Source: Intoshia linei
Lineage: Eukaryota > Animalia > Orthonectida
Length of the DNA stretch: 64,000 nt
Assembly (NCBI GenBank): GCA_001642005.1
Contig: LWCA01000062.1
Span: 1 to 64,000 of the forward strand
Direction: 5' to 3'
A program made the translations under genes and the position numbers. Shown piece by piece: positions 1 through 64,000 of the stretch. Each line of letters begins with the position of its first letter. Position 1 is the first letter of the stretch. The notes beneath the pieces were generated by a model. The model was not told where the DNA came from and did no database searches. It saw only the letters and a list, made by a program, of their open reading frames with translations.

Positions 1-99
1 AATGTGGACTTTATAAAATTCTAAGACTAATAGTTATTGAAATAAACGATAACAAAGACACAGACTAACAAATCATATGATATAAGTAAGGATTATTAT

Positions 100-587
100 A
101 TAATAATTATTATATAATTATATCTTCAGGAGCAAAACCATAAATTACCCTTTGTTTTTTAATGAAAACAGCCCTAGAATTAAAAAAAATTTACAGGTAA
201 TACGGTTGTATCCTGTTAACACACACAAAAAATTTCAATCTTAATAAGTGAAACCTTTACGGTCAAAAAAGCATTTTAGTATTCATATATTTTGTTTCTG
301 AAATATTTTATTAAAACAAAAACTGAAATAATTGACGCTCTGATAATTAAAAAAAAGTTTATTCTGATAGAGCTTATTCGAGTTGATATAAATACAAAAT
401 TTCAACCCCAGAAATCTACGCATTCCCGGTGAAAAATAATTTTTAATATATTATCAATCCATATTTTTCAAATTTTTCAATTAAAATAAAAATTGAAAAT
501 TTAAATATTAATCCTACAATTTCAATAAAAATGTGCCCTCGGCAGAGCTAGGTGCTGTTTGTAAGTAGTACATAACAGTCAACCTAG
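100..587 (+). mobile_element. Helitron 3' portion (a minus-strand 5' end lies at 1-92)
   Basis: Homologous to 20440-20770 and ends with the same hairpin and CTAG|T. Confidence 0.75.
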
Positions 588-896
588 TAATATTATAATA
601 TGACATTAATATGTGTCGTATACCAAAATATATATCAAAGAGAAGGTAGGGGACAGAAGAGAGATAAAGGGAGACATAACTTTTATTTTAATAAACGTAT
701 GTTTCAAATTGAAGTTGATAATTTTTAAATTGATATCTCATTTTGCTCGCTTTTCGTATACAATAATATTTAATGGATTCGGCTCGGTCTCATTTAGATC
801 AGTAAAAAAAACTGCAAATTAATTTTTTTTGACAATCACACAACTAGCATGTCGTTTATCATTTTATTCATCCGTTTCTATAAAAAAATAATTACC

Positions 897-3800
897 TGTT
901 GCTAATGCACTCAATAAGGCTAAGTACCTAAAATAGTAATTTACAACATATTTGAAATTATAAAAAATGTATACCCACAATTTCGTCCCATAACTTCGAG
1001 GATGAAACATCTTTGATGGCTAAATAAATACTATAGAATTGTATTTTTAAGCCGTAAAATGCTTAGATTTAATAATTATCCTAAATCCTACGTCAGAGTC
1101 ACCAAATTGGACCATTTCAACTCTATGGTAGAATGAAATTCAAATGAAAAAAACGGAACGGACCGTAAATCTGTTAAATATATTAATTAAATATACATTG
1201 ATTTTTTCTTTTTTTAAAGTAGTTCAATTTTAAAGTTTCGCATTGTTTCCGGTACGTGTTGATGAGTTTCAGCATAGTAAAATTAATTTGGTATTACAGT
1301 AGCAACCGATTACACGAACCATGGACCAGTAGTAAAAAGTGGACCACTTTTTAAAAATTTATAAATTTTCACTCAATCAAACCTCACATTATCTTTTTTT
1401 TATAAATTAATAAAAATTCTGACCAAAAATTTCAATCTTAACAAGTGACGCATTCACATTCAAAACAAACAGTTTATTTTTTATTTTTAAATTTGCAATT
1501 ATTTGATTAAAAAATCAAAAATCAAAAAATTTTATTAAATATTTAAATTAATATTTTCGTTGTTGCAACTTGCAAAAATTAGAATTAGTAATTAATGTGT
1601 TTACAATGATCAATTTAATTTATGTCTTCACTTAAAAATTCAACTGCAAAAAATTTTAAACCGTTATAACGTAAATATCGATAATTGGTCAATATTAATT
1701 TCTACATTTAAATATGCAAACAATTTAATACATTTAAAATTACATTTTAATTAATATCCTTACAATTCAATATATTACAATACAAGGCATAACGTAATTT
1801 TACAATGTTTATCTATTGGTTACTATTTATTTAAGAAAGTACTCGGCGTAGAATTTTTAAAATACCCATTTCTAATACGATTTTTAAAGGGTGATGTTTT
1901 ATCGTAAATTTAACTTTCAGAAAGATGAATCTTTAAGGTCAAAATCACTAATTATCCTTTTTTTAAAATTAAAATTATCGATTCCTAGAATTATAAAAAA
2001 TACAAAATCTAACATCTTCACGGCAAAAACCTAACTTACCCTTTTTTGGAACAATGAAAAGTACTAAAATGTTATATAACATAAATTGCGGGTAAGTTTT
2101 AAAATCATAAACATTATCATACTTGCAAACCTAAAAAAAATAATTTTCACGATCAAAACCCATATTACCCTTTTTATAAAAAATGAAAATAATCCCAAAA
2201 TTTAAAAAAAAAAATTTAATAAAAAATTTTACTATGAAAAAGTGATGCCTTCAAAAAACACTTTAGTATTCATTTTTATTTATTTTGTAACTATTTTTAT
2301 TTGAAAAAAAATTGAAATAATAAATCAATAGGTCATATAATTAAAAACAAGACATTATTCTGATACTTCTTATTCCAGCTGATAAATATACAAAATTTCA
2401 AACCCAAAAATTACGCATTCTCGGTGAAAAAAAACTTTGGATTTGGATTAAAATTAAAAATTAATCCTACAATTTCAAAAAAAATGTGCATTTGAACGTT
2501 TGAACATTGAATGACTCTAGACATTTCCAATAATGAGATATGGGTGGAATTCTCATATATTGATTGCTTCGAGTATGTTCAATGCCACAAAATTTTTCAT
2601 TTTCAATTACTCATTTTAACATGTAAATTAAAAGATAATGTGAAATGACCGGTCCATGGTGAAATAAGTTAGAGAACCGATCCATTAAAGGATTGATAAT
2701 AGTTAATAGTGACATTTTTAAGTAAGATTTTATTATTGAATCTATTTTTTGGTAGAATTAAAAAAGTGCGACCTCGATAGAACTAGGTGCTGTTTGTACA
2801 AAGTACATAACAGTCAACCTAGTATTATCATAAAAAAACAAACATAAAATAATTTTAAATTTTAATAATAAGATTTTGTAATAAATGTATTTTTTTGTAT
2901 AATTCAAAAAAGTCTAAACGCGGCAGGCTAGGCACTGTTTTTAAAAAGTACACAAAGTCAAGATATCAACAATAAATTTTTTTATATTTTCTACCTAAAG
3001 GCAGTGGTTGAAATGTGATCAATAGATTCGATAATTCTGTGTAAAGCTGAATCTGCTCCAATAGTCATATCTGTACCATAAAAGTCATTATCTATCGATC
3101 CCACGATTCCAACAATGTTGAATTTCATTTTTAGTCTATATTCCTCTTGGTTGATTTCGTCTAATATAGTAAAATAATCTAGTACGTTAACAGGTTCATT
3201 GAAATAACCAGTAAAATACAATACGTATCAATCAATGAAAATAAAATATCAATTTAATTAAAATTGTATTGTACTAATGAAACAGTTGACATTTACTGAT
3301 TTATATAATCATACCATTTTTGTATAATTCTTCAATTAAACTTTCCCACTCTGATCTAAATGTATCTGCACCAGTGAGACTACCATCACCTAACATAATT
3401 TTGATAAAATATTAAAAATGCGTAACCTCCAATTACAATTAAATTTACTATTTTTCGTTTGACCAAGTTTAGAGCGGCTTTATATCGACCCTCACGTGTT
3501 CTAAATTCCTTACACCTTGAACTTCCCAAAACGGTGCCGCCCTAATTACAATTATAATACATGTACATAAGGGTGTCACATCAAATATTTTTTTTAAGAA
3601 ATTCAAAAACATACCCAGTAGATTAGATGTAATTTGATAAAAAAATAACAATCCAATGACTAATTCTGAAAAATACTTATTAATGACTCAGCGTTGATTA
3701 ATTAAGTTAACCCACAAACATTGATTAAACCCCAAAACATAATGATCATAATAATTATAATTATAAAAAAAATATTTTCGTTATTATAAAATAAAGTAAA

Positions 3801-5935
3801 TTGTAAATGATGCAGCTAAACTCGTTTTATTAAAATATACAAATATTTTTAATTTTTCTCTATAAACAAAGCAGAAATTTCACTTTTTGTAAAAAAAATT
3901 AAGAAAAACATAAAAATAAACTTAAATTTAGCTCTTTTTTGTTAATTAAAAATTGATCAACGCTGAGTCATTAATGAGTATTTTTCAAAATTAGTCATCG
4001 GATTGTCATTTTTTTATTAAATTACATCTAATCTACTGGGTATGTTTTTGAATTTCTTAAACAAAATATTTGATGTGACACCCTAAGTTACACTTTATTA
4101 ATGCAATTTTATTACCTTTTGAATTATACCCGACACATCCACCCAATTTGATTTAGTTATATAATTTTCACCTTTAATCAGTCCAATGTAACCCTAATAT
4201 TTTATATATTACAAGTCGCAATCGCTTTCAATTATATAACATTACATTTTAAAAAGATGCATTTTCCGATTTTTACACGATTATCCTTATAAACCCCATT
4301 AAATTATAATATAATTATGTTAATATTGTTGGAAANAAAACAAAATCATCATAATAATTATAAAAAAAATATTTTCGTTATTATAAAATAAAGTATATTG
4401 CAAATGATGCAGCTGATCGCGTTTTATTAAAATATACAAACATTTTTAATTTTTCTCCACAAACAAAGCAGGAATTTAAGTTTTTGTAAAAAAAAATTAA
4501 GAAAAACATGAAAATAAACTTAAATTTAGCTCTATTTTGTTAATTACTTAATTGATCAACGCTGAGTCATTGATGAGTATTTTTCAAAATTAGTCATCGG
4601 ATTGTCATTTTTTTTCAAATTAAATCTAATCTACTGGGTATGTTTTTGAATTTCTTAAAAAAAATATTTGATGTGACACCCTAGTGTACATTCTCCTTAT
4701 CATTATATTCTATGTATATTATGGAATTCACAGCCAATCCTTTTGGCCAAATATCCTCCTTACATTATAATAATAATAATGTATATTTATTTAATGAGAA
4801 GGATGGTTTTGTTTCTTTGAGGACAGTAATGCAATATTTATAGATATATGTGAAGAAGAAACACTATTCTANCCCCAAAACATAATGATCATAATAATTA
4901 TAATTATAAAAAAAATATTTTCGTTATTATAAAATAAAGTAAATTGTAAATGATGCAGCTAAACTCGTTTTATTAAAATATACAAATATTTTTAATTTTT
5001 CTCTATAAACAAAGCAGAAATTTCACTTTTTGTAAAAAAAATTAAGAAAAACATAAAAATAAACTTAAATTTAGCTCTTTTTTGTTAATTAAAAATTGAT
5101 CAACGCTGAGTCATTAATGAGTATTTTTCAAAATTAGTCATCGGATTGTCATTTTTTTATTAAATTACATCTAATCTACTGGGTATGTTTTTGAATTTCT
5201 TAAACAAAATATTTGATGTGACACCCTAAGTTACACTTTATTAATGCAATTTTATTACCTTTTGAATTATACCCGACACATCCACCCAATTTGATTTAGT
5301 TATATAATTTTCACCTTTAATCAGTCCAATGTAACCCTAATATTTTATATATTACAAGTCGCAATCGCTTTCAATTATATAACATTACATTTTAAAAAGA
5401 TGCATTTTCCGATTTTTACACGATTATCCTTATAAACCCCATTAAATTATAATATAATTATGTTAATATTGTTGGAAATGTAAAAAATGTTGCAATTGGA
5501 AATGTACAAAATTTATCAAACCGTATGTATTATTTTGTGAAAAAATTGTATGTATTAATTTGAATGGATAGACAGCTCAGTTAAAAATGACTAACACAAT
5601 TATAGTGGATTAACTATACAAGTGTAAGTAACGTAAATAAGCTTTTAATGTATGAATGGTTCAGGAATTTCTAAACATCATACATGATAATAAATAATTT
5701 AATACCTCTTTGACCATATAAACTTCGGATCCTAAATAAATGCCCATCCTTACCACAGCCCGAATAGCAGCATTCATACCTGAAAATGGGCAGTCATATG
5801 AATTTCAATAATTTAACCTTGACAGTCTCCACCACTCGTCAAAACTGCAATGGACGCTAAATTTCCAATGTTCAAGCTTGTGATAGATGATCCTTCATGA
5901 CCAATGCTATTCACAATTGATAATCTGCGTTCCAT
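897..5935 (-). CDS. PFK: ATP-dependent 6-phosphofructokinase, 5' exons (gene presumably continues past the left window edge)
   Basis: Spliced exons give MERRLS...[11 protein letters not shown]|[13 protein letters not shown]|[17 protein letters not shown]|[19 protein letters not shown]|GDGSLTGA|..[28 protein letters not shown]|[16 protein letters not shown]|YLAL. All are PFK signature motifs, joined by GT-AG introns (the first is 38 nt). Confidence 0.95.
1960..2822 (+). mobile_element. Helitron 3' portion in a PFK intron
   Basis: Family subrepeats plus the terminal GTACATAACAGTCAACCTAG|T; left boundary approximate. Confidence 0.75.
3571..4083. mobile_element. PIF/Harbinger (Tourist-like) MITE in a PFK intron
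   Basis: Long TIRs (about 140 bp) GGGTGTCACATCAAATA..TATTTGATGTGACACCC with a 3-bp TAA TSD on both sides; partial copies end at about 4681 and 5226. Confidence 0.85.
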
Positions 5936-6058
5936 ATTTTAAATTAAATAAATAGTTACTAATGGAAATTGAGATTGATTACTTTTAGTTATATATGTAG
6001 TTCACGAGATTTGAGAACATTAAAAATGTATTAACAAATGTACAATTAATTAATTTAA

Positions 6059-7200
6059 TTATTCAGTCCATTTATTGAGACATTCTTCATTGCAGCAAAC
6101 ATAATATAGCCGCATTCCCTCCTAGATGAAAAAATTACATTACCAAATCAATATCATACAGATAAAGACTTTGATTGAAAAAACACAGCCTCTTTTCTTT
6201 TACATTTAGGACACGCATGTTCTTCTGTTCTAAATTTCATTTAATATAAACCAAAAAACTTTTACCTAGGTAATGATGGGTCCGATATAACGTCGGGAAC
6301 AATTTGAGTTAATTCGCTAAGAATATAATATATTACAATATATTTATTTAATTTTTTTACTCAGTTTCATGTTTTATATTATTAACGTATACACAATTGT
6401 TGCTCGCTACTTCTTCAAAATGACAGTTTCTACACTTTCAGGATTATTTAGTATATATTTAAATTTACCACAAACATTAATACTTTCTCTTGTTCGTTAG
6501 GTTTAGGGTACAACATGTTGTTACTAAAATGTAAAATTGAGTCGTGTACGTCAATATGCTATTCACATTATTCATAATTAAACGAAATTAAAATTAAAGT
6601 TTTAATAATTCTAAATTTCATTTTAATCGAATGTCATGTTTTTAAACTTTTAGTACGGTTTTAAATTCAATGCATATTTTCAATAAATGCTTACCGATTA
6701 TCAATGACATGATGGTCAAGATTATTTATAATACTATTTAATCATTAAATTCTAACGTTAATCAAAAATAAATTCATTGTAAAAAGTATAATTAATAATT
6801 TATAACTTTATAAGTCATGACATATCCCACCAGGAGTGTCAGCATTTTATGTTAAACTATATGATTTTTTTTAAATTAAAATAAATATTCTCTTATAATC
6901 AATATAGTAATATACAGTGTTTTATTAATGAAATTAAATGTTTCATTGTGTACCATGATGACCCTTGTTAGAAAGTTAGTATATTGTGCTCATTCTAAAG
7001 AAATTAATATCGATTCCATAGTATAGTGAAAAAATATAAACATTTTAAATTAACAGTAATAAATAATAAAGTCAAACATTATATATATTCTTAACAGTAA
7101 TTACCCAGAAAGTCATATGAGACGAATTCGTGTTGAATAAAATATTAAAATATTACCATTCTTGACAAAATACAACTGATGTAAATGCCTTTTTGACCAT
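6059..7200 (-). CDS. POLR2I: RNA polymerase II subunit RPB9
   Basis: MVKKAFTSVVFCQEC|NNMLYPK..|CRNC..NCVY..|ELTQIVPDVISDPSLP|RTEEHACPKC..EAVFFQ|EGMRLYYVC..C..KWTE*; two zinc ribbons; missed by the ORF track because of short exons. Confidence 0.93.
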
Positions 7201-7539
7201 TTTATTTTCGTTTATAGATTAGTTAATTTATAGATTGAAATTTGAAAAAACAATAAACATTTTTTACTTTTAAATAAATTAAAATCATATCGTTACCTTA
7301 TATACCAAATAATAAGATTTTCAATTTTTACTAAAGTTCAGATTGATTTAAATATTATTAAATTTTTTTGAACAATTTGTTGTTAAATTACAATTATTGT
7401 ATGTCGAGATTCGAATATCAACTTTTTATGTCTTTTATGATTTATGATTTTTATGTGTAGCTAGCAATAGTCATATGATTATCACCTACGTATAATGAGT
7501 GTGATATATGATGCCATTTATAGATATAATATTTCAACG

Positions 7540-8663
7540 TAAAAATTGTCATAAATAGCATAACTTCCCGCAAAATAAAATTATAAAAACTTATTTTTTC
7601 ATTTTCAGTGTGATGGTATATATTCAGTACTAATTTAATAAATACTTAAAAATACCAATTATGTATCAGTAATTAACGGAATCTTTACTTTATAAACATC
7701 TCAGTCGAATTTTACCAAAATTGCAAAGGATTATAATGAATATAAATACATTATTTAAACACACAATAAATAAATAAATACAACAACAATACAAACAACA
7801 TTAACAAAGTTGTATTACTTTTAGTTTCTATTTAAATTTTATTAAAAATGTTTTGAAAATGAGAATTTGAAATTTAAAAATTGCGTAGCAATGAAAAAAA
7901 TTCCAAAAGCATGAATTATATAGATTTTCACCCATATTTCTATATTGGAAATGTGTAGACGTACAATGCAAATTCTTTTTAAAATTGTGGGATCAATATT
8001 TACATTTTTAACTTTTTTAATTGAAATATTTGAAAAATATGGGTTGATAATATATTAAAAATTATTTTTCATCGGGAATGCGTAGATTTCTCGGGTTACT
8101 TTTGCATGTATATCAATTGGAATAAGCTCTATCAGAATAATCTTCTTTTTTTAATTTTTGGAGGGTTTATTATTTCACATTTTTTGTTTTAATAAAATAT
8201 TTCGGAAAAAAAATATATGAATACTAAAATGCTTTTTTGACCATGAAGTCATCGATTATTCGGATTGAAATTTTTTGTGTGTGTTAACAGGATACAACTG
8301 TACCACCCGTAATTTTTTTTAAATTTTAGGGCTTTTTTCATTAAAAAAGAAGGTAATTTGTGGTTTTGGTCCTGAAGATATAATTTTTTTAAATTTAAAT
8401 TTATGATAATGTTTATGATTTTAAAATCCGTATCAGCGTATACATTTTTTAAAATTCTCCAACTCGTGTGATTTTCAAAAAAAAAACAATTGGGCTTTTT
8501 GACCCGTAAGATGTGAGTTTGAGAGGTTGAAATTTATCTTATTATTACCCCCACAAAGAACTGAATTGAAATGTGGACTTTATAAAATTATAAGACTGGT
8601 AGTTATTTCAATAAAGTGGAACACACACAAACAAATATTGCGTAGCATATTATATAAGTAAGA
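7540..8663 (-). mobile_element. Helitron 5' portion
   Basis: Reverse complement of TCTTACTTATATAATATGCTACGC at 8663; body homologous to 20153-22320. Confidence 0.75.
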
Positions 8664-9940
8664 ATAGCAATGAAAATACAATTGTATTGTTAACACAAGT
8701 CGAACTTAAGATAAAAGTTACGGAATAAGTGCATTATAAGTGATCTGCGAATTATGTTATTATTAGAGCATTACAATAGAAATCTTATGTATTAAGCCAA
8801 AGCTTCCCACACTTTTTTCATGATGGGCCTGTAGTAAATTATAAAATTTATCGCGTACCGGTAAAAATTTTTTTTGACTGGAGGATTGTCAATAATATTT
8901 CGAGCTATAACTGTAATAAGTTTACTAACCCATTCTACTAATTTGATATTTTCAATAAACTTCCTAATAGTGGAATTTGATGCCCGATTAAATGAAAAAA
9001 TTTGTTATTATATCATTTACACAAATTATTCATTATAGCAAAATTATAGTCCGTAGCATTATTTTATTTTCAAGTACTTAGTACAATAAATAAGTACGCA
9101 ATTATAATTATTTAATGTGTGCGATTTTTGTCTGTGCCGTTTTTGTATGTGCCATTTTTGTAGATAAACACCGAGCTTGAGGTCATTTGATTATGAAATA
9201 AAGGTCCTAAAAAAAATTAGCAAACCGATTGTAGTATTTTATGTTACCTCTTTAAGGTCTTGACTAAAAACTTTTAATTTACAAACAAAATAGTTATGAT
9301 ATTCAAGTGCAATGTATATAATATAATTAGTAGAAATGATGCCCAATTTACAAAAATTTCGCCGAGGCCATCCGAACGGGGTCTCAATACGTTAGGCTGA
9401 ATACTGATCATTATGCTATTAAATTAATGGTAATTATCATACTTAAAGCGCATGTTTCCTTAAAAATGTGACATATTAATAATAATAAAACTAAAAATTT
9501 ATTGAAAAAAACCAAAACCATAATTTTCTCGAAAATAAACTGTGTGTAGTAACAAGTTATTTTAAAAGTTTTTTCTAGTGCACCATTACATTTACAAACT
9601 ATTTTTTCACTGAAATTCTTTTATTTAGGGCGGCGTGCATATTTTTACACCAACGGGAATTAAACCCAAATAAAATTTTATACTACTACATCGATCGCTT
9701 GTAAGCGACTTTAACATTAAAAAAATCCACAACTTGCAGTGTGTGTGAGTTGACATTTTTATGATTTTGCCTCTGTTGAGGCAGAGTGACTACCCCTAGT
9801 TATATTGACTAAATTTAAATTTTTCACTACATTATTCACATAGTTCAAATAAATACCAAATATAAAAAAGTTGCTATGTGGTAAACGCAACAAACAAAAA
9901 TTAGTATAGATACATAATATAAACATAAATATCATACTAA

Positions 9941-10889
9941 ATGTCAAATTTGGGTTCAGAGGAAATAGAAGAAGAACAGGGACCATATTTGGGAGAATAC
10001 GAAGGCGAAAGAAACCAAAAAGACGAAAGACATGGTCGAGGTAAAGCAATTTTGCCAAACGGAGACACATATGAAGGAGATTATGAAAATGGTCAAAGAA
10101 ACGGTACAGGCATATATAAATTTAAAAATGGAGCTCGTTACACTGGAGAATGGTTAAGAAATAAAAAACACGGTACAGGAACATTTGCATTTCCAGATGG
10201 ATCTAAATATGAAGGATCCTGGAGTGAAGACCAAAGAAATGGAATAGGAAAATATTGTAATTTTTATTTTATTTTCCTGAACGTGAATTAATTTATTTTT
10301 AGATTACGTCAATGGAGACATTTATGATGGCGAATGGCTAAATCATGAAAGATCTGGCCAAGGATCATACACAAATGCTAAAACGGAATCAACATATATT
10401 GGAGTTTTTCACGAAGGTAAAATGAGTGGTATGGGAGAAGTTGTTTATGGTACCTACAAATTTATTGGATCATTCAAAGAGAATAAACCTGAAGGTAAAG
10501 GAAAATTTGTATTTGCAAATCAGTGTGTTCAAACCGGTGAATATAATTGGGTTGAAAAACCAAATATTGCTGGGGATGAGGATGAAACTGTCATTGTTCC
10601 AGTTTGGAATGCTGAAGATTTAAATATTGTGTCACAATTTCATACAGATGAGTCAATTATTAAAGATATCGTTATATCTGAAGATCCGATACCAGAAGAT
10701 TTAGATGATAAAATCGATTTACATAATTCTGTTAATGAAGCAGTTGAAGAAATTGCTGAGCCGACTGCAGAAAATGAAGCTTTACTAGAAAATTTTGATA
10801 ACGTGGATAACGTTGAGAAAACTGCAGAGGAGCTAACGGAAGAACCTAAAACAGATGAACCAGAACTTGTAGAAGAGAAGGAAGAATAA
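9941..10889 (+). CDS. RSPH1: Radial spoke head protein 1 homolog (MORN repeats, acidic tail), 2 exons
   Basis: [47 protein letters not shown] repeats; one short intron at about 10257-10302; Glu-rich C-terminus. Confidence 0.9.
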
Positions 10890-11067
10890 ATTGTATATTT
10901 ACATAAAACATTATTAAAACATTTCTTATTCTTTGAAACTCATTAGATTTATTTCAAAATATCATTCCTCTATAATAGGATTCAGAACCTTATTTAGCTC
11001 TCTTTTTTGACATAAAAACTTTCAATAACAACATAAATGGGATATCAATCCTTACCTTTATAAATTA

Positions 11068-11593
11068 CTAGCTTGACTGTTATGTAGATCATACAAACAT
11101 TCGTTTTAAATCACTTAATGGACTAAAAATGTTTTTATTCTTAGCATTAAAGAGTTCAGTAGACCAAAATCGAACTTAACATACTCGCGAGCCAGCAAAA
11201 AATCAAAAATAAGCACCTAAATTTTTTTCATAAATATCTATTATAATTTTATTTTTTATAAAATTTGAGGATTTTTTGATTTCTAAAAAAAAAAGTAATC
11301 TGGGGATTTGATCGTGAAAAAACACTTTTCTGAGATTTCGATTATTGATAATAGTTATTATTTTAAAATTTTTATCAGACTGTATTTTTGTAATTCTAAG
11401 ACTCGTTTGAATTTTAAAAAAATGGAAAATTGGGTTTTTGACCATAAAGGATTCAAATTCGCAAACTGAAAAATAAATATCAACATCCCCTGTGAAAAAT
11501 CGTATTAGAAATTGGGATTTTTTAATTCTACGACTGTTCATTTTTTAAATATACGGTAACACACAGATATTTAATTTTATATAAGTAAATGGA
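11068..11593 (-). mobile_element. Short non-autonomous Helitron (same 3' end family)
   Basis: Minus strand starts TCCATTTACTTATATAAA and ends TACATAACAGTCAAGCTAG|T. Confidence 0.65.
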
Positions 11594-12278
11594 TTATTTC
11601 ATATATTTTTTAAAGCTCAGAATTCTAATTTTTATTGGTCACATACAATATATAATTATATAATATAATAAACAACTATATATATTGTATGTCGAAATGT
11701 GTCGTTTATATATTTTGCAAATTAATTTTATTTTATTCAAAACAACAAATGTTCCAAATTAAAGTTTTTTATTTTAAAATTGATATTCTCTGCGCAACAT
11801 TTTGATATAAGAAACATCTTGGCTATAACACATATCAGAAACTATAAGAAATATGCGACAATAACTTATAAATGGCAAGCTATTATTTGTCGAAATTCGA
11901 GCGAATTATAATGAAATAGAATATAAACTATAATAATGTATTTCTTTTTTAAAGTTGATGAAATATTGTTTTAATATTAATGACTAATGTGGTAAGCTTT
12001 AAACTGTAAGATCTCCTCGTTTTGAAATTTGGAGTCTATTTCTCTTTTCTGTTATAACAAACAGTTATGTACGACTAAAACAACACTAAACGAGCATTTT
12101 GCTAAATAAGAAAATCAAAATTGCAACAAGGCCATCATACCAAAATTATATAGTTTTTTAAAATTTTTTCAGTAAGCCACATCATATATCCTTTGATTCT
12201 AATTACAGTTTGTAAATATTTATCATTTGTATATTAAAACAATATAAATACAATAATATTGGTATATGTCGTATAGAA

Positions 12279-12730
12279 CAGTGGTTGCCAAATTGTGCGC
12301 TTGACCTCACCAGGGGGACTACAGAGTCTGAGCTGGGCCGCAAATTTAAGAAAAATTTTACAATAAAATTAGAATTGTTGATATTAATTTGATTTAGTAT
12401 TTGATATTTAGTATATTTTTGAAATTTGAGTTATTTTGGATTATAATAAATTTAAATGTTATTAACCCTTACGAGACAATAACACGTATATAAACAAAAA
12501 AGAATCATCAGTCATCAATTTACAATTGTTTGTATACTAGGTTCTAGTAACTAGGATGTCATCTAATAACTAAAAAAAAATTAGTAATATTAATATTAAA
12601 AGATATCTTTTTTTAATCGCTGTAATAATAATATAATAAACATATTCACTATGTTGTACTAATTAATCTTCTCTAAAAATATTTGTATACAGTTAGGGGG
12701 GTCAACAATATATTTTTTTGGGAACCACTG
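12279..12730. mobile_element. hAT MITE
   Basis: TIR CAGTGGTT(G/C)CCAAA; perfect 8-bp TSD GTATAGAA. Confidence 0.9.
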
Positions 12731-13277
12731 GTATAGAATGTGTAAAACTGTGAAATGTACACATTCTATGGGAAAGTCGTAGAATGTATACATTTCATGG
12801 ATGACTCGTAGAATGTGTAAAATTTTCATTTTTTGAACTAAATTTAAAAGGGGGATTTTAGAAATTTTTTTTTAATCAAACTTTCAAGGGGATTTTAAGA
12901 TTTTGATTTAACGATATTTTCAAGGGAGTTTTTAAGATTTACCAGGCCCACTAAAAATTGTAGGCCCACCAAATTTCAAATATCTACCAAAAATTTCATC
13001 ATCTCCCACTGGTGGAAAACACAGGTTTAAAGGTTAATACCATTAACTATTTTCTAGTAGTGCATATGACTTTTTTAAAAGGTCTGTTGTTTGACTGTTA
13101 TTCAGTGTTATATTGACATTGCAATAAAGATGTAATAAAATATTGCGTTACATTGATATATAAATATTGGACTTATGCATATAAATGGAATTGTAATATG
13201 CGTATTTTTTTGTATAAACATATTTTTAGCAATGTCACCAGTATTCACAATGTCTAATATGTTATCCTAATCAGCCA

Positions 13278-16200
13278 ATGTACAGAACAAGAAATAATGT
13301 TCCCATTTTTAGTAATGGTCAGGGAAATAGATCAATTCCAATTTATCGCGTCAATCCTCCAGTATATGCACAGCAAAATTCACAATATTCACACAAAAAA
13401 CACATTTTCCCTCAACAAGCGTACCAAAACGGTCAATATAGAGGACAAAATATAATGAATATAAATAGATTAAATCAAAATCGAATTCCCATTCCTATTC
13501 GATCAGTAAACACATATTACACACAGAATCCAAGATTGAATCAAAATGTTAGAAATGCGTATAATTCTAATAATCAACCTTATATAACTAAAAAAACTCA
13601 AATTTCGGTGCCATATAATCATAGACTTCGACAAAATTTTGTTCAAAACCCAAATTTAATGAATCGTTTTATCTGTAGACCCGATTTAAATAATCAAATG
13701 AATTTACAAAATTTGGATTCAAATTATCATAATGGTGTCAAGGAAGAAGTTATTACAATGCATTTTATTTTTGTTGAGGTAACATTTACTAGAATAAGAT
13801 AATTTTAAAAAAGTAATTGTTAGAACGATGGGAACAAAATTAGGGACTTTTGTTGTCTGAACTTGGCTCTGAAATTATTTTTCAAATTTTATCCTAGTCC
13901 CCACAGCGGCTTTTAGCAATACCCTCAGTTAAAGATGAATCCTTTAAGACTCTATTATTCTTGTTTTTTCCTCTCTCCTCTTGTAAGGTTACCCCACAGC
14001 GGCTTTTAGCATTACCCTCCGTTAAAGATGAATCCTTTAAGACTCTCTTATTCTTGTTTTTTTCTCTCTCCTCTTGTGAGGTTACCTCACAGCGGCTTTT
14101 AGCATTACCATCCGTTAAAGATGAATTCGTTAAGACTCTCTTATTCTTGTTTTTTTCTCTCTCCTTTTGTGAGTTTACCCCACAGCGGCTTTTAGCATTA
14201 TCCTTCGTTAAAGATGAATCCTTTAAGACTCTATTATTTTTGTGTTTTTCTCTTTCCTACGTCAGAGTCCCCTGTAATGATTAAAGAATAACATTTTAAA
14301 TCAATGAAATAATACTGTAGTCTGCGATAATCATCACATTATCGTTTTTTCAAAAAATTTAAAAAAATTTATAAAAATTAACTGGATAATTTAAAATTTG
14401 AGTGGATATAAATAATTAAATTTTCAGCATGCCAGTTATAATATTTTTTTTAGCTTACACCTCACACCACGTCAAAATTAACAAAATTGAAGCATGCTAC
14501 AGCAACAATTTTCCATAATAATGTAGAAAAAAATACTAAATATGCACTGAAAACTGGAAATAAATTTACTTGGAATTTCGATACTAAACTGTAAATAAAT
14601 TACAAACTTGAGATTTTCAGAGTCCTTTGATAGCATCAGTACCAAATTTTAGACACGACCATAATGTATGATTAAATTGACTTAATTTTCCGACGGTCAC
14701 CATTCGCACGTAAAATAGAAATTAATAAATATTAGTCTTACACATGGTATACACAGCTACAGGCCGAACCTACCAAGCTCCAGTTCACCCGATATAGAAA
14801 AATAGGCCTTTAAACATTAAAAAAAAATATAATATCATGTAGACCTAGTCACGTTTCCAAGTCTTTTGACTTGAAATTTTAAATTAAATACTCAGAATCG
14901 TTATGATAGGTAACATTACATTAATTAAATAATATTTGAATTATAAATAATATAATTTACTTTTTAATGATAAATAAGATATTAATTAATATAATTTTAA
15001 TTTTATTAATGATCAATTTGGAAAAATATGGCTCCTATTTTAGAGGAGTCTACACACGGTAGGTTCGGAATGAACCCTACAGGGCTGTCATTAAATAAAG
15101 AATACTGGGTCGCACATTTTTATATATATATTTTAAATTTTTGAAAATAATGGGTTTTTTGGATTGTTTACCATGAAGATGTAAAATCTGAGGAAAAAAT
15201 AGAACCAAATTGAAAATGGTACAAAATTAAAATATTAGCTCTGTGTTGGATATTTTTGTAAAATTTATTATTAATAATTTAGTGAAGCATCTCCGGGACA
15301 TGGTGAATTCGTAATTAAAGTGTACAAAGTGGTAATATTTACTTTTAACAGCATATCATCGTTATGATTATCATCATTGATGAGCATATGACTTCTTGCA
15401 ACATTTATAGAACATTTGGAATGGTATAAATTTATAATTTTTCGTTTAACCAGTAAACAAAATCTAAATCAAATATAAATATTAAGTGTCAATTCCTGTT
15501 TGATTTATATTTTTTGTGATAAAAATCAATCAAACGTCATTAAAGTTTCATTGTTTATTTAGCATAAACCTTGAGAGTAAAATGTTGATAAAATAAAAAT
15601 TTAGATTTATTTATAGAGAACTCTTTAAGAAATAAAGAAATATTCAATACTAAGAAAACCTAAATTCAATTTTTAATAATTAGAAGTCATATTATTACGA
15701 TTTTTAATAAATTTTTTTTGTAATATTTCCTGGTAATTTTAATTTAATAGTCCGTTATAAATTTTATAATTTATTACAGGTTCGCCACGACAAAAGTGTG
15801 GGATCCCTGGCTTATAACTTAAGACTTATACTGTAATGCACTAATAATAAGTTTTGGACATTTTTTACTATTATAACTTTATAAAATACTAATTATATTT
15901 TTAATGGACGTAATATTCATAAAATGATACTCGTAGTAATTTTCTGATTAATTTGTAAAATCTTGACTTTTTGGTCTTATATTTGCTTTTGAACTATATT
16001 TTTTAATGTTGCGGCCCGTGAAATTTGTAAAATTTATTTTGTGGCATTCAGTCGCCATATGTTTGGAAGACCCGGTTATATAATATGAGGTTTCTGATAT
16101 TTTTATTCTTAACTCACCCGTCCGTTTTTCTCCTTCGTCTCCGCGGAAGGTCTCTAATGTAACTTTTAATGGCTATTAATATTTATTATTATTAATGTTA

Positions 16201-18957
16201 TTTATGAAAACTTTAAAACGTATTTAAATTTCTAGAAAACATTGTACTGTTAGTAAATAATAAATTTAGAAGAATAAATCACTCAAGTATGTCGGATGTG
16301 GTAAATTGGAAAATTCAATTCAATTTAAAAATATCAAAACCCCAGTTTTTTTAAATTTAAATTTTGAAGATGAAACTGGGAAGCATACAGGAATGTTTGA
16401 AATTAATATAAGTGTAATTCATTTATTTTATATTTTTCAATGTACAGAAAGGAATCATCAATACTGATACCGGCCAAACATACAGTTGAGCGACATAATC
16501 ATCGATTTTGTTAATTAATATAAATATTTATTTTTAGACAATATTTTTGTGGTTTCTTTAATGACGATGACCAACATTTTGTAGAGTTTTTAAGGAAATA
16601 TTTTTTCTACCATTTTTTTACGATTTTGAAAATAATTTTGGTATTAAAATTTTGTAGTGTTTTTAATGGAAGTTTTTTTTGACTCAATTTTTAAAGATTT
16701 TGAAGACAATTTTGGGACCAAAATTTTGTAGGGTTTTGAAAGGAATATTTTAAACATTTTATGGGATCTTTAAAAATTGTGTAAAAAAAATTTCTTTTCA
16801 AAACTTTGGTCCCAAATTTATCAATATAAGTTAATAAAAAAAATACTAAAATATAAATAAAAAAACCCATTAAAATTTCGTGAAAAAATCAAAGATAACA
16901 ATTTAAATAATGTAAATAGCCATAATTCGAGAAATTAAATCGTTAATAAAATCCAAAAAAATTGAGATAGAAACAAATTTTTATAAATAAACAGTATAAC
17001 TAAACATGTAGAACAATATTATGAGGTGGGTACCACGTTTAAAATCTCAAACGCCAATTTCCGTTAAAATAAAGTTCCGTTTTAATTTTGTAATATATAG
17101 TATATATATAGAAAACTTAAAATGGTCAGGCTATCTTTAATAATCGTTGAAATGCATTAATGTTTTGGAAATATCATTTTTTTTGAGACACATTTAAATT
17201 ACAGTTTTCCGATAGTGATTTTTAATTGCAAAATTCATTTTCTAAGGTTGAGTCCTTCATGGAGAAAAACCGAACCCCCTTTTATTAAAAATTAATTGAT
17301 CTAGTTAAAAAAATTAATTAAAATTTAATAAGCCGCCCTAGTGATAGCTAGCAGCTGTTTGTACGAAGTGCATAACAGTCAAGCAAGTCTACTATACAAA
17401 TCTAATTTTATAAAAGTATACTTATGATGACAGTAAATTTTACGACATAATTGCATATATATTATTTTTAGGTAAATTACCAAAAATTAAGAGTTGAAAA
17501 AATAAAAGAAATTGATTCACCAATATTAGATAATCAAATAAAATCCAATAAAAAAAAAAAGAAAGTGTGTGATAACATTGAAAAAGCCGAAAGTAAAATT
17601 AAAAAATTGAATTTGAATGTCACTTCAGACGAAAATGAAAAACCACTTCATTGTGAAAATGAAAATGAAATTCAAAATGATACGAATTTTAATTTAATTT
17701 TTAATGATCAAGATGATGAATTGACACTAATAAATCACGAAAAAGAAGAAACAGAGACAGAAAAAGCAAACAGATTGTTGGAAGAATGTAGTGCTAAGGA
17801 TGTTGACGCTGACAATGATAGTTACAACGAGGACATACAAGAGGTATTCTTATGTATTAAATCGACATAAACATCAAAATAATTAAGAAATTAAAAACCT
17901 ACTTTTCGTGGCTTTAGCCAAAAACCTTACCATAGTGTGACCATGTTTTATACGTACAAAGTATTAGATGTAAATTACAAAAGAAATTAAAAGCCAATAA
18001 ATCTTAGATTGTTTACTTAAATAATTAACTATCCCACAGGCTTTCGCGATCGATTTAATAACTTATTGATTTTGGTATGTAATCCACAGTGGCTTTTAGC
18101 ATTACCCTCCGTTAAAGATGAATCTCTTAAGACTTTATTATTCTTGTTTTTTCTCTTTACTTTTTATACAAATACGTACGATGGATCATATCAATAAATA
18201 ATAAAATCGCAAAAATTGTCACTGTCGCAAAAACTAATTATTTAAGTATACCATATAAAATATATTGGCTTCTAATTTCCTCTGTAATTTAGCCTTAACA
18301 CATTAAAGTACCTAGAAATAATACATTAGTGCAAAAACGACTTGTGGTGTAATAAATACACTGCAACTACACAGCTTGTTTTAAATTTTACAACCTTAAC
18401 AATTAAATCTTATTTTAAAATGGAGAATATTCCTCAAAGGGTTAAGAACGTTAGATCTGCCCTTCTCAAAAAATATAGGTGGGTGGAAGGCATCACAGGA
18501 GTAAGTAAATGTTTTTTAACATGTAATGTGAATACACAACTTTGAAAAATTCAATCCTATATTTTTGCGTTAAAAGAATGTATAAATAGTATGGATAGAA
18601 TATAGTAATTACATATGATCCGAGACATAAAAAAACACATAGGTAAATAAATATTATTTTTAATACAGCAATAATAATACTTATAGGACCACCTTGAAAG
18701 TGGAACCGAGAATTATGGCATAGATTCAGATCTAGAATCTGAAATTAGTGAACATTTGTCAGGTAATAAATTTAATATGGGAAAGAATTTTAAAATGTAA
18801 TTAATATTCACCAAAAATTATAGAATTCCAACAAAAAATAAACGGCTTAAAATCAAAATTCCCTAACCTTGATAGAATTACCCTTGAAACTGCACTAGAG
18901 GATAATCGAAACAATGTCGATGAAACTATTGACATGTTGAAACAATTTGAATTGTAA
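13278..18957 (+). CDS. Divergent TOLLIP-like protein (N/Q-rich N-terminus, C2-like domain, acidic linker, C-terminal CUE domain)
   Basis: Phase-compatible exons 13278-13778, 14454-14590, 15283-15331, 16270-16413, 17472-17843, 18824-18957. The segment ..KFTWNFDTKL|EASPGHGEFVIKVYKV|..GKHTGMFEINIS parallels the TOLLIP C2 domain. The last exon LKSKFPNLDRITLETALEDNRNNVDETIDML fits the CUE pattern. Possible extra exons at 18420-18762 are unresolved. Confidence 0.6.
13899..14260. repeat. 87-bp tandem repeat, about 4 copies (a single extra copy at about 18083-18160)
   Basis: Unit CCCCACAGCGGCTTTTAGCATTACCCTCCGTTAAAGATGAATCCTTTAAGACTCT..GGTTA repeated head to tail. Confidence 0.9.
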
Positions 18958-20773
18958 TTTATACTTTTTTTTAATAAATTCTATTTTCATGATATAGTTT
19001 GTTTTTGGTTTATATTATATATTCTCCCATTTTCGCGGAACAACACACTTTCAAACATAAGATTTTAAACATACCAAAATTATTTTTATTGACTTCATGT
19101 CATGTTTATGTGTTAAACTACAGTTAAATACAAATAAAATTCTTATAATTTTAGTAAAAGTGTATTCCATCATTTTTTATTTACGAATTGCACAATGCTG
19201 TTTTTATTCCAATTTATTTAAATAGTTTACAAAATGTTGAGTATTAAATTGTAGTATGCATTTTGACTGGGAAGATATAAATTTATGATAGTACATTTCC
19301 TGAAAAACATTATCTTAGAATTGGTTTTTTAAATAGTGTGTAACACAGAGATAAAAATACTATTTTATTTAAATAATGACATACAATAAAAAAAGTAAAA
19401 CAGCATTTATTCAAATAGTATTTTTAATTCAATTTTAAAATCATTAAGTTTACTATTCTTTAACATCAAGACTGGATTAAAAATTGTTAAAGTCAAAAAT
19501 TTTGGGTATTTAGATGTATTTTTTAATTACTCTGAAATAAATAATGAATGCACATTACATGTTAACCAGTTGACATTTTCGATGCAACAGTTTCACCAAA
19601 TATTGGGAATATATGCACAGCAATTTCATAAAACTAATTCAAAAAACATGGTATGTGAATATTCATGTTGATGTAAAATCATGAATCAAAAATATTTGTA
19701 TTCATCAGTAGTCACTTTATCAGTTTTTCATTTCATGAGATTTTCGTCTCATCAGAATTAATCATATTAATGATTTATTAATAATATTGTAAATAATGAA
19801 ATTAAAAATTTGATACAAACAACAAAAATATTTTAGTTTTTTTGAAAAGAATGTTATCTTAGATACCATTTTTAAAATTTATTTCAAAAATACTAAAAAA
19901 ACCCGTTAGAATTTGGTTAAAAAAATTACCAAATAACACACTTTAAATGATTAAAGTTAATATTTAGGAAATCGAAACTGAAAATAAATATGCTGAAATT
20001 TAAAATAAAATGGGCGTGTTTTTAAATACTGTTCATATTACAACTTCCCGCATATGTGTAGCTTTGCAATTTTGTCAATTTGAAGTCTCCACGCATATGT
20101 GGAGTTTTAAATATTTTAGATTTTAAAACTACATATATATTTATCTTATATATCTTAACTTATATAATATGCTACGCGATTTTTGTTGTGTGTTTGTGTC
20201 TGTGTGTATGACTTTAATAAAATAACTAGCTGTCTTAAAATTTTTTAAAGACCACATTTCAATTACAGTTTTTGCCAGGGCGTATAATAAAATAAATTTT
20301 AACCTCCCAATTTTACATCTTACGGGTCAAAAACCCCAGTTGTCCCTCTTTTTGAGAATCAAACAAGTTAAAGAATTTAAAAAAATATATACGCTGATGC
20401 GGATGTTAAAATCATAAACATTATCATAAATCTAAATTTAAAAATTATATCTTCAATGCCAAAATCCCAAATTACCCTTCTTTTTTAATGAAAACAGCCC
20501 TAGAATTAAAAAAATTTACAGGTGGTACAGTTGTATCCTGTTAACACCCAAAAAAATTTAATTCCAATAAGTGACGATTTCACGGTCAAAAAAGCATTTT
20601 AGTATTTATATATTTTTTTTCTGAAATATTTTATTAAAACAAAAAGTGTGAAATAATTAATGTCCGTAAATTAAAAAAAGATTATTTTAATAGAGCTTAT
20701 TCCAGTTAATATAAATACAAAATTTCAACTCCAGAAATCTACGCATTCCCAGTGAAAAATAATTTTTAATATA

Positions 20774-21706
20774 CAGTCAACCCTCTACTAAGTGAACATT
20801 TGAGACTCGAATATTTGAGTGTTTGTGATTGTAGAAATGGTGAACAAAAAATTTATTTACATAGTAACCGTAAAATTAAAATTGATTCAATATCAATTCA
20901 TTTTTTTCTTTCTTTAGTAGAACCAAAGTAATTAGTTATTTTTGATGATCTGGCCAATTTTTCAGACTTTATTTCCTGCATTAAAGTCCATACACTGGAT
21001 AATTTTAATGATATGTCTTGATAAAAACTTGTGCAACCATCCATTTGAAGTTTTAAAATTATCCACATTAAATTGGTCGGTTAATTGAAAAGCTTTATAC
21101 TGCAATATATCACCACTAATGGTTATATTCCTGGTTCTTTGCCTTTGAACCATTCGTATAATATCGAATCAATTTGGTGTTTTTTTAAGAACAGGTTTTC
21201 TCTTTTGGCTCACATTTTCATTATCATTCAAAATTCGTTCACGATTTAATAATAATTTATTTACAAAGCCTAAAAATAAATAATAAGAGTACAGCTAAAG
21301 AGCATATTATGGATTATTATACAAATATTAATTAAATAACTAACCTAAAGATACATTGTGTTTTGATGCAAGAAAACGTAGTGTACTACCTTTGTATTCA
21401 TCAAAAAATCGAATTAGTTATTTCTTTGTAGATGCAGCTAAATCTTTAAATTATATTAATTTTTTTTTTTAAATTTTCTTTGTTCATTTTGCAGAAATAA
21501 AAAATTTTCAAAAAGCACGTTTTGTATACAATAATTGTGAATAACAATTATAACTTCACTTTACTTTGGATAAATCATGTTCATCATTTACTTAGTAGAA
21601 TGTTCCCGATTCATTAACTTTTTTAATAATAAACTATAACACATTTTTTTTTTCATTATTGGAGAAGTTCACGTTATAGAGAGTTCATCTTATAGAGGGT
21701 TGCATG
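20774..21706 (-). mobile_element. pogo/Tigger relic nested in the Helitron
   Basis: TIR CAGTCAACCCTCTA / TAGAGGGTTGCATG and TA TSD (other Helitron copies have the empty site TAATATATTATC). Decayed CENP-B-type HTH: ISGDILQYKA..FKTSNGWLHKF..RH. Confidence 0.88.
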
Positions 21707-21983
21707 TATTATTACCAATATTTTTTTCATTGCTACGCAATTTTTAAATTTTAAATTCTCATTTTGAAAACATTTTTAGTGATAACATTAAAATTTAAAT
21801 AAGACACTACAACAACGAAACTAAAATTTTGTTAATATCATTTTTATGTTACAATCCTTTGCAATAATATTAAATTTGACTGAAATGTTTATAAAGTGAA
21901 GATTCGGTTAATTATTAATACACAATTAGTATTTTTAAGTATTTATTAAATTGGTACTGAATATACAAAATGTATGTCATCAC

Positions 21984-22244
21984 TAGCCATTCATAGAGGA
22001 TAATGACTAGGTTACGCAAGATTTTTAGGATGCTCTTAAAGAAGTTTGCATCATTGTGAATTACATAATGGTGTTTATTTGTTTACATTTTATTTTAAAT
22101 TATATGAAATGTACTCAATTGTATGTAGTTGCTTAACGATTTCAGAGCATCCGACTTGTAAGTTATTTAAAATTATATGAAATGTAAACAATTGTTATGT
22201 ATTGTTGCTTAACGACTTCAGAGCATCCGATTTGAATGGCTCTA
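21984..22244. mobile_element. hAT MITE nested in the Helitron
   Basis: TIR TAGCCATTCA / TGAATGGCTCTA, perfect 8-bp TSD GTCATCAC, and an internal tandem duplication of about 75 bp. Confidence 0.8.
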
Positions 22245-24299
22245 GTCATCACATTGAAAATGATAAAATAGGTTTTTATAATTTTATTTTTTCTGGAATT
22301 TATGCTATATATGACAATTTTTAGGATTTGACTGTTTTTATTTTATTTTTAATATTATACACACATTCTCTCTAATAAATTAAAAAAATGGGATAACAAT
22401 TTTTTTTAAAATTCTTTACGCCAATGTTAACAAACAAAAAATTAAGATGAAATAATTCACTTTATAGTAAAAATTAATGTGATATGATGGTTCCACCTGA
22501 CACAAATTTGGGAACCACTTTTTTAAAGGATTGATAATAGTGAATAGTAGGATTTTAAAGTTAAATTTTCAACGCAAATTTATTTTTTTTGTATAATAAA
22601 AATGTGCCCTCGGCAGAGTTAAGTGCTGTTTGTACGTAGTACATAACAGTCAACCTAGTTTTATTTATATTATCTACTATATTTCCACATTAACCCCGTT
22701 GAAAATGGTTGATGTATAGTATTTCGTCATGTTTTATTCAAAAACTCATAATAAAAATAAATACGGCCATTTAATGGCTTTTATTTAAAAAATTAGATTC
22801 CGCTATCAAGTGTGCTACTATGGGAAAATTCCATATTAATTGAAAATTACTAAATTCCGTTAATAAAAACTTATACTGTAATACTGAATTTATTACATTT
22901 AAACTGACATTGCAATATTAATATATGGTAGTATTCTTTGGAGAAATGACTTTTAAATACAAAAATATATAAAAATTGAAACAGGAGACAAATAATATTT
23001 ATATCATATTGGTAATTAATCCTGTTAGCTCAGTGAACCTGAGGTAACCTGATTTAACCTTTAAGATAAAAGTAATATAGCGAAATTTTTCCGTTGTTGT
23101 TATTTTTAACAATTAAACTAAAAATATGATAAAATTTATTACATCAAATAGTATCTAGAAATTGGAATACATTTTTGAAATGTATAAATGTTAGATTTAT
23201 ATTTAGTAATTTACATTTTTTAAATTGATGTTTTGCCAAGATTTTGTTAGTACAGGTTAATATAAATAATCAAATGTGAAATCGATATAGGTAAATTTTA
23301 TATCGTAAAGTATTATATGCATTATCGCTTATATATCTCGAAATGTGTTTATTATAAGGCCATAAAATTTTTATATTTTTTCTATATACATTAGTACATA
23401 CAGCATACAATGTATGCTGCATACATATGTATATTAGTACGGCAATTAGAAATTATATCAATAATGGTAAAATATTTTTGGTGGTTTCGTTTGATACATC
23501 AATACACGATAAGAGTATCAAAACAGAACAATAAAGTAAAATGTACAATTGTTCAAAGGCAACATACATTTAAATATAAACATAAATGTATATATTTAAC
23601 AAATTACTTTCTTTTGTAGGCCACCCCGCATCACTTGTTTGGTACGACGTGTCAATGGAAACCTTTCCAAAAATTATAATGGCGCAGAGTTACCAGACAT
23701 AAACTTATTACTGTTTATGTTGAAACCTGTGTTTTTGATGTATACAGTTCTTTTTTTGTAGAAATAATACCATAAATTAATCATAAATCTAGTTCCAATT
23801 TGAAGATAAAAGACATTTTAATTATAATTCGTCTAATTCCGCTTACGGTAAATTATATATAAAAAATGAAAGAAATTATAAATTTGTGCAAATATCAAAA
23901 TTATAACATTCTGATTAAAATATTTAGTAAAAGTAATAAAAAATTAATTGCAAAATAAAAATATAACAATATTATAACGGAAGTGAGGTATGACGGGGGA
24001 TGAAACAAATATATGTTGAGAACAACTGGTTTAAAGAATAAATATTATTTTACCATTTTATAATACATATCTGATTTTGTAGTTCATATCTGAGTGCACA
24101 ACAATAAATAAATAATAAAATAATCTAAATATTAAATAACTTATCATTAAAAATTTATAACTCTGATCTAATCGTTATCATGTATGTTGACATTTTGACA
24201 AACATTATCATGACATTACATTTTTTTAAAATTTCATTTCAGTCCGCCTTTGTTTTTCACAAAAAATTTCAATCTGAATAAATTAAACTTCAATTTCTC

Positions 24300-24462
24300 T
24301 AAAAACACCTTTAAAAATATGGTTAAAAAAAATTCCCCCTAAAACCCCCTCAAAATATGATAAAAAAAATTCCTAAAAACCCACTTGAAAATATGGTAAA
24401 AAAAATTACCTAAAAATCCCTTTGAAATATGGTAAAAAAATTACCCTAAAAAACCATTATAA
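24300..24462. repeat. Degenerate tandem repeat of about 35-40 bp
   Basis: Recurrent CCTAAAAACCC..AAATATGGTAAAAAAAATT; related inverted arrays at about 16580-16780. Confidence 0.55.
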
Positions 24463-24661
24463 AATTTGTTTGTTGTTTGGAAATTAGGAATAAAAGTATA
24501 GCCAGTTGTGATCACAACAGAGTAAGGGAGTATTTGATAAATGTATATCTAATAATAATGATAAATACATATCTAAGACATATTTTTATTATAAAAGTGT
24601 TGTTTGACCTTGAAGACATCACTTAGTGAAATCAAATTGAGGTAATATCTGGCGATAACTG

Positions 24662-25158
24662 CAGAGCCGTCTTAAGCCACTTCATGGCTCTGGGCTAAGC
24701 AAAGGGCCGGATGCCCTTTAAAGTTTTGAACGAAGCAAAAAAGTATTTCAAGCGCAGCGATAAAAAAATTTTAGGGCCCATTTTTTAAAAATTAATAAGT
24801 GATCATCAAAGATTTACTACTTTCTTTTTTGAATATTCACTTAATAGAATGGTTTTAATGTTTAATATTATCATTTGAAACAGTTTTCATGTCAATATTA
24901 TATGATGAACATTGTAGAATATATTTTAAATTGAATATTTACCAGAACTTTGATTCTTTAAACTATTTTCTTTCTATCTATTTGAATTCTTACACTTCAA
25001 AACTTATAAACTATTCTTAAGATATAAATGAAGTATTTTTTAATAAATTAGGCTTCTTTTTAAGATATAAGTGTGAAGTACTTTTATTAATTAGGGGCCT
25101 TTTTTAATGAGTGACCCTGGGCTACAGCCTATATTGCCCATGTCTTAGAACGGCTCTG
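24662..25158. mobile_element. hAT MITE
   Basis: TIR CAGAGCCGT / ACGGCTCTG; perfect TSD GATAACTG. Confidence 0.88.
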
Positions 25159-25459
25159 GATAACTGTATGAACTGTAATTTTTTAAAAAAAGGGTGTTTT
25201 GGGGTTTATACCCTAAAGATATATTTTGTAAATTCTAAAACTCGTTTGATTTTCAATAAAAAGTATAATTTGGGTTTTGGGTTTTAACCGGTAAGATGTG
25301 AGTTTCTGAGATTGAAATAGATCTCACTTTCACATCTAAAAAAAACTGTAATAGAAATATGGAATTGTTAAATTTCTAAGACTCTTAGTTATTGAAATAA
25401 ACGATAACACACTCAGAAAAACGAACAAATAGTTTTATAAGTAAAGATATAGTATATAC

Positions 25460-25953
25460 CAGGGGTGCCCAACCTTTTTTTAATGAGATCAACTTTTAAA
25501 TTTTTCATTGAGTGGTGATCGACTAATACATTGACTAGAAAAAAGTTTCTGATCGGAACCTATGTTAAAAATTAAAAAGTAAATCGTAGAAAATTATAAT
25601 ATTAAGCAATTTTGCAATATATTTCAACATTATAGGCAAAACCTATTATAAAGCAATAGTGGATTAATCAAAATGTTATAATTTAAGGTAGCAACTATAT
25701 CATTTAATAATATTGCTAGAGAAGTGGTTAAATAAGTAAAGATCCGGTACTCACTCCACATATAGTAAACTAGTTTTTAACAATATATATTACAATTAAA
25801 TTTTATAAATATTAAAATATATTGTTTTAAAATAGGGGTCATTTTAAACATTAAATATTCAAAGTATTACTAAAATAAAAAAATTAATTCTAATTTATAA
25901 ATTTTGGCGATCAACTATAAAATCATCTGCGACGGACAGGTTGGTCATCTTTG
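25460..25953. mobile_element. Degenerate hAT-like MITE
   Basis: CAGGGGTGCCCAACCT / AGGTTGGTCATCTTTG ends; TSD not preserved; a related right end lies at about 31900-31950. Confidence 0.55.
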
Positions 25954-26722
25954 ATAAATAAGAAAATAAATAATAAGGAAATGAAAATACAACTTTATTT
26001 AATGGAATCTTACCATCGAGTATGCTAGTTATGATTTCACTTTTTATCTTTAAATTCAATTCTACTTAGTTTAATTTTAATATATACAGTTATGGCCAAA
26101 AAAAACGCATATAGCTATATGTATATAATCGAATCAATTAATTAAAAAAAAAATTAACTCACTTATTAATTCGCATTAGACATTTTTATGTACACAATTT
26201 ACTTTTTTTGAATNATGAAATTTACATTATAAGCCAAAATATATACTATACGAAAAGAAATTTGAGTTAATTTTATAAATTTTTAGATTTTAAATTTTTT
26301 GTATTTTTAGTATAATTTTATATTTTTATCGTTTTTAAATCCCCCTTAAAAGTTTGATTCAAAAAAAATCTTAAACAACCACTCTTGAAAGTTTGGTTCA
26401 AAAAAAAATTACTAAAACCCAAAATTAAAATAAAATATAAATGAAGTTTTATACATTCTACGACTTGCCCATATAATGTGTATATTTCACAGTTTTACAC
26501 ATTCTATACCAGTGTTTCCCAAATGGGGGCTTGGCCCCACCAGGGGGCCTATAGAGATTGAGGGGGCCGCAGATTTAAGAAAAATTTTAAAATTAAATTA
26601 GAATCGTTAACATTAATTTGATTTAGTATTTGATATTTAATTAATATATTCTTAAAATTTGGATTAATTGTGAATTATAATAAATTTAAAAATTATTAAC
26701 CTTTATGTGACAATAACATGTA

Positions 26723-28236
26723 CAGTTGTGGCCAAAAAAAACGCATATAGCTATATGTATATAATTGAATCAATTAATTAAAAAAAAAATTAACTCACTT
26801 ATTAATTCGCATTAGACATTTTCATATACACAATATACTATTTTTAAATTTAACTTGAAATGGTCGATATATCTTAAAATAAAATTGAGGCGGACAAAAA
26901 AAACGCATAATTTACATAAACATTTATTTATTAATAAATATACATACATTATAATTAAAATTAAAAACTTGTATGACTTCCTTTAGCTCGATAGCACTTT
27001 CCACCCGTTTTAACATAGATTGAACATATTTTCTACACGTTTGATTTGTAATTTGAAGCCATTCCTCTTTTACTATTATTTTTAATTCATTTAGATTCTT
27101 CACCCTTCTTTCATGGACCTTTTGTTTTAGATGAACCCATAAATTTTCAATATGGTTAAAGTCAGGACTCTGTGCTGGCCATTCCATCACGTCTATTCCC
27201 TTTTGCTGGAAAAATGAGGTTGTTATTTTAGCTTTGTGCTTAGGGTCATTATCTTGTTGGAATATGAAATTCTCCCTTAAGCCTAGTTTGTGTGCCGATA
27301 ACATTACATTTTTGTTTAGAATTTGTGTATATTTTTATGCGTCCATTTTCCCTTCAATTATTTGGATTTCACCAACCCCGTAATAACTAAAACAGGCCCA
27401 AATCATTAAACTACCTCCGTCAAATTTAATTGTTGGGCAAATGTTTTTTAAATAGAAGCGAGATCCTTTTTTTCTGCGAACATACTGCTTGCCATCAGAC
27501 CCAAAAAAGTTTATTTTGTATTCATAAGATCAAATAAAGTGTTTCCAATAGTCCATCCCACTTAACAAGTAATTTTTTGCAAATATAAACCTTGCATCAA
27601 TATGCCTCTTCCTTAAATATGGTTTCCTGCAAACTGAATATGCTTAAAGGTCATTAGCGGAACATACTCTTCGTAGTGTTCGAGGTGAAACAATTTTATT
27701 ACATTGATCTTTCATGATATTCGACAATTTGGTACACCCCATTTTTGGATTCGACTCCAATTCACTTTTAATTCTAGTCAAATCAGCATTCGAGATAATT
27801 TGAGGACGTCCACTACCTTTTTTACGATCGAAAGTTTTAATTTTGATATTTTTTAATATTCGTGATATTGTACCTTGATTTTTACCATAAAAGTGTGCCA
27901 ACCTTTTTTGATTCCAACCATCAGAATATCTTGCCAAAATTTGAAATTTTTCCTTTTTTCTTAACTGCTTAGTCATGTGCTTGTAAAATAAATTCATATT
28001 TAAATGTAATTTCATCCTTTAAAATGGCGGGTTAATTGATCTAAATAAAGTATACATTTTTTTTGTCCGCTCTAATTTAATTATCCTATAAATATGTGAC
28101 TTCAAGACTGATTTCAATAAAATAAAATACAAATAAAATGCTGTTACACAATCACAATGTAGGTAGTAAAGTTTTTTTTATTTAATTCTACGAAATATCT
28201 CATTTTTAATATATGAATTTTTTTAGGCCACAACTG
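26723..28236 (-). mobile_element. Tc1 (DD34E) transposon with a disrupted transposase, inserted in a hAT MITE starting at 26510
   Basis: TIR CAGTTGTGGCC / GGCCACAACTG and TA TSD. Paired HTH with GSGRP motif; FQQDNDPKH..WPAQSPDFNHIENLW with 34 residues between D and E; ORF broken between 27304 and 27644. Confidence 0.93.
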
Positions 28237-29032
28237 TATATTACCAAAAAAAAACTATCATAAATTTACAATTGTTTGTATACTAGGCCCTAGTAACTAT
28301 AAGGTGGTCAACTATATTAAAATATGATTTATAACGAAAATGAATCCACTAATATTAAAAGATAACATTTTTTTAATCGCTGTTATAATTTACCGTTTTC
28401 TACCGTTTTCTCAAATTTACACATAATAAATTTCAATTATAACTGAAGAGAAACGTTTCTAGTATATTCAACAAAATAATATCCGGAACGATCTGAAAAT
28501 TGAGTAATAAAATGACTATAATAAGCCAATTATAGTATAAAATGATTAAACCGATATTTTAAAGTTGAAAAATAAATAATTTACATATTTACTCAAATAT
28601 CACCAAAATTATTCTGTAGGCATCTGGTTGCCGACCACTGAGATAAAGAAAATTTCATTGTGTATGCCATTATTAAGAAATTATAAAAAGCAATAGATAA
28701 TAATTATACTTATTACAATTTAATTTAAATAGTTGAATATAAAACCCAATTATAAATGACAAAATTATTATAATAGAATAAAATAAAAAATATTCATCGG
28801 AAAAACATCTTAATCAATTAATTTAAAAGAATTTGCTAATAAGAAAATTTATAAACCAATCCAGTAATTTGATATCCTCCATACATTAATTAAATTGTAT
28901 AGTAAAAGTTTAAATACAAAAGCTGTTACATTTAACATAAAATACAAACGTACAAAAATAAAACTACACGTAATATAGGTACTTTTCTAATTAGAAATAA
29001 AATAATGCATAATTCGATACTGTATTAATTAC

Positions 29033-29406
29033 CCAATGAGGCAGATATACAATTCCTTCTTTAGAAACAAATTCCAGTACACCGCAATGTGTAACTTTGT
29101 AGTTGTCCTCTTTTTCGTTTGAGATGGAAAACAACATTGGATACTGAATGTTTAATTGTACTATTAAAAAATGTAAAAAAAAAAAAAAAAAATCAACATA
29201 ATTGTTCCAAAGCAGAGTTTGGCATAATAACTAAATAAATAATTTAAATATAAAATAATATAATAAATGCTTAACATATAAACAAATTTACTTTTTCCAC
29301 CACAATTGACTTCATCAACTTTTTTATAACCATCAAACATTGTTACAGAATAAGCTCGATACTTGTGATGAAATTCGTTGGAAAAGTTATCAAACTGGCG
29401 AAACAT
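29033..29406 (-). CDS. UFD1: Ubiquitin fusion degradation protein 1, first three exons only
   Basis: MFRQF..KYRAYSVTM..VNCGGK|IIMPNSALEQL|LQLNIQYPMLF..VTHCGVLEFVSKEGIVYLPHW matches the UFD1 N-domain. I could not find downstream canonical exons. Confidence 0.85.
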
Positions 29407-29808
29407 ATTTGCTGCATTTATCTTAATTTGTTAACAATTGCAATATAAATAATTACCAAAGATCCAAAAATACTGTGCATGAGTCAATTAAACTGATTTA
29501 AGCAAGAAAGTGTCGTTAATCGTATAACTATAGAATTCTCGTTGTGATAGTAGCAGTGAAATTATATAATGTTGAAATTAATTAGTTGAATTAATTAGGT
29601 TGTAGTACACATTTGAAATTTGTAAATTAAAGCTACCCAAATAAATACAGACAAGTAAGCCCAACTTTATTGATTATCTAAATTAAGTTTTAAAAATTGT
29701 TATCCTTAACACAAAAATTGAGGCAAATTATTTTCTAACAGTATAAGTTGCAAATAATGTTCATTTTGGAGTAATCGATAAATTAATTCCGATTCTTTAG
29801 TTTTATAG

Positions 29809-32800
29809 ATGGAACATGTGAAAACAAGTAAAAATCCCGTGTGGGGTGAACACGAGGTACGATTGCAAATAATTATAGATTAAATTTTAATCATGTAACA
29901 AGGTTATTGAAAATGAAAATATAGAGGATATTGCTGAAAAGTATAGCATGTTACCCAGTGAGCTGAGAAAGATTAATAAACTGTCACGAAGCCTTGTATA
30001 TACTGGCCAGGTTGATTTGCTATTTAAATCAATAATTTTTATTTTTAGAAATTAAGAGTTAATTGTTCTCAAAATATTGAACCGAACCAAGATAATAAAA
30101 ACTACAATTTGGTTGTTATATAATTATATTTCATATTTATATATTGGTAATTTAGAAAAATGTTGATATTGAAGAAAAACTCAAAATGACTCATTTGGCT
30201 GAGAAATGTTCAATACATTATTATTCCAAGAGATTTACAAACAAAAACGTATTTTACATTTTTTATTGGAAAAAATTTAATTAAATTATAGGGTGTCGTC
30301 AGTGGTAAAATGTATATTAGCCCAAATACGTTTACATTTTATCCTAACCGTACGGACCCATTAGTGATCGAAAATTTCCAAGAAAAGTATAGTTTAAAAG
30401 TACCTCTAAAAGACATTATGTTTGTTAATTTATACCCTGAAATTGAAGAAATTAGTGAAACTGCTCGCCATTGGTTTTTTTATTTCATTTTTACTTGAAT
30501 TTTATTTAGCGACGAGTGCAGTGTTTCAAATTTAAAACGGTTTAGTAGTAGTCCTACGCCGAATACTACTGGCAAATTTCGATATCAGTCTCGAAATAAA
30601 CAAATTTATAACAGTAAAAATAGCCCATTTCCCTGTACTGGTACCAGTAAAAGCACTCAAAAATTCTTTTCAAAGACGTTTGATGTTATGGGAAAAGTTA
30701 GTTCGTCAGGTTCAGAGACTATTAATTATATTTCAACGTTTAATCCGTTTTCCAATAAAGTAAAAGATGGGTCTTTGAAATCTACTGTTAAAAATGGCAG
30801 CAAAAATTACAATTATTCTTATTTAACTTTTGATTCCAATGAAAATGTTAAAACAATGCTAAATAAACCGATCCATCAACATTTGAAATACAATATTGAA
30901 GAAACTCCAGAAAAAATAAATTTTATTCGCATTCGCACAATCACAGAAATGCCTGATGAACGGTATTTTATCTTTACTTATATAATATGCACTGATATAT
31001 TTGTTTGTGTGTGTGTTCCACTTTATTTCAATAACTACCAGTCTTAGAATTTTATAGTTCACATTTCAATTACAGCTTTTCTAAGGGTGATAATAAGATA
31101 AATTTCAACCTCCCAAACTCACATCTTACGGGTCAAAACCCTGTTGTCTCTCTTTTTGAAGAGCAAACGAGTTGGAGAATTTAAAAAAATATATCAATTG
31201 TCCTTCTTTTTGAAATCAAACGAGTTGGAGAATTTAAAAAAAGTATAGTTTTTTTCGGGACATATAATAAGATAAATTTCAACCTCCCAATTTCACATCT
31301 TACGGGTCAAAAACCCCAGTTGTCCTCTTTTTGAAAATCAAACGAGTTGGAGAATTTAAAAAGATATATAAGCTGATGCGGACTTTAAAATCATGAATTT
31401 AAATAAAAAAAAATTATATCTTTAGGGCCAAAACTACAAATTACTTTTTTTTTTATAAAAACAGCACTAGAATTTTAAAAAATTTATAGGTGATACAGTT
31501 GTATCCTCTTAACACACACAAAAAATTTCAATCCGAATAAGAGACGACTTCACAGTCAAAAAAGCATTTTAGTATTACTTAGTATTAGTATATTCAGGGT
31601 TCAAATATTGTTTGTATAGAGAGGCAAACACCATGGTAGAGGTCCAAAAATATGGGTTCTTAACTATTTTCCACTTGGCAACCCTTAATTCAATAAAATT
31701 CGATGTGGCACCCCAAAAATGTAAACTTAAATTCGAAAAAAGTAACGCTGTAATGTAACCTAAATTAATTTTGACTTATAATACACAGTTTCATTCATTT
31801 TGCACGCTGTTATTTATTAGATAAAGATTTAAACAAATTACATTGCATTTATTGAATGTGTTATCGATTTTAATAACGAGTATTATTAAAATAAAATATT
31901 AATTCTAATTTTGGCGATCGACTACAAAATCGACAGGTTGGGCATCCTTGATTTCCCGGTTCTCGACTTTTGTCATTTCCCGGGAAATCACAATCACTAC
32001 CTAGAAGCCACATATGGTCATTCAATCCTACGCTAAGGTTAGCTAGCCAATTTTAATGTTTTCAATTTCGACTATCCATTTCATGTAAATTCAATTGTAA
32101 TGTGAAAATTTAGTTGTCTCGAGGCTTTCAACTATCATGAACATTTCCGAGAATATTGGTTCGCAATAAACGAACTAAGGTACTGCAAAAACAATAAATA
32201 ATAATCAAAACATTGATAATTAGATCTGGTGAAATAATATGCAAACTAAACACATTTTTAAACAAAGACGTTGCTGAAAACGTTACTTCGATAATGAATA
32301 AGAATCTGGATTTTGATCAGTACAACATAATTGAAAATCAGAGCGATAGTAAGTTTTAGTTATAGCAATATTATTTGTTTAGGTAAATCTTTATTTCATT
32401 TTTGCGATTGCCCTATCAACATGAAAGAGAAGAATCTTTTTGGTGTATACGAAATACCTGAAACGGCGGAAGAAAAAAATGTTGATATTGATAAGCATAA
32501 ATGTAATACAATTTAGTCGATACTACCAATTACAATTACATCTGATTCTCAAGTGACGAACATTTCGCTAGAACCCGATATCAATTTTTATGAATATGGG
32601 GACGAATCGAGTATACTCGATGAAGCTGAGTTTAGTCAAGTTTTATAGATTCTATTACAAATGTATTTTTTTTAGGTTTCCAATTATTACCCACGTCGTA
32701 CTATTGGGAGTATGCTGAAAATGGTTTATACCTCTGAAAAATTAGGGTTTTGTATGAATACGCTGTATAACCGAGCGAAATCTGACGAGAATCAACACCC

Positions 32801-33873
32801 AATGTTATTGTTAATTCAAGATAACTATAAAAATGTTTTTAAATTTCAAAACTTAAACTTTATGTATGCTTTAGAAATTTGGGGCATTCTTATCAAAACC
32901 TCTTGTCGTTAATTCACAATTTTATGGATCTTGCGAAAACTGGCTTTTCACGTTTTATCCAGAGTTTAATGTTTATGGAGTCAGTGGAATTAACAATTAT
33001 TATGTCAAAAGTGACTTTAATAGCATAGCCATTGGATCTTCGTGGTATTTAAATATTTTAATCGTGTATGAGCAGGGTTGCCAACTGCATTATTTTCCCC
33101 CTGAGAATTCGGGTTTTCAAATTCAACTCAGCGCTCAGGGTTAAGTGATATTTCTCAGGGTAATTTAATTATTTCAATAAAAATCATCAGATCAGACATA
33201 TTTCATTTATATTCTATAATTTTTTTCTCTATGATGAAGGACTCTTAGTGTTAGCAGTTATTCCATTACTTAGTGACACCCATATTTTGGATTTTTTCTC
33301 TAAAGTATTCATTAAGTCATTTTGAAATGTGCTATTTGCTATTTTTTATGAAAAATTTAAAGTATTCATTTTAAAAGTTTTAATAAAAATTGTGTGTAAA
33401 CTGTTATTATTTTTTGAAAAAGAGACACCCCATAGTAAAAGAGGGTCCCAAAATTTTTTTTCTTATGGCGAAATTGCACAACACGCTGCGATTCCCTATA
33501 TGGCACTTCGATCAAAAATTCAGGTTGAGAATAACTTAATGTTGGTAACCCTGTGTATGAGGTGGTCAAATTATGACTCTTGAGAAATTTTCAAAAAATT
33601 ATATACAAAATCTACCACAATTTAAAAAAAATTTTTACTTTGGAATACCGAATAACTTATTTGTCAGTTTTAGAGTTATTTAAAATTAACATTTACGTTA
33701 AAAAATATTCGGCTTTATCGTGTAATATACAATTTAGTGGACATCATGGTCTATGGTTGAACCGAGAACTATATAGAGGTCGATCGCAGCCATGTACTAC
33801 ATTTAACAATACTTGTTTAACAGAAGACGAAGATTTTACAGTATCTACTTTGGAATTGTGGATATTTTCTTAA
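29809..33873 (+). CDS. OXR1: Oxidation resistance 1 / NCOA7 / mustard family protein (LysM, GRAM-like and TLDc domains)
   Basis: LysM (IEDIAEKYSMLPSELRKINKL..VYTGQ), GVVSGKMYISPNTFTFYPNRTDPLV, and TLDc (VYTSEKLGFCMNTLY..LLLIQD..KFGAFLS..FYGSCENWLF..GHHGLWLNRELYRGRSQPCTTFNN..LELWIF*). The start codon is uncertain. Confidence 0.88.
30971..31580 (+). mobile_element. Helitron 5' portion in an OXR1 intron
   Basis: A|TCTTTACTTATATAATATGC start, 8 nt after the splice donor, with internally duplicated subrepeats. Confidence 0.7.
33073..33553. mobile_element. hAT MITE in the last OXR1 intron
   Basis: TIR CAGGGTTGCCAAC / GTTGGTAACCCTG; perfect TSD TGTATGAG. Confidence 0.9.
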
Positions 33874-33915
33874 AAATAAATTATAATGTACATAAATAAT
33901 TGTGAATAAATTAAA

Positions 33916-34758
33916 TTAATATCCCTTGTAATGATTGAAATATCCAGGTTCCACTCGTGTGGTTTTAATAGATTTATATTTTCTGCTGTACTTGATGCTT
34001 TTAACAATAGAATTGGAACCAGGGAATGCAGTTATTCCTCCATAAAATTCGTCAGTTTCTGGGTCGAAACGGACAGGATCAATTTCTATAGACAAATTTT
34101 TTGGTAAAGTCGTACTAGCCAGTTGTTTTAATTTATCGCTTTGTACAGTTGGTTCTAAAAAGTAGTTTATAACCCTTTGTGTGGTATCCATCAATATCAA
34201 ATCATTATTTCTAATATCTTTATTAAAAGCCATCATCATTTTATTTAAAATCTAAAAAACTATTAATACTTTAATAAAGGCGTTCCAAAACTGGACCACG
34301 GGACCGGCTCATTTTTTATTTCATCAGTCTATTTTTATAAATATTTCAAAATGTTTAAACAGTAGATTACAAATTTGCGTTTTAATATTAAATTTATTCT
34401 GAAACTGGTGGTCTGCATTAGGGAACTATTCTTTAATATATTACGGAACCTTGAATTTAATTTTTAAATCCTTGAAAACATAATCTTTGTAATTATTTTC
34501 ATCACAGTCTGTTAAATTGATAATAATTTCTTTGCATTTATCCGACACATTAGAGGGTGGATCATAAAGCTGGGTTTGATCAATTGACCTGGTAATTTCG
34601 GATTCATTAATATTTTCAATCAAAGTTTCTTTAGTTTCAATTTTTTTCACCATTTCTGGTTTTTTAGTTTTCCATACAAAGTTTCGTATAAAATTTGCAT
34701 TCTATGTAGTTTTAATAAAAATATAAACCCATATTACCAATTTTTTCATATTCAGCAT
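33916..34758 (-). CDS. MRPL50: Mitochondrial ribosomal protein mL50
   Basis: YDPPSNV..DLKIKFK|..IRNNDL..VINYF..LPKNL..RFDPETDEFYGGITAFP..KY pattern typical of invertebrate mL50; 3 exons. Confidence 0.75.
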
Positions 34759-34844
34759 TTCAATAAAAGTACGTTTATTTTAAATTAAATATATTGAATT
34801 TGTACATTACAATTATTTTTAAAATATAAAATTGCGTAAACCAA

Positions 34845-37673
34845 ATGAGTAGTGTTTATGTGACTGAACCAGCCACAAATGGTAAAATATTGATGGTGAC
34901 GACCGCTGGAGATATTGACATCGAACTATGGCCAAAAGAAGCTCCAATGGCCTGTAGAAATTTCATTCAACTTGGTTTGGAAGGATACTACGATAACACT
35001 ATATTTCATCGTGTTGAAAAAAATTTTATTGTTCAAGGTGGTGATCCTAGTGGTTCAGGGTTTGGTGGAGAGTCGATTTATGGCAAACCTTTTAAAGTAC
35101 TTATTAACAAGTATATTTAATACGTTTAATTAAATTAAGGACGAATTTCATTCACGATTGAAATTTTCACGGAGAGGTATGCTTGGAATGGCAAATTCAG
35201 GCAAACATGATAATAATAGTCAATTTTTTTTTACCTTGAATGCTGCCAACGGATTAAACAACAAAAATACTTTATTTGGAAAGGTTTAATTTTCATTATA
35301 ATTTAAATTAAAATGTAGATAACAGGAAATACAATTTTTAATATGCTTCGAATTCCTGAAAATGTAGAATATGTAAAGAATGGTAATAATCGACCCGTAG
35401 ATCCACACCATATTATAAAAATTAAAGTAATTTTTAAAAAATAAAAAAATAAAACATTATTATAGATTTTAAAAAACCCTTTTGACGATATAGTTATTCG
35501 GAATAAAAAGAACACGGATATCCAAGTTATTCCATCTAAACCGGTTAAAAGGTTTGACGTTTAGATTTAAATTTTATATTTTTCATTAGAAATAAAAATT
35601 TATTATCATTTGCTGTTGAAGAGGAAGAAATTAAAGATAGTGTTTTTTACGTAAGGCAATATACAATTTTGTTTAATTTAGGAAACAAAAGGTTGCATTA
35701 GTAGTCACGATATTCTTAGTGATGCCCATTTGAGTAAAGAAGCTGTTCAAGTTGGCATTCCTGCAAATTTCAAAGTTTTCTTTTTATTTATAAATTCAGT
35801 TTAATGTTAGAAATCCAATTATTCAAAAGTAGAAAAAATTGATGAAGACTCGCCGCACATGTTGAAACTCAGAAAGAAAAGGTTTTCAATTAAATTTTTT
35901 TTTAATTGTATTTTATTAGACATGCTGATATTAGAGAAATTCAACGCGAATTATTGGCTAAAAAAGCTTTAACTCAGGAACAAGAAAAAGGAGAACATGG
36001 TAAGCGGTAGAGGCATTATAGTTTAGAAATAATGATCAGTTCCCAACCTACCGTACCCGATAGCACTTAACGGGACTCGATATCATTTTTGTAACAAAGG
36101 GCATTATTTTTTTCCAAATTGAACATTAAAAAAATATTTTTGAATGTCTTAACTAATTTGTGTATTAAATTTAAAATGAAAATAATAAATGAAGAGTCTT
36201 GGATTGTTATTGTTGTGATTAGGGCTATATGACATTACGCATCGTTTGCAAAAAAAAATTGGATCGTATTTTTCATTTTCTGGATTCGTCAAGCTTGCTA
36301 AGTTCGGCTTTACTAATGATAATCATTAAAAAATATTATATTTAATTGGAGGGCAATTCTACTACAATGTAATAGTATTGGCCAGCATAGTTTCGGCCCT
36401 GTGTGTCATATAATTTATAATTACATTTATTTATTTATACAGAACACATGGTTAATAATTTGGCTTTATTGGAATCCAAGGAAAAATTTAGATATAAATT
36501 CAAAAGTACCCAAATCAGAAAACAATCTGCTAGCGAAAGAGAAAAAAATAATTTACATATGCTAGAGCAATTTGAATCGTTGATAAAAATGAACTCAGCT
36601 TTAAGTAGCTATGCCGCAACTAAAGATAGTGATGATGAAGACGCAGGAAACACAAAAGGAGATGATATGAGTTGGTACGTTAAATTTAGTAAATACGGTT
36701 GCCAAGTAGAGTTCTGCAACACAATCCGAACAAGAACTTAGGATCGTTTTGGATCGTGTTTTAAGTTATTAACTAACTAATCTTTAACTTAATTTAATTA
36801 ATTTTTGTTCAATTAAATTTTAATCGTGTTTCGGACAAAAAGTTTTTGTTTCGTAGATACATATCATCTCATTTCGATCCAATGAAGAACTCTACTGTCA
36901 AGGCGTAGTATATCCTTTAGGTTCTTAATTTTGAAATTTTAAAAACAATTGTTATTCCATTTTTTTAATTTTCGGACTGTTAATCATTTCACACTTTTTG
37001 TTTTGATAAAATATTTCGGAAAAAAATATATGAATACTAAAATGCTTTTTTGACCGTGAAGTCGTCCACTTATTCAGATTTAAATTTATCTTATTATGTG
37101 TCCCGGAAAAAACTGTAATTGAAATGTGGACTTTATAAAATTCTAAGACTGGTAGTTATTGAAATAAACGGTAACACACACACAAATATTGCGTTGCATA
37201 TTATATAAGTAAGGATGTAATGTAAGTAAATCAGGGGTGGACAATCAGTTGCCCACAGAATAATTTTGGTGGCCCTTTCAGTTAATATGTAATTTATTTT
37301 TCAACTTTCAAACATTTTCTACTATAATTGGCTCATTAAAATCATTTTAATACTGAATTTCCAGATCGCCCTGGATTTTATTTTGTTGGATATACTGAAT
37401 GTTGTTTCTCTTCAGTTAAAATTGAAATATAGCATCTGTAATTTTTTGTGTATAAAAAAGTGGCCCACTAGATTCAAAAGGTCCCGACCCTTGAAGTAAA
37501 GAATGTAAATATTTAATTGAAATTTGTTTAGGTTGAAGCATCAGTTAATCTACTTAGAACCAGAAGACAAAGGTTTAAATGCCAATGTATACGAAATAGA
37601 CAGATATCATCTTTCCGATCCCAAGCACCCCACAAATCGTCATAGGCGTGGTGATTTCGACAAAAATGTATAA
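34845..37673 (+). CDS. CWC27: Spliceosome-associated cyclophilin CWC27
   Basis: MSSVYVTEPATNGK..TTAGDIDIELWPKEAPMACRNFIQL..DEFHSRLKFSRRGMLGMAN, NLLSF, SSHDIL, and C-terminal WLKHQL..DPKHPTNRHRR*. Confidence 0.93.
36707..36894. mobile_element. Small hAT-like MITE in a CWC27 intron
   Basis: TIR TAGAGTTCT / AGAACTCTA; imperfect TSD TTGCCAAG / CTGTCAAG. Confidence 0.55.
37232..37493. mobile_element. hAT MITE in a CWC27 intron
   Basis: CAGGGGTGG / CGACCCTTG ends; TSD AAGTAAAT / AAGTAAAG; a related inverted copy lies at about 28420-28640. Confidence 0.7.
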
Positions 37674-37933
37674 CATTAGTATAAATAAATATTGTATCAT
37701 ATTTTTCTACACATGAGTTACAAATTTCAAAACTTACAACTTTAATGGTTTTGCCCGGGGTTTTTTTTAAATTGCAACCTGATTGGATGCAAATTGAATT
37801 GTATTTAAATTTCTCGTTGGATGATAGGGTTTTTATACAAAATTTTATAGACAGACAGTATATACATTTCTAATATACATGCAAGTATAAATAAACACTA
37901 TTATAACAAGGAAATTTATTTACAAATGATATT

Positions 37934-38583
37934 TTAAAAAAAATTATTGAATGATTTTAATTGTATTGGAGAATTTAAATTCATATCTTCAACTTGAATA
38001 TTTTTTGGGTTTGCATAAACAAAAAGAGAATTTGACTTGTGAGCATGAAGTGCAAAAATGTTTTTTGAAATATTTGTAACATAAACTTTTCCAAAACCAA
38101 TACGTTTTTCCAAAGCTATACAAGCACTTAACAATTTTTGGTCATTAAGGTGGATAGGAGATTCATGTTCAAATGTAGTGATTAAAGAACCGTTTACCTT
38201 TAAAACTCTTAAAATTTCAAATAACGTAGAAGAGTGTAAATTGAGAATCCCAGAAAAATTTGAAACGAGAACATGATCGTATATATTTGATGCAATAGAG
38301 AAATGGGCAGGACTGGTGTGAATGAAAAGTTCATTTTTGTCAAGTTTCGTATTACAGTTTAGCCATTTCAAAGTGTGTTTTTTGTTTAACAATCCCTCCA
38401 ATTCTCGTAATGAAAAATCAATTATAGTGAGTTTCGACTCGTTATCTACAATTTATGAAAAAAATAAAATTTAAAAAAAAACATACTTTGAGATGCGCGA
38501 ATATATTGTTGCAAAATATCCCAATTGGTTAGGGTTCGGATTTTCATGATTGAAGTTCCAGTACAAAATTTTAGAGCTGCCAT
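37934..38583 (-). CDS. Anamorsin/CIAPIN1 N-terminal methyltransferase-like domain protein
   Basis: Two phase-compatible exons (MAALKFC..ASQ|NNESK..). YDHVLVS..LHSSTLFEILRVLKVNGSL resembles the anamorsin N-domain. No canonical Fe-S Cys motifs occur before the stop. Confidence 0.45.
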
Positions 38584-39087
38584 TTCACATTTTTTATTTT
38601 TTTCAATGTAGAATGTCTACAGTACTTTAATTAATGTGTAGTAATTAAACTTGTCGTCTTATCAACTTTAGGGAGACCTAGCCTTATCATTAAAAATATA
38701 CAATGTCGAAATTTGTAACAATTATCTTGGATAAGTTTCAAATGTTTATTGCTATGATTATACCTCTCTCACACTCAATACATGAAATACTCAATCTCAA
38801 AATCTGAAATCACCGCAGATCAGAAAATTGAGTCTAAACACCCATAACATTTACAAATACAAATGTAGTCTTCAGTTAAATCTTGTTATTTTGAATTATG
38901 TCACTGTTCCAAAGCGGAAATGAAGGCCAATTTTTTAAATTCATTAAAAATTGAATTGATTGAATTGAATTGATTAAATTAAAAAGTTACATAATAACCT
39001 TTTTAGATTTTTGCAGATTCATAAATCTCCATTTCTTCCAAATTTGCTTCAACATTAAATTTTAATAAAGTTTATGGTTATTCTTAA

Positions 39088-42000
39088 ATGGATAGAAACG
39101 TTTTTGTAATATCAAAGGCATGGTCTGTACAGACAACCAAAGGAGTAATGGCTAATTCCTCAACTAGGGATATGTAATCGAGAAATGTTTAATTCTATAT
39201 CAATCGTATTTTAGGTTTCAAGACAAACTGCAAATGACACATTTGCCGGATATGTTATTCGATTGCAACTCTTTAACTTTAAAACACGTTTCTGGATGTA
39301 CACTATCTTTTAATGTTATGGATGCTCTAAGTTTAGTTCCTGATACGATAGAACATAAAGTAGCTGTTGCTAATAAATGGAAAACGTATTTCAATAATAA
39401 CAATATTTTATATTAGTATAGACTTGAAGAAATTAAAAATGTTTCATTATCTAATACAGTAAATTATGATTGGACATTTTCTTCTAAATTTAATGGAACT
39501 TTACTGAATGGCGAAATTCATCAATTTGAGGTTTTTTTAAAATGGAATATACGACAGGGGTGTCAAAAATGTACACTAAAATAGAATTCAATATTCGCCT
39601 TAAATTAAGGTTTAATTAGTAGCGCGAAATACTTTGAAACTTTTGTACTCCTGCAGGGTGGCGCTGAAAAACAAGTTTTGCAACGACTGCTATAATTTAT
39701 AATTGTAGAAATCTACATTGTAAATTTTCTTGTTTTTAGATATCGAAACACCCTGAAGAGTTAAATATGAAATTACTGAGTAGTAAAGACAATATACTTT
39801 TTTACGATGAATTAACACTCTACGAAGACGAATTGGCTGATAATGGTGTGTCGAAAATGGATGTTAGAATAGTGATATTATTAATATTTTAAAATTAATG
39901 TATTTAATAGAGGGTAATGCCAACATTTGCCTTCATTTTGTTAAGACACTACTTAAGAGTCGATGGTGTGGTTGCTGCTATTGCCGATAATCGCTTTATA
40001 ATACAGGTTTATATAATGAAATTCACGTTACTAACATATTCAATTTTAATATTATATTTCATAATTGAACTTAATTATAATTAATCTAATTTAATTGTAC
40101 TAACAAAATCATAATTATAAAAAATATTGTGATGTATCAATATTTTATAATTGCATAATGAAACAAGCAATGGTGGATATCACGAAATATTTAAAATTTT
40201 TATTATTGGAAATGTGTATGGATTGTAATTCTCTAATTCTATCTGATTCTAATGGTCTGAACACGAACTTTGGAGTTGGTACTACGTGATAATATTAAAA
40301 AAAATTTATTTCTAAGTTTTTAAATGTTTTTACTTCTGCTGGGATGCCAGTGGCTTAAAGTAACTAAAAAAGTTATTATACTAGGGAATATTAACCACTG
40401 CGTTAGGGTAATTTACAACATCCAGGTCAAACTGTATAGTGTTTAATGAAAAAAGTTAAAATGAAAAATAATATGCTCGTTTTATTCTGTATGAATTTTT
40501 TTCACCCGATTTTTATAAAAAGTGTTGAAAACACATGTTTTTCTTAAGATTCTTATTAATTGAATACAGTGGTTCCTTATTAGGTTTCAATTTTTTTATA
40601 TGCGTAGTAGGATAACTGTTATGTACTTTGTACAAACAGGACTTAGCTCTGCAGAGGGCTCACTTTTTTAATTATATCAAAAAATAAATTAAAAATTATT
40701 TTTTATATGTTATGCGTTAATTTCTGGGGTTGAAATTTGTATCCATATCAACTGGAATAAGCTGTATCAGATTAATCTTTTTTTAATATTAAGACTATTC
40801 ATAATTTGAAATTTTTTGTGTTTTTATAAAATAGTTTCGAAATAAAAAAAATTAATACTAAAGTGCATTTTTGACCATGAAGGCGTCACTGTGTTAAGTT
40901 GAAATTTTGAGTGTGTTTATTTTATGTATATATTTTTTTTAAATTTTAGGACTATTTTAATTTTTTTAAAAAGCGGTAATCTGGTGTTTTGATTGTGAAA
41001 ATTAACTTTTATGGTTTTGCAATTTGATAATATTTATGATTTTAAAACCTATCTTACAATTTATCCTAACTTATATAAAGGCTACGCGATTTTGATTTGT
41101 GTGTGTGTTCCACTTTATTGAAATAACTACCACTCTTAGAATTTTTTAAAGACGACATTTCAATTACAGTTTTTTCCGCGATGCATAATAAGATAAATTT
41201 CGACCCCCCAAATTTCACATCTTACGGGTTAAAAATCCCTGTTTGAAAATCAAACGAGTTGGAGAATTAAAAAATATATACGCTGATGCGGATTTTAAAA
41301 TCATAAACATTATGATAAGTTTAACAAAATTATATCTTCAGGGCTAAAACCCCAAATTCTCCTTCTTTTTTTAATGAAAACAGCCCTAGAATTTCAAAAA
41401 ATTTACAGGTGGTACAGTTGTATCCTGTTAACACACATAAAAAATTTCAATCCAAATAAGTGACGACTTCACAGTCAAAAAAGCATTTTAGTATTAATAT
41501 ATTTTTTTGTCCGAAATATTTTATTAAAACAAAAAATATGAAATAATTAATGGTCTGAAATTTAAAAAAAATTAATCTGATAGACCTTATTCCAGTTGAT
41601 ATAAATACAAAATTTTAACCTCAGCGATTTACAGATTTTCGGTGAAAAATAATTTTGAATGCAATTGTTAATAAACCAAAATTAAGACGGAATAATTCAC
41701 TTTAAAGTAAAAAGTAATGTAATATGATGGTTCTACCTGAAACAAATTTGGGAACCACTCCTTTATTTATTGTAAATGGGTTCACAACTAAAACGTTAAT
41801 CAACCCTTCCAAATGTATATAATTGTGATATAATTTTAGAAAAACGACGATTACATTCTTAGAGAATATTCCTATAGAAAGTTAGATTTTGCGTCAATAT
41901 CGGTAATTTTACTAAATTTGTTGAGCAACGATAATTTTGGTGATTTAATGAGCTTACTTTTATTTACTCTGACTCAAATATACACCAACTCTAGGCTGAC

Positions 42001-42389
42001 AATTTGAATTGTTACAAATGGTCAATAATAATCCATTAAATTAAATTATAAATCTGACGTATATACCAGGGTTCCCACACTTTTTTCATGCCTTTGGACC
42101 TGCTTCATATTACAAAATTTATAGCGGAACATTAAAAAAATTTTGATAAAAAACAATAAATTGACTTTTAATTAGAAATTTTTTTCAATACTGTTGCGGA
42201 CCGGCATTTGGGAAACGCTGGTCTAATTATATTCTAATAATACTATTATAATGCGCATTTTCAGAAACCCTTAATATATTCATTTAGCTTCCCATTTCAA
42301 CTATAAAAAATGCAACCATTCTATACCAAAAACTTGAACCAACGAATGTCAATATTGAAAAATTAAAAATTAAAGAAAATATAAATTAA
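39088..42389 (+). CDS. TIPRL: TIP41-like protein (PP2A regulator)
   Basis: HLPDMLFDCNSL, YDWTF, ILFYDELTLYEDELADNGVSKMDVRI|RVMP..LLRHYLRVDGV, YILREY; last exon LPIS..IEKL. Confidence 0.92.
40605..41760. mobile_element. Two divergently oriented Helitron pieces in a TIPRL intron
   Basis: Minus-strand 3' end (hairpin) at about 40605-40660 and plus-strand 5' end TCCTAACTTATATAAAGGCTACGC at 41064. Confidence 0.7.
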
Positions 42390-42450
42390 AATGTGTATTA
42401 AATATTGAACTAAATTTAAATACGAGGCATGAAAAATATATTTAATTACA

Positions 42451-43794
42451 TTAATGGTGACGATGTCGTCGTTTGGATTTGGAATGTGTATGTTTAATAT
42501 TTTCGCTATGTCGTTTTGAATGATGAGTTTTTGATTTGCTAGATTTTTTATCTTTATTTGCACGGTGTCGTTTGGAGTCTTTAGAATATCTAGATGATTT
42601 ACGTTTTATTTTTTCATGATTAGTTGAATTGTTTTGAAGATTTTCTGGACTATCTTTTAATTTGCTAAGTTCTGTGGTAGCTGTCTCATCTGTCGGTTCT
42701 GGTATTTTAGGTGAACTAATGTTTTCTGCTGAAGAATCTGAATCGGTGTAATCTGCACCTATAAAGATATACAAATGTAAAATAGTAAACATACATAAAA
42801 TTTTGGATTTTGAAAGCTTTTTTACTAAAATAATGTTAATTACTCATTAAAAAATTTGTACATTTTCTTTCGCTAATACACTGCGTGGCAAGAATTTTTA
42901 ATTCGTCCTCCGTAACGTCAATTAATATTTTTGTTAGAGCCCCAATCTAATTATACACTACATGATATATTGAGAAAGTTTTACTTTAAATTGTTCCACC
43001 TGTGAATCAGTTAAATTTACGCTGCAATCCAAAACGTTGGACTGCTCCTTTAAAAATATATATGTAAAAATCAATATACAACCTCATCAGAAATTGATAC
43101 TACACTTTCATCGCTCACATCCGACACCTTTTCAATGTTTTCAGAATTGTTTAATTCCTCATCGGTTATACTTGTTTCCATTTTTTTACGTTCCATTACT
43201 GCCAGTCCGTCCCTAATCCAAGCTGGTAACTTTTTAACTTTATTTATTGATTTTTCGACAAGTAATTCTTTAAAATTATATATAAACAAATCACTAAACC
43301 AAAAATTTTCTTCCCATATGTTGATATATAAACACTGAAAGTGAAGAATTACCTTCTGTAATCGAACCAATATTCTGACTATTGTTAACACAAACCTGTT
43401 GATTCTCATAATGACTTACACCTATTGGCATTCCATAAACAGCAGGGTCCTGGTATGCATTTACGGGTTTCTGATACATGTAAGGATAAAGCGGAGGTTG
43501 TATGAAGGGTTGATTGGCAGCTGCATTGGATGAGTGATTATTTCGATAATTAGGCGTTAACTGGAATTCTGCCGGGTAATTTTGAAATACTGATAGATCT
43601 CTTAGCTCCGGTCTCGTGTAAATGTTTGGCGTGTTGGGTAAGTAGTTGGACATGGGTACGTTTTGTTGTATGACACTAGGTCGATTTTGACTGTGGTTAT
43701 ATTGGTACACGTTTAAATTTGACTCTTGTTGCGAATTGCTAATCTCTTTGTAATTGTAAACATCCGAATTTACGTTTCGATTTTCAGGATGCAT
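42451..43794 (-). CDS. PNISR: PNN-interacting serine/arginine-rich protein
   Basis: KKLPAWIRDGLAVMERKK, ILIDVTEDEL, GADYTDSDS and a basic Ser/Arg/Lys/His tail; P/Q/Y-rich N-terminus; start approximate. Confidence 0.8.
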
Positions 43795-43912
43795 GAATTG
43801 AAATTCCAATAAAATTAGTTGTTTTGCTATGGCAATGCTAAGACATTAAAAATATTTATTTTTATTTTGTTGTCATACATATTGTTCATTATCGCGTCTG
43901 TTTTAATTTAAA

Positions 43913-46900
43913 ATGTCTAAAGATTTTTTCATGAGATATTATGTCGGGCATCGAGGAAAATTCGGTCATGAATTTTTGGAGTTTGAAATCAAAGGCGATG
44001 GTATTTTTTTATAAGCATGTACTATTTTTAGGAAAAATCAAGTATGCTAATAACTCAAACTACAAAAAAGAAACTCTCATTAAAAAAGAGGTTTTAATTT
44101 TAATATTATTTACTATCGCACGAAATTTTTCAATAATATAAGAAAACCAGTGCAAATATGCAAAGTAAATGATGACCTGATGACATTTTTCTTGTATTGA
44201 AATTTATGAATAGGTTAATTTGGCAAATCTCACAAAATTTTCATTAACACGTTCTAAAAATGAACTATGTGGTGTGGACTAGGGTGTGCAATCGATGAAA
44301 TTTATTTAAATTATAAATTAGCAACCCTACTTGTGACCCATGACTGAAAAAAGCGTTGACCTGATTTATCATATAAACATTTTATTAGGCTTATATAAGT
44401 CAATCAACTATTGATGAAATTATTCGAATTATCAAAGAATCACAAATAGTTGAAGAGAATGATGAAGTTTGGCCAGAAGGAAATAGAATCGGAACCCAAG
44501 TATATTTTAATTTACTTACCATTTTAAAGTGATTTATATTCACATTTAGGAATTAGAAATTAAACTAGGAAACGATCACATTTCATTTAGTACCTGTAAA
44601 ATAGGTATTTTTGCTATTTTCAGTAATTTAATTTTTTTAGCCAAAATATCTGATACCGACAAGTGCAAGTAATTTTTCTTTTAAAGTATTATTATATTCT
44701 ATACCAGAAGGGAGGATTTACTGTCTGAAGGCCGCACTAGCGTACCAAAAAAATTTAAATTTAATACAGCCGTACTTCTCATGGGGTGACTAATTTTATT
44801 GGGTGGTGAATATAAAAATTTTACCAATCTTTAAGGAAAAAATCCCTCTATGTGATCCCAAAAGAAAAAACATTTTACCAACCTTTAATAAAAAAATCGC
44901 TTTTGCTAATATTTTTCTGAAAGATCTCATTTTACCAAAAATTAATTTTTTAAAAATAATATAATAAATTTAAATGAAGAATAATTCAAATTGTTCAGAA
45001 GTCCGCATGCGGCCTTAATGTCACACTTTCCCCACTTCTGTTCTAGTCTATTTCATCTTTATGTCTATTATATATCAGTATGTTACAATATAAGAAGTGG
45101 TTTTTAAACATAAAACACTACGGACCGCTATTTTTCTTAAACCCTCATAACTTAATGGACTAAAGTTTTTATATATAATTAAAAAATTATCAATACTAAT
45201 TCAATGTAATTTAATGGTCAATTCATGAAAATAAACTGAATTTTTCATAACTGAATCAGGGTCGTGAAAATCCAGCAGTAGAATTGGGACAGATGAAAAT
45301 TGTAGGACCCATATAAATTTTTTTTAATGAAACATCTTTAGATTATTTAATCAATTGTTTATTGTCTAAAAATTAAAAATAGCATTGTTCATTATAAAAT
45401 TTTCCCACATTACATATTAGCAAATTAAAATTGTGGCTCCTAGTTCTCTTCTCCACGGTCTGAGCTGAATATACTATTCTCAAGACCACCACAAAGTAAA
45501 AAATAGGCGGCTAAAAACTATTGCTAATGAAAAAGTGATACGTAGTATAATAATAACCGAGCTACTTTTCCACGGCTTTGACTTACACTTTAAATTTGAT
45601 ACACAAAACTGTTATAGTTAAAACTATAATTTGGAAAACGATGCCGCGATTTTACAAAAATTTTATCAAGGTACCGAAAGGGGCTTTGAGACGATAGTTT
45701 GGTTGTGCTATCTAAATTTTTAATGTTGATTTTAATTCAATTTAACATTTGGTAAATTCAAAAAATTTGCTTGATAAAATGTGTTTTTGACCGGGAAGAT
45801 ACAAATTTTTGAGGTTAAACTTTTTTTTCTGTATCATGAAAGAAAACAAGAAAAATGCTTTAAATTTTAATATTTATAATATTAAAATGGTTATTTTGAG
45901 TTTTTCATTGTGACAATGCAAAAATTTGTATACTCCCTCGCAGGAATTTTGCAATTATTAGAAACTAGTCTCAGTGATACTCTAAGGGTCTGAATTTTTG
46001 ATGTATTAATCAGAGAAGAAAGATCTATTGTAGGCTAAAAAAAAATAAAAAAATGGACCGAATTAATTTGTAGAAATTTACCTTTTTCATTTATATGTAG
46101 ATATGAATGTCTTAACAATTTTGCAAAACAATAAATATAACTATTTATTGATCATACAATATAATTATGCATATATCAAATTTCCATTATTCATTATAAC
46201 CTCGTACATTTTTGCATTAAATTATTTATGTAGCCTCATAATTATGTCTTTTTTTTTAAAAATTATTTCTGGACAATATGAGATATTTTCTGCTATACAT
46301 GCATTTTCGAATTGAAGTTTGAACCATCATCTGATTTTCCATAATTGACCATAGATTTTCTACTTGGGGTATATCAGGAGAATAAGGAAACCAACCTAAT
46401 AATTTTATTGATTTAGCAGGAAACCTTTCCCTTGTTTTTTGATCACATGAAGTCTAGCATTATTTTGTTGATAGACAAAGCCAGGAACTATGTTACTTAG
46501 TTGAGTAAATACATCTTCAAATAAAATTTTTTTATAAGAATCGCTATTAACAGTATGGTTCAATTTCCTAATCATAACTTTCCTTGAAGATGTTAAACAA
46601 CCCCAAATCATTACGGATCCACCTCAAATTGATCTTTTCGTAATTTTGATGGTTTGCACGACATGAGATAATCACAATCATCTAAGGAAAATATAAATTC
46701 ATCCGAAAATACGATTTTATCGATATCAACCCTATTAAAAAAGGTTGCGTACAAAATTTAGGCGGCCATTCTTGTATACATCAGTCAATGTCAGTTTTTG
46801 CAATGAACGTCGATACTTCAAACCGCTATTATTAAGGGCCCGTAAAATAGTTACTCTTGAAGGACCACATCGCAGCACGGGCAGCAACGGATGTGGATGT

Positions 46901-48581
46901 AACAACCCTTCTAGATTTTTGTACCCCATCAGCAAACTTTTTAATTGCTTTTTAAATTATTTCTTGTTTTAAAGTTGTAATTCGCTTCGATTTAATTGAT
47001 TTTTATTCATTTGAAATGTTATAACTTGTTCTAAGGGAAACATTGCAGGTTTTTGGGATATTTACCTTTTCGATTTTATCCTTCAAATCTTTTTTTATTA
47101 ATTTTGTAACAAAATAATTAAAAACTTCAATTTCTACGACTTGTTTCAGATTTTTTTACCAATGAAAGATCTTGCCAAATCGTTTAATATATAAAAAATT
47201 GAAAAACATAGCATGTAGTTTAGATTGGTTTATATCAGTGATGGCAAAGTACGTGTTTGCGTGTAAAAAATACACACTTGAAAAAATATATAAGTTGACT
47301 TCAAATAAAAAATTCAAAGATTTATAGCCAATTTTTCAAATTGCGTGGGTCATCCTCTAGTTGGATTTCATTGCATTATACACCAAGAAGTACTAAGCTT
47401 TAAAACAGCTCTGAGTCACTTAAATATGGTTGTTATCACTGCAACCAAAATCATTAATTACATCCAAGCACGCGCCTTACACAAAAGAGAATTCACTTTG
47501 ATTTTAAAGGAAATAGAATCAAGTTGTAATGAACTGCTTATGTACAGCAATATCAAATGTTCAGTAAAGGTAAAGTTCTTGAGCGCTTTGTGGAATGCTT
47601 ATCAGAAATTAAAACATCTTTAAGATATAAAGATAATTTTTAATTAGATTATAACGATTGGATTGTTAGTGTTATGTTTTTTACTGACCTTTTATTGCAT
47701 TTAAATGAACTTAACCTTAAATTTCAAGGGTACGGGAAGACTTGTAATGTTTAGTATTATTATGGCATTTGACTGTAAACTATCAATATTCTATCGTGAT
47801 ATAGAAAATAAAGATTACAAATGTTTCCCTAAATTGAAAAAATTCATGATAGAATCAAATTTTTAAATATAAATAAATGTAAAAATTATTTTTTTAACTT
47901 ATTTTTAATCAAGTTGTTCGACTTAATTGATGGTTTGGATTGACCTAATATTTTTTAAATAAAAACAGAAAAAAATTTCTGAAAATAGTATTAAATTTAA
48001 CACACCTAGTTTTAGTTACTGCCATCACTGGTTTATATCAATTTTAAAATTGCTGCGAGGGAGTATACTATTAAGTAGCCGATAATAGATTAAAGATTGG
48101 AACCACTAGACTCAGAGTCTAACCTATCGTACTAGAGACCCCTCTTAGGTGGGGTCGACAACATTTTTCCAAATTGACCATTAAAAAAATTTATATTCGT
48201 TAATATCAACTATACATGTATTTTGTGTTAACTTTAAAATGTCTAACCAACAACATTAGTGAGGTGGTTAGGGCTTATATTTGGTCGTCATCGTTTGTGA
48301 AATTTTTTTTAAGTGCCTATTATTCATTAGCAGGTGTCTTCGAACTGGGTCGACTCTGGCTAAACTAACTGTATAAGTGTCATTGTTCCATGATTTATTA
48401 ATGGAATAAGTATTGTGAAATTTGTTAGTTTTAGATAAAATTCGTAAATATAATTAATATTGAGGCATTTATTCAATTTAGAGATAAAGAAGGTCTAACA
48501 GTTTTCCACTATTTTGTTCAAGACATGAAGGCAATGGTTTTCTCTATAATAGGACTACATTTCAAGATAAACCCTATATAG
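43913..48581 (+). CDS. mago: Mago nashi (exon junction complex core subunit)
   Basis: [62 protein letters not shown]; 6 exons including a 28-nt exon (44641-44668) and a TE-filled last intron of about 3.8 kb. Confidence 0.95.
45933..48063 (-). mobile_element. Decayed Tc1/mariner-superfamily transposon in the mago intron
   Basis: TA|CTCCCTCGCAG ... CTGCGAGGGAG|TA; transposase relics [33 protein letters not shown] with stops and frameshifts. Confidence 0.8.
47236..48030 (+). mobile_element. Internally deleted hAT (Buster/Charlie-type) element nested in the Tc1 relic
   Basis: TIR CAGTGATGGCA / TGCCATCACTG; perfect TSD GTTTATAT; transposase relic [24 protein letters not shown]. Confidence 0.9.
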
Positions 48582-48646
48582 GAATATGTTTAAATATATT
48601 AAATTTTAATACAAAATTTTAAATTTTTTTGGAGATTATCGTTGAT

Positions 48647-51203
48647 TTATTTCATTGTTCTCCATTTTGACTCGGATTCATATTTTGAACATCCAACGTT
48701 AGAACTTGAGATATAGGTGTTTGGTGCAGATGTGACAGATAGTTTGATTTTTTTTGGTATGCTGTTAGATTGCAAGACTGATCGATCTGAGCATATTCTT
48801 GATTTTTGTTGCCATACATCTGAGGTTGGTTTATAGGTTTGTAAATTTCTCTGTAAGATAATGATTGCGTTGTCGGATAATTTGACATCAGTCCTGTCGT
48901 CTCCATTGGATTCCTGGAAATCTTCTCGTACATTTGAGTGTTCGGGTGTTGTTCCAATAACCAATTTATCGATTCCACCGTTGTGCATGGGCTCTGCGGT
49001 ATTATCGAGTTCTCCATCTCTAGGTATGGAATGGCATATTCCTCGCTGATCATTGTTTTGTTCAGATTGTTGCGATTTTGCAACAAGTAATTTAGCCGTT
49101 GTGTCAAGTTTCTGTCTAAAAATGGAAATAAAAAGGCAAATAATTATTTAGGCAAAGCAATAATAAATTTTTTTTTACTACTCTAAAAAACACACAACTT
49201 GTACACAACTTGTACCTTTGACATTTTTTTCAAGTGTTTTGATAAGGTGTATAGTGGAATCAATAATATTGAGTTTGGTGTTGGGTTTGTTGACAATATC
49301 TTCAGATTTTTCAATCATCTCTTTGAGCGTCTGAAATGATTCATTCATATCTCGCACTCGCACACTAAAAAATTATTTTTGAACAAGGACAACCCAGTCG
49401 GTAACATTAGCTATAACGCACACCTCAAATGGAACCAGTGTCACCCTATCAAAAACAATGAGTTTAAACCCTATTTTAGCAAAGCAACTATTACAATTTT
49501 TATTGAAAGAAACCTAAGTTGACGGTTTTTATTTTGCAAGTTTACAATTACAGTAGCGGAACTCTGCAGTATCATGAGCTTTGTCATGTTCTGGCAATTG
49601 CCGCGAAAAGGGCAGATTATTTTTCCAAGTGTGTTATAGGCTTCGTTAATATCACGGACACGTAAACTATAATGTATATAATGTTCAGACGGGGCTGACT
49701 TACCGTTCTCTCTGGTTGTTAAGTTGTCTTCGTATAATTTCCTTCTTTGTCTTATTCTCTGGGGCGTTTAACTCAGTGTCTCTACAAATAATTACATTAA
49801 GACGTGTACATTAAATTACTTTTCTGTAGTATTTACATTGACAGGGTTAAATGGAATGAGTTTATTGTATTGGGCGTCAAAGGAATTATGAGCAAAATTG
49901 TCGTTTCCTGGAAATTTTTCTCTTCTGACGTAATGAGATTTTACTTCAAAGTTTTTGTATTCGTTTAGTTTTTCTTGATTTTCAATCACAATTTGAGAAT
50001 TATTAAATTGATTTATACTGTGTATATTTTGTTGTTCTGTCAGTAAACGTAACTGTTCAGAATTATGGATAATATTTTGAGCTCCTTTATTCAAAAAATC
50101 GCCATATACACTGGATTTTTGAGTATCGTCGTTCATAGGTTTTGATTCTTCAATCTAATTTCATTTGTTAGTTTTATTAAGTATTTGTTACGTTTTTTAA
50201 AGAGTTGCTTATCAAGTTTTCGCAGTTGGTTAATATTTTTTCGTTCCAATCTAAAAATTATTTTCAAAACAAACACAATCAACCTTCTATTTGATTGATG
50301 TCTTCATACATATCGGAGTCGATTTGTTTGTTTGGGTGTCCAGTATTATCATTATTAATCTACGTTTATATTTACATAACACTTTATTGTTTATTAAAGT
50401 AAGCTTAATTTAAAATTTCAAAGTAATCATTACAGTCTGCAATGCTTCGATTAAATTGCCCATGTATACCATACCCATTAAAACATGTTAACTGGCAGTC
50501 ATTGAATTAAAATCAAAAGCCCAGAAAACTACCAGCCTGAAGGTGACACAAAAAGACTGAGATTAGCCACTTATGTAATTCAATGGCTAAAAATGAATTA
50601 AAAGTTTTTTCATCTTAATAAAAATGAGAGCAATCTGGTATTGCCTATCAGTCAATTCTGACAAGGGTGCAATATAAAAACAAAAAATACACTGTCATTG
50701 GATATCTGATTATAGTCATTCGAAAATTCGGAATTTTGAATATCATAAAGGGATACAGAATTGTCAGTGTTTTTGCTGGCTAAAAGATAATTAGACTATA
50801 TTTGGAAGGAATACTTTGTGAAATGAGTTTATCGTTAGCCACAGCATATGTTCCCACAGAAAAATTCTGAGACTCGTTTGATGTGTAAACATTATAATTA
50901 ACAGCATCACATTTTATATCATAGTCACAATTGTAAAATGTCATATTTTTCTTTTTAATAGAATCATTAACGTCTGAAGTGGACTAAAAATTAAATTATA
51001 TACTATCATCTTACATCATCTCGTAAGTTTTCATTAGAATCTAAAAAATGAACATTTACTTTACTTTTTGGAGATGAAATGTCATATTCAGACTCTGCAC
51101 GAGAATCCTGAAATAATAAAAAATTAAACAAAAAAATTAATACTATTACACTAGATGACCACTCGTTTTCTCTTTTTGAAGTAAATTTTGTTTCAGAATC
51201 CAT
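48647..51203 (-). CDS. Class I bHLH E-protein (daughterless/TCF3-4-12 family) with duplicated HLH exons and a dual-frame last exon
   Basis: Basic exon 49704-49781 (RRQLNNQRER); HLH exon A 49514-49666 (LRVRDINEAY..TKLMILQ); HLH exon B 49216-49364 (VRVRDMNESF..KPNTKLNII..LEKNVK); terminal exon from 49115 (DRNL). The 5' exons (from ATG 51203) are less certain. Confidence 0.88.
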
Positions 51204-51532
51204 AATTAAAATTTAGAAAACATAAGTATTGTAAAAAATTTAAATTAAATGTACGTAGAAAAATAAACTCTATTTGTAAACAAATTCATAATTAGTGTAA
51301 ACTAGGATATACTTCAAATTCTGTGTTGCATTTAATGTTTGTTTAGAATTACACGATTCAGACAAGGTTAATAATAGGTTCAATCAAATTATAAAACATA
51401 ACCAAACAAAACATGAATACATTGCTTTTGTTTGATTTTACCGCTGAATGAAATACTACGTGATGATTTTAAATTAAAATGTAAAATATTCATTTATTCA
51501 ACCAAAAAATAACAACTGACACATGACTTGTT

Positions 51533-54500
51533 TTATTCAACAGAAGAGTCGAAATGGTAAAAATTTTCTTGTCCAATTACTTCCCATATATATGAAAGAA
51601 AATAAGTTTCGGTTGCAGTTCTTTTCACGTAACATAATTTGGCATCCGGATATTTCTATTTTGAAATAAAAGTCAAAACTTTAATTAAATTAAGTATACA
51701 CTGCAGTATAGTCTAGTTTGACATTTGAATGTTATTTTAAAAAATTGTGATTTATATTTGTAAATGCTTTTAGTTTGTAACTCACTGAATAAATAATAAA
51801 AAAAAACAACATTTTCGAGTAATGACAAAACTGGTCGTTTACTTAATTATTCGTCTTATTCATTTTGAAGTATACCATTAAAATTGATGTATCAAAACTG
51901 TTCATTTGAAACTGTATTTGAGCTAAAATAAAATGATTTTAAAATATAAAAATATACCCAAAATATCTTCATAAGACAATTCTTCAATATTATCAATTTT
52001 ATTAAAAAAATAAGCAATTATCTTTAAAAATTGTAGATATGATAAAAAATTAAACCTTATCAATATTTTCCATTATTATGTATATCGATTTACCATTCAA
52101 CAAGGTAAATAAAGAAACTCGTTGAATTACTGCATAAATCTAAATGTATATTTATAATTTTTTAAATGAAAATGAACAAGCTAATTACGGTTGACGAGTC
52201 AATGATTAAAAAAATTAACTACATCAGTGTCACAAGATTTTAAAAATACGGACAGGTGAAACTTTAAATAAAATGCTCAATGTGTATTACCAGAGCCGAT
52301 CCCTCCCAGCTCGAAACCACTGAAAATGAAACATACCCCTAAAAAAATTTTCAGACGAAGCATAGTGTCATATAAGCACAAGACACCTCTAAGGATTTTG
52401 ATTAGCATTTTAAATTTAGCACACAAAATAGCTGATATTGAAGAATATAATTTTTATACAGTATAACCCCGTGTTGGGGCACCTTTTTTGAAAAGTGTCC
52501 CAAAAAGCGGGGGTTCCCCAAAAACTAAGAATAATGATAATATTCTATTATGTATTAAATTAATTGAACGATTATAGTATTTAATCATAGTAAGAAAGTT
52601 GATAAGATAATAAAAAAATAAAGCGCCCAAAATCGATTATTTAAATAACTACCCATCTTAGAATTTTTTAAAGACCACATTTAATTACAGTTTTTTTGGA
52701 ACGTATATTAAGATAAATTTCAACCTCCCAATTTCACATCTTACGGGTCAAAAATCAATTGTCCTTCTTTTTGAAATCAAACGAGTTGGAGAATTTAAAA
52801 AAAGTATAACAATTGTCCCTTTTTTTGAAAATCTAACAAGTTATAGAATATAAAAAAATATATAAGTTGATACGGATTTTAAAATCATAAACATTATCAT
52901 AAATTTAAATTTAAAAAAATTATATCTTCAGAGCCAAAACCCCAAATTCTCCTTCCTTTTTTTTGAAAACAGACCTAAAATTTCAAAAAAATTCAATACG
53001 AATAAGTGACGATTTCACAATCAGAAAAGCATTTTAGTATTCGTATATTTTTTTCCGAAATATTTTATTAAAACAAAAAATGTGAAATAATTAACCGTCC
53101 AAAAATTAAAAAAAAAAAATTATTCTGATAGAGCTTATTCCAGTTTATATAAATAGAAAAGTTCAACCCGAGAAATCTACACATCCCCGGTGAAAAATAA
53201 TTTTTAATATATTATCAACCAATATTTCGATTAAAATAAAAATTGAAAATGTGTATTGAACGTCTACACATTTCCAATATAGAAATATGGGTGATAATCT
53301 ATATAATTCATTCCTTGAGAATTTTTTTCATGCCCTTCATTTTTTTTAAATTTTCAAAGTCATTACTATTCTATTTTGAAGTTAATAAAACCTTGTTTGT
53401 TTTAAATCTCACAAGTTTGCATAATTATCTTAACAATTACATTTAAAAGTCATTTAAAAATATTTAAATTCAAAATAATGGGTAATTCTTTGTGGTTTTA
53501 GCCGTGAAGATATAAGTTTTGGAAATTGAAATTTAAGTTGAATGATCATGATTTTAAAATACAAAGTATCATAGTTTACATTTTTTAAATTCCAGTAATT
53601 TTTTATTTAAAAAAGGGTACTAAGGTTTTCATCTGAGGTGAAAATGCAAGTTTCTGAGGTTAAAATTCACAGTAATGTTTATCATTTCAAAAATTTTCCA
53701 GAAACTTTGTTTTTTTATAACAGTAAGCTTCATACTTTCTTAAATAACAAACAGATATATTTTTAACTAAATCAATTTTATATAACAAAGGATTTGAATC
53801 AGAATATTAAAATATATGATATGCTATAGATAGTGATTGTTCTCGGTAAAAATACAGAGACAAATCCCAGGATTCCCCCAAAAAATGTCGAAAAAATTAA
53901 AAAATAAATAATATTCCAACATTTTAAGTGATAAAAATGTATCCTACCTAAAAAGTGTATATTGAGTGTATAATGTAATTAATTATTACTGTAATATGAA
54001 AATATTAACATTTTATTCAATAACTCACCATAAATTTCAAATATAAAACTAAAAGTTTTTTACAAAATTAGTTACGATAGTATGTACTTAAGTTTTAAAT
54101 AACGTTAAAATTTAAAATGATTCTAAATTGCAAAAGTGGTTTTCATCAATCCTTAAATTATGGTTTTACCAACCGTTAAGGAAAAAATTCACTTTTACCA
54201 AATATTATATGCGATTCTAAAATACGCTCTCTTTTCATATTGGGTATTGAATTAGATTTCTTTATGCAAAAATAAAATTCCATTTAATTTACAAAATTAT
54301 AATTTTTAAGACAAGTTTTTAGCTTAGATAAAATGTTATTACCTTTAGCCTTATTGAATGAAAACGTGTATATTTTATATATTGTATGGGTTACTGTGAA
54401 TTTATATAAATGTATAATTACGCAAGATTTATAAAAGATCACAATAAAAGGAAAAAATGTGAAACCGTTAATGATACAAAAAAGAATATTAATTAAGAAA

Positions 54501-56545
54501 AATAAGCTCCGTCATAACCGCCCCTGTACATATGCCATTTTTCATATCAATAAAAAATACAAAGAAATAACCCAATGAATATCATACCAGATTTGAATTC
54601 ATCAAAAAATGATTAAATAAAATATGATTAATAATTTCCAAAAGAGATTTTATTGTATCCTGTAAAGCAGAGGTTTCAATAGTTTTATCAACATTATTTT
54701 CAGTTTCATTAGGTAAATAGCAATTTTTCGTAATAATCTCCAACAAACTAAAAAGTATTGACAATTTTGGGATAAATTACTCTACAAGCTTTTGTGAGGT
54801 GAGTGGGCATATATTTACACAGTGCCGCGATAAATTTGAGACTATTGCAAGACAATTTGAATGATAATATAAATCCTAAAATATTAAATATTATTAGTAA
54901 TTAAAAATGGTAAATTATACCCTATTTTTGTCTAAATTGGTTTGAAGGAGACGAATAATAACTGTAATTAAAAAACTCCCAGTATTTGCGTTTCCTAAAT
55001 TATATTCCTTGTACCAACTCGAATCGTAATTATTCTAATAAACTATAATTATAATTTATAATTACGTTGTATTTAATTTAAATTTTAAATGAATAGTACA
55101 CTTTGGAAGCAGTATTTCGAAAAATCGTCATCTTGGCTGAAAATTAGTAAAATGGTTAAAATTAAATAAGTTTCCTTTGATGTACAATTTACATCAACGT
55201 AAAGTTGGTGTAAATAAGTATTGATTAAAACCATAAGTGATTGGATTTGGTTTTTACAGAAATAAGACACAAAACTTTCATTAGTAGATATCAAATTGCG
55301 TAATATAATCTTGGAAGATTGAGTATATGATAAATTAACGATAGTTTTAATGAATTCATCGAAATTGGTCGTGAAAGATTTTTTTACGCTAACGGCTAAA
55401 AGTAAATGATAATAAATAATAATAAAAATCACTTGGCTGTCCGGAATAACAAGCATTAAGAACTCGTTTAAAAGGATTTTTAAGAGTCAAGGTATTACAA
55501 AGCGTCAACAGTAAATGCAAACTAGTGTGCTGTATAATGCAACTTTGAGAGTAAAACGGATTTTTGGTGTTTTTAAATGTCACATAAGAAATAATACTTC
55601 CTATACAAGGTAAAATAGTATTAAATGGAAAAACATACCAAGCGTCGAAAAAACTTTCGATACCATAGATTGGTGTCCATCAAAAATATCGAAAGGAGAG
55701 GTAATTTGCTTCATAAAAATGTCCATAAGAGTTTTAACAAAAAGAGAAGAATAGAGGTTTGAAATGCTAACAATTATAATTAAAATCAACATTTCAACTA
55801 ACCAATTTTCTGAATAAATCATCTTTAACAATTTTCGATCAGAATTTAAGTGTTTATGATTGGCAAGAGACATTATGGATAGTAAAATTGATATAGACTC
55901 ATAAATAACCCGATAAGTTGCAGACCTGTTTTATTCAATTACAATTAATAACAAGCCCATACCTCAATTCTACATTCATGACGACTTTGATTATAGATTT
56001 AAAAAAAAGCTCCAACGTATTTTCTAAAAAATAATATATTATTTATCAATTTTTGTCAACGTTCAACGGTTTCAAGGATAATTTGATCATTGAGCTGACT
56101 GAAACAATGTTTAAATATATAACGAATAATAAACAGAGATGTGCTATAATTCATCATCAAAATATCACTAGAAATGTTCACATTAATATTGAATAAAATT
56201 TAAAGGGTACTTTTCATTGCTTGGGTAAGTAAATATAATTTTTGCTATCGAATTGAAGGATTTAACGAGAAAATTAAAATTATTTGTTGCACTGCAGTTT
56301 ATCAAAAATTCCTTTATGAATCCACACGCGGATTCTTCAAACACTTTTTCGTCGTTTCTAATAAATATTACTAGCAATATTTAATATACCTACTTTGATT
56401 TAAATAGTAATATCTTTCGGTTAAATAAATCTGTCCAAAATTTACTATTCTCATCTATTGATTCAAGTGATGCCATGTGTTTTAATTCATCATTTTGTAG
56501 TGGGAGCGAGAAATTTACTTCATTTAGACTTACAGTCTGACCCAT
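51533..56545 (-). CDS. DYM: Dymeclin
   Basis: MGQTVS N-myristoylation-type start, LESIDENSKFWTDL, NNFNFLVK, LLIFSQDDDF, NCLAIVSNLS, and C-terminal YPDAKLCYV..YFLSYIW. Confidence 0.88.
52640..53792. mobile_element. Helitron-derived fragments in a dymeclin intron
   Basis: Homology to the Helitron body subrepeats in both orientations. Confidence 0.65.
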
Positions 56546-57194
56546 TTCAATAATTTTTTAGTTATATAATTTATTTTAAATTGAAATAACTTTATTTTTA
56601 TTTTTTCGTTCGATTGGTAAATTTTTAATTGTTAGATTAAAACTTTGAAAAAAACGATAGCATGAAAAAAATGGAAACACAGAAATTAAAGTTGTCTCAA
56701 ACTTTGAAAATTGAAAGTTACATCTTAATTTAAACTTCATTCTGGATGAAATCAACACATCTTTTTCAATTTTTGAGTTGATCTAAAAATTAAAAAGTAG
56801 CCATAGTGGATTCATCTCCCAGAATACTAAACAGACTCTCTAATTGACGTCTCTCATGGGGTGACTGGTTCACCCAATGAATACAACACTTTTAGATGGT
56901 GATAAATGAATGAATGTAAATTTCTAGAATATTATAATAAAAAATATATCTATGCGACGAAATCTAAGCTTTGAAAATCTTAACTGTATCGTGTATTACA
57001 TCCATTATGTAACACTTATATCAGGTTTATACGAAATGTATTTCAAACTTTTCAAGTTATATGCAATGAATATCAGTATCCTAATTGGAATCAAAGACAT
57101 TTAAATTATGTGCGATTTTCGACACACAATAGATCACATATTAACGATTAATCGTATGCAACATTGACAATACTATCACATATCCTAGATACCA

Positions 57195-57775
57195 TCAACA
57201 AAATTTGCCAATACAGGTAATTAATATTTTATTAAATTTTTGTACATTCTGTGACTTTTTCATCGCTTTCGCTAATGACATCTAATTGAGATACATTACC
57301 TAGGCCTATAAGAATAAATTACATGTAATTAAATTAATTAAAACCCAAGTTTGAACAATTTGAAGCTTTCCTATTTAAATGTGGTAGGTATTTGTCGTGT
57401 AAAGAAATTGAATTATGTTCACTGTCAGAATCATAAGACTTAGAGGTATATATTTTTGGTGTGGAGAGTTTTAATTTTTGAAATTCTTTCACATCAGATT
57501 TCCAAGTCAAATCCGACAAAACATTATTTGAAGACACACTTGATATAGAATGGTGTACAGCTCCAATCGCTTCACCAATATCTGACATGGAATTTGACCT
57601 GTAACGTGTCACATTCACATCCAGTAAATCTTTCCTATTGGGTGGTTCAAATTCTTCTATTGAATACCTACTAGATTGTCTGAGAGAGTTTGGAGAAACA
57701 GGGGTTGAGGCACATTTTGAATATAATTTATTAACGTCTAAATTCATTACTTCGAAATGCGTTGAAATGTTTAAA
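57195..57775 (-). CDS. Ser-rich hypothetical protein (at least 2 exons; ends approximate)
   Basis: 137-codon GC-elevated ORF flanked by AG/GT sites, with a phase-compatible downstream exon (GLGNVSQLDV..GKFC*). No family recognised. Confidence 0.5.
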
Positions 57776-57962
57776 ATCTAGTTAAATAGTTACATGGTAG
57801 TACGCAGTATGCTAAAATAATAAAAGTAGGACACTTATTTGTAATATTGCATGATGATAGGTTTTGGTTATCAAGTGTTATTTTCCAGATTAGTATTAGT
57901 TTTAGTCTTTTTTCGAAGAGTAATTTGGAATTAAATTATGTTTATTGATTAGACTGACAAAT

Positions 57963-58230
57963 ATGTCAAATATCGATAATCGAGAAACAGTAAACCCATC
58001 GACCTCTCCCGTTAATTCAAATACCTACTTTCAAAGATATAAAGACCCGGAATTGAGATCACAACAATATCTGTTGGAAAATGATACTGAGGGACTATTT
58101 AAGGTGACGTTCGTATAATCGCACTTAATATTAATTTTAGTCACTCACATGTTCGCTTATGGAAGATATGCCAGTCAATTTGCGTCAATATATTATTGAT
58201 TGGCTCCAAACCAGAAAGTTGACAGTTTAA
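57963..58230 (+). CDS. 76-aa protein with an RIIa/Dpy-30-like dimerization-docking (DD) motif
   Basis: Exons 57963-58103 and 58141-58230 joined by a 37-nt GT-AG intron: ..RSQQYLLENDTEGLFK|SLTCSLMEDMPVNLRQYIIDWLQ.. fits the YL-x-LF-x-L-x-L-x-P-x-Y/F-I-x-L DD pattern. Confidence 0.7.
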
Positions 58231-58422
58231 TAAATTAGTTATTAGTTTTGTTTCAATGTTGTATATTATAAATTTTCAAGTAAGCAAGTTGACATATATT
58301 GTTTTTACTATAAGGGAATATTCTTAAATCCAACCATTTTTACCAACTCTAATAAAAATACTTAGAAAACGAAGAAGACTACTAAATCATAATATAAAAT
58401 ATTTCTAGGATTTTATAATTAA

Positions 58423-60815
58423 CTAGATTGACTGTTTTGTATTACGTAAAAACAGCACCTAGCTCTGCCGAGGGAGGACTTCTAATTCTACCAAAAAATA
58501 AATTCAATAATAAAATCTTAATTAAAATTTTTACTCTATATTAATAAAATAGTTTGGAAATAAAAAAAATGAATATTATAATACTTTTTTGATCGTGAAG
58601 GCCTCACTTATTCAGATTTAAATTTTTTGTGTATCTTAACAGGATACAACTACCAGCATTAATTTTTTTAAATTCTAGGGCTGTTTTCATTTTAAAAAAA
58701 TGGTAATGTGGGTTTTGATCGTGAAAATTATTTTTTTTGAGGTTTCTATTCTTGATAATGTTTATGATTAAGAAAATTTTAGAATATATTTCATTTTTAA
58801 AACAAATCATTTAAAGAAGTCATTCCTAAACTTGCATTTCACATTACCTTTTAATTCCCACTTTATTTTATTTGGTTAGCATTTTTTAAAAACAATTTTG
58901 TGATCCCATTTATTCAATTTACTAGATATAATGAGTGTATAATCTTAAAAATAAAGACAAAATTGTCAAAATAGCTTAAATTCCATAAAAAATAAAATTG
59001 AAGGCACATGGTAATTCGATAATTATCGTTTATATATTTATTTCAATGTGGGTACAATTCACCCGACATATGGTTTTAAAGTGCTGAGTCCGATAATCAT
59101 TTACTTATATAAAAATGAATGTGTGTAATCTTTTATTGAAAAAATTGACAGCCGTATGATTAAAACCACAATTTTTAATACCGTTCCTAGGACGTGTTTT
59201 ATCTATTTTTTAGTCTCAGAATTTGAGCCCTTCAGGGTAAAAACCCAATTTCGCCTTTTGTTTAAAAACAAATCAGCCAAAATTTTAATAAAACATACAT
59301 TCTAAAACGCGTTTTAAAATCATTAACATTTTTGTTAATCTCAGTCTCAGAAACGCATACCTTCATGGTCAAAAGCCAAAATTACCTTTTGTTTTAAAAA
59401 TGAAACATAACCTAAAATTTTCTTAATCGTAAATTCTGGGATAGTTTTTAAAATCATAAACGGAAATCTCAAAAAAGAAAATTTTCACGATGAAAACCCA
59501 ACATTACTATTTTTTTTAAATAAAAACAGCCTTAGAATTTAAAAAAAAAATTACAGATGGTAGCTGTATCCTGTTAAAACACATAAAAAATTTCAATCTG
59601 AATAAGTGACGCTTTCACGGTCAAAAAAGTACTTTAATATTCATTTTTTTTATTTCGAAACTATTTTATTAAAACAAATAATTTGAAATAATTAATGGCC
59701 CTACAATTAAAAAGAAAGATTATTCTGATAGAGCTTATTCCATTTGATATAAATACAAAATTTCAACCCCAGAAGCCTATGCATTCCGGTGAAAAATAAT
59801 TTTTAATATATTGTCGACCAATATTTTTCAAATGTTGGATTAAAATTAAAAATAACCAACCTACAATTTAATAAAAAAATTTGTATTGAACGTCGACACA
59901 TTTCCAATAAATAAATATTGGTGGAAATCTATATAATTGATTCAATCGGGATTTTTTTCATTCTCAAATTCTCATTTTCAAAACATTTTGTTACAAATAT
60001 AAACTACAACAACGAAACTAAAAATAATACAACTTTGTTATCATCATTTTTATTACAATGCTTTGCAATATTGGTAAAATTCACTTGAACTATGTTTATA
60101 GAGTGCTGATTCCGTTAATTATTGATTAAATTGGTACTGATTCAGTAAATAAACTTTCTAGTTTCTAGGTCCTTACGACACCGTCGGTTTCGGTTCACGG
60201 TCTACACGACAATACTAATTTTAAATTACATGCATTAATTCTATATTTGTTACAAATTTTTACATTTTACTATGAAAATAAAGTTTAAATTAAACTTTTT
60301 AGGGAAAAATTTCGATGTTGAGTGGCCGGGTCCAAACTCAATCAATTTGAATAATTTTTTCAGGAAAGTGATCACCAATAATCCTAATGGTGAAAAATAC
60401 TCTTTGATCTTTGAATATGGTAATCACCCTACTGAATATATATTATCACATTGAAAATGACAATAAGTTTTTACAATTTAATTTTTTGGAATTTATGCTA
60501 TTTATGACAATTATTAGGATTGTACCTGTTTTTACTTTATTTTTAATATTATATACACATTCTGTCTAATAAATTAAAAAAATGGGATCAAAAAATCGTT
60601 TTAAAATTGTTAACATTGACAAAAATGTTAACAAAATAAAATGAGAAAAATTCACTTTAAATTAAAGGGTAATGTGAAATGACGACCCATAGTCAAAAAA
60701 TGTTTGGGAACCATTACCTTAAAAGATTGATAATAGTGAATGTACCCTTTTTAAGTAAGAATTCATTTTTTGGATAGAATTAAAAAAGTTGGTCCTAAAC
60801 AAAGCTAGCTGCTGT
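58423..60815. mobile_element. Helitron cluster (minus-strand 3' end at 58423; plus-strand copy at about 59097-60815)
   Basis: ACTAG..AAACAGCACCTAGCTCTGCCGAGGG terminus, family body sequence, and a degenerate 3' end near 60800. Confidence 0.7.
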
Positions 60816-61653
60816 TATTTAAATGTAGTTTTCAATTTAATGAAATTTTTCCATTTTCTTTAATTCATTCAATGAAAGAATGAATTAATTAAATGAAAGG
60901 AAAATATTTATCCTTTAAACAAAAAACATTCACCAATGTGTCTAGCATTTTTTCCAATAGCGCAAAATAAAAATTGCATGTAAAATTAAACCTTACTTAA
61001 ATAAAGTAAAAATTTATAAAAATGCGACTCTCGAAATTAAAAAAATATATTTTTAAAATGCTCAGTCAGTTTTTTTTAGCTCAGAAGGCAAATTTCAACT
61101 TCAGTAATTTGTATTTTAAAAACACAAATTACCCTCTTTTGAAAAATGAAAAAAACAGTAATCATAGAATTAAAAAAAATATAGCTAATAGTTTTTCCGA
61201 TTAACATATAAAAAACTAAACATCAGAAAATATCGGCTTAACCGCAAAAAAGACACTTTTCTTATTTTTTACTGATTATGAAAATTAGTTCGGTTCTCAC
61301 AATATTAAGACATAATTTGTATGTGTTAAATGAATTCTACACATTTGATGTAAATAATATTAATAGTGTATTTAGCATAAACATACATCCATTTCTAATC
61401 CTCCCTATAGAACTAATCATAGCCATGGGGAATAGATAGTCAATAGAATTATAATTCTTCATTAAATTCAATCGATGACATAATAGATAATTTGGACTAA
61501 TTCTTAAAAAAGTTCATAAAAATAATGTGTATTAAAAAAGAATTAACTTAATATCTGTCAATAAATTTCAGTTAAGACGTTAACAGTTTATTCAATATTC
61601 GAATGAGTTTGAATTTTGTCATAATCATAAAATGAAATAAATGAAAATTTAAT

Positions 61654-63098
61654 TTACAAATATCTTCTAGTAATAAATCGTTTATTACCTCGGGGTTTAT
61701 AATTTCTTACATCATTATTTTGATCATTAACATATCTTTGTGTAATTGGTTCCACATATCGATGAGGTGATTCAAAAGAGTCTTGCCGCGTATTGTACCC
61801 TCTATTACCACGATACTGAGGACTATCGAATCTACCCCGAGAATTTTGAAAACCTCTATTTTGATGAGATTTATGCTGTTGCATTCCACTAGAGCCTTGT
61901 CGGTTCTGAAACTTTGGCATATTGGCTGCAGCAACTTCTTCAATGTTTAGTTGATTCACTCGCCCCCCTCGGTCGGGTATCTAAAATACTAAATAGTTAC
62001 ATTTAAAATTGATATAATTACATAAATATAGTTAATATTCATTTTCTTTACGTCGGATTCAATTTTTTTATAAGACATAGAAATGCTTTGAAAGTCTAAA
62101 AAATGTAAATCTAAATATCACGTTATTATTCACCTTGCCTTGCAGCTAAACATTCATAAACGTTAATATTTGTATCGTATAATTTCATTTTATGGGTAAA
62201 CCTACTAGCTAATTTGTCAATCTTGGCTTGATCAATATTCTAACAATAAATCAATTTTAAAAATTAAAAAAACAAACAATGCCGTCATTCCCCTCCACAA
62301 ATACACTTTGTGTAATAAAATAACGTTTTTTCATCATTTCACAACGAATTTTGTAATAACGTGAATATTTTTCGCAAGAATCAAAAAGCAATTTTTCAAA
62401 CGATTCCAAGTCGTTCATGTTTATCATATTAAAATTAGAAATGGCACTTTTCTGTATTTTCAGGTTTTGTAGCTAACATTATATGGCATTAAAAAATTTT
62501 AAAAATAATACTTTTATCAATACATCCACATATAATGTATACCTGGTTAATTAATACATCCGCACCGTTTGGAGCAAACAAGATTTCAGATATTTTAAAA
62601 GGTAATTCGGTTTGGTTAATTTTAGTTAGTAAAGATTGACATTCATCAAATACAACGTCATCCATATTTTGTAATTTGGTTTTTGTATGCAATTTTTCCA
62701 TTAAAACTTGTCCGGCTTTTAATATTAAGAAATCTAATTTTAACATCATAATAAATTCAAACTAACAAACCGAGTAGTTCAAAAAAAAACACATGAGGTT
62801 CTTGGTTTTGGTCTATATCGCGTAGATATTCACCATTAACAAAATTTTCATCTATAAATTTAAGGAAAAAAGGAATGGCACTTTTGGTGTTAATATTTTC
62901 AAATTTAATTTTTTTATAAGTTGTGTATTCCAAAATAAAATGTAAGGCTTTATAATATTCAGTAGAATCTGAACATTTTGTAAATTTTTGAGCATCATTT
63001 GCAAATTCTTTCGTATATCTAATCGAAAATTACATATTTAGTTTAAATTACCCAATTTCTTTCAATATACGTTCAATTCTCTTCCAATTCATTGTCAT
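61654..63098 (-). CDS. FAM98: FAM98 family protein
   Basis: Y..RCEMMKKR, CLAAR|D, and the signature IPDRGGR..MPKFQNRQ followed by an R/G-rich tail; multiple short introns. Confidence 0.8.
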
Positions 63099-63281
63099 TA
63101 TATTTCAAATATAATATTTAACAATATTTTAAAATTTAAATGTTTACGTTAAATGTTTAATTTTAAAATAAAATATAGTTTATTGTGAAAAATTGATACT
63201 AAATAGTGAGCGAAAAAATAATTATCATCAAGATTTATATCATAGATTAAATTTTCTAAAATAACTACAATTTTTTAAAAA

Positions 63282-64000
63282 ATGACTAGCATTGAAGAAA
63301 CCGCACCTGAATTGGAAAACATTGAAACTACAGTATAAAATATAAATATATATGACAATTATTTATAATTCTAGGAAACAAACAACGTGAAAGACAAAAT
63401 TAAACAATCCAAAGGAGAAAAAAAATCGAGAAAAATTATATCTAAATTGGGTATTTTTGTTTAAAATTTAATTAATTTTATGTAGGATTAAAGCAAGTGC
63501 ATGATGTTATGAGGTTGGTTATTACCCGCTCAAAAAACATGAAATTTGTGATCAACAATCCTGAAGTATATAAATCTTCTAATGGCGTATACGTTGTTAT
63601 AGGGGAAGCTAAGGCATTTATATTACATTATTTATCTACACATTCCAATAGGTTGAAGACATGAATCAAAATTTATCTATGGCCGCTGCAGAACGATTAA
63701 AAAATACATTACCAAGTATTTCCAACGAAGAAGCTAAATCAGAAGAATGTACTAAAATTAAAAAGCCTAGTGAAGAGGATATACCAGAGTTGGTTACAGT
63801 CAAGAAAGAACCAGAGATTGACGAAGTACTGGACGAGGAAGGGTTAGATCCCAAAGAAATTGAACTTGTTATGAAACAAGTCAATGTTTCCAGAAATGTT
63901 GCTGTCCGAGCTTTAAAAGAAAATAGTGGAGACATCGTCAATGCCATTGTGGTATGATTTATTTTTTCTTTATATACCTTTCTATTTTTAGTCACTTACT
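63282..64000 (+). CDS. NACA: Nascent polypeptide-associated complex alpha subunit (last codons run off the window)
   Basis: [16 protein letters not shown]|[20 protein letters not shown]|VEDM..AAAE, and the UBA domain [30 protein letters not shown]. Confidence 0.95.

Follow-up and report, generated by a model that had tools for sequence, protein, structure and literature searches.

A last exon open in two reading frames behind a pair of HLH exons in a putative E-protein gene of Intoshia linei

The last coding exon of a minus-strand gene in the orthonectid Intoshia linei can be read in two frames over nearly its whole length, and the question raised by this locus is whether the second frame is open by chance or is used and, if used, what brought it into use and what keeps it free of stops. 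The exon, here called T, lies in a 64,000-nt stretch of contig LWCA01000062.1, the whole of which was analysed and is referred to as the window (GC content 21-34% per kilobase). The initial annotation had described two frames open for about 155 codons with stops 5 nt apart, and this description holds: counting from the acceptor at 49115, the frame beginning at 49114 has 155 open codons and ends at a TAA (48649-48647), the frame beginning at 49113 has 153 and ends at a TGA (48654-48652), and the remaining frame contains 12 stops. The 42-codon stop-free extension noted upstream of the ATG at 48988, up to the acceptor, is likewise correct. The dual-frame stretch measures about 460 nt in an exon of 469 nt. 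After the residues of their products, the first of these frames is referred to as S/D/K and the second as Q/N/P.

Gene identity, exons and splice joints

The S/D/K frame matches, at 100% identity, P0001, a gene prediction named by NCBI a hypothetical protein of Intoshia linei, whose N-terminal part agrees with the model built from the upstream exons. All eight PDB matches of P0001 are E2A/TCF3 or TCF4 chains, and by this similarity the gene is identified as an E protein of the daughterless/E2A/TCF3 type; seven non-self matches from a separate search are all named E2-alpha. Two exons, A and B, each encode a helix-loop-helix (PF00010; E 2.3e-5 for A and 3.6e-6 for B) belonging to a bHLH closest to E2A/TCF4, and they are 39% identical to each other over 46 residues. 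Seven exons upstream of exon Q (49820..51260, minus strand) translate without a stop in the model. The features are collected in the table.

Features of the putative E-protein locus and its convergent neighbour, with positions in the window
Feature	Position	Strand	Basis
Seven shared upstream exons	51260-51149, 51106-51015, 50983-50815, 50779-50691, 50359-50284, 50250-50192, 50154-49820	-	contig joints
Exon Q, shared; first part of basic region, ends inside Arg codon	49704..49781	-	translation, joints
Intron Q-A, 37 nt	49667..49703	-	contig joints
HLH exon A, 153 nt; starts in phase 2, ends in phase 2	49514..49666	-	Pfam HLH, joints
Intron A-B, 149 nt	49365..49513	-	contig coverage, one A-B joint
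HLH exon B, 149 nt; starts in phase 2, ends in phase 1	49216..49364	-	Pfam HLH, joints
Intron B-T, 100 nt	49116..49215	-	contig joints
Exon T, last coding exon, read in two frames	48647..49115	-	ORF translation; acceptor 49115 used by A-T and B-T
Second AG, four bases into exon T	49112..49113	-	sequence
AATAAA hexamer overlapping the S/D/K stop codon	48646..48651	-	sequence
Convergent mago nashi exons	44641-44668, 48482-48581	+	Pfam E 1.9e-10 (last exon)

Because exon A ends in phase 2 and exon B in phase 1, exon T is read in two frames: joined to A it continues in the S/D/K frame, and joined to B in the Q/N/P frame. The translated models have no internal stops and comprise 524 aa for A-T, with the S/D/K tail, and 521 aa for B-T, with the Q/N/P tail; a model containing both A and B (572 aa) is also in frame and carries the Q/N/P tail. 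Two further features of the donors are recorded here. A GT at 49523-49522 (minus strand), 10 nt upstream of the donor used by exon A, would, if used, end the exon in phase 1 and lead into the ancestral frame, and no joint from it is listed among the contigs of three runs. The start of intron B-T (49215-49194, minus strand) contains an 11-nt unit repeated twice, duplicating the donor sequence.

Transcript data are the contigs of three runs (X1, X2, and X3) from one study, whose run type is unrecorded and which were taken as cDNA because they contain spliced joints with GT-AG ends; all 13 listed joints have CT..AC ends, that is, GT-AG introns on the minus strand. The joint Q-B (49364/49704) is present in all three runs, Q-A (49666/49704) in two (X1 and X2), B-T (49115/49216) in two (X2 and X3), and A-T (49115/49514) in X1 only, as a single contig whose shorter side has 30 letters, one fewer than the 31 required for bridging. 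In none of the three runs are A-T and B-T found together. The A-T joint skips 398 nt and the B-T joint 100 nt, both landing at 49115, and an X3 contig of 2,107 nt spans the first exon through B into T. Spliced contigs thus enter exon T in both phases, so that the dual coding proposed in the initial annotation is supported, together with a cause that it had left unnamed, the pair of HLH exons of unequal phase lying just upstream. Both frames of exon T are very probably used in transcripts.

The choice between the two exons may not be strictly exclusive. A spliced A-B joint occurs in one low-depth contig of X2, contigs giving no proportions, and intron A-B is unspliced in one contig each of X1 and X2. 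The contig depths of Q-A and Q-B vary between runs and were not taken as expression levels. No listed joint matches the P0001 model, in which A and B are followed by a 12-residue extension into intron B-T (49178-49215) fused to the S/D/K frame; contigs splice across this extension, though contigs do not show absence, and the P0001 annotation is probably wrong. RNA structure was rejected as the cause of exon choice: of 10 pairs tried, the best duplex, between introns Q-A and A-B (-22.2 kcal/mol), was equalled in 41 of 1,000 shuffles and is absent from the regional fold, and the folding z scores are -1.23 for intron A-B and -0.30 for exon T. Further upstream, X2 contains a low-depth alternative joint (50359/50434, minus strand), and contigs cover 50360-50720 in X1 and 50434-50720 in X2, within and around the 331-nt intron, which suggests an alternative donor or retention in that intron over 50434-50720 (minus strand).

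At the 3' end the AATAAA hexamer is a likely poly(A) signal. The contigs stop at 48602 and 48629 in X1 and X2, positions that as contig ends cannot fix the end of the RNA. The stop codon of the convergent mago nashi gene lies 66 nt from that of the E-protein gene, and one X3 contig crosses both 3' ends. A loose end at 48482, considered as a 3' UTR intron of the E-protein gene, belongs instead to a plus-strand joint of mago nashi. The last mago nashi intron (44669-48481) measures 3.8 kb, as against 31-331 nt for the introns of the E-protein gene, and contains, at 46735-46953, a fragment of a Tc3-type transposase whose Pfam match (E 4.2e-5) lies below the cut-off, and a segment at 47309-47866 that presumably resembles a hAT transposase, a likeness that Pfam does not confirm. 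Elsewhere in the window, at 13897-14281, a stretch that appears repetitive holds overlapping open frames of 128 codons on the plus strand and 120 on the minus.

Openness of the second frame

The chance that a second frame would be open was obtained by an exact calculation over synonymous codons in which the protein of the other frame is held fixed. Given the Q/N/P protein, the probability of an open S/D/K frame is 4.7e-7 with the codon usage of the gene, 2.3e-5 with uniform usage, and 1.1e-4 with the usage of the exon itself; given the S/D/K protein, the probability of an open Q/N/P frame is 5.0e-4, 8.2e-4, and 1.1e-3, respectively. Chance openness therefore ranges from about 5e-7 to 1e-3, depending on which frame is fixed. 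The naive estimate of about 1e-5 in the initial annotation falls inside this range as a whole and is too low with the S/D/K frame fixed, for which the figure is nearer 1e-3. Codon shuffling, proposed there as a check, showed an open alternative frame to be rare: with each frame held in turn and the exon's own codons shuffled among synonyms, the other frame stayed open in 2 and 4 of 50,000 trials, and with codon order shuffled, in 0 of 50,000 in each of two tests.

The Q/N/P frame has 29 codons at which the T-ending synonym would create a stop in the other frame; 11.6 such codons would be expected, and none is observed. Openness exceeds chance in every third of the exon and is weakest in the last (P 0.004, 0.003, and 0.083). 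As a control within the window, all of the 26 other stop-free stretches of at least 100 codons carry at least three stops in each alternative frame of the same strand, the longest open run in an alternative frame among them being 79 codons.

These values bear on one alternative, namely that only the Q/N/P frame is used, the A-T joint being a minor mis-splice or a product of assembly and the second frame open by chance. The joint is indeed known from one contig with a short side of 30 letters, and splicing of exon A to the second AG (49113-49112) would put it back in the Q/N/P frame and could thereby return it to the ancestral frame. Weighed against this, the probability of openness is 1e-4 to 5e-7 for exactly the frame that the donor of exon A predicts, none of the 29 codons at risk makes a stop, and no joint from exon A to that second AG (49514/49111) is listed among the contigs of the three runs. 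We regard this explanation as very improbable.

Origin and maintenance of the two frames

The reading that we favour, and hold to be probable, is that either A or B is spliced to a single last exon, giving two stop-free frames and likely two full-length transcription factors whose tails are kept open by selection. Both mRNAs would be translated, and with both stops lying in the last exon seen, neither would be a target of junction-triggered decay. Exon B would retain the ancestral phase-1 donor, the Q/N/P frame being ancestral at least at its start, and the donor of exon A, 7 nt past the ancestral position, would shift reading into the S/D/K frame, from which selection would then have removed the 7 to 12 stops expected. 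A single splice choice would in this way exchange both the helices of dimerisation and the complete C-terminal tail, and leave the first half of the basic region common to both products. The two products likely differ in their dimerisation surfaces and, entirely, in tails of about 150 residues.

The direction of this change is suggested by homologues. Of the 152 that contain the HLH motif, 74 go on into an ERNL-type motif; in many others the next residue is Gly, which a gene caller reading past a phase-1 donor would be expected to produce. The B-T product aligns to the homologue profile without gaps through RNL, the alignment of A-T ending at the exon end, with a difference in profile score of only about 1 bit. 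Within the stretch of ERNLNPKAACL type, only RNL and the final Leu are retained in register by isoform B, and isoform A does not have the stretch. The donor of exon A lies 7 nt beyond the position homologous to that of exon B, and since B-T continues the conserved ERNL motif, it is likely the donor of exon A that moved by 7 nt, opening the second frame. Exon A would thus have lost the ancestral donor, and the Q/N/P frame is likely ancestral at its start.

Beyond the start of exon T the codon evidence points mildly to S/D/K as the more native frame. Its codon adaptation index (CAI) is 0.66 vs 0.57 for Q/N/P, and the ancestry of Q/N/P is for this reason supported for the first dozen residues only. 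It could accordingly be proposed that S/D/K is the main or older frame over most of exon T and Q/N/P a secondary one, more easily opened, in keeping with the probability of only 5e-4 to 1e-3 for an open Q/N/P frame given S/D/K, with the codon use of S/D/K nearer to the gene's own, and with its smaller wobble distortion (z -1.8 to -2.7, vs -4.2 to -5.6 for Q/N/P). The B-T product retains the conserved phase-1 junction and the RNL motif, however, and B-T is the best-supported transcript, found in two of three runs and in the long X3 contig. Moreover, constraint on both frames would confound the codon test: the third positions of S/D/K are the second positions of an N/Q/E-rich protein, and these would mimic AT-rich wobble. 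Precedence of the S/D/K frame accordingly appears quite unlikely.

The tails themselves differ in make-up. The Q/N/P tail contains 36 Q+N and 12 aromatic residues among 153, and the S/D/K tail 31 S+T, 21 K+R, and 20 D+E among 155, with one KKIK motif. The likeness of the Q/N/P frame to an activation domain, suggested in the initial annotation, finds little in its favour: the most acidic window of 39 residues has a net charge of only -6, and there is no significant family match, the one Pfam match being weak (E 0.29). Protein, Pfam, and ESM Atlas searches detected no relatives of either tail outside the gene, the ESM Atlas giving no usable match for either, and neither tail could be aligned to the Mytilus tail. 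Both tails are low in folded character in single-sequence structure models, in which mean pLDDT values of 33.0 and 36.8 indicate confidence too low for use.

Selection on these tails as proteins was sought in wobble positions and in base differences. After conditioning on the other frame being open, the wobble positions of Q/N/P remain distorted to the extent given above; among single-coding controls, exon A (z -5.7) and one of 11 control ORFs (z -4.6) are as deviant as exon T, and the Q/N/P wobble lends weak support to constraint at the amino-acid level in the S/D/K frame. Two base differences are found in the 469 nt of exon T and none is listed in 1,312 nt of the other exons. One changes Asp to Asn in the S/D/K frame and is silent in Q/N/P; the other changes both proteins, with Ile to Met in one frame and Tyr to Cys in the other. 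On these very thin data, the check for suppressed variation proposed in the initial annotation points the other way, the only two differences listed in the gene both falling in exon T, and neither of them makes a stop in either frame.

The same observations may be read in another way: both isoforms are made, the second frame being kept free of stops for no other reason than that a premature stop would leave a long 3' UTR and invite decay, with the S/D/K tail as tolerated filler. The stops, 5 nt apart at the AATAAA and 66 nt from the stop of the convergent gene, are placed as they would be if both frames had been extended to the end of the message; the tails are little folded, and both base differences alter the S/D/K protein. 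In the available text of a study of C. elegans, decay-sensitive isoforms are put down to long 3' UTRs (PMC13247117). Against this stand the wobble of Q/N/P, distorted beyond what stop avoidance would produce although its controls are unclean, and the need for a benefit at each step in a stepwise loss of about 7 to 12 stops. Avoidance of decay as the whole explanation is in our view unlikely while deserving to be taken seriously, and we lean towards selection on both tails as protein. A more far-reaching proposal, which we put forward tentatively and consider somewhat doubtful, is that an old, frame-preserving HLH pair was rewired in orthonectids by the 7-nt donor shift into a regulated, stage-specific switch with two selected, overprinted tails.

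Age of the exon pair and relation to known systems

The HLH motif occurs twice in 11 of the 155 non-self proteins examined. A second copy with the same start in the basic region is found in Macrostomum (P0012), Cyprideis (P0015), Darwinula (P0076), and Hyalella (P0024) and in the proteins P0060, P0063, and P0151, and the Intoshia pair resembles these tandem half-bHLH E proteins of protostomes in that its second copy begins in mid-basic region and lacks the first half; the tandem copies in three vertebrates and one tardigrade repeat the basic region as well. These tandem homologues are gene predictions, not transcripts, and alternative use of their copies would be a matter of inference. In P0060, P0063, and P0151 all six HLH copies are followed by Gly, as in read-through of a phase-1 donor, so that both copies there likely keep one frame; the pair of Intoshia, by contrast, shifts the frame. 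In an HLH tree of 29 distinct segments and 48 columns, whose bootstrap had not settled, exon A groups on a long branch with molluscs, Ridgeia, and the first flatworm copies (support 94/97), and exon B is unplaced. A single HLH type is present in all 10 Liolophura, all 7 Mytilus, and both Saccostrea records. On these comparisons the HLH exon pair may be old. In Liolophura, the E-protein isoforms P0113 and P0174-P0182 have a single HLH in common, and the stretch immediately preceding it comes in three versions; this hints that the first half of their basic region is encoded by alternative exons.

E12 and E47 of vertebrates share one tail, with which P0003-P0011 are consistent. According to the accessible portions of two reports, they arise from the mutually exclusive exons 18a and 18b of TCF3 and differ in DNA binding (PMC6795145, PMC6317319). 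The Intoshia gene is like TCF3/E2A in being an E-protein gene with two homologous bHLH exons used alternatively, of similar length and each joined to the same flanking exons, and the first residues of the two exons, Leu in A and Val in B, fall at a point where two E2A PDB chains also differ. It is unlike TCF3/E2A in that its exons start inside the basic region, the first half of which is shared, whereas vertebrate tandem predictions repeat that region, and in that the exons differ by 4 nt and so change the frame of exon T, whereas E12 and E47 have one common tail. On E12/E47 the accessible part of PMC5381572 gives gene counts only, and the main text of PMC9741552 makes no mention of TCF3.

Conservation of frame forms part of a working definition of mutually exclusive exons in the part of PMC3228551 consulted; at 153 and 149 nt, with end phases 2 and 1, exons A and B depart from it. 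Mutually exclusive exons of C. elegans are given as 100% frame-preserving, and a number of human non-triplet cases as decay-sensitive, in the available text of Athavudeen et al. (PMC13247117). The same text reports 54 dual-coding events in C. elegans, enriched for DNA-binding proteins, in regions mostly shorter than 200 nt with a maximum of 829 (PMC13247117). For human dual-coding regions, the portion available gives a mean length of 95 +/- 92 nt and a maximum of 1,878, with 347 of 1,407 set by distinct upstream exons (Goubert et al., bioRxiv 10.64898/2026.02.24.707805). Exon T falls within splicing-dependent dual coding as defined by at least 60 nt and a frame set by splice choice, with about 460 nt, which is unusually long for such a region, and an A-T joint taken from one contig. 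It is unlike the human and C. elegans regions in that both products are nearly equal in length and neither is truncated, and its trigger is a homologous exon pair, unlike the frame-preserving pairs of C. elegans. Splicing-driven dual coding and the E12/E47 exon choice are each known, and their coupling was not found in the literature, of which coverage is incomplete. Among the sources searched, which largely leave out subscription journals and supplements, no paper was found on an Intoshia linei bHLH, or on UPF1 in nonsense-mediated decay or the reading frame of mutually exclusive exons in Intoshia, and in literature listings, covering few subscription titles, neither this gene nor E-protein exon pairs of protostomes appeared in any title.

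A frame-shifting homologous pair rescued by a dual-coded exon would escape pipelines that look for preservation of frame, and P0001 fuses both exons. If the proposed history is right, the locus would show overprinting in a transcription factor of an animal, in a form that can be dated and whose trigger, the 7-nt donor shift, is visible, and it allows a clear test of selection at the level of protein against the mere avoidance of stops. A regulated choice would, if real, alter the E-protein partner of class II bHLH factors in both its helices and its tail of about 150 residues, so that a single gene of a strongly reduced animal would in effect supply two transcription factors. This suggests one route by which a parasite of greatly simplified organisation could retain diverse regulation with a compact gene.
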